A stretch of DNA of 64,000 nt from positions 39,370,001 through 39,434,000 of the forward strand of contig CM114271.1 of assembly GCA_050084515.1 (NCBI GenBank), in the 5' to 3' direction. Within the stretch, counting starts at the first letter, position 1. Each line of letters begins with the position of its first letter. The position numbers and the translations under genes are program-made. Below, in pieces: positions 1-64,000 of the stretch. Under the pieces are notes generated by a model. The model was not told the DNA's origin. It ran no database searches and saw nothing but the letters and a program-made list of their open reading frames with translations. Source of the DNA: Blasia pusilla (taxonomy: Eukaryota).

Positions 1-1375
1 AGTGACAAACTGAATCGGAAATTCTCAAATTCTTCCAGCCAGCTCAACACGGAACCCCGGTTCTCCCCGGACATTGCCCGAATGGACACTGAAAGTCAAT
101 AGTAATTATAATAACTCTCATGTTGGTAAATATGACTCTATTTTAACCTTGTTCAAAAAGTCAAATTTTTTTCCCACTCCACTAACTCTTAAACTAAGGG
201 TCAACTCACTAAAATTGCTCACTTTTGGCTAACTAATACTCCACTAAGCACCATAAATATTGGGTCAACACCCACTAAATAAAGTTTCCACTTGCTTTAA
301 CCTCAAGATCCTAAGTTTGACTTTTTCTTTCCATAATAATACAAGATTTTTGAATTTTTTTACCTCAACTAAGAAGTTACCAAGAATTTCAAATTTTGCT
401 CTCCATACGGTGGTTATGGTAGATCCGTGGAAATGATCATAACTTCTTGCTCACATGTTTAAATTTTGCACGGTTTCTTCCATAAGATGCACAACTTCCC
501 GATCTTCAACTTGGTTAAATTGGTTTCTTCATTAAATCTTCCATTAAAATTTGACAGGAATTGTCGTGCAGTTCACAATCTCCTTAAAACTACACAAATT
601 TTGGCAGCGCTTCTGCGCTAATTTCTCCCAAAAAAATTGAAAACCTATAAAAATAGCAATCAGCAAGCTACACAATACTCCTAAGAGCATTCACACGGAG
701 CAATCCGCCCCCACACTCAATTTCTAATGAAAATTGAAGAGCGCTTCTGCGCTCCACTCTACCACACGAAAAATCGACAAAGCAGAATGCGCAAACAAGC
801 AACCTTTGCTCCGATGAGCACTCCCATGAGTCATTGAACGGAAAAAACTATCCCCAACCTACATGAATAGCAAGAAACCAACAAGCTCCTCCATTCAAGC
901 TCTCTCACTCCTTTATCTCTCTTTGTAAATCAATCAAATCTTTCTCACAACAAGCTCTCAATGGTGTGCGCTCTCTGTCTCTCTCTCATGTCAAACCAAA
1001 CCCACTCTCCTAACGAGAGTCTTCGGTTACACGCACAAGGCAAGGAGGACCATAGCTCGTCTGCCTCATGCCAAGAGGTTCAACAAAGAGAGAATGAGCT
1101 CTCAAGCTCTCTCTCGTGGAGGTATACCCTCTTCCCTCTTCCAAACCCTCTCCACGATAACCTATGCTTGGAGGTCAAATCCTTGGCACTTGACATGCTG
1201 TAGCGGGTCAAGGGTCACTTCCCAAAGTGGATACTCAACTATACCAAAAACAAAAACTTATCCTAAATAGTAAGTTTCTCAATATGGCTCCATATGAGCC
1301 GAAACGAAGGGGAAACTTGCTTTCTCAAGTTTCTCATCTTGAGGCTGTCCTCCTAGATCTCGTCGATCTATCCTA
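1..1375 (-). repeat. Copy of a dispersed LTR-like repeat family, reverse orientation, running off the window start
   Basis: About 400-1375 is the reverse complement of the copies at 30885-31920 and 32014-32520 (shared blocks such as GGCTCATTTGGAGC, GTTGAACCTCTTGGCATGAG, TAGGATAGATC). Confidence 0.75.
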
Positions 1376-1380
1376 CCGGA

Positions 1381-2960
1381 GGTGACAAAGTCCATGATGC
1401 TTGATTTAAAAATCAAAAAATTGAAGTTCTTTCATAGGGGCTTAAGTGAGGAGGCAAGTACTTTATTAGACATAGGATGTTGCGTACTGATGGCTTGGAT
1501 GGTTAAGTCATTCAACTTCTCCATTGCTGAAACTATACTACTTCATCTATTAATAGACTCTTATACATTGTAAGTATCCAAAAGTATGAGGTTTGAATCC
1601 AATAAGTTCTTGTGATGATTGGATTGGTGTTCCTCCTTTTCTTAGCTTGATCTTTCTTTGCATAAAATATGTAAAGCTTTTATGTAAGACATTTACAATT
1701 CCATCCTAAAATATGAATGAGTCATTGTGTTTGTGGCCTTCATCTACATAAGAAAAAGGGAGTCTTCATACTAACTTAGCAAAGGATCTAGCTAGTTACT
1801 AACACGATATTCATGGAGATCTATTGGAATAACATCAACGCATTCTTTGTATTGAGTTCTACATGAGATATAGAGATGAATCATAACATATACTAGATTA
1901 TTAGTCGATAAGAAGTTTGGAAACAAAGTATGTTGAAGTTAAGATAGGATAATGAAACAATGATATAGATAATGATCTCATTTCATGTATTTATAAATAA
2001 CTTCATTCCTATTCTTTAGAGTTCTCGACGTAGTGATTCTTATGTACGTAAGGTTTGCCTATGAATGCACTTGCTATGCCATTCAATCTCCAATAGAGCG
2101 GTAAAGATTTTTCTTAGAAATAGCAAGAAAATTTTGGTTGACTAATAGGCAAGAAATGAAAGTTTAAGATTAAACTCTTTCAAATTGAAATGTTGTTGGC
2201 AAGGATGTTAGCATCACTATGATTAATATGAGGAGAAAGTTACATTAGTACGTGGCTAATATGAAGAAGTGGCCACTCTCTCCTCATACTTGGAGGATAT
2301 TGAAGTGTACAATGAGATTAGGGATGCAAGATCATATCTTGATCATGTATAATCGAATCCCATTCAATCATAATTTTTTGGCAACTATATATCTTGGACC
2401 ATGTAAGAGTGCAAAATCATAATGAATTTATTCTCATCCTCAAAAAATTGATAACATTCCATATTGTTAAGGTCCTTAGTATTCTTTTTCCTAATAATTG
2501 TTATGTCTTTGTGTTTGTCCAATTGGGAAATTGAGCATATTACAAGATCCTTCCAATTCTTTTCTTAACTTCGTTGTGTCTATTTTTCTCCCACATAGGC
2601 TAATTGCGCATATTGTTAAACCATGTTTTTCTTAAGGTCCATAAGGATGCCCCATGTTTTGTGGATCCCTTTTTCTATCGCAAATAATTAATTTTCGAAA
2701 GTACATACTAATGAGGATTTGGGAAATAAGTCATGATCTTGGGTCAAAAGAGGAACATTCTTGGTGCCAACATCAAGATAGAACCTAGACTATTATAACT
2801 GTGAGATTAAGGAGACAATAAGGAGTCTTGGTGCTCTAAGTCGCGAGACACATAAGTCATAGAAGAAATGTTTCGTTTTATGAGTCAGATATCACCATCA
2901 ATGATTAGAAATAACTAGTTATTCATAGAGATACAAAAGTCAGATCATATCTTCCACATA
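1381..2960 (-). pseudogene. Heavily decayed Ty3/Gypsy pol remnant
   Basis: Minus-strand translation gives integrase-like SIMDFVT at 1381-1404 and RNase H-like TSRTL...K*DHYL near 1970-2030. Many stops, AT-rich. Confidence 0.5.
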
Positions 2961-2962
2961 GT

Positions 2963-3140
2963 TGTCACGTCTTTTAGGATAGATCGGTGAGATATAGTAG
3001 AGCACTTTTGCAAGTAGTGGAGGATAGGCTCAAGAGGTTAAGGATGACCTGTTGAGGCCCCGTGAAACCTGAGAGACCAGGTTTCCCCTTTGTTTCGGCT
3101 CATTTGGAGCCATATTGAGGAACTTGCTATTTTAGGTATA
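2963..3140 (+). repeat. 5' end fragment of the same LTR-like family
   Basis: Begins TGTCACGTCTTTTAGGATAGATCGG (TG LTR-type terminus) and is colinear with 32014-32190. Confidence 0.75.
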
Positions 3141-6100
3141 GACTAGTACAGTAGTTGCACCGCAAACAGAACCACATAACATACATCACAAGCGTGAAAG
3201 AACTAATGCTAAACTCGGTTCAACTATACCGTCAATGTTTGGAAGGTGACACGACGCACAGTTAGGCACATAGTCCTTCCAAACCATACCATCGCGTCCC
3301 TCCAATAAGAGAACACCTGATGATAAAACCTCACGCACTCTCAAGATGGTACGCCCTGCAGTTACATCCAACGTCGTGGGTGCCATCTGCTGCAAGTAAA
3401 CATAGTCTCCCTGATGAAACCTCTAGATAGTAGGTCGATAACCACATTCCCGTATAATCGCATACCTCAATGTATCCTAATGTTGCGCAATCGCTAAGTT
3501 CTCAAACACCATGGGCATCACTCTCCGAAACAATTAACCCCTTCTGAAAACATGCTCGCAATCATACATCAGGGTCATCAAGGTTCAATACCTTACCAAC
3601 ATCTCGACGATTGGCCGTACGTAAATCTGGCTCTCGGCCATAAAAAAACAAGTAAGGTAGAAAGACGCTAAGAATGCATGCATACTGAATCTGTATCCCA
3701 TCGCCAACCACGGCAACTCGAGGTCCCAATCTCCTAGGTGACCTCTCTGCAAGCCATATTTGCGTAGTCTTCTCTTCACTATCTGCACAACCCGCTCTGC
3801 TAGTCCATCCGCCTTAGGATGATCTAGCGAATTAGTGCGGTGGTCGATTAGTGCCTCATCACACAAGGCCTGAAACTCCCCACGAAACTCTGTACCTTGG
3901 TTTATCAACATCTCAGCTGGTGCGCCGTATGACTCAACACCCAATCTAGGAAGGCATACGCTACTCCCTCACTCGCTTTGCCCTGCAATGCAACCAACTC
4001 TATACACTTCGAGAAGTGCTCAACCATCACCAACACATAGCGACTATGGCGCTCCGTCAAAGGCAAAGGTCATGAAAAAACCAAACTCCATCTACAACCT
4101 AAATCCATGATCGGAAGTGGATGGAACTATGGAGTCAGAGCATTGAATGATGCTCGGATTCGATCACATACCATGCATCGGGCAACAAACTACTGAACGT
4201 TAGTGTCCATGCCTCGCCACCAATACTGAATCCACTTCACTCAAAATGACCAAACTCCTCGTGGGCATGACGCACCAAACGTGCTCTCTACGAAGGATGA
4301 GGCACTACACGCACTCTACCATCCTTCCACACTCACAACACATATGTCCCCTCCCACTGGAATTGTCGCTGTAGCATCCGATCCCACTCTCTAGCATGCA
4401 CTGTGCTTGCAACGCTGCTAGTACGCAGATACTCCAATACCACTCTATCGTCGTGAATGTCTTAGCCATCTGTCGTCTCCTCATTGGCCTCTAGATCTAA
4501 GGACTCTCCATCAGGCCTCGACATTTAAGTCTCAACAATCTAACTCTCCATAGCCAACAAGCCCAAATAGGCTAACGCATGCCATACTGGCACCAACTCC
4601 TCATCACTCTCATCATGCCAACGAGCTAAAGTCGCATCTCCCTGACTCGAGCATGGGTTACGGCTCAAACCATCCGGGAACTCTGACCATGACCCATCGA
4701 TGGGGTCCTCATTGCCTCTGACAATGTGAAAGACTGACAAAGCCTGGTCTATTTCTTGGCTTCCTCTCGTTGTGGATCCAATTCTGTGGTTGCTCCACTC
4801 ACTACTGCGGTGGCCTCCATCTGGGAAAACCCGCACATCCAACCAAGATCCTCCATATCTCTGGTTGCTCCATATGATGTCAATGCCACGGATCCGGCAT
4901 CGGGTAACCTCAATGCCATAGCGGCAATCTGCTCTTGTAGCTGCTGTATCTTAGCATCCATCCCAGCCTCACGCCCGGTGTCTCCCTTGACCCGTCTAGG
5001 TAGTGGGACTCTACCTCCTCCACAGGAAACTCCACTACCCTGTCAGGAAACTCCAGCTCCTCGTCCCCCAACGGGACCACCTAGTGCACGATCTCTAGCC
5101 CACCCAGACCGGTTACTCGCTCTGGTGCCCTCTCTGGTCCTCGGTCCGGACGTATCTCAAGGTGTAGACTGAAACACCTGGCGCATGTGTGACCATACCT
5201 CTGATAATATTCACAGTGATAACCTCCTATTGTAGCACCATCTCCTCCTCCATGTTCAAGCACACGTCCATGACCCTGAGGAGTGCAATCACGCTGATGA
5301 TGGGCTCCACCATATGACCAACAACTCACCCGGTGCTAATCCCTCCTAAGAGATCTAACACTCGAGTACCCTCCTCCGGGATACACCACACAATGGGTGT
5401 GATATCTAAGGGTGTTATCGTAGCACTCCCTGCTACCTCAAGTTCCTCAGACCCGTCACACTCCGGTGCAAACGCCTCGCTCCACGCGATCTGCATGTGC
5501 TCATTTGCCAATCGTCGAAGCTCCTCAGTCGAGCCCCACAACGGCACCTCTCCACCACGAAATGATGCGGCTACCATAACACTCCTCTCCATAGAAATGT
5601 CACAAACGGGAGTATCCTCTATATGGACATGTCCCTCAATCAAATCACTAGGCCAAGTGATGGCACTGTTAAGTGCTGCTAAGGTCGCCACCTCTCCTGG
5701 CCGTCGCTCGATCACTCCACCTGTGAATCGAGCGGGTAATGAGCTAAGACGCATATCACCTAACTGCCATCATGGTCTGTAGGACACTGACTCCTCCCAA
5801 TAATCCAGGGAAAACCCCATCGGATATAACAGGGCTCCACCAACCAAGATGTCGTAGGACTCTACATCAGTCACTATCGCCTTGGCTCGCACCACGGACT
5901 CATCTGTAGGATGTCTTGGGCGAATCTTCACCACGACCTCCTATCCGGTGATATACTGTGTGGTACTCGCTCCACCCAAGGATGTCTGTATCCGGAATGG
6001 ACAATGCTCCACATCGGCTCTCGTCAAGCCCAATCCTCTGAATGACGCTTTGCCCAACATCGGGGGTTGCGCTCCTGAATCCAACAAGACGCGTTGCGGA

Positions 6101-6952
6101 CTAAAAGCTCTACCTTTGGGGCTCACCAATTGGAAGACCCCTCCTCGGTTATCCAGCAAAAGCCACGGCACCCTCTACCGTGGGTCTAGCGGGCATCTCC
6201 GCCATCCTATAGCCACAACCTGCCATGAATCTGACGTGGACGGCCCAAGCATCCGCTCCAAGGGCAAGTCCATCACCTCCTCTGCAATCACCTCTGAACG
6301 TGAAGCAAGAACTCCAACTCTGCGCTCACATAGTGAAGCGGCCAGCCGAAAAGCCTCGGTGGGCGTACCCCCCCAACGTCATAACATCGGAAGCAAAAAC
6401 TAAAGGAGTGCGGTACATAATGGTGGCCGCCCCCAAAAACGTGCTCGACACATGCCCCTCTTGAGCATCAACAATAGGAGTTGTCATACTTGCTTCTCCC
6501 ATCGCCCTCCATGCTTGTACACCAACAATATCACCAACTCTCCACGAACTTTGATGAGGATCCATCGATGGGGTCGTCATCGCTTTGGACAACGTAAAAG
6601 ACTGATGAAGCCTAGTCTGTTTTCTAGCTTCCCCTCGGTGTGGATCCAACTCTGCGGTTGATCCACGCATCACAACTGAGGTGGCCTCCATCTGGGCAAC
6701 CCCGCACATCCAACTAGGATCCTCCAGATCTATGGCTCCTCCATATGATGTCAATGCCACGGATCCGACATCGGGTATCCTCAATGCCATAGCGGCAATC
6801 TGCTCCTGTAGGTGTTGTATCTGAGCAGCCATCCCAGCCTCACGTTCGACGTCTCCCTCTGCGCGTCTAGGTGGTGGTACTCTACCTCCTCCACGGGCAA
6901 CTTCACCATCATGTCGGGAAACTCCAGCTCCTCGTCCCCCAACAAGACCACC
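3141..6952 (-). mobile_element. Rearranged Ty3/Gypsy retrotransposon fragment: gag C-terminus and zinc knuckles, protease, RNase H end, integrase and PHD-like finger; RT missing
   Basis: Protease VLLDSGAQ (ORF 5941-6171); degenerate CCHC-like CWSYGGAHHQRDC and CEYYQRYGHTCARC (5081-5329); DGLSRNP RNase H end (about 4650); integrase core NQGTEF...ADGLAER...WDLELPWLAMGYR (3585-3944); CMLCG..GATTVLV after a TGA at about 3145-3185. Confidence 0.85.
4694..5081 (-). repeat. Direct duplicate of 6562-6952 (gag C-terminal segment)
   Basis: Both segments encode ...QIQxLQEQIAAMALRxPDxGSVALTSYG...WMCGxxQMEAT...ELDPxRxEA (ORFs 4749-4961 and 6326-6832). Confidence 0.9.
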
Positions 6953-9900
6953 ATGATGGACAAAGACTTTCTAGATATAGATCTTAGCCAACTATGGTGT
7001 AGTGACAGTCTTCTTAGTCGGACAAAGGTGTATCATCTTGCTTAGTATATCCATAAAGACGTATTATAATAGAGTCATATCTCGTGATCAAATATGGTAG
7101 CTCACAAATAAGATCCATAGTGACTTGTTCCCAACGATTTTGAGATGTTTGGATGGGTTGTAAAAATCCTATTGGTTTGGTGTTACTAGCCTTGATTTGT
7201 TGATAAATCATACAACTTCTTATATATTCGTCAATATTTCTCTCATTTTGGGCCAATAATATGCCCTTTGAAGCCCCTCTAAGATAATTTTCAACTCCGA
7301 TATAACCCGCAATGATTGTGTCATAAGCCTCAGACAATACTTGAGTACGTAAGGATGGATCTTGTGGGATTCATACTTCATCTTCATGGAAAATCAATCC
7401 TTACGTCTTGTATGCTTTTTTGGCCTAAATAGCACATGTAATTTCTTCATCCTCCTTTGTTGCTTTGATCAACATTTTCCACCAGCCATAGTGAATCTGC
7501 ACTTTAGATATATTACTCATCGGTGGCATACGAGTTAGGGCGTCTGCAAACTACTTCTTTCCTTATATAAAGATAATTTTCATGGTGAATTATTGTTGCC
7601 ATGCTGCCCATCGAATTTGGTGTTTAGAGAGCTCCTTTTGGGACTCTAAGTATACCAAGGGCTTGTGACCAATCTCCACCATAAACTCCTCATTTTCTAA
7701 ATAGTGTTTCCAATGTTTGGTTACCAATACAATAGGAAGTTCTTCTCGCTCGGTTGTAAGGTAGTTTTGCTCTGCTGGCAACAACTTGCGAGAAAGGAAG
7801 GTAATAGGATGTCATCCCATTCTTGTTGTAATACTCCTCCAATGGTAGTACCTGATGCATCTATGGCCAATTTGAAATGTTGATTAGGATCATACCATTT
7901 CAAAATAGGAGTTTTGATCAAGGCATCTTTTAATGATTGAAAAGAAATCTCTTGTTATGTATCCCAGTTCCATTTTTCTCTTTTCCTTAGTAAAGTTGTC
8001 AAGGATTATGCGATTTGAGCAAAACCTTTGATAAATCTTCAATAGAATCATGTTAATCCTAAAAAACTCTTCAATTGAGTTTGGTCCTCGAGTGTACTCC
8101 ATGTTTGGATCATTTCTACCTTCTCACTCATCACTTGAATGCCTTCTACGCTTACTCGATGCCCTAGATAATCGACTTTTTTCTTGTCGAACTCACATTT
8201 TGAAGCTTTAGCATACAACTCATTATCTTATGTTCAATAGTCAATACACAATAGTATGCTTCTATCCTTCTTTTTCATGAAAAGAATAAGGGCTCCATAT
8301 GGCGATACGCTTGGTTGGATGAAGCCTTTCTGCAACATCTCCTCCACTTGAGCTTTACATTCTTCCATTTTCCTTGGCGTCGTGTGGTAAAGAGCTTTAG
8401 ATGGTAGTGTATATGTACTTCATAGAAGGACATCAAGCTTGTGATCTACCCAACGTTTTGGTGGTAGCCCCGATGGTAAGTCTTGTAGGAACACATCTTT
8501 ATATTCCTCCAATACTTCTCTCAACTCGTATGGTACCTCTGAATATTTTCAAACAACCAACATCTCTTAATTATCCAAGGAAGCATACATATTGATGTTT
8601 GATGGAAATTTTTCCTATTACATATAAAGGTAGGGTTATAGGACTTGATCTAGCTCTATCTCCATAAAGCTTCCACTCTCGAGTTTTCACAATCTTTCTT
8701 CTCCAACCTACCTGTGGATTATACTGTTCCATCCAAGGCATTTTCAAGATAACATCATAACGTGTTAATCCAATGACCTTCAACTCCAACTCTTCATGAT
8801 ACTTTCCTATCCTCACCTCCATACTTAGAGGAAGCTTCTCAATCATTTCTGTTTGCCCATTTGGAGATTCTACCTTTTCGTTTTGATCCCTTTCTAAAGC
8901 TAAGCCCAACTACATAACTATGGCTATTGAAAATAAGTTTTATGTTGCACCACAATCAATCAACACTCTAACTTGGGACCCTTTTACTTCCCCATCAATG
9001 AGAATCAGACCCGTTTCTCCTCTCTTCAAACAATTTACCACTAGATAGTTGTGTCGACCCTCGCCTTTCCTTCTTTTTGTAGAACCAAGATATCCACGAG
9101 GCGAGATTACTGGTAGTTGGCGTTTCCCAAGGCTCCTCTTTCTTCATCGTCTTCATGCATGGATCCTTCTTCAAGATGATTAAAAGGGCAGAGATATGGC
9201 CTATTTCCAAGCCTACAAAAATGATAATTTATGGCTATATGACCATATATACCACACTCAAAATATTTGAGTGTTTCTCTTCGGACTTCAAATTCTCTCA
9301 TTCTTGTAGGAACCCCGAGCCTATTGGTTTGAGGAGCGATCCCTTTTATATAGGGGTTTCAATCTCTCTGCATTGGCACCCTTCCCTTAAATCTTCATGG
9401 TGCATAATTATCTCATGCTCGAAGGTTATCCAAAATTCATAGGTGTAGGTCCATGGTGGTTGTTTATGAAAGCAACCATCTCTCATCCTCTTTCATACAT
9501 ATTTGCCATATGTTGGGCATATGCGATTGCTTCATTGATATCCTTTGGGTTATCTATCTCAAATCACTTCTTGATGTACCTTCCTCTTTAAACCTCTCTT
9601 GAATAAATCGAGCGCTTTTGCCCCAGTCATGTCAAAGATTAATATTTGTCAGTCATAAAACTACTCGATGTAGTCCTCCACACTATCCTTTTGCTTCAAT
9701 GGTGAAAGTTTCATTCTAACTTTCAGGATGGGAGCCACAAATTGGAAATTTTGCAAGAGCCCTTGCTTAATTCCGCACTATTTGATTTGTTGATTCATTT
9801 CAATCAAGGATCTCTCCCATCCTTCATACCATGTTAATGCTTGATCTATCAACCAAGATCTTATAAATATCCCTCAATATGATCATCGATGTTGAAAAGC

Positions 9901-10140
9901 GATAAATAGATTTTCATATGAGTGATCAAACCCTCTAATACCCCCATAATTCGACTTCCTTTGTACGGTTCTACCTTGCATATCTTTGTCATTTTTAATA
10001 TCAATGACGCTTGGGCATTCATCTTTATCACTTTTTGTGCTCCATGGACCAATTATGCTCGTGCCCTTAAGGTTTCCTCACTCTCCCCGGAAGTCAAGGC
10101 ATTGATGGTTTCCATCTCTGTCCCACCCTTCACAAGGACT

Positions 10141-10141
10141 C

Positions 10142-10223
<82 letters not shown>
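10141..10223. repeat. (CT)n microsatellite
   Basis: Direct reading, about 40 units. Confidence 0.97.
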
Positions 10224-10230
<7 letters not shown>

Positions 10231-10878
10231 TAATCATATCCCTTGAAGTTTCTTCTATGGTCATTTCAAATTCCCCTAACTCTTTACTATCACTTTAATA
10301 TAAGGTCAAGATATACACTTGATAATTTTGCACAATAGGGATTACAAAAGGAAGTGTCAAGGCAATGACTTCATCATAATATTCTCGACCAAACTTCATT
10401 GCCATAAACTCTCTATATGCTACCTTGGCTTGACAAACCACATATATGGATAATACATGGAGTGTTAAAAGACAATCGCGGGGGCCTATTCAAATCCATT
10501 CTCCATATACCGCTCAACACAATATATAAATAATGCAATCGCCCATACAATCAAATGTAACAATTGGAAGGATCATTGGGAGGCGAGACTTCATCACTTG
10601 TGTGATGAAAACTTCACCAAAATGATATATGAGATATCTTGTGAACCAATGTCTATGTATAAGAGTTTAATGATGAACGGATTATGAAATGGAAAAATAA
10701 GGACTCACTCTCATTCCCCCTCCATCCATTACTTGTAGAACAACCCTTCCCCCTTCTTCTACTTGTAGCTCAATAACTATTGCTAGATTCTAACAGGCCT
10801 ACCTAACTCTAAAAAATGTATCATTACTTGGTTATTCTTCCAATAGGGGTAATCCACTCTCGTTGGAAGAGCAACCTT

Positions 10879-10890
10879 GCTCTAATACCA
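10879..10890 (-). other. Degenerate tRNA-iMet primer-binding site
   Basis: Minus strand TGGTATTAGAGC, 11/12 match to TGGTATCAGAGC, adjacent to the LTR candidate. Confidence 0.7.
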
Positions 10891-11804
10891 TTATAACTCT
10901 CAATGTCATAAGACCATTCTAGAGTTGCTCAAAGGTAGAATGCCCCTTAAGACCTCTCCTCTTCCTTAATATATTGAGAGATAGATACAATGAAGACAAA
11001 TTAACTCTACCAATCCTTATACCACGTGTCATATTCTCATTGTATGAGAGGATATTATGAGAGGATATTCTTTGGACCTAATGTCCCTATCTCATCTTAT
11101 CACATCAACCTCCAACCTCATCCTTATCTTATATTTCACCAACTTTTGGCCCCACTCATCTTTATATGATGTTCTTTGTCTTTTTCTCTTTTTGGATGGT
11201 TCTTTCCTACTTATGTGCTACACGTCATAGACTATAACTTAACTATGACTAACAAAGGATGGTTACAAAAGATTGAGCTTGACGAGGTGCCGAGTTAAGA
11301 ACTCGGTGGGTTGGAAGGCCGATTGACCTAGACCAAACTAACGTGAATATGTTTGGGTTCAAATCGACAATTATAGCGTGTCCCACTTATCGTATACTTC
11401 CGCAACACCAAAGATTGACGTTCAAGAGGAGTAGCGCACGATACCAATTTTCCATCAACTTTTATTCATTTTATCCATACATACGCCGTACCCTACATGT
11501 GTCATCTTGGTTTGCCATAATAACTCTTGGGCAAGATTCAAGCATGCTTCATTAGACCCATATTGGAGTCTTCTACTACTAGTCCACACAAAACTATATG
11601 TACATATGTAGAAAATTTTAATATGTGTATATCACACTTTCCGTTTTAGTATATTTATACTTGAAAAACTCATATTTAAACTTTGAAAGTAATTTCTTGC
11701 ATTCATATTTTATCTCTAGAATAATTAATAAGTGATTAAATTTTTTTTTACAATATGATTTTGAAAATATTTGAGAATACATGATAATACTTAAATTGTT
11801 CATA

Positions 11805-11832
11805 CTAGTCCCTTGCTCGTGCTTTGCAGGGA
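11805..11832 (-). mobile_element. Putative Helitron 3' terminus
   Basis: Minus strand CCCTGCAAAGCACGAGCAAGGGA-CTAG followed by T: degenerate GC hairpin plus CTAG|T. Confidence 0.4.
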
Positions 11833-12139
11833 AAAAGTGCTCACACGTTTTTATCTCTCACTATTAAGTTGATATATGTCACAATTATAAGACTCAAGGA
11901 ACAAGTGTCATTATTGGGAGGAGGGTTTTTATAACCCATCCTATGTTACTAGTATAGATAATCCAATTAGATATTTTATTGGATAACATAAAGTTAACAA
12001 ATAATCTAATTGTTACAAAAGCCGATTATTGGAAAAAAAAATTTATAATCATATTATACCAAAGAAGAGGAATGGATTTAGCTATAAATGTGTTGATGAA
12101 TGGATATTGCTTGTTTCTAACATTTAATTTTTGAAATTG

Positions 12140-12720
12140 ATGATATAATAAGATGAACATGAAAATGCAAACCACACTTGAAACTTCCTCCCTTAAAGTC
12201 CCCATTTCTTTTTTCTTCTCTCTAAAAAAGGAGTGCATAAATCATGCAACTTTGTCACAACATGCACTTAAATCTCATAAACCCATACCAGAAAGAAAAT
12301 CTTCAAGCAACGATCCATACAAGGAATTAAAACCCTAAATGTGGTCCCCCAATTATGGTTTCATTGTGGAAGAGTAAGTAGAAGATATGAACCATTCAAA
12401 TGGGAGAAGGACTTCCCACAATGAAGTCCTTCTCCCATTTGAATCCAATGGTGGCAACCAATGATATTGAAATATGAGCATGAAAATGCTAAGAATATTT
12501 CAAACATTTCCCCTTAAAGTCCTCCTCTTTATCTTTCTCCCCTCTTCTTTGACCCTTCTTTCCAACTAGGAGTTCACAAATTAGATCACTCGGTCACAAC
12601 ATGCTCTTTGGTCTCAAAATTTGAGTCCAAAAAGAAAAGATTGAAATGACCAGCTAGGGAGGGAATAAAAAATCATAAACCCTAAATGTAATTTCCCAAT
12701 TATGGTCTCATCGTGGAAGA
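12140..12720. repeat. Diverged tandem duplication (about 12140-12372 and 12462-12720) with a perfect 22-bp inverted repeat (12394-12444) between the copies
   Basis: Shared CATGAAAATGC, CCCTTAAAGTCC, AAACCCTAAATGT..CCCAATTATGGT.TCAT.GTGGAAGA; hairpin ATTCAAATGGGAGAAGGACTTC-CCACAAT-GAAGTCCTTCTCCCATTTGAAT. Confidence 0.85.
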
Positions 12721-14823
12721 TAAAATGCAGAATATTTTGATGTTAAAGTAAAATATAGACATAAATTAAAAAATTACATGTAAATTTGAAGTGGTGTTGA
12801 ATGCCATATGGGCATTCTTCCACTGCTGGATATGGTTGTATATGGACGGTTAATGCTGAAAATGATAAGGGTCTTAGTAAAACAATGTCTTTATGCTTTC
12901 TTATAATGGAATGCCCAAAATAGAAGATATCCCAAGATAAATGAAAGATGTCATATGATTGGAGGATGAAATCCTAAAAAATACAAGTAATTGCTTAGGA
13001 CTCATAAATATTGGACAAGTAAGGAGATATGACTTGTTTATGACTAAAGGATATTGCTAACTATTCCCTTCAGAGGTATATGAAGTGGTGAGTAGCACAA
13101 CCCTAAAATTAATGACTACACCATTTTAGTCATAATTTGAGTTTTTTTGTTGTGCAATAATTTAAAGTTTAGTCATAAAAACCATGTATTTATTCTAGTG
13201 GCTTGATTAACACTATCGAGATGGACATGTAAGCCATGAGACTAGCCTCAAGGTGGTATAAATGGGTGGAGTGATCTACTAGGTTGAGAGGTTACTCTAG
13301 GTAGGTGATAAACCTCAAGACCATCTTTGAGACAACAAAGAATGACAGATCATATTGTGAGACAAAGATTGATCAAGACCAGTGTGTGCCTTGAAAAAGG
13401 TATCTTAGTGGCATGGGGCGGAACTTCTCTTGGGGACTTATGGATGAGACAAGATTAAGTCCATAAGTGAGAGGTGGGTGGGGCATGAGGTTGGGATTAG
13501 TCGAGGGAAGCCTTGCTATGATATTAGTCACGAAACAAAAATTGCAACATGTCACATTATGTATAAAAGGAAAAATTGCAATTGTATAGCATATTCGGAG
13601 AGGAGGATGGATGTGACTTGATATCATGTGAAATTTGAGAGTGGAATTGGCCGTATGAGTCGGTTTTACTTCGGTTTTATATGAGAATGATGTGTGTGGA
13701 TTTTTATATGTGTGGAGATCTATCCATATGTTAGGAAGATTGGTGTTGTGTGTGTATACGCACGACACTTTGTAAGGGAATATACCTAGGTCTTGATCAT
13801 GTATGTAACTCAGAGTCTCTCACCATGAGAGTGCGTTTGGCTTGATGTTATGGAAATTGAGAAGATCTATATGAGAGTTAGTTATCCCTAATTTATAAAA
13901 GATAGCATGAGAGAGAATGGTCGAGAGAGTTGGTTGTGCGATGTAGTAGCTTTGGATTTGGGACCATGGAGATTTATTTTTGGTTTTGCATGCAAGTACT
14001 TGTGTCCCATGTTGCAACCCACATAAGTGTTATGGAGGTTAGGAGCTTGTTTTTGACAAAAAAATTCAGGTAGAAGGTCACGCGTGGAAGTGCTATCGAA
14101 ATTCTGTTAGAATTGGAGGTCTTATGATGAGTGATCGTCGTTGTTGATAAGAGAGTGAAGATTTATTGTTGGTGTGGGGAGTTTAGCAAGCTAGATGTTG
14201 ATTTTCTTATTGTTATTTTCAAGAAGTGTGAATATGAGTGGAAGCGTTGCCGGTCGAAATTGGAGGTCGTGGGATATATAAACATGGTTGCCACTACTCC
14301 ATGGAGATTTCCTTGATGTTATAGAGTGTGGGGCAAAGAACACGATGGAAGGTGCAAACCCACATATGTCTCATCCGACCTAAATGAACCAATACAAAAC
14401 ATTTTTCCAACACAAAACCAACAAAAATTGGAAAGGTAATTACGGCCTCTACAAACAACTCTTATTTTTTTTCATCTTCATAGAGTCTATCCACTCTATC
14501 CAATTCTACAAACAATTCGCCACTCACAATCTCTTCCCATTTACAATCTTTTATCACACTAATTTCTTTCCCTCTCAAAGGGGCTGCACTTTTTTTGAAA
14601 TGTGCGGCTATGGAAGGTTGTCGAGACGTGTAGGGTCATTTTCCCATAAAGTCTGGGGTCGCCCGACCTAACGCCCCTGGGACGGGCCCCTAAACGTCCT
14701 TCTTTGATCTGGAACGCGATTGTAGGCGGCGACACGTAGTACGTGTCGGGCCTGCAACTATTTAAACTGAAACGCTCGCCTGCGCAAACTCACCGAGCAA
14801 CATTGTGTGTACTAGTGAGTATC

Positions 14824-14831
14824 TAGGGTTT
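14824..14831. promoter_or_regulatory. Telo-box (TAGGGTTT) with a nearby site II-like AGCCCA upstream of TAF8
   Basis: Exact motif at the start of the GC-rich leader region; function is inferred from the known plant telo-box/site II module. Confidence 0.4.
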
Positions 14832-15331
14832 AGAGAGAAAAGCCCATTACTTGCGTTGCATTCACACGAGGAGACGGACAGGCACATGAGGAGCGCTCGC
14901 GTGCGTGGTGATGAGAAGAGGAGGACGGGAGAATGTGCGAGGGCGAGAGAAAGGAGGGGGCCCGACGCGCGAATGGAGATGGCGGACGATGACGAGTGGA
15001 GGACGAAGCGAGGAGGTGGAGGATTAGGGGTGTTGTGTTTTGGAAGGCGCAGGAAATCGGAAGGTCAGGCGGAGGTTGGAGCCGAATTACGATATTGTAG
15101 GTCAGCGGTATGGTGAGAGTCGAGGGCGTTCGGCGTCGGAAGCTGTTACGGATGGACATTGTTGGCGATGCTGAGAATGCATTTCCGAACTGTGAGCGGA
15201 GTCGTAGTACAGAGAATGAGGAAAGAGAGGTCTGTCGGAGCTGGTTTGATACAGATGCTTGACTTTGCGGTTTTTGTTTCCGCGGAGTGGAACCTGCGAG
15301 TCCCTGAGTTGCAATAATTGATTCGCACCCC

Positions 15332-15333
<2 letters not shown>

Positions 15334-15387
<54 letters not shown>
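15334..15387 (+). repeat. (GA)n microsatellite in the TAF8 leader
   Basis: Direct reading. Confidence 0.95.
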
Positions 15388-15389
<2 letters not shown>

Positions 15390-15562
15390 GAGGCAGGCGT
15401 GGAGGTTCAAAAGATCAAGCACGTCGTATTGAGGAAGCGGAAGAAGATCGAATAACGAATAAGGCGCCGGTGTCGAACAATTGGAGTAGTAAAGAGGATA
15501 GCGTTTTGCTGGCCGATTGATTCATAGGCCCAGAGTGGCAAGGATGAACGAATAATGAAATA

Positions 15563-16888
15563 ATGAGTGGCTCAGGTTCAGGTGGCAGCGATGAGTTCGG
15601 CAGGGCGGTCGCCAAAATTGGGGTGGCGCAATTGTGTGAATCCATTGGTTTCCATGGTTGGCAGCGATCCGCTGGCGAAACTCTGGCTGATATTGCACTC
15701 CGTTACCTCACGGATCTTGCCAAAGCTGCACACTTTTACGCCAACCTCGCCGGCCGTACTCAGTGCAATGCGCTCGATGTAATTATGGCAATGGACGATG
15801 TAGGCATTGGGTCGTCCGCTACGGAAACGTCTCGTGCACTTTCCAGCTCCAGAAGCCTACAAGATGTGATGCGGTATGTAGAGTACAGTGAAGAGATCCC
15901 TTTTGCAAGGCCATTGCCTCATTTCCCCGTTTTGAAGAAGAGGGCTGCCCCGCCAAGTTTTGCCCAACTAGGAGAGACTCCTCCTTTTCCCCACATTCCT
16001 GCGTGGTTACCCGCATTTCCGGACCCTCACACTTACAAGTCCACTCCTGTCTGGGATGAGAGGAAAAGTGATCCGCGAATGGACAAGCTGGAACTTGCGA
16101 GACAGCGACGGAAGGCCGAACGATCTTTAGTTTCGTTGCACTTGCGATTATCATCTAGTGGAGTAGCAATGAAGCCACCTATCGCACCCGTTGCCCACCC
16201 GGACCCCCAATCATCTGGCGGACCAGCCATGCCTCTGCTTGCACTAGCAGCAGGTCGTTCTAACAGCGGACCATTACCGTCTGTTGCCCCAAGTCGTCCT
16301 CCGACATCTCCTTCCGTGGCGTCCCGGCAGCAGTGGCCTCCTTCCAGTGAACAGGAAGTTATTCTTTCTAAGCTTGAATCAGAGGGACAAGCTGGTAAAG
16401 GCAAAGGGAAGCGTGTGGCAGCAGGGCAAAATCCATTCTTGACCTCTCCTTTCCCTGCCGGAGAGAAAGACGTCTCATCCATTACTTTCCCCGGCAAAGT
16501 AGTAGACTCTAACTCGCGTCAGCGAGAGGCAGAGGGAAAGGTAGAGTTGCCATCGGTTTTCGAGGCCTTCGCCCCAGCATTGGAAGCAGCATCGAAACAT
16601 GGCCTGGATCACATCGAAACTGGGCTGGGGTCGTCAAGTGTTCTTTTGGAAGCTAAAGATCGTCGGCCAATTCTACTTAGTTTCGATTGGAGTCGAAAGA
16701 CGCGAGTTAAGGCATTGGCTGCACAGCTGAGTGTAGGGGCCTTCAATCAACCCCCCCTCAAGGATAAGGTCAAGGTAGCAGTTCAGGGCAAAGATGAGGA
16801 GAAAGACGACCGGAAAAAGAGAGCCGAGCAGATTCTTGCGCAGGCTATGGAAGTGATGGAGGGAGCTGATGATGCCACCCAAGCTTAG
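15563..16888 (+). CDS. TAF8: Transcription initiation factor TFIID subunit 8 (441 aa, intronless CDS)
   Basis: N-terminal histone-fold/bromodomain-associated domain (DEFGRAVAKIGVAQLCES.GF...ANLAGRT.CN..D) and TAF8_C motif HIPAWLPAFPDPHTY..TP...ARQRRKAERSLVSL. Confidence 0.95.
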   Translation: MSGSGSGGSDEFGRAVAKIGVAQLCESIGFHGWQRSAGETLADIALRYLTDLAKAAHFYANLAGRTQCNALDVIMAMDDVGIGSSATETSRALSSSRSLQDVMRYVEYSEEIPFARPLPHFPVLKKRAAPPSFAQLGETPPFPHIPAWLPAFPDPHTYKSTPVWDERKSDPRMDKLELARQRRKAERSLVSLHLRLSSSGVAMKPPIAPVAHPDPQSSGGPAMPLLALAAGRSNSGPLPSVAPSRPPTSPSVASRQQWPPSSEQEVILSKLESEGQAGKGKGKRVAAGQNPFLTSPFPAGEKDVSSITFPGKVVDSNSRQREAEGKVELPSVFEAFAPALEAASKHGLDHIETGLGSSSVLLEAKDRRPILLSFDWSRKTRVKALAAQLSVGAFNQPPLKDKVKVAVQGKDEEKDDRKKRAEQILAQAMEVMEGADDATQA

Positions 16889-16904
16889 TCATCTGCAGAG
16901 CTGG

Positions 16905-17251
16905 TCTCTCTCTCTCTCTCTCTCTCTCTAAGCTGGTAACACCAGAATTGTTCAACACATTCAGTAGCCTTGATTCATTGCCCAAAGCTGCTGCACTGGT
17001 AAGTAATGTCTATTGGGGATCCCAATCAGGTAAAGTAGATGGTGTGGTGAAGAGTTTCTTTGTTGACACTTGGAAGCTCCGCACAAACACGTTGTTTGGT
17101 CAGCACTCACACTATATGAGAGTGTCTCCCTCCTCATATGGTACCTTCTTCACTTGCTTCTCTCTCTACACCCATCCCAGTCTCAAGCACCGTCCAACCA
17201 GGGCACGGGTCTATGGTCGCAAGGCTATGACAGGCAGTACTTAATGAGTAG

Positions 17252-17303
<52 letters not shown>

Positions 17304-18256
17304 CACAAGGCTACGACAGGCACTACTTAATGAGTACACAACTAAACTCTTGCGCCTTGTGAGGGTATTAAACCTCTAGTCGTTACTTGGTCCCCTGCTC
17401 AAAATTCACAACACACAGAGCAAGAGTATATGCTGATATTGCTAAGCTGGTAACACCAGAATTGTTCAACACATTCAGTAGCCTTGATTCATTGCCCAAA
17501 GCTGCTGCACTGGTAAGTAATGTCTATTTGGGGATCCGAATCAGGTAAAGTAGATGGTGTGGTGAAGAGTTTAGGGTTGACACCTGGAAGCTCTGCACCA
17601 ACACGTTGTTTGGTCAACACCCACACTATATGAGAGTGTCTCCCTCCTCTCATGTGGTACCTTCTTCACTTCTCCCTCTCTCTACACCCAACCCAGTCTC
17701 AAGCACCATCCAACCAGGGCGTCTCGTGGGGTCTATGGTCGCAAGGCTACGACAGGCGCTACTTAATGAGTACAGTCTCTCTCTCTCTCTCTAAGCACCG
17801 TCCAACCAGGGCGCGGGGTCTATGGTCGCAAGGCTACGACAGGCACTACTTAATGCGTACAGTCTCTCTCTCTCTAAATTCACAACACACAGAGCAAGAG
17901 CATATGCTGATATTGCTAAGCTGGGGGCACCAGAATTGTTCAACACATTCAGTAGCCTTGATTCATTGCCCAAAGCTGCTGCACTGGTAAGTAATGTCTA
18001 TTGGGGATCCCAATCAGGTAAAGTAGATGGTGTGGTGAAGAGTTTCTTGGTTGACACTTGGAAGCTCCGCACAAACACGTTGTTTGGTCAGCACTCACAC
18101 TATATGAGAGTGTCTCCTTCCTCTCATATGGTACCTTCTTCACTTGCTTCTCTCTCTACACCCATCCCAGTCTCAGGCACCGTCCAACCAGGGCACGGGG
18201 TCTATGGTGGCAAGGCTACGACAGGCACTACTTAATGAGTAGTGTCTCTCTCTCTG

Positions 18257-18287
<31 letters not shown>

Positions 18288-18425
18288 GGCGCGGGGTCTA
18301 TGGTAGCAAGGCTACGACAGGCAGTACTTAATGAGTACAGTCTCTCTCTCTCAAGCACCGTCCAACCAGGGCGCGGGGTCTATGGTCGCAAGGCTACGAC
18401 AGGCACTACTTAATGAGTACAGTCT

Positions 18426-18472
<47 letters not shown>

Positions 18473-19250
18473 TATTGGAGATCCCAATCAGGTAAAGTAG
18501 ACTGTGTGGTGAAGAGTTTCTTGGTTGACACTTGGAAGCTCTGCACAAACACATTGTTTGGTCAGCACTCACACTATATGAGAGTGTCTCCCTCCTCTCA
18601 TATGGTACCTTCTTCACTTGCTTCTCTCTACACCCATCCCAGTCTCAAGCACCGTCCAACCAGGGCGCGGGGTCTATGGTCGCAAGGCTACGACAGGCAC
18701 TACTTAATGAGTACAGTCTCTCTATCTCTCAGCTGGTATCAAGCACCGTCCAACCGGGGCGCGGGGTCTATGGTCGCAAGGCTACGACAGGCACTACTTA
18801 ATGAGTACAGTCTCTCAGCTGGTAGCACCCTCCTCTCATATGGTACCTTCTTCACTTGCTTCTCTCTCTACACCCATCCCAGTCTCAAGCACCGTCCAAC
18901 CAGGGCGCGGGGTCTGTGGTCGCAAGGCTACGACAGACACTACTTAATGAGCACAGTCTCTCTCTCTCTCAGCTCCGCACAAACACGTTGTTTGGTCAGC
19001 ACTCACACTATCTGAGAGTGTCTCCCTCCTCTCATATGGTACCTTCTTCACTTGCTTCTCTCTCTACACCCATCCCAGTCTCGAGCACCGTCCAACCAGG
19101 GCGCGGGATCTATGGTCGCAAGGCTACGACAGGCAGTACTTAATGAGTAGTCTCTGTGCATGGTCGCAAGGCTACGACAGGCACTACTTAATGAGTACAG
19201 TCTCTGTGTCTGTGCAAGGCTACTACTTCATGAGTACAGTCTCTGTGCAC
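16905..19250 (+). repeat. Complex tandem array: 13 units sharing a 3' end, variably 5'-truncated (longest about 450 bp), mostly separated by (CT)n/(GT)n tracts
   Basis: Core CAAGGCTACGACAGGCACTACTTAATGAGTA ends at about 17250, 17336, 17772, 17859, 18241, 18337, 18419, 18713, 18807, 18953, 19149, 19197 and 19236. Confidence 0.95.
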
Positions 19251-22200
19251 CACTTTATCAGTAAAGTCTGGCTTTATATGTAAATAAACATTTTGAGGTG
19301 GATTGTGAATGTGTGTTAGCCCCTTCCATTGGGGCTAACATAGATTCCTGGAGAAACCATTGGGGCACACTTAACTTTCTGTACACTGAGCTGTCATGGA
19401 CATAAAGCTTCCAGTACTGTGTAGTTACTTAGAACAAATTTGCTGCAAAAACAGCAAATCGTCCAAAATTGCTGATCTGTTTGTCACTATCATTATACAC
19501 GAACCAGTGGTGCTGCTCTCAAGAGTGACGGTTTTTTGTGTCATGTTAAGGTGGACTTTGTTTCAAGGAGTCTCTTTCTCCTTCAAGCTTCATGGCCACA
19601 CTCTGCTTAGTGTGTACTCCGAAAAATGATGCTCCTTTCTCGTCTGGTTCATTCTTCTCTCCTAGGTCTCCAGCACCTGATCCTAGCTACTAGCCCTATC
19701 CAGTGAGAGCACTAGCATGTCCAACTTGGCTGAAGGTCATAGTATTTTCTGCTTTAGGAGTGCAATGCGAAGAAAGTGCGCCATTTTTGTAGCATGAGGT
19801 AGGTGTCACCAGACAAGAGCCGTTTGCCCTTAGGAATTCATGCCTGTCAGTCTTCTGTCATAACTTTTACTTTGAATGTGGTATGTTATAATGAGAAAAC
19901 CATCACTTGTCTTGTTGAGGAACTGGGGCCAGGCAGGAGAGAGGATCAAAAAGCAAAAGCTAGTGAAGGGATAAGATTCTGGTCATTGTTTTGGAGTTGG
20001 ACTTATATATACTAATGTCTGATGGTTGAATTCCAGTAACATTCATTTCATTGGTCAGAATGTTACTGGAATTAGTTACACTTGCATTGAGGGTTGCTGA
20101 AAGGCAGGGAATTGGAACTGTGCAGAAAGTATTTGCTGCTTCCTGGTTCAAGTTCTCTCTTTCCCATGTTGGGACTCACTGTGGCGAGTCTGAATCAATG
20201 TCAAGAAAAGTATAGACAGCTTCAATCTTTTGAGCAAACACTAATGTGGAAGGTATGTGTTAGGTTGATTCCTGAATTTTCAGGGAACAGTCAAAATCAG
20301 GCTTGATTGGTTGTTTCTTGTTTTCGTTGTTGTAAGCAGGTGATTGAAAAGTTTTGAATTATATTTTAGGGTGGTATTCTAAGTGTTCGACGGAAGTCAC
20401 TAACGGGCATTCATAACATGCTGAAATCACTAAGCTTTCAATCATGTTATCAAGAAGGTTGCATGATGTACCGTGGCTTACTTTCCTAAATTGTTGGACT
20501 GAAGTTGCAGGTTCTGTCAAAGGGCTACGTTTGCACCCACAGGATAGAAAGCTGCCCAAAAATTGGCTTGTGATGCGCTTCTGAATGTTAGCAGAGGTCG
20601 ATCTGATATCTGAGGGTGCAGGTATGCTTAAAAGATGTGACTCTTAAGAGCAAAAGATTTAGGACGGCCTCCCAAGGAGATGGAGTCCTTGAGCTATTTA
20701 CAAGCTCAATTCTTATTGTCAGTATTCTACAATTAACCTGTTTAATTGTGGTTTAGGCTTTCCTTCCTTGTGAAGTATTCCATCAACCTTAAGAGTATAA
20801 CAGAGATATATCTGCAACATTCAATAGTTGCTGATCCATTGCAATAAAGATTCTGTCATTCGTTTATTTCTTAATGACTGGACACTTTTCTTTACATGTG
20901 ATGGGTAAATGTTCCATGTATATCTCTGAACGGTCGATTACATTCTAAATGCCCTGTCTACAGAGTGCGGTTTAGGCCATCTGCAGATGATCGGGCTTAT
21001 AATTTGTGAATTCTGGTGCGATATGACCCGGGGGCCTTCAAGCAGAGTTCATAGACTATCGGCTGTAGTATCCTGTACCCTCTAGATCCATGTAAAATGT
21101 TTGGTTGACTACGTTCTCTACTGAGATGGATGGGTTTCTGGACTTGATTTGTGTTCTAGATAGTCAATTCCACCGGTTCTCCATCATAGATTACTGCAGG
21201 CTTAGCGAGACCAATCCATATCTTCTTTGGTGGAAAGCCGAAGTTATCAATGGAGTTCCCGGTCAGGAAACCATCTCTTCTGGCGATTTGATTGCAAATT
21301 CCCATGAGGCAGGCATTTGTGATCAACGTGATATCCATAGTTTCGAGGGTTGGTCCATGCGATGAAAATATCTGGGAGATGAGATTGGTCCAGTCAGTGT
21401 GTCTACGGTAGGACCAACTTTCGGCTCAGACTACTCTTCGCGATGGTAGCGTGCGGAATGCCCTGCAAACTGTTAAGAGTTCGATGATTGAAAACTTACT
21501 TTCAAGCACGTCTGGGAGATCTTCTGTTCTACCCGGAAGAGAAATGTGAACCGTAGTACTTCGACGGCCTTTGGCTTAGCGTGGTTCACGTACTTCGGGT
21601 TGTCGTAAAATCGCAGCTTAGGCAGTCCCTATATTGTTCATCTCGTGACGCTGGCTCTTCCCTCCACTTGAGGTAGGTGCTGCCGCAAGCGGACGAAACT
21701 CCTTCCACGGAGCTCTGCCATCAGTGATTGGCTCTACGTTTGCAACTTTGCACAGCCTGTGTGACCTGCTCCACCTTACCTGGTTGTTGGGACTGGGTAG
21801 TTTTCAGTGTTCGCCTTTCGTGTCCACACCACGGATGGTGCCCTCCAGGTGAGCAAAGCGGTGCATTGGTGCAATGTTGTTTGAGTTGCCGGGAATGCCG
21901 CTGGGGACGACGTAGACACCCAAAGCCTTTTGGTCTTTCCCGTCACTCGCTGGACCCACCCAAGAGGAACACCTGCCGTGCTGCGCAGAACGCCTCGGTC
22001 CTCTCTGATGAGTCTGATGTCGTCAAAACCGCGGACAAGGCCGACAGTGGGGAATAGGTTTCCAGTTGGCTGGTGGTAGTGACCCTCGGGCCTTGGCCCG
22101 GCCTTCCCATCTTTTTGGCACACGTCTGTGTCGAGTCTGAACCGCATCGCAACGACAGTCGTTGGCAGAGTCGGCGTGGGAACTTGGAAGGAGAAACCTC

Positions 22201-25200
22201 TCTCGCCGGTGGGCCCAAGGCTCTCCTCGGCTCTCGGAGTTGACCGAGACGGATGACAGGACTTGAGGATTCACACCTGGAGTAATAAATAACAACTCAA
22301 AGCAACCGGAGAAGAGTCGATGCACTGGTCCTTCCGTAGGACTTCTCCACGGCTTGTCGACCGAGTCCACGTACGCCCGTCAGGTTTTGATCGATATACC
22401 AAAAAGGTATCAAAGTCTCTCCCCCTGGCCGTCACCGGGGAGCCGCCGCACCTGCAGTGCCAGTGCTCCGGCTCCACGAACGCAAGACAAGATCGCTCCC
22501 CTCCCTCTCTTCGCGAGTCTTCAACCATATGAGATTCTCATTCTCATCCTCTTCCTCTCCCTCTCCTCCACTGCTTCCACGACCTGCCGTCTGGTGCGAA
22601 GCTTCCACGTCTTCCCTCATCGTCACGAGAGGTGGTTCCTCCTAGGGGCGTCGGACCGGCTCCGCCCAACCGCGGCCATGGCATCGCCATTTGCCATGTC
22701 CCTCCGACGGTTGGGACATGGGATTCCCAGCGCCATGGGACTGGTTGATCGTAAGTCGCACGGGAAAGTTGCGGCATCCGCACTCGCTGTCATCCGGCAG
22801 CCACGGGACTCGGGAGCCTCCTTACTTCTCCTCGCGGGTATTGAGCAGTTGGACCAAATGCGCCGTCGGCCCAATTCTCTCTACTCTGTAACTCTAGAGA
22901 CGCCAGAGCTCATGCAGTTTGGCTACCGAGTTGGCGAGATTTGAGACCTTCGGGAAAAGTCTCACACCCCATTCCTAGACGTGGGGCTGCAACTCCATGT
23001 GCTTCGTAGCGTCTCCGATCCAAGTCCATAGAAGGCCAACCGTAGAGTCGAGCGACCCTCGTGCGGCATGCCGAGCCTGGAACTCGACTTTCGGGGAATA
23101 TTTTACATTTCTTCTTAGCTTTTGGGAGGGTCGCTGCGCGATGTTCTCTATGGCACGCAAGCCTATTCCTCTATTCGCGAGTTCGAGACACCTAGATGTG
23201 GAAATCTTGAGCACGACTTGGGGTTCTCCCAACCGTGTCCTCCTTGTTGTCCCTCAGGGTGTCTCTATGATTACAATCACGGGCGAAATCCCAGGAGAAG
23301 TTGAAATACTCTTGGCGTTCCTTTTTGGATTTTTTCTTTTTCGGATTCGAGTTTGGTTTTACTACTATCTATACTACTGAGGTGCCCGAGCCAAGCACCG
23401 TCTCTTTTAATGAGTCCATGTTTTTTTTCCCACTAAAATGGATCATTAATTAATGTAAAGGCACAAACTTCAAAACTCAACGCTTCCATTCATTTCGGAT
23501 TTTTAGAAATTCCTTATGCTCTGCCCGTTCATAAAGTCCTCTTTTTCCTCGAGTGGGACAGAGGGGAGAAGTTCTACTGGTTCCTCGAGAAAAGGCTCTC
23601 ATGTTGGTCCACAGGATATTCCCCGAATCCTAGCAACGAAGTAAAAGAGAAGTCCGGACTCCGGGGGCTCACTCCATCTTTCGGAGATCGGGATATCCCT
23701 GCAGCAGACATATGAAGCTAGTCGCTGGAGTCTGGACACCTCCGCCATACGCATTCATGCATGCATGCATGCATGTATGTATGGATATGGACTTTAAGGC
23801 TCTTCCAGAGACGATCTTGAAGTATCTCCGCCGTCGCAGGCGTATGATGGAGAAGGAGAATCACCTCCTCCTCTTCTCTCACCAAAAAGCACTTGTTTCA
23901 CGTGAGAAGATGATCATTTCTCACCCTCGTGGTCTATGGTATAAGGTACTAATGCACTTATTCTTTTTAAAATTCCGAAAGAAAAGGAATGAAGAAGATT
24001 CGAAAAGCGGGGAAAAATACGTATCAGGTGGACTCTTTAATACAAGTAGGCATTTCCGAGATTCCTTATGGCTTTCGAATTTTCCATGATCTTTTAAACA
24101 TATAATATAAACCGGTACGCGGGCCACATACAAGCACCACGGGGACGGAGTAAGTAGAAACACGGTGTTTACATGGCGGGAGAACATATGTAACACGGCC
24201 TTCTCACTAACAGGGTTCACGAGAGAGTTATGGAGAGTTTTACACTAAATAGATAGCCAACCGGGAAACACAAGTTTACAAGCACCACGGGGAGTAATAC
24301 GGCGTGAAATTAATTCTCCTCCCTACGCCCAAAATACCACCAAAAGTATAGAGAAAAGAAAGAAGTCATTATTACGGCCTACTAGTAGGTGCCGTAATAA
24401 ATATATCCAAAATTTGTAAAGATATATTGAAACACAGGTACAAGTTCTAAATGGCCGTGCTTTTTATAAGTCTTTAAAACTTTTCAAACAAATACCTCAA
24501 ATCACCTAAAATTTGGTGTCATATTTCAGGTTTTGATCAAACACAACATCTCTTCCTTGCGGATCTTGCAAGAGGAGAGGCTTTCTCTGAAATCTATGGG
24601 ATTTGTCCTGCTGGAATAAAATTTTAGCACGCAATGATTAGTTGACTAATTCTGTTTCAAGAGTATGCATGTACTAGTATAAATTTTTATTGAAATGTCA
24701 TGCATTGGCTTAGCTACATTGAAAGGTAAGAAAAATAGATTTGAAGTTCTAACAATTGGAAAACACAATTGGTTGTCCTTTTCTATTGATTATTTTTTGT
24801 CATGGAAATATGCTATGAAAATTTTTGGGTTGGATATTTCTAGTCAAAAAGTTTTTATGAAAAAATTTTGACTGGAATTTTTTTAGATATTTAGGAAGGT
24901 GTTGTAATTTTGGAATTTAACTTGAAAAAAAACTTGATTAGCATTACTATAAATAAATTTATGGGTAAATATTTATCATGATGAAATTTCTGACTTGAAA
25001 TCCCTTTATTTAAAAAATGAAAATTTCTTTTCTTTATTTAAAAAATAAGTGAAAATAAACTAGCCAAAAATTTCGTATTCTTATCTTTTTTAAAAGAAAC
25101 GATTTGGTAGAAGATGGGCAGAAAAGAATGAATAGGAATTTAACTTGGGAAAATTGCAAGGGAGACTAGGAAATCTTAAAGAATAGGAAAAAATGAGAAG

Positions 25201-26569
25201 AGATGAAAAGGAAGAAGAATTGGAACATTCCTAAGCACGCTCCTAAATTTTTTGAAATCTAGAAGTAATTTTAGGATGAAAAGTACAGATAGGAGGGAGG
25301 CTGCTATGTCATTTAATTGGGATGTTAACTTCACTCCATAGTATTCATTACGTATAGTATGTGGTGTGAGTGCATAACTAAAAGTTTCTGTCAACACCAT
25401 CTTCACTTCAAATCCAACCCCAAACTATGGATAAAATCACTACAACCTTTAGGATGGTATTGGTATTTTTTGTAGAAGATTTTTTATATGCCACACAAAA
25501 AAATTCACATGTACTGGATAAGATAGCGCGATGTGCGAATTTATATTACATCCCCTGATTAAATCTCACAATTCTCAAATGTTATTTAAATCAATTTTGT
25601 ATAATCTTGTTGGCTCATAAAATGAATGATCCCATTGGCTAAAAGTACCAAGAAAAATGAAAACACTCTCCAAATCTATATCATTATTGAAAAATGTTTT
25701 TTTATTTGTAAACACTTCTTTGCTTGACATATCATAATAGAATAAAATTTTTTTATTTAAAGATAACAAACTAATGTTTCCACTTCAACGGGCACAAAAA
25801 AAACATTTTTTATGCCCGTCCCATACAAGGGACGGGCATAATAATAATAATATACATAACATCTCAATTTAAAAAAATATTAAACATTTGAGAACTCTTG
25901 AAATTCAAACCAATATTTTTTAATCATTGTAAGATTAAAAACACTTCAAACTAAGAGTCCCCGCCTCCCACTGGCCAAATAGAGTTACCGGTGAACCGGC
26001 TGGTTTCACTCCTAGTGTAGGGGTAATAGCAAGTAGGCGAATATGTCACCGGCTCTTCGGCGTTGACGGAGCAAGGTCAAGAAGCACGAAGTGCGGCGGG
26101 TCGGACATTCGTCTTCCGATAGGTTACCGAGCACAACGTGGGGCGTCTTTATTGGAAGTCATGTTCAGGAACTTTAGGTCTTTTCTAGAATCAAGTTCGA
26201 GTTCCGTCACTACCGTTCGCTTTCTAGGATCGCCTCCCGTGGCAAGAACCAGCCGCTCATTTTCCAAGATCTGAGGATGACCGCCAGGTGCCATCCAGGC
26301 AGCACCGACAGACACAGGTCGCTTTCGCGGGGAATCGGACGGGCGACGCGCTTCCCGGCCCTAGCTGGACGTCATCTGCATGGAAGGCGATTCTCTGCAA
26401 CGCTGTCCAACTCCATCACTTGTCAGCGTGCACGTCTTCCGCAGCCGCCACTCCGCCACGTGGGTGACGGACTCCGACTCCTTCAGTTCGCTATCTTCTC
26501 CCGTCGTCACCCTCGTGAAAGCACGTTCTGGTACCTCGCTCCTGTATGGGTAGTCTCGTACCGCCTCAG

Positions 26570-26779
26570 AGTACTCACCCGCGATCCGCTCGCATATATA
26601 ACCGTAGGCATCTATCTATCTACCCACGCAGCCGAGGAGCGTATAGCCTCGTGAATATCTATCCGGAGGGTAGCCCGGTAATATGCGAACGGATCGCGGG
26701 TGAGAACTCCGGGCTACCCTTCGGATAGATATTCACGAGGCTATAGGCTCCTCGGCTGCGTGGGTAGATGCCTATGGTT
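26570..26779. repeat. Crossed double inverted repeat (A-B-A'-B'); candidate small-RNA hairpin
   Basis: B 26600-26678 pairs with B' 26709-26779; A 26570-26597 is the reverse complement (26/28) of the loop 26681-26708. Confidence 0.9.
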
Positions 26780-29700
26780 TTTTGGGCAGATTGCGTAAGG
26801 AAATCGTGTGATGCATGCGGATTCGCGGAAGGAATAAGATTTTGCTGGAGGACAATTCTTTTAAAAAGAACATTTAGGGCATATTCCTATGGTAACGCAT
26901 CCACAAGTTCTTACATGTACCCGTGTTTCGTAAATAAATAAATAAATATTTTATGTAGAAGTTACTACAAAATATTTTTGTTTCTTATTGTCACTGGTAA
27001 TTTTTAGGAATGGAAAGACTCACCTGTGCAGGATGACGATAGTGTGACATAATAACAATAAGTTTTTTAATAATACATCTAACTTGGCTCAATAAAAAAA
27101 TTTTTTTATTCATCTTCCAATCCCCATCCTTCAATAAGGTAAAAAATATCACTTATTTTGATGAAGTTTTTCTCAAAAGAAGGATTAAAATTTTCTCCCA
27201 ATTTAACTTGAAAAATAAAAATAATACAGAAAAAATTGGTCTTCCATTATTTTGAAGAAGAATTCTTGTCCCAATAGTGTCCTATTATCCTTTTCATTTT
27301 TCCCCAAAAATGAAATTAATTTTTCCTCAAAACTAAAATTTAAATTAAGTCTTGTCATAATTTGTTGGCATGAACCTTGAAAAAATAATTTTAAGTTTCC
27401 AAATGAGAAAAGATAATAAAAGTTAAAGAGACTCTATAAGATTTCATGGGAAAAATTTTGAATTTTAGTTGATTATTAATAATGTATTATTTATTAAAAA
27501 TAAAATAAATCAATCGATAACCTAATAATTAAAACCTTACCCATTCTTCTTTTCTACTTAGTATAGGGTAAAATTAAAAGAAAAAATGTCATGATGTGGC
27601 TTCATGGATAAATATGATAGGTGTCATTCATTCATTGGCCTTCACAATGAGCTTTAATAGTATGATTTGTGTAGGCGTTTGTAAGTCTAAAATAGTCTTT
27701 TATTAATAACATAGATAGATGATAAGTTCTTGTTTCACTTTTCTCATGTTCCTAATTTCTTAAGAACATTATTTTGGTTATGGGGGATCCTTTTTGGTTG
27801 CTCGCATCTTTGAAATCAAGATGCCAAGATGGTGGTAGATCTTTGATTTCTAAATTGGTTTGGTTAGATTTGAGTCCTACTTTGCTACCTCCAAGGATGA
27901 GAGAGAAGTCTCATGGAATGGACTTTCAAACTCAACTAATAGATACCCATGCATCGCATAGGTTAACTAATGGGCTACCTAATGAAGGGTAATTTGAATT
28001 ACCTATCATTACCTTGATCCTGTACTTGAATGACCCCAAAGTCGACCCTAAAAGTTGACTAACCTCGAAATTTGACCCTATGCCCCAAAATTGACCCCAA
28101 ATTAAGGACACGTGTCAAGACATGAGTGGTTGAAATTGCTAGATGTCAATAGGATAAGTGCTTAAAAATAGAAGGGGTTCTCTCCAATAATAATATAGAT
28201 TGCCCCTACTCATTGGAACATAATCAAACCCATCCCTCCTCCCAACCCCTCAAAATAATTTTGTTCTCTCACATATTTGTGTCTTATTAGATTCATATCA
28301 TAATCATATTTTTATTTAAAGAAGTCATTTGAGGTCTTGGGATTCCATCACACAAAAGCCCTATGGCTCTGTATGTACAATTTCCCTCTATAAAAATCTA
28401 TCAATCATCGTCTCTTTCTAGTCATCAATAATCTTATGTACAATCAAAATTGCATTTTGGAAGAGAATATCACCTTGCGTAGATCATGTGATATTAGAGT
28501 TAATCAGGTTTTTACATATACTCAATAAAATTTCTATATTTTTCAATATTTTAAATCAGAATGATCAATTTAAGATTATAATTTTAATTATCATAATTTT
28601 AATTTCACTTAATTTAGAAGAAAAAATCTTAAAAATTAATTTTATATTGTATAAATATGGTGAGTGATAATTTTATAGTCTAAAACTTTGATGGGAAAAT
28701 TGCTAGAATATAGACTCTTTAACATAGGAATGTGGAATCCAAATACCATTGGTTCGACGCATCAAAATACTTTATTTTTTTGTGATATATGCAATTGGAT
28801 ATATCACAAATCTTCTTGTACTTTGGATTGCCTAGATAATGGATGTCTTCTATATATACCACATTGAGATTGCTTCTTGGAAGCCATGCTATGGCAAGAT
28901 ATAATCAATGTCATAAATATTTTGGTGTGTATTACCTTACATGGCGAGATTGTTGGAAAATCCATGAAGTTAATAGAAGTAGTTATTCTAGGATTACAAC
29001 CATACCTTTTCTTCTGAAAAATATTGATCGCAATAGAATTAAACTTGATTGGGCATTCGGCTTGCTAGATGTACTTTTATAGCCGTTATTTTTTGCAATC
29101 TCCTTATTCCTTGCTATATTCACATTTTCAATCATAAAGTACTTAAGTGATTGATGGATTTTGATAAACTTATCATATGGGACTTTATTGCTACAAGAGC
29201 ATATTTTCTATTGATCATCAACACATACGAGTAAACTAGGATGCCAATGGTTTGAATCCTAGCCTATACTCAATTTAGTGAGACATGAAATTTTTTTATG
29301 GTACGGTAAAAGCAATGGGGAATTGGTGTCTTTATAATATTCATGTTCATATTTGGGTTTGTTGGCTATGGAGGGCTATGGTGCATTTAATTCAAGTGAA
29401 AGTTCAGATGTAAAGTTCCTAGATCTGAAAAGAATGAAGAGGTTCAATAGCTAAGATATCCATGATGATGTGGTAGTCTTGGAGTATCATAGCAAGCAAA
29501 ATGGGTTGCAAATATGAATCTAGTATGATTCACTCCCTCAATAGTGGATCGTAGTGTAAGCCATGATGTTTTTATGGAAGGGGACATATATTTTATAAGT
29601 GTGAGAGAATGATAGAGTGAAAGTGGTTCCTCAATTCTCATAGAGGGCATGTATAATACAAAACACCTTTAATGAGTTCAATCATTTTGGAGCGAAATGG

Positions 29701-30884
29701 ACGTAGAACTTGCTTTATATATATTACATACTATTGTGCAGCTTGTGCATGGCACGGGAGTGTAGAGACTAATCGAGTTGCACACAATTTTTCTCTTTCT
29801 ACCCGTAGATTGAATTTTTTGTTGTTGTTGCCCGTAGAGTAGGAAATAGTTTCTTGCTGCCGGATTGCCACATGTCAAGTAGAGAGGTGTTTGCAAATCA
29901 AGAAGGCACTCTCCAAGACAAATATAGATTATGTGGTTCGGAACTTATTCACCATTATACTATGTAACAAGATTATCCTTATTGAGAGGCATATAATTTT
30001 ATGAAGAGAGTTTTGTAGACAATGAACAGAGGTTTTCTCAAGATTGTACTATAGACAAACCATCTTGGAGACTGTGATGACATTTAACTACCATATTGTG
30101 CTAATTTCCAAATTCAATCTATTTCTTGTTTAAGACATAGTTTTTTTGCTAACAACATCGAGTTAACCCTCGATTATTCCAATTCAACCAACAACAAGCA
30201 CTCTCTTGTTGCACCTTTAAGTAAAAACTTTAAGGTCTTAACCTATAAAAAGTTATACTTTCTTGTGCGATCTTCTCTCTAGAGTTATCGAATGCCTATC
30301 AAAACACTCTCTCAAGTGATAATAATATCTATACCAAGCGAGTAAACTAGTTTTTTCGTCAACAAGAAAAATAAGATATACTACCAATCTTGCCCCTTCT
30401 ATGATGTCTTCTTGCTATTCGAATTCAATCTTTTCTTTTAATTTGGTCTTTTAAAAACTAAAAAAAATTGAGACCATACACGAGGACAAAAATCCTCTCA
30501 AAGCAACTACTTATAATCAACATACTTACGCATCTCTAATCAAATCAAGATTTGCACCTCCAAATGCATAGCATAACAAAATAAAATTTACTTCCTCGTT
30601 AAGAGTTCAAGAGGTTGTTGAATGTACATACAACTCCTCCTAGCTATGGCCGCGTCATTGTGAAAAATTAATTTTCCAAGATCGAGTCAAATAAGTTTCC
30701 TAAACTACTATAAAGTCCTACTTTATGATACTACTCCTAAGCTTCAGAGTCTGCTTTTGCAAAGATCTGATTTTTCCCATTTTACCTAAGCTACTCTAAA
30801 TATTTGTATATTTTAACTAGTTAAATAAATGGTCTTGAGAGCGTCAACCTCTATGATCTCTAGCCATATGGAACTAAGCTACCT

Positions 30885-31920
30885 TATCAAGTCTTTAGGA
30901 TAGATTTATGAGTTTATAGTAGAGCGCCTTTGAGAATATTGCAGGACATCCAATATTCTCAAAGGCTTCAAGATGACCTCTTGAGGCTTGAGGTAACCGG
31001 AGAGAGCAAGTTTCCCCTTCGTTTCGGCTCATTTGGAGCTATATAGAGAAATTTACTATTTCGGGTAAATAACGGTTATAAGTAGAGTTTACTTTCCAAT
31101 TTTGAAATTAGCCTTTGATCCCCTACAACAGGTCAAGAGCCAAGGAGGTGACCTTTGAGCATAGGTTACCATGGAGAGATCCAATGAGAGGGAAGGGGAT
31201 ATACTTAAGGAGAAAGAGCTTTGGAGCTCATTTTCTCTTTGTTGAACCTCTTGGCATGAGGTGGTGGAGCTATGGTCTTCCTTGCCTTGTGAGTAACTCA
31301 AGCCTCTCATTAGGAGAGTAGGTTTGGTTTGACATGAGAAAGAGACATGGATTTGTGTGCTCATTTTGAAAGATTCTGATTTCAAAAGAGAGAATGAGAG
31401 ATTGAGAGCTCTACAATGTGATTGCTCGTTGGTATCTCACTTTTTTTGCAGGTTGGAGATCATGCTCCTTGTTTAGTGGCTCATGGGAATGTTCACAAGA
31501 GCAAGAGCCGTCCATTTGAGTGTTTTGTCAGACAAATTTTTGTATAGTTGCGAGCAAAAGTGCTGCCCAATTTTTGATGGAAATTGAGTATGGGGGCAAG
31601 GTTCTCTATACTGGTGCTCGTACAAGAACTCTTTAGCTTGCTGGATTTATGTTGCACAAGTTTATGATTTTATATGGAAGAAATTAGCACGAAAGCGCTA
31701 CCAAACTTTTCGTAGGAGTTTAGGGCACGGGCTGCACGACAGTCACTACCAATTTCAAATGGAAGATCACATAAAGAAGTTGATTTGATAATGGTATAGA
31801 TCAAGAAGTCACGCATATTTTCAAAGAAACGGTGTGAAATTTCAATATTGCAGCTCAAAGTTGTGGTCATCCTTGTGGGGCTGCCATAACCAACACATGA
31901 AGGTAGAAATTTTGAAATCT
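30885..31920 (+). repeat. LTR-like family copy (diverged)
   Basis: Starts TATCAAGTCTTTAGGATAG; colinear with the reverse complement of 400-1375. Confidence 0.75.
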
Positions 31921-32013
31921 TGTAACAGTAAGTGCTAAAGAGCGGGATCGGATTCTACAATAAGCCATATGGTTTCAATAGGAGGTTATGCATGCTTTAC
32001 GAGTTTGAAAGGA

Positions 32014-33518
32014 TATCACGTCTTTTAGGATAGATCGGTGAGATCTAGTAGAGCGCCTTCGTGAGTAGTGGAGGACAAGCTCAGTAGGTCGAGGATGACG
32101 TGCTGAGGCCTCGGGAAACCTGAGAGAGCAGGTTTCCCCTTCCTTTCGGCTCATTTGGAGCCATATTGAGGAACTTACTATTTTAGGTAAATACCATTTT
32201 GAGTATATGATTGACTTTCTATTTTTGGTAAGTGTCCCTTGACCTCCTACATCAGGTCAAGAGCCAAGGAGGTGACTTGGGAGCATAGGTTAACATGGAG
32301 AGAGCTTGGGTGAGGGGAGGGGTACACCTCAAGGAGAGAGAGCTTGAGAGCTCATTCTCTTTTTGTTGAACCTCTTGGTATAAGGCGGCGGAGCTATGGT
32401 CGCTTGCCTTGTGAGTGTAATCCAAGGCTCTCATTAGGAGAGTGGGTTTGGTTTGACATGAGAGAGAGTGCACACCTTTGAGAGCTATGATGTGAGATGG
32501 TGTAGAGAGAGATTGGATCTTACTTTATTGGAGATATTTTAGTACTTCTTGTCTCGTTTGGATGCCACGAGTTAGCATCGGATCGTGCGTGTTTGTGTGT
32601 GTGTTCGATGACAACGATATATATTGTGTAGCGATGTGTATGCGTACGAGAAGGATGGTAGAGTACACGTAGTGCCTCATCCCTTGGTGAGAGTACGCTT
32701 AATGCAACATGACTACGATGATTTGGATCACTTTGGAGTGAGGCACACTTACAACTTGCTCCAGATAGAGTCTTGATGGTGAGGAATGCAGATTGACGTT
32801 CAACACTTTGTTCCTTGATGCATGATTGTGATTGAGCTCGGGCATCATTCAATGCTCTGACTCCATAGTTGACTCCAATGTCAATCCTTGTGCCGATCAT
32901 GAGTCTAGATTGTAGATGAAGTTTGGATTTTGCGGGACCTTTATCTTTGATGGAGTGCCATAATAATTATGTGTTGGTGATGGTTGAGCACTTCTGATAG
33001 AGGATAGAGTTGGTTGCTTTTCCTAACAAAGCGAGTGAGGGATTAACACATGCCTTCCTAGATGTGTTGTATCTTGTGTGGCGGAGTTTTACGTTGTATG
33101 TTGTCTTGGTCTGCCCGTGGTGTAGCCACTATGCTAGTTTGTGATGGATGTTCGAGAGGGTGGCATATGGTATGTTTGATGCCACCTCTCACTAGGGTTC
33201 TTCGGGGATGATGGATGTGCCCTAAATGTATCTAGAGAGAAAAACTATTTAAAGTAAATTAATGTTATAAGTAGAGTTGAATTTCCAATTTGATAAGTGG
33301 CTCTTGATCCCCTAAAGCAAATCAAGAGCCAAGGAAGTGACCTACGAGTATGGGTTACCATGGAGAGAGCTTGGAAGAGAGGAGGGGATATATCCAAGGA
33401 AAGAGAGCTTTTGAGCTCATTCTCTCTTTGTTGAACCTTTTGGCATGAGGCGACAGAGCTATGGTCCTCCTTGCCTTGTGAGTAACCCAAGCCTCTCATT
33501 AGGAAAGTGGGTTTAGTT

Positions 33519-33567
<49 letters not shown>

Positions 33568-33690
33568 TGATTTAATTGGAGATATTTTGGTACTCGATGT
33601 TTAGATGCCATGAGTTAGTATGGTATCTTGTGTGTTTGTGTGATTATTCGATGACAACGATGTATGTTGTATAGCGATGTGTATGCAGAT
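32014..33690 (+). repeat. Two further LTR-like family copies (from 32014, and 33245-33690 with a (GA)n expansion at 33521-33564)
   Basis: 32014 starts TATCACGTCTTTTAGGATAGATCGG; about 32190-32645 is repeated at about 33245-33690. Confidence 0.75.
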
Positions 33691-35092
33691 GATAACCTCC
33701 ATGGTTATATATCTCTAATATCCATGACGACAAAAAAAATGAAAAATGAGTCTCTAAGACACACACAGACGTACAAGTCTAGATATGTCCACGAATATGG
33801 ATTGTAAGAGGTGGGGCCCATATTTATAGTTCATGATGGAAGGCAAGACAAGGGCGAGTAGAGCAATAAGGGGGGAGGAAATGGAGGTGGAGGGTGGAAG
33901 AAACATGAAAGTATGGAACACAAAAGCAAGTGGGGGAAGAGGAAGGTGGAACCCATAGGACAAGTCCCTCCATAGGACGAATCTAAGTCTATGGACATGG
34001 ACATGTCTGTGGATACGGACTTTGTCTACATGCAAGCCTGCTAATATCTCCGCCGGTATGTGCCTCAAGCTACCTTTATCCGCTTCCCTAAGTAATGATT
34101 GTCTTGATGAAAAAGCATTAAGATAAAATAATGGGATAATTAGATAATACAATAACAAACTGGCAATTTTATCTCTTAATTCACACTTCATATTTTGGGA
34201 AGGAAAATGAATTTGAATAGAAGAAGGAAGTGATTTCATTAATTAAGATAAACTAATAATTCATTTGATTAGTGTGTGTTATTTTGGTAAGAGGAGAAGT
34301 AAATATTATTTAAAATTTAATGGAAAGATGAAATTATTTATGAGAATGGGGGTATTATTTAGAGTTTAATTGAAAATTATTCAATTAAAAGAATGGAATG
34401 TTCTTAGATCCCTTAAGATCTCAGAAAATAAATATTATATTTAAATTTTGAAATGGAAAAACATGATTATTTAAAATATTACCGACTCGCGTCTTATTAC
34501 CTTCACAATTACATGGCAACGACCGGGAACAGCAGGTTTAGAAGAGAATGGGGCTGGGTCCACACGCCTCACAGAACGATAGCGGACAACGCTCAGGAAG
34601 ATTCAAATTAAAGAAAGAGCCGTCAGTCCGTCGGCGTCTTTAACGAATTTCGATTTTTCATTTAACAATTAGAGGGGGTGCCAGGTGGAGAGGGAGGGGC
34701 TCCCTCGCGGCGTATCTTCTCGGCGGATGATGCCGCTCTTTATCGGCGCGTTGGCCTGAAACGTGGCGCGCTCGCTCGTCACGAAGGAAGAAGGCGGGTA
34801 GCGAAGTATAAAGAGCACAGAGCGGAGTACGCACAGGAGCGGACGCTGAGAGCTATTGCCAGTTTCGCCACGCTCGCAGCCCTTCCCTTCTGTTCCGGTG
34901 AGAGCGTCGGAGCGTTCGAGAGGAAGTCTCTTCTTCGAAGCTCTTCTGGTCGCTTCGCCGCCCGCGACTCGGTCTGTGTGTTGGAAGCCTCGACGCGAAG
35001 CGAGAGATCACAACGCACTTGTTTATTGATCGGGATTCCATCGCCGAATCGCACTGCGAGACTGCGAGACTCCCAGACGGGCGGATACACAG

Positions 35093-35096
<4 letters not shown>

Positions 35097-35128
<32 letters not shown>
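35097..35128 (+). repeat. (GA)n microsatellite in the putative TMEM53 leader
   Basis: Direct reading. Confidence 0.95.
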
Positions 35129-35131
<3 letters not shown>

Positions 35132-35745
35132 GTCTGACCTCGAAGATATGCGGAGCCTGCCATCGGCGTCGGGGCGCCGGTGGTTGGTATGCTGCTGAGG
35201 AAATTCCTTAGGTCAGTGAGCGAGGGATTGCGCTGGGAACTGGTGGTGTGGGAGTTGGCGGAATATACTTCGAGGGAGGCGGGGATGGTTCAGGGAGTCG
35301 TGTTTGCGGGTGATATTGCATAGGAGAGGGAGCGGCGACGGGATGCTAAAAGGAGGGTGATAGGATTGGATTGATCGTCCGCAGGTAGGCGTGCTCTGCC
35401 GGTGTTCTTTGGCGTCTGAATTGGTGGTGAAAGAGGAGAACGGGGAACGCTTGGACTTCTCTGCGGGAGTTCCCTTCATGTGCGTGCCTTCATTGACAAG
35501 ATTCACCTATTCTTCACATCCGACCGAGAGGTCACCTGCCGTTGCGAGCTTGCGTTTGCGGAGCCTGTGTAAGTGGGTATGCACATGAAACTGTTCCAGA
35601 CTTCGAGACGCGTGCTGCTTACATATCGGCGATTGTGAATTTCATTTATCGGTTCTTCAAGTTTCATTCCAAATCACCGGATCACCTTCCTGCGTCAAAA
35701 CGACCAGCGTAAAATATTTGAAGCGAGACGTCTTTTAGGTCCAAT

Positions 35746-37353
35746 ATGGTGGGATCATCCGTTGCGAGGCTACCGGGAGTTATGGCCGCGGCCGCGGCGC
35801 TTGCTACCGCCGCCACGACAGCAGACTTCCCTCAAATGCTGAATTCGAAAGGATCTACCATGCTGTTTTACTCTGCCCATTCTACCGTCATTTCTGCTAC
35901 CTCGTCGACTTTCGCGACGCCCTCAGACATGTCCTATCCTTCTCTACCTCTAGCTCAAGGAGCTGGTTCGATCATCAAGCCACCATCAGTTTTTCATCCT
36001 AGTCACAAGGTCCTCTCGCATTTGCTTCCACTCAGTTTGTCCTCAAGTGTAACCTCATCGGCCCATGTGTTCTGTACTCAGTTGAATGGATCTGCTAGTC
36101 TGAGCAACTCCTCTACCCTTCGACCTTGTCTAGCCTGCCCTCCCTACTTATACCGATCACCACGAGACCATCTGCACCGGTTCTTCCAGAGCCAAGCTAT
36201 AAATTCCTTGCCTTTTTCCTCCTCCATTGCATCTTCAGCGCAGCACTTACCAACCTCCTTGTCATCCAATCAGAGTTCTCCATACATTTTTTGTCGGTCA
36301 TCCTCAATGCCCGATTCCGATCTTTCCTCACATCTGGCAACTTTTTTCTCCGCTTTCGCTTCTCCAGCGTCTCCTGCGCATCCAACCGCAAGCTCGTGGA
36401 ATTCTATGCACACCTGGCACACGCCCAAGCCCGGGTTTTCTGACCCTCGAGAGGTGAAGGGAGGGAGCGGAACGTCTCCCACCGACAAGCCAGCGCTGAC
36501 AGTCGTTCTTTTGGGATGGCTAGGCTCTCAGCAAAAGCATTTGAGGAAGTATGCTGAATGGTACAATGCACGTGGAATTCACGCAGTGACATTCACCGTG
36601 CCTATGGCTGACCTCCTCAGTATAACACTGGGTGGTAAGGCAGAGGCTCATGTTGATGAACTGACTGATCGACTTGCTATGTGGCTGGAGGAGGATTGCA
36701 AAGTAAACAGGAGTGTAGAGAAGCATTTGATATTCCATACTTTCAGCAATACTGGATGGCTCACTTACGGTGTCGTTCTCGAAAAGTTACTGGCAGGGCG
36801 GAAAGATTTAGTAGAGAAAATCAAGGGTTGTGTAGTAGATTCCGCACCTTCTCCAGAACCCGATCCTCAAGTTTGGGCTTCGGGATTCTCCGCAGCCTTA
36901 TTGAAGAAGAGGAGTATCGCGGCCAAAGGGCTTGTCCAAGATTTGGCAAGCCCCGATGCGACCGAATTAGTTCATGAGAAAGTGCAGCCTCATGTTGCCG
37001 AAGCAGCTTTGCTGGCCATGTTAGAGAAGTTCTTCACATTTTTTTTACAGATCCCGGCCATCAACCAGCGGTTGGCGCAGGTGGTGAACGTGTTGTCCAA
37101 GCAACAACCGCCTTGTCCGCAGCTTTACATTTACAGCACTGCTGACAAGGTGATTCCGGCGAAACAAGTAGAGTCTTTCATAGAAAAGCAGAGGCAAACA
37201 GGGCGCGTTGTTAGGGCTTGCAACCTTCATTCTTCTCCACATGTAGATCACTTTAGGAGTTTTCCTGAAATTTATGGCAAGCAGGTCAGCAATTTCCTCG
37301 AGGAGTGTTCACCTAAATCGTCACGCGACAGAATGGAAGGCGCTTGTCCATGA
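35746..37353 (+). CDS. TMEM53: TMEM53/DUF829 family alpha/beta-hydrolase-like protein (535 aa) with a Ser-rich N-terminal extension
   Basis: Motifs VVLLGWLG..KHL.KY..WY, FHTFSNTG, VVDSAP, QLYIYSTAD.VIP, SPHVDH. A candidate 5'-UTR intron acceptor (TTTTAG, 35738) lies just before the ATG. Confidence 0.92.
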   Translation: MVGSSVARLPGVMAAAAALATAATTADFPQMLNSKGSTMLFYSAHSTVISATSSTFATPSDMSYPSLPLAQGAGSIIKPPSVFHPSHKVLSHLLPLSLSSSVTSSAHVFCTQLNGSASLSNSSTLRPCLACPPYLYRSPRDHLHRFFQSQAINSLPFSSSIASSAQHLPTSLSSNQSSPYIFCRSSSMPDSDLSSHLATFFSAFASPASPAHPTASSWNSMHTWHTPKPGFSDPREVKGGSGTSPTDKPALTVVLLGWLGSQQKHLRKYAEWYNARGIHAVTFTVPMADLLSITLGGKAEAHVDELTDRLAMWLEEDCKVNRSVEKHLIFHTFSNTGWLTYGVVLEKLLAGRKDLVEKIKGCVVDSAPSPEPDPQVWASGFSAALLKKRSIAAKGLVQDLASPDATELVHEKVQPHVAEAALLAMLEKFFTFFLQIPAINQRLAQVVNVLSKQQPPCPQLYIYSTADKVIPAKQVESFIEKQRQTGRVVRACNLHSSPHVDHFRSFPEIYGKQVSNFLEECSPKSSRDRMEGACP

Positions 37354-39060
37354 AGGTTTAGGGGTGAGGTGGCGGAATGCCACCCAAGTGCAACGACATT
37401 GAGATTCTATGCGCAAATTCCTGGAACGAGTCTCTCCTGCAGCTCTTGAACATATGTTCCAGCCTTCATTCGGAACTCGCCAGAAGACAACAGGTCATTG
37501 GCGATGAGCAGTCCATTTATTATTATCATCTCCCGGGTTTCTGCCAAGCTTGCACCCAACGATGACATCGGAATTCCCTGCCTCTGTAGTAGACCCAGTT
37601 CACATGGAGGAGCCGGAAACGAATTAAAAATGCTCTATATTCTCAGTTCTCGCGAGTGAGATCAATAGCAGTTCAGTCCAAATTTCTTAGTACCTGCAAC
37701 CTTGTACCAATGGCGCAGCAGAGGTGAGTTTGAGCAATCTTCCAGTAACCTTCCTGCCCTGTATCTTATCGTGCGTTCGTGCAGGATAAGATCTGCAATT
37801 AATCAGTCGACCTCTGGATTCATATCTTATTACTTTAGGAACGCAAGGATGTGAAACGATTTGCCTACATTGATAGTGCGTCAGATCTACAATTTCTGAA
37901 GTAGGCTGATGAGCTTTAGAGTCTGGACATTGTGCGAAAGCGGGTATGGGACACCGGCACCAGGTAATGCCTCCAGAAATGATGAAGCGTAGTTGCGGCG
38001 TTTAGATTGTTTCACAAGGAGTATTTCGAGCAACTGATATTTTATCTCCTCCCAATTGCCAAAGGTGCCTAGAATGTGGCCCTCGCATTTTCTCAAACAA
38101 AATTTTTGACATCTGTACAAACTTTCTCCTACGAGGCTAATTGCCTCGATTTATAAAGCCCGCCATGTGGCAGCATCTGCTACTTGTGTATCTTGTGAGG
38201 TTAATTGCCGTGAGACTTTGTTGTGTGCGTCCCTACCATAAAATCGACCGGCCAACAATGCCAATCCGGATTTGGCGACATGTGTCACGATTTGACCGTT
38301 CTGCTAACAAATTTTCAGAGAAGGCGCAGATGCGCAGGCTTCCACCTCTGTGAATGTATTCCCATTTGCTGTGACTAGATTTTATTTCCATAATTAAGTT
38401 ACACGTTTGGGATGGCCGCAGCAGTTGGTAACGTCAGCCACAGATTCATCATCCGGTCCAGAAGAAGGTACAAGGTTCTTTTCGGACTCTGCGGTGGGCA
38501 GGAACTTGCGCAGCTTGACGCTACATGCCCCACAGAGGAGGCTGAAGCAACATCCCACCAATGAAAGATATGAGCTGCGGACTCTTGTGTCCTGGTGGCC
38601 CTGGACGTGTCGGCGACGGTTTCCGCGTATCATTATCCGGTGTCTAGAGAAATTGACGGTGGAAGGGTCTTTGCTGTGCCGCTGCCATCCCGCCTTACAA
38701 TCTGCTTCAAGCGTTTTGTCACGTGGCGTTGGGTGGAGGCTGTTCATCCTGCCACGTTTTGAATAAATACGTGGATTTCCGAGGGTTCCGAGTACTACGC
38801 CGTGACATTGTTCTCTCTTTTCCTTGTGTGCGCAGAGAGCGTCGGGGAATATCACTCGGCGACCACAGTCCAACTGTGGGATCCCCATGATCCCATCGTT
38901 GCAGATACGTCTCTGCCCAACTCTGTTTTGACTCTCCCCGCCGGTTCCTTCTGCCGATGATACAGGTGACAGCCCTCCTCCATGACTTGGGTTTCGGCTC
39001 AAGTTGGACGTCATTGCGGATTCCCCGCAACTGCCTAGAAGACTTAGAACTTGGAATCCG

Positions 39061-41936
39061 TCAGTGAACAAGTCCCGCGGATCCTGTCAGTGGCAAACTC
39101 ACCAACTCTCCTGACGCACCGCCGCTTGTGCTGTCCAACCTACGAATCCGCTGTATGAGCCCACCATCCACCACTCTCTGCACCTGCTGGAGAGTCGGAC
39201 CAACCAAATGGTTGTAAGATACAGGTTTGGGGAGCGCGAAAACTACTCGATTGATTTCGTTTTCGAGTTCGATTTCGTAAACTTCTGCGAACACACCTTT
39301 CAGGGAGGTGATTACGCCCTCATAGGCCTTCTCCACACAAGATACCACATTCATGGCTAACATGCCACCGTCCTGTAGAGCAATCCTCGCCGATAGGATA
39401 AACTTCCGCTCAATGAAAGCCATAGGAGGAGAGCTGAGCTCGAACCGGGGATCACCCACATCCACGTCCACAACTATGATCTCCACCCGGGGATCCTTAT
39501 CAAATCGACAGTTGTAAGGGAAGTGCGCCACATTCGCATCTCGAGATGCGACTTCCACTGTCGAGTGAACGTCGGTCTGTGTGGATTTGATTTGCTCAGA
39601 GGAGCTTGAGACAGCAACGTCCTCCGACACGATCTTGTCTTTCACAGCTGCATTTTCAGGACCGATCGCGTGCTCGTTTTCAGAGAGCTCGATGACACCC
39701 ACTCCCTGGGGATCTTCACACCAGTCATTCACTCTGACCTCATGCTCTGTTGAAGAGTTCTCCACGTTCGTGGAAGATACCACATTCGTGGGAGGTGGAT
39801 CCACCTGGTCACTAGCAGAATCTCCTGGAGAGAGATCAGCTGACGGCAGAGGTGGGCAATTCTCATTGTTACTGACACAATGCCTCCACTTCTCTTCCCA
39901 CTCATGATTCACAAGGCCCACCTGTATCGCCTTTGAAGCAATGTCTTCTACGAAATGCGCACCATCGCCGACTGCCACTTGAACATGCGGGTCTTCTTTC
40001 AGGCAGAAGTGCTTCTCAGCTAATCGAAGCACCACCTCATCCAATTCCACTACCTGCGGGGAGTCAATTCCTGGCGAGGTTAGTGTTTCCGCAAGTGGCA
40101 TCCATTGAGTCAGAATTCTGCAGAACAAGCGATTCCTGTCCCTACGGCGGAGCACACATTTGGGATTGATGGCAAGTCCGGCTGGAGAAGCCGCATAGCT
40201 TTCATGAATCACCATAGCTAGAATACCTGAATCTGGAACCAGAACTGGTTGTGGAGGAACATCGGCAGAGCTCCTCCACCCACGCCAATGCAGAGAACTC
40301 TGGCTCTAAGTTGGGACATGAAACATGCGTCCAAGCAAGGGGTGACCAGCACAAATCCAGCAACAATCGGAGGTAAATAAATGTGCACTAGCTTGCTGTG
40401 ATCCACCCGCTTCACGACGGCTTCTCCTTTTGCTCTCCTATGGCTTCTTCTAGAACCGTGCTTCTTTTGCCTCTTCCTATCCTGGTCTACGTCACGGCCG
40501 GAGCGAATTCTGAGCGGAACCTCTGTCTGGATCAGATTCGGCATCCTTTTAAAAATTAATCTACGTCTCCACGATTTGCTGCGTTCGCGTCCCATCATGA
40601 GACACGATGAGGGGACAAGTTGCGATGATCCCTCTTCTCTCGACGACCATTGCTGATAGTTTTTCGGGACGAAGGCTTTCTCGTCCGACTCTTTTTCGGA
40701 TTCCACTTCCACATCCTCTACCATCATCATGCCAGTCAAGGGAGAGTAGACTACGTCTATCACCACCCGCTGCACGACATTGTCCGTGTACGTCACAAAG
40801 GGAATGTCAGGGCCTCCGCGTTTGAAAGAAATTTTCGGGGCGAGAGCAAGAATCAGAGGCCGAAGAATTTTCTTCAGTTCTGAATCATTTTCCTCAGCGT
40901 TCTCGGCAACGACCACTAGACAGCTCCGACGAGCCTTCAACAACTCTACCTCAACCTCTTCCATTTTACTCTTCTCCGGCCCGACAGGGTCTTCTATGCT
41001 GCGAGAATCATCCAAGTTCCGCTCCTTGTCTTGAGCATTTCTGTGTTCTCCATCATTGTCCTCTCTATGACTCGAGCATTGCCGCACCTCCCCACTACCA
41101 TGTTCAACTTCCGCACTCCCACCAGTAGCTTTGTCCAGCGCCGGATGCTCTTCTATACTGATTCTCCCGTTTTTCCTGTCACAAATTCCCCGCCCTTCTG
41201 CGTTGGCTCCATCCGTCTTCGGGAATTCCCTCCCAGACCTAGAAGACGCACCATCGTCATTTCGGGGTTCCGCGAGCTCGGGGTCACAAGTCCTTAGCAA
41301 GAGTATCAACCTCCTCACACCAGCGGAAGCTAGCAGCTGCCACTGTCCGCCTTCCGAAGAGTATATCCAGGCTTCTTCCTTCCCCAGTGGCACCAGCATA
41401 GCTGCACACTGCATCAAATCCTCGTCTTCCACCATCGGAGAATCGAGCACCACTGCAGTTACACTCCTGCGCACAGAGACAGAGGAAGAGGCGGCGCGGG
41501 TAATGGGATAATCAAAAACAATACGCCTTCCCGCATGGATCTCCTCAAAGTCGTCATTGATCAATCCCGCGGCATCAATCTCCTCGTCTTCTTCTGCTTC
41601 CTCCTCCTCCTCCTCCTCCTCCGCAGCATGACGATCCTTCGCACCCGTGCTCCCACCGCCCTCCGCTGCACAGACGTGCCCGGATCCCAGAGTTGGAGAA
41701 ATGAAATCCTCCTGTGAAGACTCGTGCACGGGAGCTTCACGAAACTCCTTCAACCTATCCCCGTCCACGAAAATCTCCTCAAATCTTGTGCCGGTCCTCT
41801 CCGGCCCAAATTCAATGTCATGCGCATACGCTTCTTCTTCCTCACTGACGCACAGTGGGGCCGAAGTTGTACCGCCTCCACCGTCGTGCATCTGAGCATA
41901 ACCTCTCCCCATCGGATGATCGGTCTCTTCTCCCAT
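39061..41936 (-). CDS. SAM-dependent methyltransferase similar to the C-terminal (eEF1A N-terminal MTase, spermidine synthase-like) domain of METTL13; 2 exons, about 900 aa
   Basis: Exons 41936-40227 and 40053-39061; 173-nt GT-AG intron with a CTAAC branch site. The splice joins VLCIGVGGGALPMFL...IQ to VVELDEVV..A.KHF. Other motifs: CAAMLVP.G.E..W.YS.EGG.WQL, RRRL.FKRMPNLIQTE, VDVD..D......PP..F. Confidence 0.88.
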
Positions 41937-44512
41937 TCCCTCCTTTCTTTCTTACTCGATCACTCCCTGCCTGTCACGCGCAACGACTCGCAGCAGAAGG
42001 AGGATCATTTTGACGAGCTCCGTCGCCAATCGACGAGTCAGAACGAAACGGCAAGCGGCAACAGAAATTCCCAGTCGAAGGCTGGAAATCAGCCATCGCG
42101 CATGTAGATTTCAACCAATCTCGGCCTGCGGAATGGGGAAACCAATCCTGGACTCCTGCTGTGATACTCAGCGGAGACGTTTACTGTCTGGAATGGAAAT
42201 GAGGAGAGTCCAACATGCACGCGAGAGGAACGAGGGTTGGCATACAGCTAGCTCAACAGGACGGCTTCTGCGCTTGGACACCCCTGGTATGTGCGAATTG
42301 CGCAGGATAGGGTAGAAACGAGATTTGGTAACCTCCACAGATCATCCAGTGCAGGAGCGGGGCATGTCGAAAGTCAAAAAAGCCGCAAGCCGATTTGATT
42401 TCTGCAACCATGGTTGCAGGAACACTGCACTGCAGTCCCTCCCTGATTAGCGCTGGCAAACACTCCACGAGCACACGGAGAGGACAAAAGACAAAAGACG
42501 GATGAGATGTCTGGAACTCCCGATGTTCCAAGCGCTTCCGACCACAGAGATCGACCAATCCGGGAGCGAGAAGAGGCCAACAACGTAACCCGCATTTCCC
42601 GTGTGAAAGAGAGCAATCACCTTACTTTTCCAGTCTTTCACATACGAAGACATAATCCGAAAGCTGAAGACGAGAAGGAGACCCAAGGTCCCACAAATCG
42701 CCACTTCCAACAAATGAAGAAACAATCCGTTAAGGTGTAGGCAAGACAAGAAGGGAACAAGGCAGTAATCACCTCAGATCCAATTACATCTCCCCACCTC
42801 ACGTCTGAAAAGATAAGCACAATCCCGTCAGAAGAAAGTGGTGCTCACTGCAAATTCAAGCTCCACGTCCCCCTACCTCACGAAAGCCTCGCCTGCATCC
42901 ACATTGGATTAAAGTGCACGGTATAAAACCAAGTGGGCCTCGTAGTGACTCACGAGAATATCCCTCACCTTGTGAAATGAAATAATATAAAGACGCTACA
43001 CAAGAATGGGCCAGTTGGAATAGCCGATTTAGAAACTTATATTTCAATAATTGGGAGTCGTGAATAATTATCTAGTCTGTTTCGACTTAGTGCCTCTGAT
43101 CTTGACATTGAAAATCTGATTTAGAAGTGAGAGGAAAACGTGTTTCTTCGATACGTGCGTTGGTGTGTGGCCAGTTGACAGTGGCAACCGTAAAGCGTCC
43201 GACTCTTAGTTATCTAAATTTGTTTTGCTTCTGAATATAGTGGGAAGAGAAAAGTTTTATGAAAGTAATGAAAATCTAAAATTAGTCTTGCAAGTTCCTA
43301 TCGTAAAGTATTACTCTTGACAAGCTTTTGTTCAATCTTATTTTGATGATATTTCTTAGTTATTTTTTTTCTATAATAAAACTGTATCATGACTTATTCT
43401 GTTATCTTGAGAACAAGCAGACAACCTCGACTCATTCATGCCTAAACATGATCAACGTGCCTCACAATGATTCACATCTCCCAACCAACCTGTGCTTAGA
43501 AATACCCCTAGGCTCTCTCGTATTGTATCCAAGTATTAAAGAATCTTGGCAATTCTAGTAATCGATTTCCTTGCCATCTACCTGCGGTCAAAATCTACTC
43601 CATGTCTTCTCACTTGGGACAGAAACGCTTCTATCCACTCGTAACTAACAAACTCCCTTCAACAAACTTTGCATGCCCACAGCGAGCCCGTGCCCACTGT
43701 ACAAACTTAGATTGTTGGTATTCTCCATTTTAACACATCAGGGTTGGTCTCCAGCGGTCCAGGATTGAACCAAAGCATATCTTAGCAACACAAAACGAAG
43801 GTTGAGTGTCCTAGGGAGACTACTTTCGCTTTACAGAAAAAACGGACCAAGGCTGGAAATGGCTTGTAGATTTCTGACAGCAAGGTATTTTTGCGCTTCG
43901 TGCAGAAATATCTTGCAGCCTGGACCTGCAGCCAGGCTGGAACACTTCTTTTGGTACAATTTCGCTTCTCTGTAAATCCTTATTGGAAGCTTAAGAGGTT
44001 TTAGACACAGCATCTGAAACCTTAGAAGCAGAAAAGATGAAACAAACAGAAGAAATGGAGCACTTTCTCTTCACTGGTTAAAAATTTATGATCGAACCTT
44101 TCACCTTTGCTCCACTGCTACCCATTTCCCAAAAGATGTTCAGATAATATCGGATTCCAAAAACTTCACAGTACCCCTGAGCTCCTTGAATGGCGGCAGT
44201 AACCAACATCGACAACAGACAAGACACCGCTTCACAAGGTGTTCGAAGTCCTTAGAAGAAACCTTAGACAAATTTGAAGATTCGACTGGCTTTCTAGAAT
44301 TGATGGTTGCATATACATAAATTACAGTCCCGGACTAATTTAATTCCAATACAATGATAACAGTCTAGTCTGCTCAAACAACCCAAAATCAGGGAGGAAT
44401 ACCTTTGTAGAGAAATGTACTGACAAATTTAGGGAATGACAAGTGCTTGTAAGCACATGATATGAAAGAAAGCCCTAAAATTGTCTCAAGAAGTTCTAAG
44501 ACACCCTGCACA

Positions 44513-46842
44513 TTATATCCTTCTTCGGTTATCTTGTCGCCTCTTCTTCATCACAGATGAATCCTCCCCCTCAGCAGCCATCTTTCCTTTGCCTTCATTG
44601 GCTTCGACAATGGCCACTGTAGGAGATCCAGTAGATGCTTGTGATGCTGGTGATGGCCCGGCATTCATGCTTGAGATCTGTTCAGTTCAAAGAGTAGGAG
44701 GATTAGAAGTAAGTGAGTAGGCAGATGTATTGATCATCAATTGCATCTCTTTATACAGCGATGTTTTCTTCCTATGATTACAGCAATATCATCCAGTCTA
44801 GTAGTACTTCCTAGGTTGTCTGTCTTGAAAGATGGATTGAGATTACATACCTTGGCCAGTGTTTCACGCACTGTCTGAACAGTAGCATTCATGGACTTTG
44901 TAGGGAAATACTGCAAGTGTCACAAATCATGTACAGGCTAAGAATAAGTCAGACAATCCTGGAGGTCCTTTTCTTATCCCCACTTTAATTCCCCATGCGT
45001 AGTAGGGAGAGTAAGCAACCAGGTTCACTACACAACACACACAGAGTTTCTCAGAAACCGACTTCAGCTTCCCTTATGAAGCCTCTTGTGCTGCACACTG
45101 TCCTTCAATTGAACAATTCATGAATGCTGAAATCTCATTGATTATGACAGTCAACAATCTTTACCTGGCTAGTTCTTGTATCTTCCATCACTACCCTTTC
45201 GTTGGGCTGAACTGTGTGCGGATTGTCCACTACATTTCCAAGCTTGCCTCTGGCCACAATTGAAATGAACTCATCAGCTCAGAACGCTGCTCTGGGACCA
45301 TTAGCAGGAGCAGATGTCTACATATTCAGATGCAGACGTTTCAGCTCCTACTGCAAACCTTCTTAGAATAGAACAATGCTAAGACAGATCCACCCTAAAG
45401 CTTAGAGATGTACTCCTCCAGGCACCTTACAAGGTATTCAGAATATTCATCTCCAGTCAAAACTTCTCTGGAATCAGATTTTCAGTTCAAATAAACCTAA
45501 GGTCAAGATGAGAGTTCATAGTTAGCTCACATGGTTTTATATGGCAGGCGTTCCAAAGGAAATGGCGGATATTGTTGAGCCTCATGTGGGTGCCTCATAC
45601 GAACCACAAGAGGATCCTCCTGGACCGAATCAGACCTTTTACCACGAGAAGGTCTTTCGCCTTGTTGGTTGCCTGCTTATCAATAAGCACACTATCATGT
45701 GCCGCATAAAGAACATAAGGAAATAATAGGGCAAAGACAAATCCAGGACCACACAAAAAATTGATGTTGCAGGTCACGCACAGAAGAGGCAAAACCTTTA
45801 CCAATCGTACAATCTGTACATTTGGTGAGCACGACATAGAGCCATGACTATCCTTGTACCCGCAGCCAACAAAATCAAGGCATCAATTCCAACTTACCAC
45901 GAATTCTATTCAAAACAGTTCGCCTCCTTTCCTCCAACTTATCCTTTGTGTCTGCTAGAGTCTCAGAATTGGGAGCATAAGAAACATCAAGTAGGTTTCC
46001 CAGAAACCTGTACTCGTCCAGCTTCCTCTTGGCAAACCTGCACTCTAAAACCGACGATTGATATCTAAGTCGAACATAGATCATTATGTTCTATTACAAC
46101 CTTAAGTTGCAGTACAAACCAGAGAACCCACAGCGTGTAACAAATTAATAATGGGAAACTGATCAGACTGTTCCACGAACATTTACTTCCAAAAATCCTG
46201 AACGTACCTGGAATTGCTGATTTTTGAGTATTTGATCCAATACACATCCGTGTAGGGTTCACATTCTTCCTCATCGAGTAATCTATATCTGTGCCCAAAA
46301 ACCTCAGTTACATGAACGGCAGGTCCATCCCACGTCAAGAGAATGACATGCTCACCATTGCATACAAACAAACGGCAAGTTCAATCCCAACAAGACCAGC
46401 ACTAAGCATGCGCTTGTAGACACAGAAAACATAAAGAAGGTAGGGCAATCTCAGGGTCCAGCAGATGCCACTCACTCTTCAATGTCGCCATAGAGTCCGA
46501 ACAACTTTACCAACTCGTCAATGCATCCTAGCGCTGGTACATTCTTCACGATCAGATATCTGCACCCGGTATATTCCATCTCATGAGCAATTTGCAGCAG
46601 CAGTCGGCACCGGTGGTTTACACAGAATCTAAACTTCAGCCCCAAAAGACAACCAGAAAACCGATCTACGCTTGGATACATAGAAGCAAAATGGACCAAG
46701 AAAAATCCAGATGCAGGAAACCTGCAATCTCCGACAATCTAAACGATTAGAGACGGCAATTCACTCACCGCGACTCATCACAAACGGTGTATACTCGCAC
46801 AGCACGTTCACGACGGCTGGTGCGGTAGTCGGGCCGCTCCAT
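44513..46842 (-). CDS. RBM48: RNA-binding protein 48 (U12 minor-spliceosome factor), 8 exons, about 276 aa
   Basis: Exons 46842-46769, 46559-46476, 46288-46208, 46037-45898, 45672-45531, 45249-45165, 44910-44851 and 44677-44513 are all GT-AG and sum to 831 nt in frame. Motifs AVRVYTVCDESRYLIVKNVPALG, FAKRKLDE..F.G..L.VSYAP, YF...SMN.TV..VR, C-terminal DNRRRI. Exons 5-6 are the least certain. Confidence 0.92.
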
Positions 46843-47457
46843 TTTGCAGCCCTTGCGATTACATCGACTGCTCACAGAGAGGACGCCCGGAAAGCCACAA
46901 AATTACGAGAGTACACTCCGCCTTTCCAGTGCTTTGAGAGGAAAACAGTCGTAACATCGGAATGTGACGCAGACCTTGCCGATTTCAGCTTCGTCCATCC
47001 ATTTGCTGGGCCTTTACTCTCCTACATCCACGACAGCCTTTTCATCAGCCTTTTCTGGCTTTCGGCGTCGCGGCATGTACACGACGCTACTGAATGAGCG
47101 TAGTCTTTCTATCAATATTTATGGAGTCTCCATATCCGGCGGATTGGGTATGCAATTCATAGATTCCAGGGAAATGGCTGCGGGAAGAGTAGAATGTAAT
47201 GGAACGATCCAGAGTCCCATGCAACTGACGACACTTTTAGGGGAGTAGCAGGATCCGTGGCTTCAGTAGAGATGGCGGTGAGGGCGGAGGTCGAAAATGA
47301 TCAGCATCTGAACACAAATGCCCATGCGCGTCAGGGGTTGCAAATTCACATTGTAGAGCGCGTTACAGTGGGGACCTGAATATCAGGCTCCTGGCCTGGT
47401 AACTCGTAAGGCGGCCCCAGCTACGAAGTCGCGCAGAAGTTTATGAGCGGGAAAGCT

Positions 47458-47465
47458 TAGGGTTT
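47458..47465. promoter_or_regulatory. Telo-box upstream of RBM48
   Basis: TAGGGTTT (AAACCCTA on the gene strand) at the edge of the GC-rich leader. Confidence 0.4.
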
Positions 47466-47551
47466 AATTTAGATATGTAAGTGTTGTAGTAGTAGTAGAG
47501 GGACTGTTGCGATCACATAAAATATACAAAAGACTTGTAAGGTGCCCGGGC

Positions 47552-47661
47552 AATGGAAAAAAACAAAAGTGTTTGAAGATTTAGATTAAGAATATCACAT
47601 AAAAATACAAAAAATAAATGGAAAAAAAACAAAAGTGTTTGAAGATTTAGATTAAGAATAT
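47552..47661. repeat. Direct repeat, about 44 bp x2
   Basis: AATGGAAAAAAA(A)CAAAAGTGTTTGAAGATTTAGATTAAGAATAT occurs twice. Confidence 0.9.
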
Positions 47662-47841
47662 GAAATATATATATATAGAAAAAAGAATGGGAAACCGCGA
47701 TTAATCATACCGCGCACAAAATTTTTTTTCCATGTGAAATATTTACGGTCTCTACAAGTGCCGATCGACATTAATACTCGTCGGAGCTGGCTCCACGTCT
47801 CCGTTTTCTTGTTCTGGACGTTGAGAGCTCCACCTCGACAA

Positions 47842-48123
47842 TAGGGCCACTCACTGCCGGAGTTGGGAGGCCCCCGGAGTCGTGGCAACGGCCAGTGCCC
47901 GTTTGAAGAAACGGGTACCTACAAACGGCTCCGGTTTCTGGGAACAATATTTTTTAAGGACTAAAAAAAACATTTTGTCCTCTTTCGGACGATACCAATT
48001 TTTTAATTATTTTTTATAAAAAAAGTTATTATTATTATTCAATTAAGTCCATTCGTGTGGATTACACAGGAATTTCCTCCGTCCCCGTATTTGCTCCCCG
48101 TCGGGAGGAAATGAGTGGCCCTA
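47842..48123. mobile_element. MITE-like element (282 bp) with 12-bp terminal inverted repeats
   Basis: TAGGGCCACTCA ... TGAGTGGCCCTA, GC-rich subterminal AAACGG/CCCG motifs and an AT-rich centre. No 8-bp TSD found; the terminal TA could be the TSD. Confidence 0.6.
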
Positions 48124-49710
48124 ATAGAGACACACATCACGCTCTAGTACTACCCTTACGCTGACAGCCGCCGTGGTCGCATGCTTCGCAGTAGTTCCTA
48201 CTCGGATCGTTAGAGTGCTCTTAGAGCTAATGGCCGAAAGACGAGATACCATGAAGGTCGCACGAGAGATCCTAGTGCTACGCATGCAAGCTAACTGAAT
48301 TGCTCAGTAGTGCGGTAGGGCTGCTGGGAATATTGAGCGCCAACTCGCGCTATGGCTGAATGCAGGACTTTGCACTTCATTTGTTCGCACTTTCTGCCTT
48401 CTCGTCTACTCACCAATGCATTGCCCAGGCTCGAGCATTCCATAACCACTATCTACAAGACTTGCTCATGATAATCCATCTTCTAGAGAACTCAAGGAGA
48501 GCGTTGTGAGCTTTCGAACAATTCCATCAGTCGAGCTTGCATTGCCCCTTCCTCGTGCCCCATTAGCAATCCCTTGTATCTACTGGAAAAACGGTAATCC
48601 ATAGGATCCACATGATGTCGGGAGTTGCGAACCTGGGTAAGAAAGGGTAACGTAAAGCTAGTCTACCTGCACAAAGGAAAAATTTGAACTTTGTATCCAG
48701 CTGATCACAATATAGCTCATTAGATCTCAAGACTCAACTTCAATTCGGCCAAGCTGCTTCTGTCTGCTGATGTCCCTGCACACTTTGGCCTCGAACATTC
48801 CATCCATCTATGATTTGAGGTTTCAGGACGTTTGACCCTAGTATCCTTATAGCACGAACTCATATCAAAACAGGCGGAATTTGAATCTTCCGCCTCAAAT
48901 ATGAATTTACCCCTTGATTCAGCCCATCCATGCCCATTGCTTGACAAGCCTGATATTTCTCTGAGTTCCTTATACCTTCCCTCATCCTTGCAATTTGATA
49001 AAACCAATTGGCTCGGTGGCGAGTTATGTATCCTAACACAGAAAACCAACAACTACTCTACTTCCACCAAACCAAAATTTTAAACACTTCAACCGGTTCT
49101 TCACATTAGACCTCAGGGAATCTGAAGAGTCACCTATATTGGACGAAGCTCCTTCTGCCTACTGATGTCTCTGCCCATTCTAACCTCCAACATTCCACAT
49201 ATCTTTAGTTGAAATCTTTGAACTTACACCTTTACCACAACATACTCAATCCAAAGGCCCCACACACTCCCTAAACCCTAAATAACCAACAACTACTCCA
49301 ATGCACCTCTACAGATTCTTCAGGCAAGCCACAACCAGGAGATCTCTACTTGTCATTGTCACCTGCTATTAGCCACTCTTGGGGATCAGTGTACACATCC
49401 CTTCCACTAGTAAGGGGAAGCAAACCATAAGAACAAGATCAATAGCCCTTAGGAAATCTAGATTAGCTCAGCTTCGTATTAAAATCTGATTCACAGTTGC
49501 TCTAACAAGAAAGATGAATTGTAGGCCACAATGCAGATATTGGTCTTTTGCTGATGCAAAACTGCAATGTTGTGGTTACTGTGGATATGTCTTATATCAC
49601 AACCCACACTCAACCATGAGCGTACTTGAGACTAGTATGAATCCACCATATGCTTTATGCAATGGCTTCCTCAACCAGGAAAATTCTATGTCAGTAACCT
49701 ATGCATTGCC

Positions 49711-49842
49711 AATGCACTTCGTACACATCTCAATGCCTACATGACACCCTCGTACATCGGAACTATCTTGTGTGCAAATGCACTTCGTACACATCTCAAT
49801 GCCTACATGACACCCTCGTACATCAGAACTATCTTGTGTGCG
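49711..49842 (+). repeat. 66-bp tandem duplication
   Basis: AATGCACTTCGTACAC...ATCTTGTGTGC x2, period 66. Confidence 0.95.
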
Positions 49843-50213
49843 AACCCACTCCAGCTTCAACTCTTATCCATACGAGAGTCTAGGATAGGGGTGCGGAAGA
49901 AATTCAACGGTTTCCACAAGGGCTTTTTCTCCCCAACTTCATTGCTTGATTCTCCTTTTATTGGGTTTAACATGACTAATAGTGTGGTAGACCAATCATC
50001 TATTCCACCGGTATCCAAAAAAATTTCAGAATAAACCTGCAGATGAACCCTTTATACACGGATTACGCAACGCTCATTGAGTTACCAAGCCCATCCACAG
50101 GATTAGTTGTGCTCTTTGCATCGTCCATTGAAAATATAGTAAAAGCCTCTCAAGATAAGGGCCAAGCCACCTATAGCATGAATCACGACCCATACCATCC
50201 TGATTAAAATATT

Positions 50214-51432
50214 TTGCAAGACGTTGCCTACTCTCTACTTGTTTGTAGAAGCGCTTCCATTGATATATTCGACAATGGCAGTATTACACTTCGTGCAAAT
50301 GCCTCTTCTCGCCAAGAGCTCTTAACAGATGTATCTGATGCCTCTATTGACCCCAACCTAACTATAGAAACTGCCTCCTTCCCTTTTTTGTTTCCCTTTC
50401 ATCGTGGCTACTTTGTTGGACAGTCTACCCTTTCAGATTACATGAAGATAAGATCACACAAGTTGTTTAGTGTCTTCTTTGTACAAGCTATATCCCCTAC
50501 TCATGCATCAAATCTGCCAAGTTGTAGGCTTGTGCTCTACGTCCAAAACTTTTATTCTTGATAGGGAGCTAGATCGCCTCCGCAAACAAAAGCCATCCCT
50601 AAGTGACGAATCTCTCTATCATCAATTTTCCAAATATTCAATAAGCCCTCAAATTCTTGGTAGCCGAGGCAGGTGCCACTTTAAAGATCTCAAAGCTATG
50701 GTACACAAATGGGGCATGCCCTATTTATTCTTTACCTTAACTTCTGATGAAGTGTCTGCCACAAGATGGGCTGAGTTTGATAAGATTGAGTCCATAGTTA
50801 GAACATTCAACCTTGACGTCACATGGCGTCACGCTCTACCTGAATGCGCACAACTTTTCCACACCAGGATGCACTCCTTCCTCTCCTTATTCATCTTCTT
50901 AGGCCTACACATACTAGGAACTGTTAACAACTATTTGATCCGTTACGAATTGTAGGTTAGAGGAAGTGTGCACTGTCATATGATTATGGATTGATTAGCT
51001 TGACTTAGATCGGGTCACATCTGAAATATGTGCCTACATACCCTTCACCAATACTACATCATTTGTTTCGCAGGATTCCCACAACTAGCAATCACCCTCC
51101 CAACAATTGTCAGATTTGGTTTTGCACAAGTAACTCCATAGGTGCAAAGAAGGCATTTGCATAGTAATGAAAAGGAATTAGAGGCAATATTTTCGGCTTG
51201 GATTCCGTGCATATGTCAATTCTAACCCTCAGCCATTCATTGATCAAGTCACTATGAAATGATCCTATTATAGCCTTTCCTCCAAACACCGTAATTTAAT
51301 ACCCTACCACTCTCTCCTTCTGCTTTTGTGGGGTGCTCATATGAATATTCAAAGGGTAACTAACTCTGATTCGTCATTTTATTTATTGAAATATGCGTTG
51401 AAATGTGAGCCTACATGCTCTTTAGACATTGA
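50214..51432 (+). mobile_element. Decayed Helitron-like Rep (HUH/Y2 endonuclease) pseudogene, Helentron/Helitron2-type motifs; no helicase seen
   Basis: FPFLFP..RG; DLKAMV..WGMPYLFFTLT..E...W.E; YLIRYEL*VRGSVHCHMI (HUH, about 50932-50985); IPYH..LLLWGAHMNIQRVT....FYLLKYALKCEP (Y2, about 51300-51412). Confidence 0.88.
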
Positions 51433-51489
51433 CACTAAGTCAGCCAGACATTGACACAGAGTCAGCCACACATTGACACAAAGTCAACC
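51424..51489 (+). repeat. 22-bp tandem repeat x3 where the Rep similarity breaks off
   Basis: AGACATTGACACTAAGTCAGCC / AGACATTGACACAGAGTCAGCC / ACACATTGACACAAAGTCAACC. Confidence 0.9.
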
Positions 51490-54400
51490 TTGGGCTTGAT
51501 GGACTCGACAATGTGAAGTTGCGCCTAGTATATGGCGTGTTAATGAAGTGTTATGATCTTGTCCAATGAATTAGCCATTCAGCTACGGGAAACTTGGATT
51601 GATTTACATTTCAACATGTAGCAATGTCTCAAAATTTGATTGCAAAGACAACTAGTGGGGATAAGCTTACTCACGGGTAAGCATCGAAGTTGAGTCAATT
51701 TAATTTTAAATTTTATCACTCCATGGCAAAAAACCAATTTTCTTTCTTGGTGTGGATATCAATGGAGGCTATAAGCTAAGTTATGAATGTCCATCTTGTG
51801 AAGAACATGCTTATGCTTGAGTGGTGAACACAACAAACTGATTTTTTACTCTTACCCTTTTGTACTTGCACATAGATATGTTAGGATCACACAGTAATTG
51901 CTTGCCAAATTCTCTGCCCCTTCTCCATTCAACTTTCTTAGAGAAGTTTGGAGACCTTGTACTTCACGAATACTTGATACACAAGACATACAGACATACC
52001 CTTTTCTACAAAAGGCAACATTCCCTTTTCAATAGCAAGCCTACCGTCTTCAACACAAGCACACCTTCTTCTTTTTTCAGCACAAGGCAAATCCATAAGA
52101 TTGGATTTCACTATTCCCATGAAGGACTATGCCCTCAATGTCACTCATGATTCCATAGTCATCTAGAACAAGGTTCATGATCAGGGTTGCACATTGACAA
52201 AGTCTGTGTCCGCGGTCTTATGTCCATCCTAGAGAAAAACATGCATGTTCGTGCGGGCCCGAGTACTTGCGGCCCGCCCTTTAGCCTGTCGATCCCACAC
52301 CAGTTTTGTGGCTTGTGTGCAACTCGCACCTTCCGGCTACAGGCCCGCAGTCAGGCTTGCCGTGGGACTCCACAAGCTTGACAAGCTCAAGACGGACTCA
52401 GATGTGGGCAGAGGATCCACACGTAGCATGTCGGTCCCATGGACGGACTTGCTCGTTTCCATAACACCTTGTTCACAATAGTAAAATAATTTATGAAATA
52501 TTGGTGTGTAATGGCGTTGGATGATTATAGTCGATTTCATAAGACTTCTTAGCTGTAGTTTTGCAAGTTCAATCATTTAGAACTTTCAAACTTAAAGTTC
52601 CTTGGCCCTATTAGATCCCTTGTACAATATTTTGTTTCACTCATTCTCATTGCACATTTAAACTGAGCTATATATATAGCTGTACACTCTTCCTTCTAGG
52701 GTATGGTGTGCCCTACATGTAGATTTGCATCTCCCATTTCCAAAATAGAACCATGCTACGGACATACCTAAACAAGTCCCGGATCTCACCACGAGTCATA
52801 TGTTGTCCCATGTTATGACCCACTCTTGCACGTACCAACTAAGTATTTGATGGATTTATGAATGTATGGCAGGCTTATAGAGTTTCAATTTTTATTCTCC
52901 AATTCAATAACGTTGGAAGGCACCTATGAGCAATCCAAAAAATACTTTTATGGATGTAGCTCTATGTAGCCACTTACGGTATGCGTTTAGAGCTGTTGAG
53001 AACCTCTGTAAGTTTCTCACCAATCACTTATCCAATGTGTAGACTTAAATAAATATTTTAAAATTATTAATCACCCAGGTGATATTCCACGGTAATGAAG
53101 ACACCAAATTCCATATGGCTGGCATTATATTCACATCTTCTAACTCCAAAGTTAGAAGATTGGGTTATATTGGGTATCCATATAGGTCTTTACACATGCT
53201 TGTAGGGTGAAGTTGAGAAAAATACCATAGCAATTTCCCCATCTCCTAAAGCATGTCGAAATGGCGACCATGTATGGTTAGATTGTTATTTCCCAAACCA
53301 AAATCCAATAGAGTTCATGGTGACATGTGAAGAACATGGAAAGTTCAAAACCACCACCATCAGTGACATCAAGTGGGCATTGGGCAGATCACTCTACAGT
53401 TATCTCACCAAAGTCACTTGTTCACTTTGACTGAAAAGAAGAGTCTAGGTTGGGAAGTCTATCGAGTCTGCACCATGGGTATTGGGATTGACACCTTGGC
53501 AAGTATATTTGATCAAGGAAACATGCATTGGCAATGGCACTTATTCAAATTCGTCTTCCACATCATTGGACTTGCCTGAAGTAATGAGTTCAATGGTTGT
53601 TCTAAGGCTCACAAGTAAGATTCTATTGCTCTTAAGTTGAGATTGCACTATTTATTCAGGATGTGAATGCATTTACAATATCGGAAGATTATTAAGTGGA
53701 TTAACTTTGTGACCGCGAGTGTGTGTGGTCTGGTTTGCAAGTACCAAATTTGGCTAGACAGAGAGAGTCCTCCCCTAACAAGTAATGCGGAAAGGGATAA
53801 CTTGTCTTGCAAGTTGGTATTGTACCGATGCTAGGAGTAGGGACGTGGTTTAGTTAGGCCTAGTTTAGTAGTGGTTGTCCGCACTTTTTAGAGTAGGTAT
53901 TCGTTCAAAAATTTTCTCTTATCTATAAACATGTTTGATGTATTGGTCAAGGGTCGGCGTCCTTCTCATCACCCTCATGTAGTCATAACACCTTCTTCTC
54001 TCCAGTGGAATGAAAAAAATTCGGCTACAATGTAGAACATGTCCAATTTGTATGTTTGAGCCCCTATTGCATAGAATTTGCAAAAACTCTCGAGGTATTC
54101 AATCTCCACCTGTAGAGCCACCATTTGTTGACTATCTCGTCTTGTAACAAAGTTGCATCGAAGGAGAAGGCCAAGAGAAGTGAAGATATGAACGGCGAGA
54201 TTGCATCAGACGATGAGGGTAAGAAACAATGGAACAAAAAGATGCACAATCTAGGAGGGTCGTATTTACAATTTAGTGTGCGTGTATGTGCGTTGGCTGA
54301 CCATTCCACATTCTTTTGTTTGTGAAAACCATTGCTTGCTTCAAACCACTCATGTACGTGTAAGAATGGGTGTGGACACACATCGAAGGGAAAAATCATC

Positions 54401-54867
54401 TTTTCAGTTTTGTTGAACAAATCTTCACAGTGGAGTATGTTCAGGATCATGGATAAATTTTTCATGGCAAGGTACAATAAGCTTATGAAAGATGATTGTA
54501 CTGCTTGATAACACCTTGAGATGATTATGAGAGAAATCAATAACCCCATGTATCAAATTTCTAATATGGGTTTGGCCATTGACTGTGAGCTCCCTCTAAT
54601 TCTATCATGTATTTAGGAAAATCTAAGTACCTGACAAGGCCTCACATTTCAACAAATACTACTTTGACTTCCAGAGCGACAAATTTAAAACTGAGGTAGA
54701 GACATGCCAAATGGGATCTTTCTCTTACTTACCTCAATATGCTATTTGAGCCACAACAAACATATGGCAGTAACAACTTGAATTCAAGTATGCATTGGAT
54801 TGGATGAACCGATGGCTTTAACCACATTAACAAATATCATAATAAAAGACATCTTGATGGCAAGTTG

Positions 54868-55843
54868 TGTCGTGCGCCTACTCTCCTTGAACGTTAATCT
54901 TGTTTGTTGCGGAAGTGTGCGTTCAGTAGGTCACGCTCTCAACGCTGATCTGCATCCAAACACGCACTTCGGTTAGTCGGGTCTTGGATCAATCAGCGGG
55001 ATTACTTTCCGAGTTCTCGTCTCGGACTCTCTCTTCAAGCTCAAACCTTCCTAGTTTCGCGGTTTCCAACACGGGCAAGTCTCGAAAGACTTGGGACAGA
55101 TTTTCAGTCGGTTCAGGAACTGAAACGGCGTTTCGCGCCTAGCGGTTCCAATCGTCCGATGAACATCCAATGAGTTCCTCACCAAGACTCGCACGGAAGT
55201 GAATTGGTTCGAATCCAAGTGTGGCGCACAAAGTCCACTCCTTGATTAGGTTTGGGTTTCGGGTTTCGCGCCAAACTCCCGTTTCATCCCGTGCCTCAAA
55301 CGCCGTTTGGCGCCCAAAGTGGGTTTCGTTTCCGAGACATCTCAGAGAAGGTACTCCCCTTACTAGTACTTTGGGGATTTCCGGGGCCCCTACATTTAGG
55401 GGAAAGACACCGGGCCCCTCCATTGGCCCTCAACCCGATTGCTCTCTGAATCGTTTTCGGCCAATATCTCAGCCTGTACTTATGCATTTGCTGAGATCTT
55501 TGGAAGCTTCTCAAGATCAGCGTTGTCCCAAACGCATCTCGGAGCTCAACGTTATCAAGATCAGATTCTCCAAACGCTAGTCATGTTCCTGGTTCTCACC
55601 TCTTTGGCAACCAACCTCCAAGACTCAACTCATCTCAAGTCTCAGCTCGCGTTTGGTCTAGGTTTCTGGTCGCGACCACTAACGCATGAAACGCACAACT
55701 CTTCCGCGTTTCGTCTCTTAGACTTTTCCAAGAGACTCTACAAAACGCTCTCCAAAGCTCAAACCTCGCGGCGTGAGTTCCTTTGAGTTCTGATGTTTCG
55801 CTTGGCGCGTATTTGGTGTTGTTTGGTTATGAGGGTCGCGACA
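54868..55843 (-). repeat. 3' LTR (976 bp)
   Basis: TGTCGTGCGCC...GGTCGCGACA; direct repeat of 60971-61994. Confidence 0.97.
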
Positions 55844-55855
55844 CTCACCCCTCCT
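55844..55855 (-). other. Polypurine tract
   Basis: Minus strand AGGAGGGGTGAG abutting the 3' LTR. Confidence 0.85.
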
Positions 55856-56325
55856 TAGAAGGTTGATGTCCTCATCAACGCAAACCTTATTGATGTTAAG
55901 TTCGGGAAGCCGACCCTTAACACGTAATCGCGTTCGTAGCTAACCCCATTCCTCTTTTTGGCTTAAGTCTTAGGTTTGTCGATAAAGACTTAGACTTATT
56001 AGCTTCGCTTTCGATGAGCCTAGACTAGTTCTCGCCAAACTAATCTAACTATCAAAATAAGCTCACTAAGTCTGCAACCTAACACTTCACTCACTATTTG
56101 TAAACAACCGCCTGTCTACCTAGCCAACTCGTACTATTTTTGGGTCACCTGTATTCCACCTAGGCGCATCACTAAGTTCAGTCATGAAACATGAATGAGA
56201 TCACCACAAACCCCAAGACAGACTCATCTGCCCCGCCGACGTTAGGGCGAGCCCAAATGCTAGTACTTCAACACTTGGTCCTGATCTAGGTGCCTTATCT
56301 GAATACAAGCTCTCACCTCAAATAC

Positions 56326-56508
56326 TCATTGTTTGGTGAAGTCACGCAATGCTTCTTGCGCATGTTCTAGATCCGCCTCCGCAATCCAAGTCGCCTCTTT
56401 CACATGATAGCCTTTCCACTTGACCAAGTACTCGTACTTGGTGGCCCTACGTCTGGAACGCAGAATAGTCTCAACCTCGAACTCTGGTTCCTCATTTCTG
56501 ATGACCGG
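56326..56508 (-). pseudogene. Integrase C-terminal chromodomain, in frame after a TAA
   Basis: PVIRNEEPEFEVETILRSRRRATKYEYLVKWKGYHVKEATWIAEADLEHAQEALRDF. Confidence 0.92.
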
Positions 56509-59500
56509 TTATGGTCTCAACATCCTCCTTCGCTCCGGACGCACATTGTCTTGAAGATACTTCTTCAATAATGACACATGGAAAGTCGGGTGAATCTTGA
56601 ACTCGTTTGGCAGCTCCAACATGTACACATCCTCAAACGGCCTTGCCTTGATCACATACGGTCCAGCATACTTGGCTGACAATTTCGCAGACAATTCTTT
56701 CGGAAGAGTGAGATTCTTAACACTCAACCACACTTGTTCCCCAACTTGGAAACTCACATGGCGCCGACTTTTGTTAGCATGCTTTACGTACCTTAGTTGA
56801 GCCTTGGTGAGACTTTCTCTCGCTCGCTCTTGTCGTTCCTGCATTTCCACTAACAAACATTCCGCCGTTGCTTGACGAGTGTGTGTCGATGTATTGCCCT
56901 TCGAAAGAGCTAAGTCAAGAGGCCCTTCTGGTTCTCTTTGATACGCCAGAAGAAACGGAGATTCTCCGGTTGTAGAATGCTTAGTCGAGTTGTAACAATA
57001 CTCAGCCATACTTAACCACTTGGCCCAATCTCTTTGGTCCGCACTCACGTAATTCCGTACGTATTGGTTTACGACCGAGTTTACTTTTTCCGTTTGCCCA
57101 TCCGTTTGAGGATGGAAGGCCGTACTAAAGCTGAGTTTGGTCCGGAACCTCCTGAATAGATGTTTCCAAAAGGCACTGGTAAACTTCGGATCCCGATCGG
57201 ACACAATGCTCCTAGGCAATCCGTGCGCACGCCACCAACCATCCAGGAATAGTCGGGAAGTCGTGTAGGCCGTCGCAGACTCTCTTGTCGGCACAAACCT
57301 CCCCAACTTGCTAAACCGATCAACTATCACAAGTATAGCGTTGTATCCCTCAGATTCTGGAAGACTCGTAATGAAATCCATGCTAATGCTTTGCAAGGGT
57401 CCCTCCGGGATTGGCAAAGGATGAAGTAAACCTTGTTTCTTCGCATAAGACACGCGGTTCGCCTGGCAGGTCACGCATGTTTTCACATATTGAGCAACAT
57501 CTTCCTTCATGTTGGGCCAGAAGAACCTCTTAGACAAAACAGCAAGAGTGGATTTCTCCCCTTTGTGTCCCGCCAAAGGTCCATCATGACATTCCACAAA
57601 CACCTTGGTCCGTAGCTTGCCTTGGCCTACATAGATCTGCTCGCTTAAACCTTAGCAAGCCGTGTCTCAAACTCAGATTGGCCACCTTCTCGCCCGCTTT
57701 AACTTCCCAAGGTACTCCTCGCTTGCTCATCCTTCATGTATCCTTCACTTAATCCTTCTTTCCGGTCTGTTTCATTAGGGAACATTGCTCTCAACACTTG
57801 TGTCATCGATGGCATGTGTTCATCCTGCGACTTAACGATCCTGGAATGACATTGTCTTTCCCGGCTTGTGGATTAGCTCCAATTCATCAACGCCAAGGTA
57901 TTATGCCACCGAAGTTTTTTTGGCGTCACGCGATCTTGGGTCTCAAAATACTTGAGCGATATGTTATCGGTGAATACTCGAGTCCTGTGAAGTCCCAAAT
58001 AGTGACGCCACTTCCTCAAGCAATGAACCACCGCAAACAACTCTTTCTCATGAGTAGGCCATCTCCTTTCGGTGTCGGTCAACTTCTTGCTTTTGTATGC
58101 TACATGTCTCCCTTTTTGCACCAACATTCCTGCAATCGCGAAATCACTAGCATCCGTGTGCACCTCGAACGGTTGTTCAAACTCCGGCAGTTTCAGAACT
58201 GGTTCCTGTGAGAGGATCTCTTTGACTCGATTGAACGCTTTATCCACTTCCTCGGTCCATGTAGTATTGGCAAACTTTGCGGTCCAATCCGTGAGAGGTT
58301 TCACTATGCCCGAAAAATTCTTCACGTATGTCCGTAAATCGATAGCTCGATGAACCTTCTCATCCCTTCACCGTGGAAGGCGGTTCCCATTCGCAATCGC
58401 GCTCACCTTTTCCATGTCGGACTCACTCCATCCGCACAAACCACATGTCCCAAGAACTTGATCTTCGTCAAACCGAACTCACTCTTATCCGCATTCGCAT
58501 ACTGACTTGTTAGCCCTAAGTTTCTCAAACACCGTCTTCAAATGTCGAGCGTGCTCCTCTAGTGTTTTCGAATAGATGAGTATGTCATCTATATAGATGA
58601 TCACAAACTCATCCGTCTCCTTGTGAAAGATGGAGTTCATCAAAGTGGTAAACGTCGGAGGCGCATTACAAAGACCGAAAGGCATTACTACAAACTCGAA
58701 CGAACAGTATCTCGCCCTACTGAGCGGTCTTCTCTACATCCGCCGGCAATCCGAATCTGATAATATCCTGATTTCAGGTCAATCCGGCTGAAATACTTGG
58801 CACCCGACAATCGATCAAAGAGGTCATCCATCCTCTTTGAGGTAGAGGATATTTATTCCTTACCGTCACTTTATTCAGCGCCCGATAATCAACATGAGTC
58901 TCAACTTCCCATCCTTCTTCTTGACAAAGAGGACGGGCGCCCCATAAGGTGACTTGCTCGTTCGGATGTAACCCCTCTCTAGGAGTTCACCCAACTGTTT
59001 CTTCAACTCAGCAAGTTCCTCTTGATTCAACCTATATGGTGCCTTTGAAGGTGGTTGAGATCCTGGTATCACCTCAATCTTATGATCAACCGCCCTATGT
59101 GGTGGCAACTCAGTCGGAAGCTCCTTAGTCAACACATCTTCAAATTCTTTCACAACTCTCTTGAGTGTTTCAGGATCTCCTTGAAGCTGAGTTCTGATCT
59201 CTGCATCTTGCGCTTGCATCATCCTCTACTCGTCTCATCAAGCAAAGGAATCCTTCCTCTAACTCGCCAAACTCGTCCTCGTGATGGCGTTCACCAACTC
59301 CGTCTTTCTAGGCACCTCACGAACCAATCGGCGTCCGTCCGTTTGCCGTTAACCAAGACGCTTAACCTCAAAGGTCTCCGCCTCGGTTCCACCTCATACG
59401 CATCAGAACGTGTTCCCAAGACTCCGTCGATACCGTCCATCTCGCAAACTGTAAAATTCTCCTTCAACTCAAATACTCCGCATCTCACAACTAGCCCTAA

Positions 59501-59683
59501 AACCAGATCTGATGTCTGGTGGGATTTTCCTCCCGCGAATCCTACCCTAATGGGTTCATCCGCTTTGGTGGTTGGCAATCCCAACGTTTTTACAATTCTC
59601 GGACTCAAGAATGAGTGCGAAGCACCTGTATCAACGAGCAACATCACATCGCGATTAGCGATCTTGGATCCTAGGTAAACCAA
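56509..59683 (-). pseudogene. pol (protease, RT, RNase H, integrase), frameshifted in this assembly
   Basis: [56 protein letters not shown] (HDGPLAGH..CVTC); SMDFI/VSDRD/QTE; GPY. Confidence 0.95.
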
Positions 59684-59704
59684 ATTGGGCGTTCTCTTGG
59701 TGAC

Positions 59705-60811
59705 TTATAGAGATGTATCTAGATCTCCCTCCGATAAATGCTTAGCGGCAAACGCAATCATACTCGGTTTACTAACCTTGGGCCTCACACATTCCTTAGC
59801 CATATGCCCTGGTTCGCCACAATTATAACAAATCACTTTGGCATTCGTTGACTTCGTAAACGGCGGCCCCTTCGGCTTCGCGTTGAGTTCCACTCGTTTC
59901 GCCGCTGGGGCGAGAGTCCCTCCGTGGTCACGCTCACCCCCATTCCAAACCCTCTTGGATGTCCCTTTATTCTTCTGTAACTTAGAAAAACTTTTTGTCT
60001 CAAAGGGTTTCGGGTGTTGGACTTCATCGTCCCCAATCCGCTCGGCTAGTCTCAAGAGGTCCGCGCAACGTCTCGGGATGTGAGGCATACGAAAGAGAGC
60101 CTTCTCGGCACTCGGTTTGAGCCCACTTAGGAAGATCACCTTTTTAGTATGTTCATCCGTGGAAAGTGCACTCATGAGCGCACTAAACTCTCGCACATAA
60201 GCGCCAAGTGATCCACTCTGGCGCAACCTCACCACCTACATGCCATCGCGGTACTCACGATATTCGGAGTGAATCGGTTCCCAATCAACTCTTTGAAATC
60301 TTCCCAACTCAACGTTTTCCCACGACCTAGATGTTCTTTCCGGTGAGCCGTCCACCAATGGAGAGCGTGATCCTTCGTAAACGTGACCGCTCTGATCACC
60401 TTGTCTTGTTAAATCGCTTTGCGCCGAAATAGAGTTCGAGTTCGTTAGAAACTCGCTCACTTTCGAGAACGCCCCATTCTGTGAATGGCGTTAGCAAATT
60501 AGTCTTACAAAGCTTCTTGCCGAACTAGAGGCTCCATTTGACTTGAATTCGAGATCACCTTGCTCTGTTCGACCATCTGGTCCGCCATCACCTTCATCAA
60601 TCCCATCATTTGGGTATAAAAGGCCGGATCGTGTAAGTTTGGACCCGAAGGTCCCGCGGAAAGATTTTGGGTTGGAACATCCTCATGTCTGGGACTCGGC
60701 ACTTCGGGAGTCGCAAATTCCACCTCCGGCTCTCGGTCCGTCATTGATTCGTCTCTTGGATTCTTTGCTTTGACTCGCGGTTTCCTCGGTTCTTCGCCCT
60801 TGGTCGCCATT
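59705..60811 (-). pseudogene. gag with a CCHC zinc knuckle, frameshifted
   Basis: RLRQSGSLGAYVREF...FLSGL and CYNCGEPGHMAKEC. Confidence 0.9.
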
Positions 60812-60956
60812 TGCGAGTGGTCGAAGTCGTCGCTTTTCTCAGATCTCCTCCTCGCCTCTTGCGTTCCTCCTCGGCGTCGCGGTCTTCCGGCTACCTTGAG
60901 TTCTCCCCAAACGTCCAGATCTTCAACGACCCCAAGTTCACGCTCATCAAGGAATT

Positions 60957-60968
60957 GCTCTGATACCA
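60957..60968 (-). other. tRNA-iMet primer-binding site
   Basis: TGGTATCAGAGC, 2 nt inside the 5' LTR boundary. Confidence 0.95.
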
Positions 60969-60970
60969 CG

Positions 60971-61994
60971 TGTCATGCGCCTACTCTCCTTGAACGTTAA
61001 TCTTGTTTGTTGCGGAAGCGTGCGTTCAGTAGGTCACGCTCTCAACGCTGATCTGCATCCAAACACGCACCGGTTAGTCGGGTCTTGGATCAATCAGCGG
61101 GATTACTTTCGAGTTCTCGTCTCGGACTCTCTCTTCAAGCTCAAACCTCCTAGTTTCGCGGTTTCCAACACGGGCAAGTCTCGAAAGACTTGGGACAGAC
61201 TTTTCAGTCGGTTCGGGGAAACTGAAACGGCGTTTCGCGCCTAGCGGTTCCAACTGTCCGATGAACATCCAATGAGTTCCTCACCAAGACTCGCACAAAG
61301 TGAATCTCGGGTTCGAATCCAAGTGTGGCATAAAGTCCACTCCCTTGGATTAGGTTTGGGTTTCGGGTTTCGCGCCAAACTCCCGTTTCATCCCGTGCCT
61401 CTGAAACGCCGTTTGGCGCCCAAAGTGGGGTTTCGTTTCCCGAGACATCTCAGAGAAGGTACTCCCCTTACTAGTACTTCTGGGGATCTCCGGGGCCCCT
61501 ACATTTAGGGAAAGACACCGGGCCCCTCCATTGGCCCTCAACCCGATTGCTCTCTGAATCGTTTTCGGCCAATATCTCAGCCTGTACTTATGCGTTTGCT
61601 AAGATCTTTGGTGCGTTGGAAGCGTCTCAAGATCAGCTTTCCAACGCGCCCTTACGTGTCCCGAACGCATCTCGGAGCTCAACGTTATGGTCCTAAGCAC
61701 AGTCAGATTCTCCCAAACGCTAGTCATGTTCCAAACTGGTTCTCACCTCTTTGGCAACCAACCTCCAAGACTCAACTCATCTCAAGTCTCGGCTCGCGTT
61801 TGGTCTAGGTTTCCTGGTCGCGACCACTAACGCATGAAACGCACAACTCTGTTCCGCGTTTCGTCTCTTAGACTTTTCCAAGAGACTCTACAAAACGCCT
61901 CTCCAAAGCTCAAACCTCGCGGCGTGAGTTCCTTTGAGTTCTGATGTTTCGCTTGGCGCGTATTTGGTGTTGTTTGGTTATGAGGGTCGCGACA
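60971..61994 (-). repeat. 5' LTR (1024 bp)
   Basis: TGTCATGCGCC...GGTCGCGACA. Confidence 0.97.
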
Positions 61995-63000
61995 AGTTAT
62001 CTTATTATTTTTGGAGAGTGCCTTAGATTTTGCAAAATTGTTCTCACCACACTCATAATTTCAGGCAATAGGATCACTTGTCTTCTAAGCCATACGATTG
62101 TTTGAAATTGAATTTAAATGGTACTTGAAAATTAATTACGAGAGGTAACTCAAAATCATGCATTCTATGATTTTCCATTAGCATCATATATTATTGGGGA
62201 TTTATGGAACGATGTTCATCTTTTTTCCCGGGAGGGTAGTAAACAACACCTATTTCCAGATAGCTCTTTATTAACTTATATCTCGCCACATCTATGTTGT
62301 TATTGCAAAATGCATCTTTGATTTTCAACCCTTTTCAAAATCATTTGGCATTTTTAGCTAAATGGGTCTTGGCGTGTGTACATAGATAATTCAAAGTCAC
62401 TTTTAGGGTGAAGCAAGTTCAGGGTTGATTAGGAGCAGTGGAGATTGATTTGGTTGCCGTTGCGACCCATTTGGGGTTTGTTAGGAGGTCAATTAAAATA
62501 ATGGTGTGTAACTAAAATAACTCATCATTAGTCCTCTTGCACGGGTACTTACTGATCCTTGTTGAATAATTCAAGTTTCAACATGGCTGGCATCCTCTTC
62601 AGTTATTCAGGTTTCAATGTCACTCTCCTTACCCATCCCTCTATATGAACCCACTTAACCTGACTAGAAGTAATTTTTGAGGAAGTAGTGCCAGGGCAGC
62701 TAAAAATCTGCATCCTCCAATTAATATATAGATAAGCGCTTTTGAACAGAACTTTATTTCTCATTTAAACATACCAAAATGAGGGATTTGGTACAAAGTG
62801 TGCTTAAAGCGCACGTCCACCATAAAACTCTTTTCTTGAATTCTAAGGTGTAATTCAGTCATTAAGTTTAATAGAAGTTGCGCTACTCCAATCCTACCTT
62901 TCATACCTACTCAAAAGCTTTGACTTTCATATTGACCTCACAGCATGAGAAATAATTCAAGAGAAGTCTTGGCCAGATGCTACTGGATCAGATCAATCTT

Positions 63001-64000
63001 TTAGTCCCCAGCTTTGGAAGGGTGTGGAACTGAGAGCAATTGATAAGGTAAGACATTGTCAAGAGTGACAGAGGAACCATCTGGCCAGGTGACCTCCACT
63101 TCCAACTCCTGTTTCATTTGACCTAACCCAAAGTGTGCAACAGGCTGACATACAATACCAGATTTACAAGTCAGTAACCATTCTTGTCTGCATTTCTTCC
63201 AGAACTCTAGGTAGGACCTATAATACCACTTGAGCTAGTCAGCAAATTAAACGACACTTTTCTTCAACATCCTATAACTCCTGCAGCTCAATCACCTGAG
63301 GTTGATTGAGTTGCATCCAACTTCTACTTAGATCTTTGAGATGGACAACCATGAGTCATCAGAAAAGACATGAGTCACTGACCTCCATTTGGCACAAGTA
63401 GCCACTGCGACCAAAACAACGTCCCCACAGGCAGAGCCACAGAGAGACACAACTTAGTATTTGTACTGCATCCAGAAGACCAATTATGATAGACTTTGAC
63501 ATTCTCCGTCTTTAAAGTAATCTTCCAAAGTGCCAACCCCAGATGGTTGTAGACTACCACAGTACTCTTGCATACAGTAGTTAGCTTTATAATTACTACT
63601 AGTCATAATGGCCCGATTAAACATTCCAGCTCGCTCAGTTCCAATATAGCCTTTCCAATCCAATGCACAATCTTACTATCAAGTTCACAGGCAAGCATTT
63701 CAAGAATGCTAAACTGACTTCATATACTCACCTCCCAGCATCAATAGCACGCTTTTGTGTTCGGCCTGCAGCATCCAGGATCTTCACAACCGCTCCTCTT
63801 GCTGGTGCACCCTGATTTACCGGTTTGAAGCTAGTGAGGAAGAATGCAAAAAAAACAAAACTTCACCTGATGCTAAAAAACGTGCAGAATATGGGAATCA
63901 GACCTGCTTTGTCAAGGGCTTCACACGCAGCCACGCATTGTCGTTCTTGGGAGATGTGAACAGAGAGAGGGGCTGAGGCCTTAGTTCTCCGTGAGCACTG
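63001..64000 (-). CDS. CRTAC1: CRTAC1 (cartilage acidic protein 1)-like protein, C-terminal ASPIC/UnbV domain; 5' part lies outside the window
   Basis: Exons about 63997-63904, 63811-63732, 63404-63383 and 63144-63001 (all GT-AG, phases compatible) give AHGELRPQPLSLFTSPKNDNAWLRVKPLTKQ|GAPARGAVVKILDAAGRTQKRAIDAGS|GYLCQME|PVAHFGLGQMKQELEVEVTWPDGSSVTLDNVLPYQLLSVPHPSKAGD*. Confidence 0.9.

What the first reader, a model, noticed from the sequence alone, without database searches (positions are those of the whole stretch)
63001..64000. Hidden CRTAC1-like (ASPIC/UnbV) gene in a plant genome
Seen: four short minus-strand exons, none translated in the ORF track, splice in frame to HGE..QPLSLF...N.WLRV.P.T..GAPARGA.V...R.IDAGSGYLCQMEPVAHFGLG...VEVTWPDG and then stop. 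Known: this is the signature of CRTAC1, an FG-GAP beta-propeller plus ASPIC/UnbV calcium-binding protein described from vertebrates and bacteria including cyanobacteria; vertebrate forms add an EGF domain, which is absent here. I do not know this family from flowering plants. Inference: an intron-bearing, open-frame and therefore domesticated copy with prokaryote-like architecture, possibly from endosymbiotic or horizontal transfer and lost in seed plants; its plant function is unknown to me.
Basis: partly seen in the sequence, partly recalled or inferred. Interest (0 to 1): 0.82.

Follow-up and report, generated by a model that had tools for sequence, protein, structure and literature searches.

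The report
Expressed plant CRTAC1-family gene tail
The window's last kilobase holds the final four exons of a real, transcribed and correctly spliced bryophyte gene of the CRTAC1 (calcium-binding propeller plus ASPIC/UnbV) family, but the family is already named in mosses and ferns, so this is an ordinary orthologue, not a hidden novelty.

Summary
Four minus-strand exons (63997-63904, 63811-63732, 63404-63383, 63144-63001) join through three GT..AG introns into an open 112-residue C-terminus. The last exon alone passes Pfam's UnbV_ASPIC threshold. Stranded RNA-seq from two runs and contigs from two more support every junction.

The gene is not hidden or new to plants. Its nearest relatives are annotated streptophyte proteins: Physcomitrium patens 'cartilage acidic protein 2' (ABC86200.1/A1XF86), plus Sphagnum, Ceratopteris, Adiantum, Pteridium, Calypogeia and Klebsormidium. 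In a tree these and the window form one clade (SH-aLRT 100).

The clade is nested among roughly 453-residue bacterial proteins without a signal peptide, from Chloroflexota and cyanobacteria, at 51-61% identity. A cyanobacterial sister position is neither shown nor rejected (p-AU 0.53). No seed plant appeared among the best 120 of 4175 hits.

A bacterial origin and loss in seed plants are therefore plausible but unproven, because no animal or other eukaryote could be placed in the tree. The function is unknown.

Earlier notes of this scan describe bacterial CRTAC1-like genes only, none in plants. Interest is low to moderate.

The parts
63998..64000 (-). Last three bases (CAG) of a further upstream intron; the rest of the gene lies beyond the window
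   Evidence: Sequence. Loose ends at 63997 in 49 reads (X9), 44 reads (X10) and one contig each of X1 and X2 run on into unlike sequence.
63904..63997 (-). Exon A (94 nt): end of the last FG-GAP blade and the linker to the UnbV_ASPIC domain
   Evidence: The upstream exon seen in the loose-end consensus encodes a DGDGRLE-type calcium-blade motif (my own reading of the 30-nt consensus).
63812..63903 (-). Intron, 92 nt, GT..AG
   Evidence: Joint 63810/63903 (cut +1): 34+3 reads in X9, 47+0 in X10, one contig each in X1 and X2. Splice sites.
63732..63811 (-). Exon B (80 nt): start of the UnbV_ASPIC domain (GAPARG...IDAG)
63405..63731 (-). Intron, 327 nt, GT..AG, partly retained in RNA
   Evidence: Joint 63404/63732: 40+3 reads in X9, 37+1 in X10. 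Intron depth is 7-33 against 59-78 in the flanking exons B and D.
63383..63404 (-). Exon C (22 nt micro-exon): the GYLCQME core
63145..63382 (-). Intron, 238 nt, GT..AG, partly retained in RNA
   Evidence: Joint 63144/63383: 37+1 reads in X9, 38+1 in X10.
63001..63144 (-). Exon D coding part (47 codons plus TAA at 63003-63001): C-terminal half of UnbV_ASPIC
   Evidence: Pfam PF07593 E 3.2e-8, profile positions 31-67 of 68. The best PDB match is mouse CRTAC1, 9ETN_A, E 9.7e-4.
62700..63000 (-). 3' untranslated region (about 120-300 nt); its end is not sharply defined
   Evidence: RNA depth falls from about 45-77 at 62938-63004 to 1-3 at 62670-62736. The contigs of X1 and X2 end at 62880.

Best explanation
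This is the 3' end of an ordinary, expressed nuclear gene of a bryophyte (most like liverworts). It encodes the streptophyte member of the CRTAC1 family: a calcium-blade FG-GAP beta-propeller followed by a C-terminal UnbV_ASPIC domain, with no EGF domain. It is the orthologue of Physcomitrium patens 'cartilage acidic protein 2'. Shown: the exon structure, splicing, transcription from the minus strand, domain identity, retention of all family-invariant residues, and membership of a single streptophyte clade that includes Klebsormidium, mosses, a leafy liverwort and ferns. The gene was therefore already present before land plants arose. Inferred (about 0.6): the streptophyte gene descends from a roughly 453-aa bacterial protein without a signal peptide, of the type found in cyanobacteria and Chloroflexota, gained by endosymbiotic or other horizontal transfer, and it was later lost in seed plants. 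Inferred (about 0.35): the plant protein works inside the cell, probably in an organelle. Moss and fern orthologues carry a 55-85-residue serine/threonine- and arginine/lysine-rich N-terminal extension with few acidic residues in three of the five, in front of the bacterial-type core. There it would act as a calcium-stabilised propeller that binds, or acts on, a conserved small ligand or partner. The very high conservation (51-61% identity between plant and bacterium, with many invariant His, Cys, Asp and Arg residues) fits a binding pocket or catalytic site better than a loose adhesion scaffold. The confidence given (0.85) is for the identity and expression part; the origin and the mechanism carry the lower odds stated here.
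For: Exons, GT..AG introns and an open 112-aa frame. UnbV_ASPIC hit above Pfam's cut-off from one exon. Three junctions in 2 of 2 raw RNA-seq runs and 2 of 2 contig runs. First mates lie on the plus strand at roughly 20-130 times the minus-strand depth over exon D, which means a minus-strand RNA in the usual stranded library. The X2 contig of 1975 nt extends 1514 nt beyond the window, enough for a full-length coding sequence. 49 of 49 invariant columns are kept. The best matches to the fragment are Calypogeia fissa 74% and 72%, Klebsormidium 73%, Physcomitrium 67% and ferns 64-66%. Names and accessions of plant orthologues come; their Pfam architecture is FG-GAP_3 + FG-GAP + UnbV_ASPIC and nothing else. 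The moss orthologue aligns with mouse CRTAC1 (9ETN) over residues 70-527, E 1.2e-103. In the tree, 10 of 10 streptophyte rows including the window form one clade with SH-aLRT 100; mosses (97) and ferns (99) are each together. For the bacterial relatives, 144 stretches encode a relative and the best 80 were kept, at 50-58% identity to the fern protein over residues 1-478. Of those, 78 of 80 gave a whole ORF: 62 Chloroflexota, 12 Cyanobacteriota, 4 others. The five I looked at start directly with the conserved core. The moss protein scores 391-570 bits against these (median 516), but 351 bits against mouse CRTAC1. N-terminal extensions of 55-85 residues occur in 5 full-length moss and fern models, with 1-2 acidic residues in three of them and 8-9 in the other two. 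Streptophyte orthologues carry 3-4 Dx[DN]x[DN]G motifs. The plant host is shown by neighbouring plant genes and a Ty3/gypsy integrase in the same window.
Against: The propeller exons and the N-terminus lie outside the window and no whole genome is held. The full-length frame, start codon and any targeting peptide of this particular gene were therefore not seen. No localisation predictor was available, so the transit-peptide reading rests on composition only. Some models (Ceratopteris 486 aa, two unnamed) start at the core without any extension, and the Klebsormidium extension contains a hydrophobic stretch. The tree holds no animal, fungal, chlorophyte or red-algal sequence, and its backbone support is 80-88. 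Pairwise scores would look the same if bacteria simply evolve slowly and both eukaryote lines evolve fast. Mouse CRTAC1 scores 436 bits against a Microcoleus protein, more than against the moss protein. 'Absent from seed plants' rests on the best 120 of 4175 hits from a word-indexed search. Bacterial gene neighbourhoods gave no functional hint. Function is untested anywhere outside vertebrates.
Confidence: 0.85

Rival explanations
1. The gene was inherited vertically from an early eukaryotic ancestor shared with animals. The closeness to bacteria only reflects slow evolution of the bacterial proteins, or transfer from eukaryotes to bacteria.
For: The moss protein aligns collinearly with mouse CRTAC1 over about 458 residues, E 1.2e-103. 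The streptophyte stem branch is long (0.46) and the backbone around it is weak, so long-branch effects are possible. An unnamed group of 596-658-aa proteins, at least one (P0188) with a signal-peptide-like N-terminus and possibly eukaryotic, lies near the streptophytes.
Against: The moss protein scores higher against 78 of 78 bacterial proteins (391-570 bits) than against mouse (351 bits). Mouse scores higher against a cyanobacterium (436 bits) than against moss. Plant proteins share the bacterial length and lack the EGF domain. No other eukaryote was named among the best 120 hits.
Confidence: 0.25
2. The plant protein is secreted and acts in the cell wall or apoplast as a calcium-binding matrix protein, in the way vertebrate CRTAC1 acts in the extracellular matrix.
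For: Vertebrate CRTAC1 is a secreted matrix protein (abstracts of PMC10477339 and PMC8536980, seen in the listings). The Klebsormidium model has a hydrophobic stretch in its N-terminal extension. Calcium-blade propellers are common outside cells (passages of PMC3123361).
Against: The moss and fern N-termini look like transit peptides rather than signal peptides: no hydrophobic core, rich in Ser/Thr and Arg/Lys, with 1-2 acidic residues in three of the five models. The five closest bacterial relatives I looked at start directly with the conserved core and have no signal peptide.
Confidence: 0.15
3. It is a transcribed pseudogene or a decaying remnant.
For: Only the last 112 codons can be read here. 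Two introns are partly retained in RNA, at depth 7-33 against 59-78 in the flanking exons B and D.
Against: The frame is open across four exons. 49 of 49 invariant family positions are kept. All seven read-versus-window differences lie outside the coding sequence. Splicing is efficient, and a 1975-nt contig is long enough for a full coding sequence.
Confidence: 0.03
4. It is bacterial contamination or a misassembly in a plant genome.
For: Bacterial proteins are 66-68% identical to the fragment.
Against: There are three spliceosomal GT..AG introns confirmed by RNA-seq. The gene is placed inside the streptophyte clade. It lies on the same 64-kb stretch as plant TAF8-like and TMEM53-like genes and a Ty3/gypsy integrase.
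Confidence: 0.01

Closest known systems
Physcomitrium patens 'cartilage acidic protein 2' (ABC86200.1 / UniProt A1XF86; RefSeq XP_024403189.1 'cartilage acidic protein 1-like'; A0A2K1J0J6 'ASPIC/UnbV domain-containing protein')
   Same: Same clade in the tree. 67% identical over the 107 alignable C-terminal residues. Same Pfam architecture, ending right after UnbV_ASPIC.
   Different: It comes from a moss, not a liverwort-like plant. The full length (534 aa, with a 58-residue N-terminal extension) is known for the moss protein and not for the window's gene. No functional study was found in the open literature searched.
Calypogeia fissa (leafy liverwort) CAM6101199.1 / CAM6102529.1
   Same: The highest identity to the window's fragment: 72% and 74% over 108 residues. 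Same clade.
   Different: The deposited models are 1379 and 1381 aa, with a pentatricopeptide-repeat protein joined in front. This is probably two genes merged by the annotation; I did not test it.
Bacterial 'CRTAC1 family protein' of about 453 aa (cyanobacteria such as Thermostichus/Synechococcus, Microcoleus, Leptolyngbya, Gloeobacteraceae; Chloroflexota such as Anaerolineae, Roseiflexus)
   Same: Collinear over the whole core, 51-61% identical to the moss protein and 50-58% to the fern protein. Same three Pfam families and no EGF.
   Different: No introns and no N-terminal extension. No conserved gene neighbour: the commonest family is an alpha/beta hydrolase, in 9 of 75 upstream and 4-5 of 74 downstream neighbours. 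Function unknown.
Vertebrate CRTAC1 (mouse structure PDB 9ETN)
   Same: Homologous over the propeller and UnbV_ASPIC parts: moss protein against 9ETN_A E 1.2e-103, residues 70-527 against 21-492. Shared calcium-blade motifs (passages of PMC3123361).
   Different: The plant gene stops at the end of UnbV_ASPIC. The score is lower than between plant and bacteria (351 against 391-570 bits).

Membership tests
CRTAC1 family in the broad sense (FG-GAP propeller + UnbV_ASPIC) | C-terminal UnbV_ASPIC domain (Pfam PF07593) | tested here: met
   Exon D alone: E 3.2e-8, 33.8 bits against a cut-off of 23.4, profile positions 31-67 of 68. Exons B and C supply the first half by alignment with orthologues.
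CRTAC1 family in the broad sense (FG-GAP propeller + UnbV_ASPIC) | FG-GAP/VCBS beta-propeller repeats N-terminal to UnbV_ASPIC | tested here: inconclusive
   These exons lie beyond base 64000 and no genome is held. Indirect evidence: the loose-end consensus at 63997 (49 and 44 reads) encodes a DGDGRLE-type blade motif, and RNA contigs continue 677 nt (X1) and 1514 nt (X2) upstream. All orthologues have the repeats.
CRTAC1 family in the broad sense (FG-GAP propeller + UnbV_ASPIC) | Calcium-blade Dx[DN]xDG motifs | tested here: inconclusive
   There are 0 motifs in the 112 residues inside the window, as expected from their position. Streptophyte orthologues have 3-4, and 78 bacterial relatives have a median of 5.
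CRTAC1 family in the broad sense (FG-GAP propeller + UnbV_ASPIC) | Collinear sequence homology to a solved CRTAC1 (9ETN) | tested here: met
   Window exon D: the best PDB hit is 9ETN_A, E 9.7e-4 over 28 residues. Moss orthologue: E 1.2e-103 over about 458 residues.
Vertebrate CRTAC1 in the strict sense | EGF-like domain after UnbV_ASPIC, and a secretory signal peptide | tested here: not met
   The TAA stop follows UnbV_ASPIC directly. No EGF family was found in the 2 streptophyte orthologues scanned, Physcomitrium and Klebsormidium, nor in the 4 bacterial or unnamed relatives of the same scan. The N-terminus of this gene was not seen; the orthologues' N-termini are not signal-peptide-like.
Streptophyte CRTAC clade (Klebsormidium, mosses, liverwort, ferns) | Groups with these proteins to the exclusion of bacterial relatives | tested here: met
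   10 of 10 streptophyte rows including the window form one branch, SH-aLRT 100, in a 68-row, 463-column tree. The window row fills only 24% of the columns.
Streptophyte CRTAC clade (Klebsormidium, mosses, liverwort, ferns) | Spliceosomal introns and expression as a nuclear gene | tested here: met
   Three GT..AG introns plus a fourth acceptor at the window's edge. Junction reads in X9 and X10 and contigs in X1 and X2.

The most novel reading that the evidence does not exclude
The streptophyte CRTAC gene is a relic of the cyanobacterial endosymbiont. On this reading, a soluble cyanobacterial calcium-propeller protein moved to the nucleus, gained a plastid transit peptide, was kept in charophyte algae, bryophytes and ferns, and was lost in seed plants (and perhaps in Marchantiopsida and lycophytes). 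That would make mosses and liverworts the first genetically tractable systems in which to find the ancestral, intracellular job of the whole CRTAC1 family, including the form from which the animal matrix protein arose.
Probability: 0.25. Interest if true: 0.5.

Novelty: new member of a known kind. Interest (0 to 1): 0.25.

Why it matters
As found, it matters little. It is one more orthologue of a gene family that databases already name in mosses, ferns and Klebsormidium, and it looked hidden only because introns break it up in a prokaryote-style ORF view.

The surrounding facts are mildly interesting. The family is 51-61% identical between plants and bacteria. In plants it carries a transit-peptide-like extension instead of the animal signal peptide. 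It was not seen in seed plants. I found no open paper on its plant function. A knock-out in a moss or liverwort could therefore give the first non-vertebrate functional handle on CRTAC1-family proteins.

Tried and rejected
- Whole-genome search of the window's own assembly: none is held, so the upstream exons could not be fetched.
- First Pfam call: it failed on a frame slip of mine and was corrected.
- Homologue search with exon D alone, 'longer' lengths: 15 candidates, none at E <= 0.001. This was a limit of the word index for a 47-aa query, not an absence; one search found 4175.
- Run index: no RNA holder was listed. The raw runs that were laid nevertheless gave the junction evidence.
- HMMER scan of 1.84 billion representatives with exon D: 47 hits, mostly multi-domain bacterial proteins. 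The ten looked up carried no plant name.
- Alignment A1 with a bacterial scaffold misplaced exons A and B and was dropped. A2 was used instead.
- Bacterial gene neighbourhoods: no conserved partner. The best family was in 9 of 75 upstream and 5 of 74 downstream neighbours. The cytochrome/TPR partners that earlier scan notes describe for other bacterial CRTAC1-like proteins are not a feature of this subfamily; TPR families were in 3 of 75.
- Literature: ten full-text searches found no open paper on a plant CRTAC or ASPIC/UnbV protein. 'cartilage acidic protein' + 'land plants' gave 0 papers, and 'cartilage acidic' + 'patens' gave 0 papers. One search was badly designed (min_terms 2) and is uninformative.
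- Redruello et al. 2010 (Gene 456:1, pmid 20171266) was seen only in reference lists and is not held. Whether it treats the moss sequence I cannot say.
- The HGT gene lists of PMC12513842 are in supplements, which are closed. Its main text has none of FG-GAP, ASPIC, UnbV, CRTAC or cartilage.
- Atlas look-up of an unrelated long ORF gave only sub-threshold scores.
- Pseudogene and contamination readings were rejected; see the rival explanations.

Full report
**What is in the sequence**

Read on the minus strand, the last kilobase of the window contains four short coding pieces:
- 63997-63904
- 63811-63732
- 63404-63383
- 63144-63001, ending in TAA

The three pieces of DNA between them are 92, 327 and 238 nt long, and each begins with GT and ends with AG. 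Bases 63998-64000 are the CAG end of yet another intron. Joined inside a script, the pieces give one open frame of 112 residues that ends at a single stop. The only correction is that the first exon starts three bases inside the window's end.

**Is it more than chance, and is it used?**

The domain and conservation evidence is strong:
- The last exon alone (47 residues) matches Pfam UnbV_ASPIC at E 3.2e-8, 33.8 bits against a curated cut-off of 23.4.
- Its best match among all solved structures is mouse cartilage acidic protein 1, 9ETN.
- The joined fragment keeps 49 of 49 positions that are invariant among nine relatives.

Public sequencing runs of the same species label were laid on 62000-64000.
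- In two raw stranded RNA-seq runs, each of the three junctions is crossed by 34-47 first-mate-plus reads: X9 37, 40, 34 and X10 38, 37, 47.
- Contigs of two further runs carry the same three junctions.
- First mates lie almost only on the plus strand. In the usual stranded library that means the RNA comes from the minus strand.
- Reads and contigs run on past 63997 into an upstream exon: 49 and 44 reads, one contig each. The start of that exon reads as a DGDGRLE-type calcium-blade motif.
- One contig (X2) is 1975 nt long and extends 1514 nt beyond the window. That is enough for a full-length coding sequence.
- The two longer introns are partly retained, at depth 7-33 against 59-78 in the flanking exons B and D.
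- Seven small differences between the reads and the window all lie in introns or the 3' UTR.

The gene is real, spliced and expressed.

**Whose genome**

No whole genome is held for this window. The window also carries:
- an intronless TAF8-like ORF,
- a DUF829/TMEM53-like ORF,
- a Ty3/gypsy integrase.

The TMEM53-like protein is closest to liverwort proteins: Marchantia paleacea 60% identity at 97% coverage, Riccia fluitans 54%, Calypogeia fissa 59%. Mosses come next. The host is a land plant, most like a liverwort but not close to Marchantia. I did not try to identify it further.

**Relatives**

A search with the 47-residue exon alone failed. A scan of 1.84 billion representatives gave mainly bacterial multi-domain proteins.

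I then built a profile in which the exon translations were tiled as separate rows beside a 71-residue fragment that proved to be from Sphagnum (alignment A2). It found 4175 proteins at E <= 0.001. The top of the list is streptophyte:
- Sphagnum balticum
- Ceratopteris richardii
- Physcomitrium patens
- Adiantum nelumboides
- Calypogeia fissa
- Klebsormidium nitens
- a EukProt transcript that names as Pteridium aquilinum

The database names settle the novelty question:
- 'cartilage acidic protein 2 [Physcomitrium patens]' (ABC86200.1, UniProt A1XF86)
- RefSeq 'cartilage acidic protein 1-like' (XP_024403189.1)
- 'ASPIC/UnbV domain-containing protein' for Physcomitrium, Ceratopteris and Klebsormidium

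The window's fragment is 72-74% identical to the two Calypogeia proteins, 73% to Klebsormidium, 67% to Physcomitrium and 64-66% to ferns. No protein that I fetched is identical to it. I therefore cannot say whether this particular gene is annotated in its source record.

The two plant orthologues scanned (Physcomitrium and Klebsormidium) have FG-GAP_3, FG-GAP and UnbV_ASPIC and nothing else, so there is no EGF domain. The plant orthologues listed above have 3-4 Dx[DN]x[DN]G calcium motifs. The moss protein aligns with mouse CRTAC1 over about 458 residues at E 1.2e-103.

**Bacterial side and the tree**

A scan of one genome per prokaryotic species found 144 stretches that encode a relative, and the best 80 were kept. 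They are 50-58% identical to the fern protein over essentially its whole length.
- 78 of the 80 gave a whole ORF: 62 Chloroflexota, 12 Cyanobacteriota, and one each of Armatimonadota, Bacillota, Bacteroidota and an unnamed bacterium.
- 70 of the 78 are 440-469 residues long, and the five I looked at start directly with the conserved core, so they have no signal peptide.

I built a quick IQ-TREE tree of 68 rows and 463 columns. I left out 41 of the 62 Chloroflexota loci (every third was kept) and the partial or broken plant models P0174, P0178 and P0201. The results:
- All ten streptophyte rows, the window included, fall on one branch with SH-aLRT 100.
- Mosses (97) and ferns (99) are each together.
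- Klebsormidium, Calypogeia, the window and one unnamed row are unresolved at the base.
- The clade is nested among bacterial sequences, but on a weak backbone (80-88).
- It is not specifically next to the cyanobacteria, which are themselves split.

Forcing streptophytes and cyanobacteria into one clade gave a likelihood 1.68 units higher than the free search, with p-AU 0.533. A cyanobacterial sister position is therefore neither shown nor rejected.

Pairwise scores are as follows:

| Comparison | Score (bits) |
|---|---|
| Moss protein vs 78 bacterial proteins | 391-570 (median 516) |
| Moss protein vs mouse CRTAC1 | 351 |
| Mouse CRTAC1 vs a Microcoleus protein | 436 |

Each eukaryotic line is thus closer to bacteria than to the other. 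This fits separate acquisitions from bacteria. It equally fits slowly evolving bacterial proteins and two fast eukaryotic branches. I had no way to bring animal or other eukaryotic sequences into the tree, so the origin stays open.

**Distribution**

Among the best 120 hits, the only named eukaryotes are the mosses, ferns, leafy liverwort and Klebsormidium listed above. The same collection holds many seed plants, Marchantia, Riccia, Selaginella and Diphasiastrum, and none of them appears. Streptophyte orthologues scored 104-156 bits, above the bacteria, so a seed-plant orthologue should have been listed. Loss in seed plants is therefore likely but not proven, because the search is word-indexed and only the top 120 are shown.

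**How it probably works**

Nothing is known experimentally outside vertebrates. The ten literature searches found no open paper on a plant member. The one paper whose title links cyanobacteria and man, Redruello et al. 2010, is not held.

From the anatomy, the protein is a calcium-blade propeller capped by the UnbV_ASPIC domain. The window encodes the end of the last blade and the whole cap.

Two observations shape my reading.
- First, five full-length moss and fern models carry a 55-85-residue N-terminal extension in front of the bacterial-type core. It is rich in Ser/Thr and Arg/Lys, and three of the five have only 1-2 acidic residues. Several start MAASL... or MALSS.... This looks like an organellar transit peptide, not a signal peptide. 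No predictor was available, and some models lack the extension.
- Second, conservation is extreme for a plant-bacterium pair, with many invariant charged, His and Cys residues. That suggests a defined binding or catalytic site.

My best guess, at about one in three, is an intracellular, probably organellar, calcium-stabilised propeller that acts on a conserved ligand. The alternative is a wall or apoplast protein working like animal CRTAC1. Bacterial gene neighbourhoods gave no help: the commonest neighbour family, an alpha/beta hydrolase, is present in only 9 of 75 upstream and 4-5 of 74 downstream neighbours.

**Verdict**

The family assignment and the absence of an EGF domain are right. The idea of a bacterial origin with loss in seed plants is reasonable but untested. 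The claim that the family is hidden or unknown in plants is wrong, because it has been named in a moss for years and is annotated in ferns and Klebsormidium.

This is a new member of a known kind, of low to moderate interest. Earlier notes of this scan concern bacterial CRTAC1-like genes in other genomes only; none concerns plants.

Noticed in passing
window 15548-16885 (+): A single uninterrupted 446-codon ORF with Bromo_TP and TAF8_C domains (a TFIID subunit 8-like protein), apparently intronless.
   Followed up: partly
window 35722-37350 (+): A single 543-codon ORF with a DUF829/TMEM53 domain at residues 260-526 and about 250 N-terminal residues that match no Pfam family. The best relatives are liverwort proteins, at only 54-60% identity.
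   Followed up: partly
window 39061-41951 (-): Two long, slightly overlapping minus-strand ORFs (414 and 577 codons) in a GC-rich stretch. Neither has a Pfam family at E <= 0.001. The Atlas look-up of the longer one gave only sub-threshold scores (0.82). They may be one gene split by a frameshift or an intron.
   Followed up: partly
window 56512-57651 (-): A Ty3/gypsy-type integrase ORF (Integrase_H2C2, rve, SH3_Tf2-1), so a retrotransposon lies about 5 kb downstream of the CRTAC-like gene.
   Followed up: no
window 63145-63382 and 63405-63731: The two longer introns keep RNA depth of 7-33 against 59-78 in the flanking exons B and D, and short intronic contigs exist in X1 and X2. The 92-nt intron is almost fully removed (depth 2.4-2.9). 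This points to partial intron retention or abundant pre-mRNA.
   Followed up: no
window 62701-63627: The RNA reads differ from the window at four single bases (62706, 62849, 63455, 63627) and three small indels (62701, 62757, 62823). All lie in the 3' UTR or in an intron. The runs probably come from another individual or strain of the same species label.
   Followed up: no
proteins P0179 and P0307 (Calypogeia fissa): The deposited liverwort models (1379 and 1381 aa) join a pentatricopeptide-repeat protein to the CRTAC-like protein. This is probably two neighbouring genes merged by the annotation.
   Followed up: no
proteins P0188, P0215, P0257, P0277, P0281: A tight group of unnamed 596-658-aa relatives from metagenome or run assemblies lies near the streptophytes in the tree. 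P0188 has a signal-peptide-like N-terminus, and in the two scanned about 150 C-terminal residues match no Pfam family. Their organism is unknown; they might be eukaryotic.
   Followed up: partly
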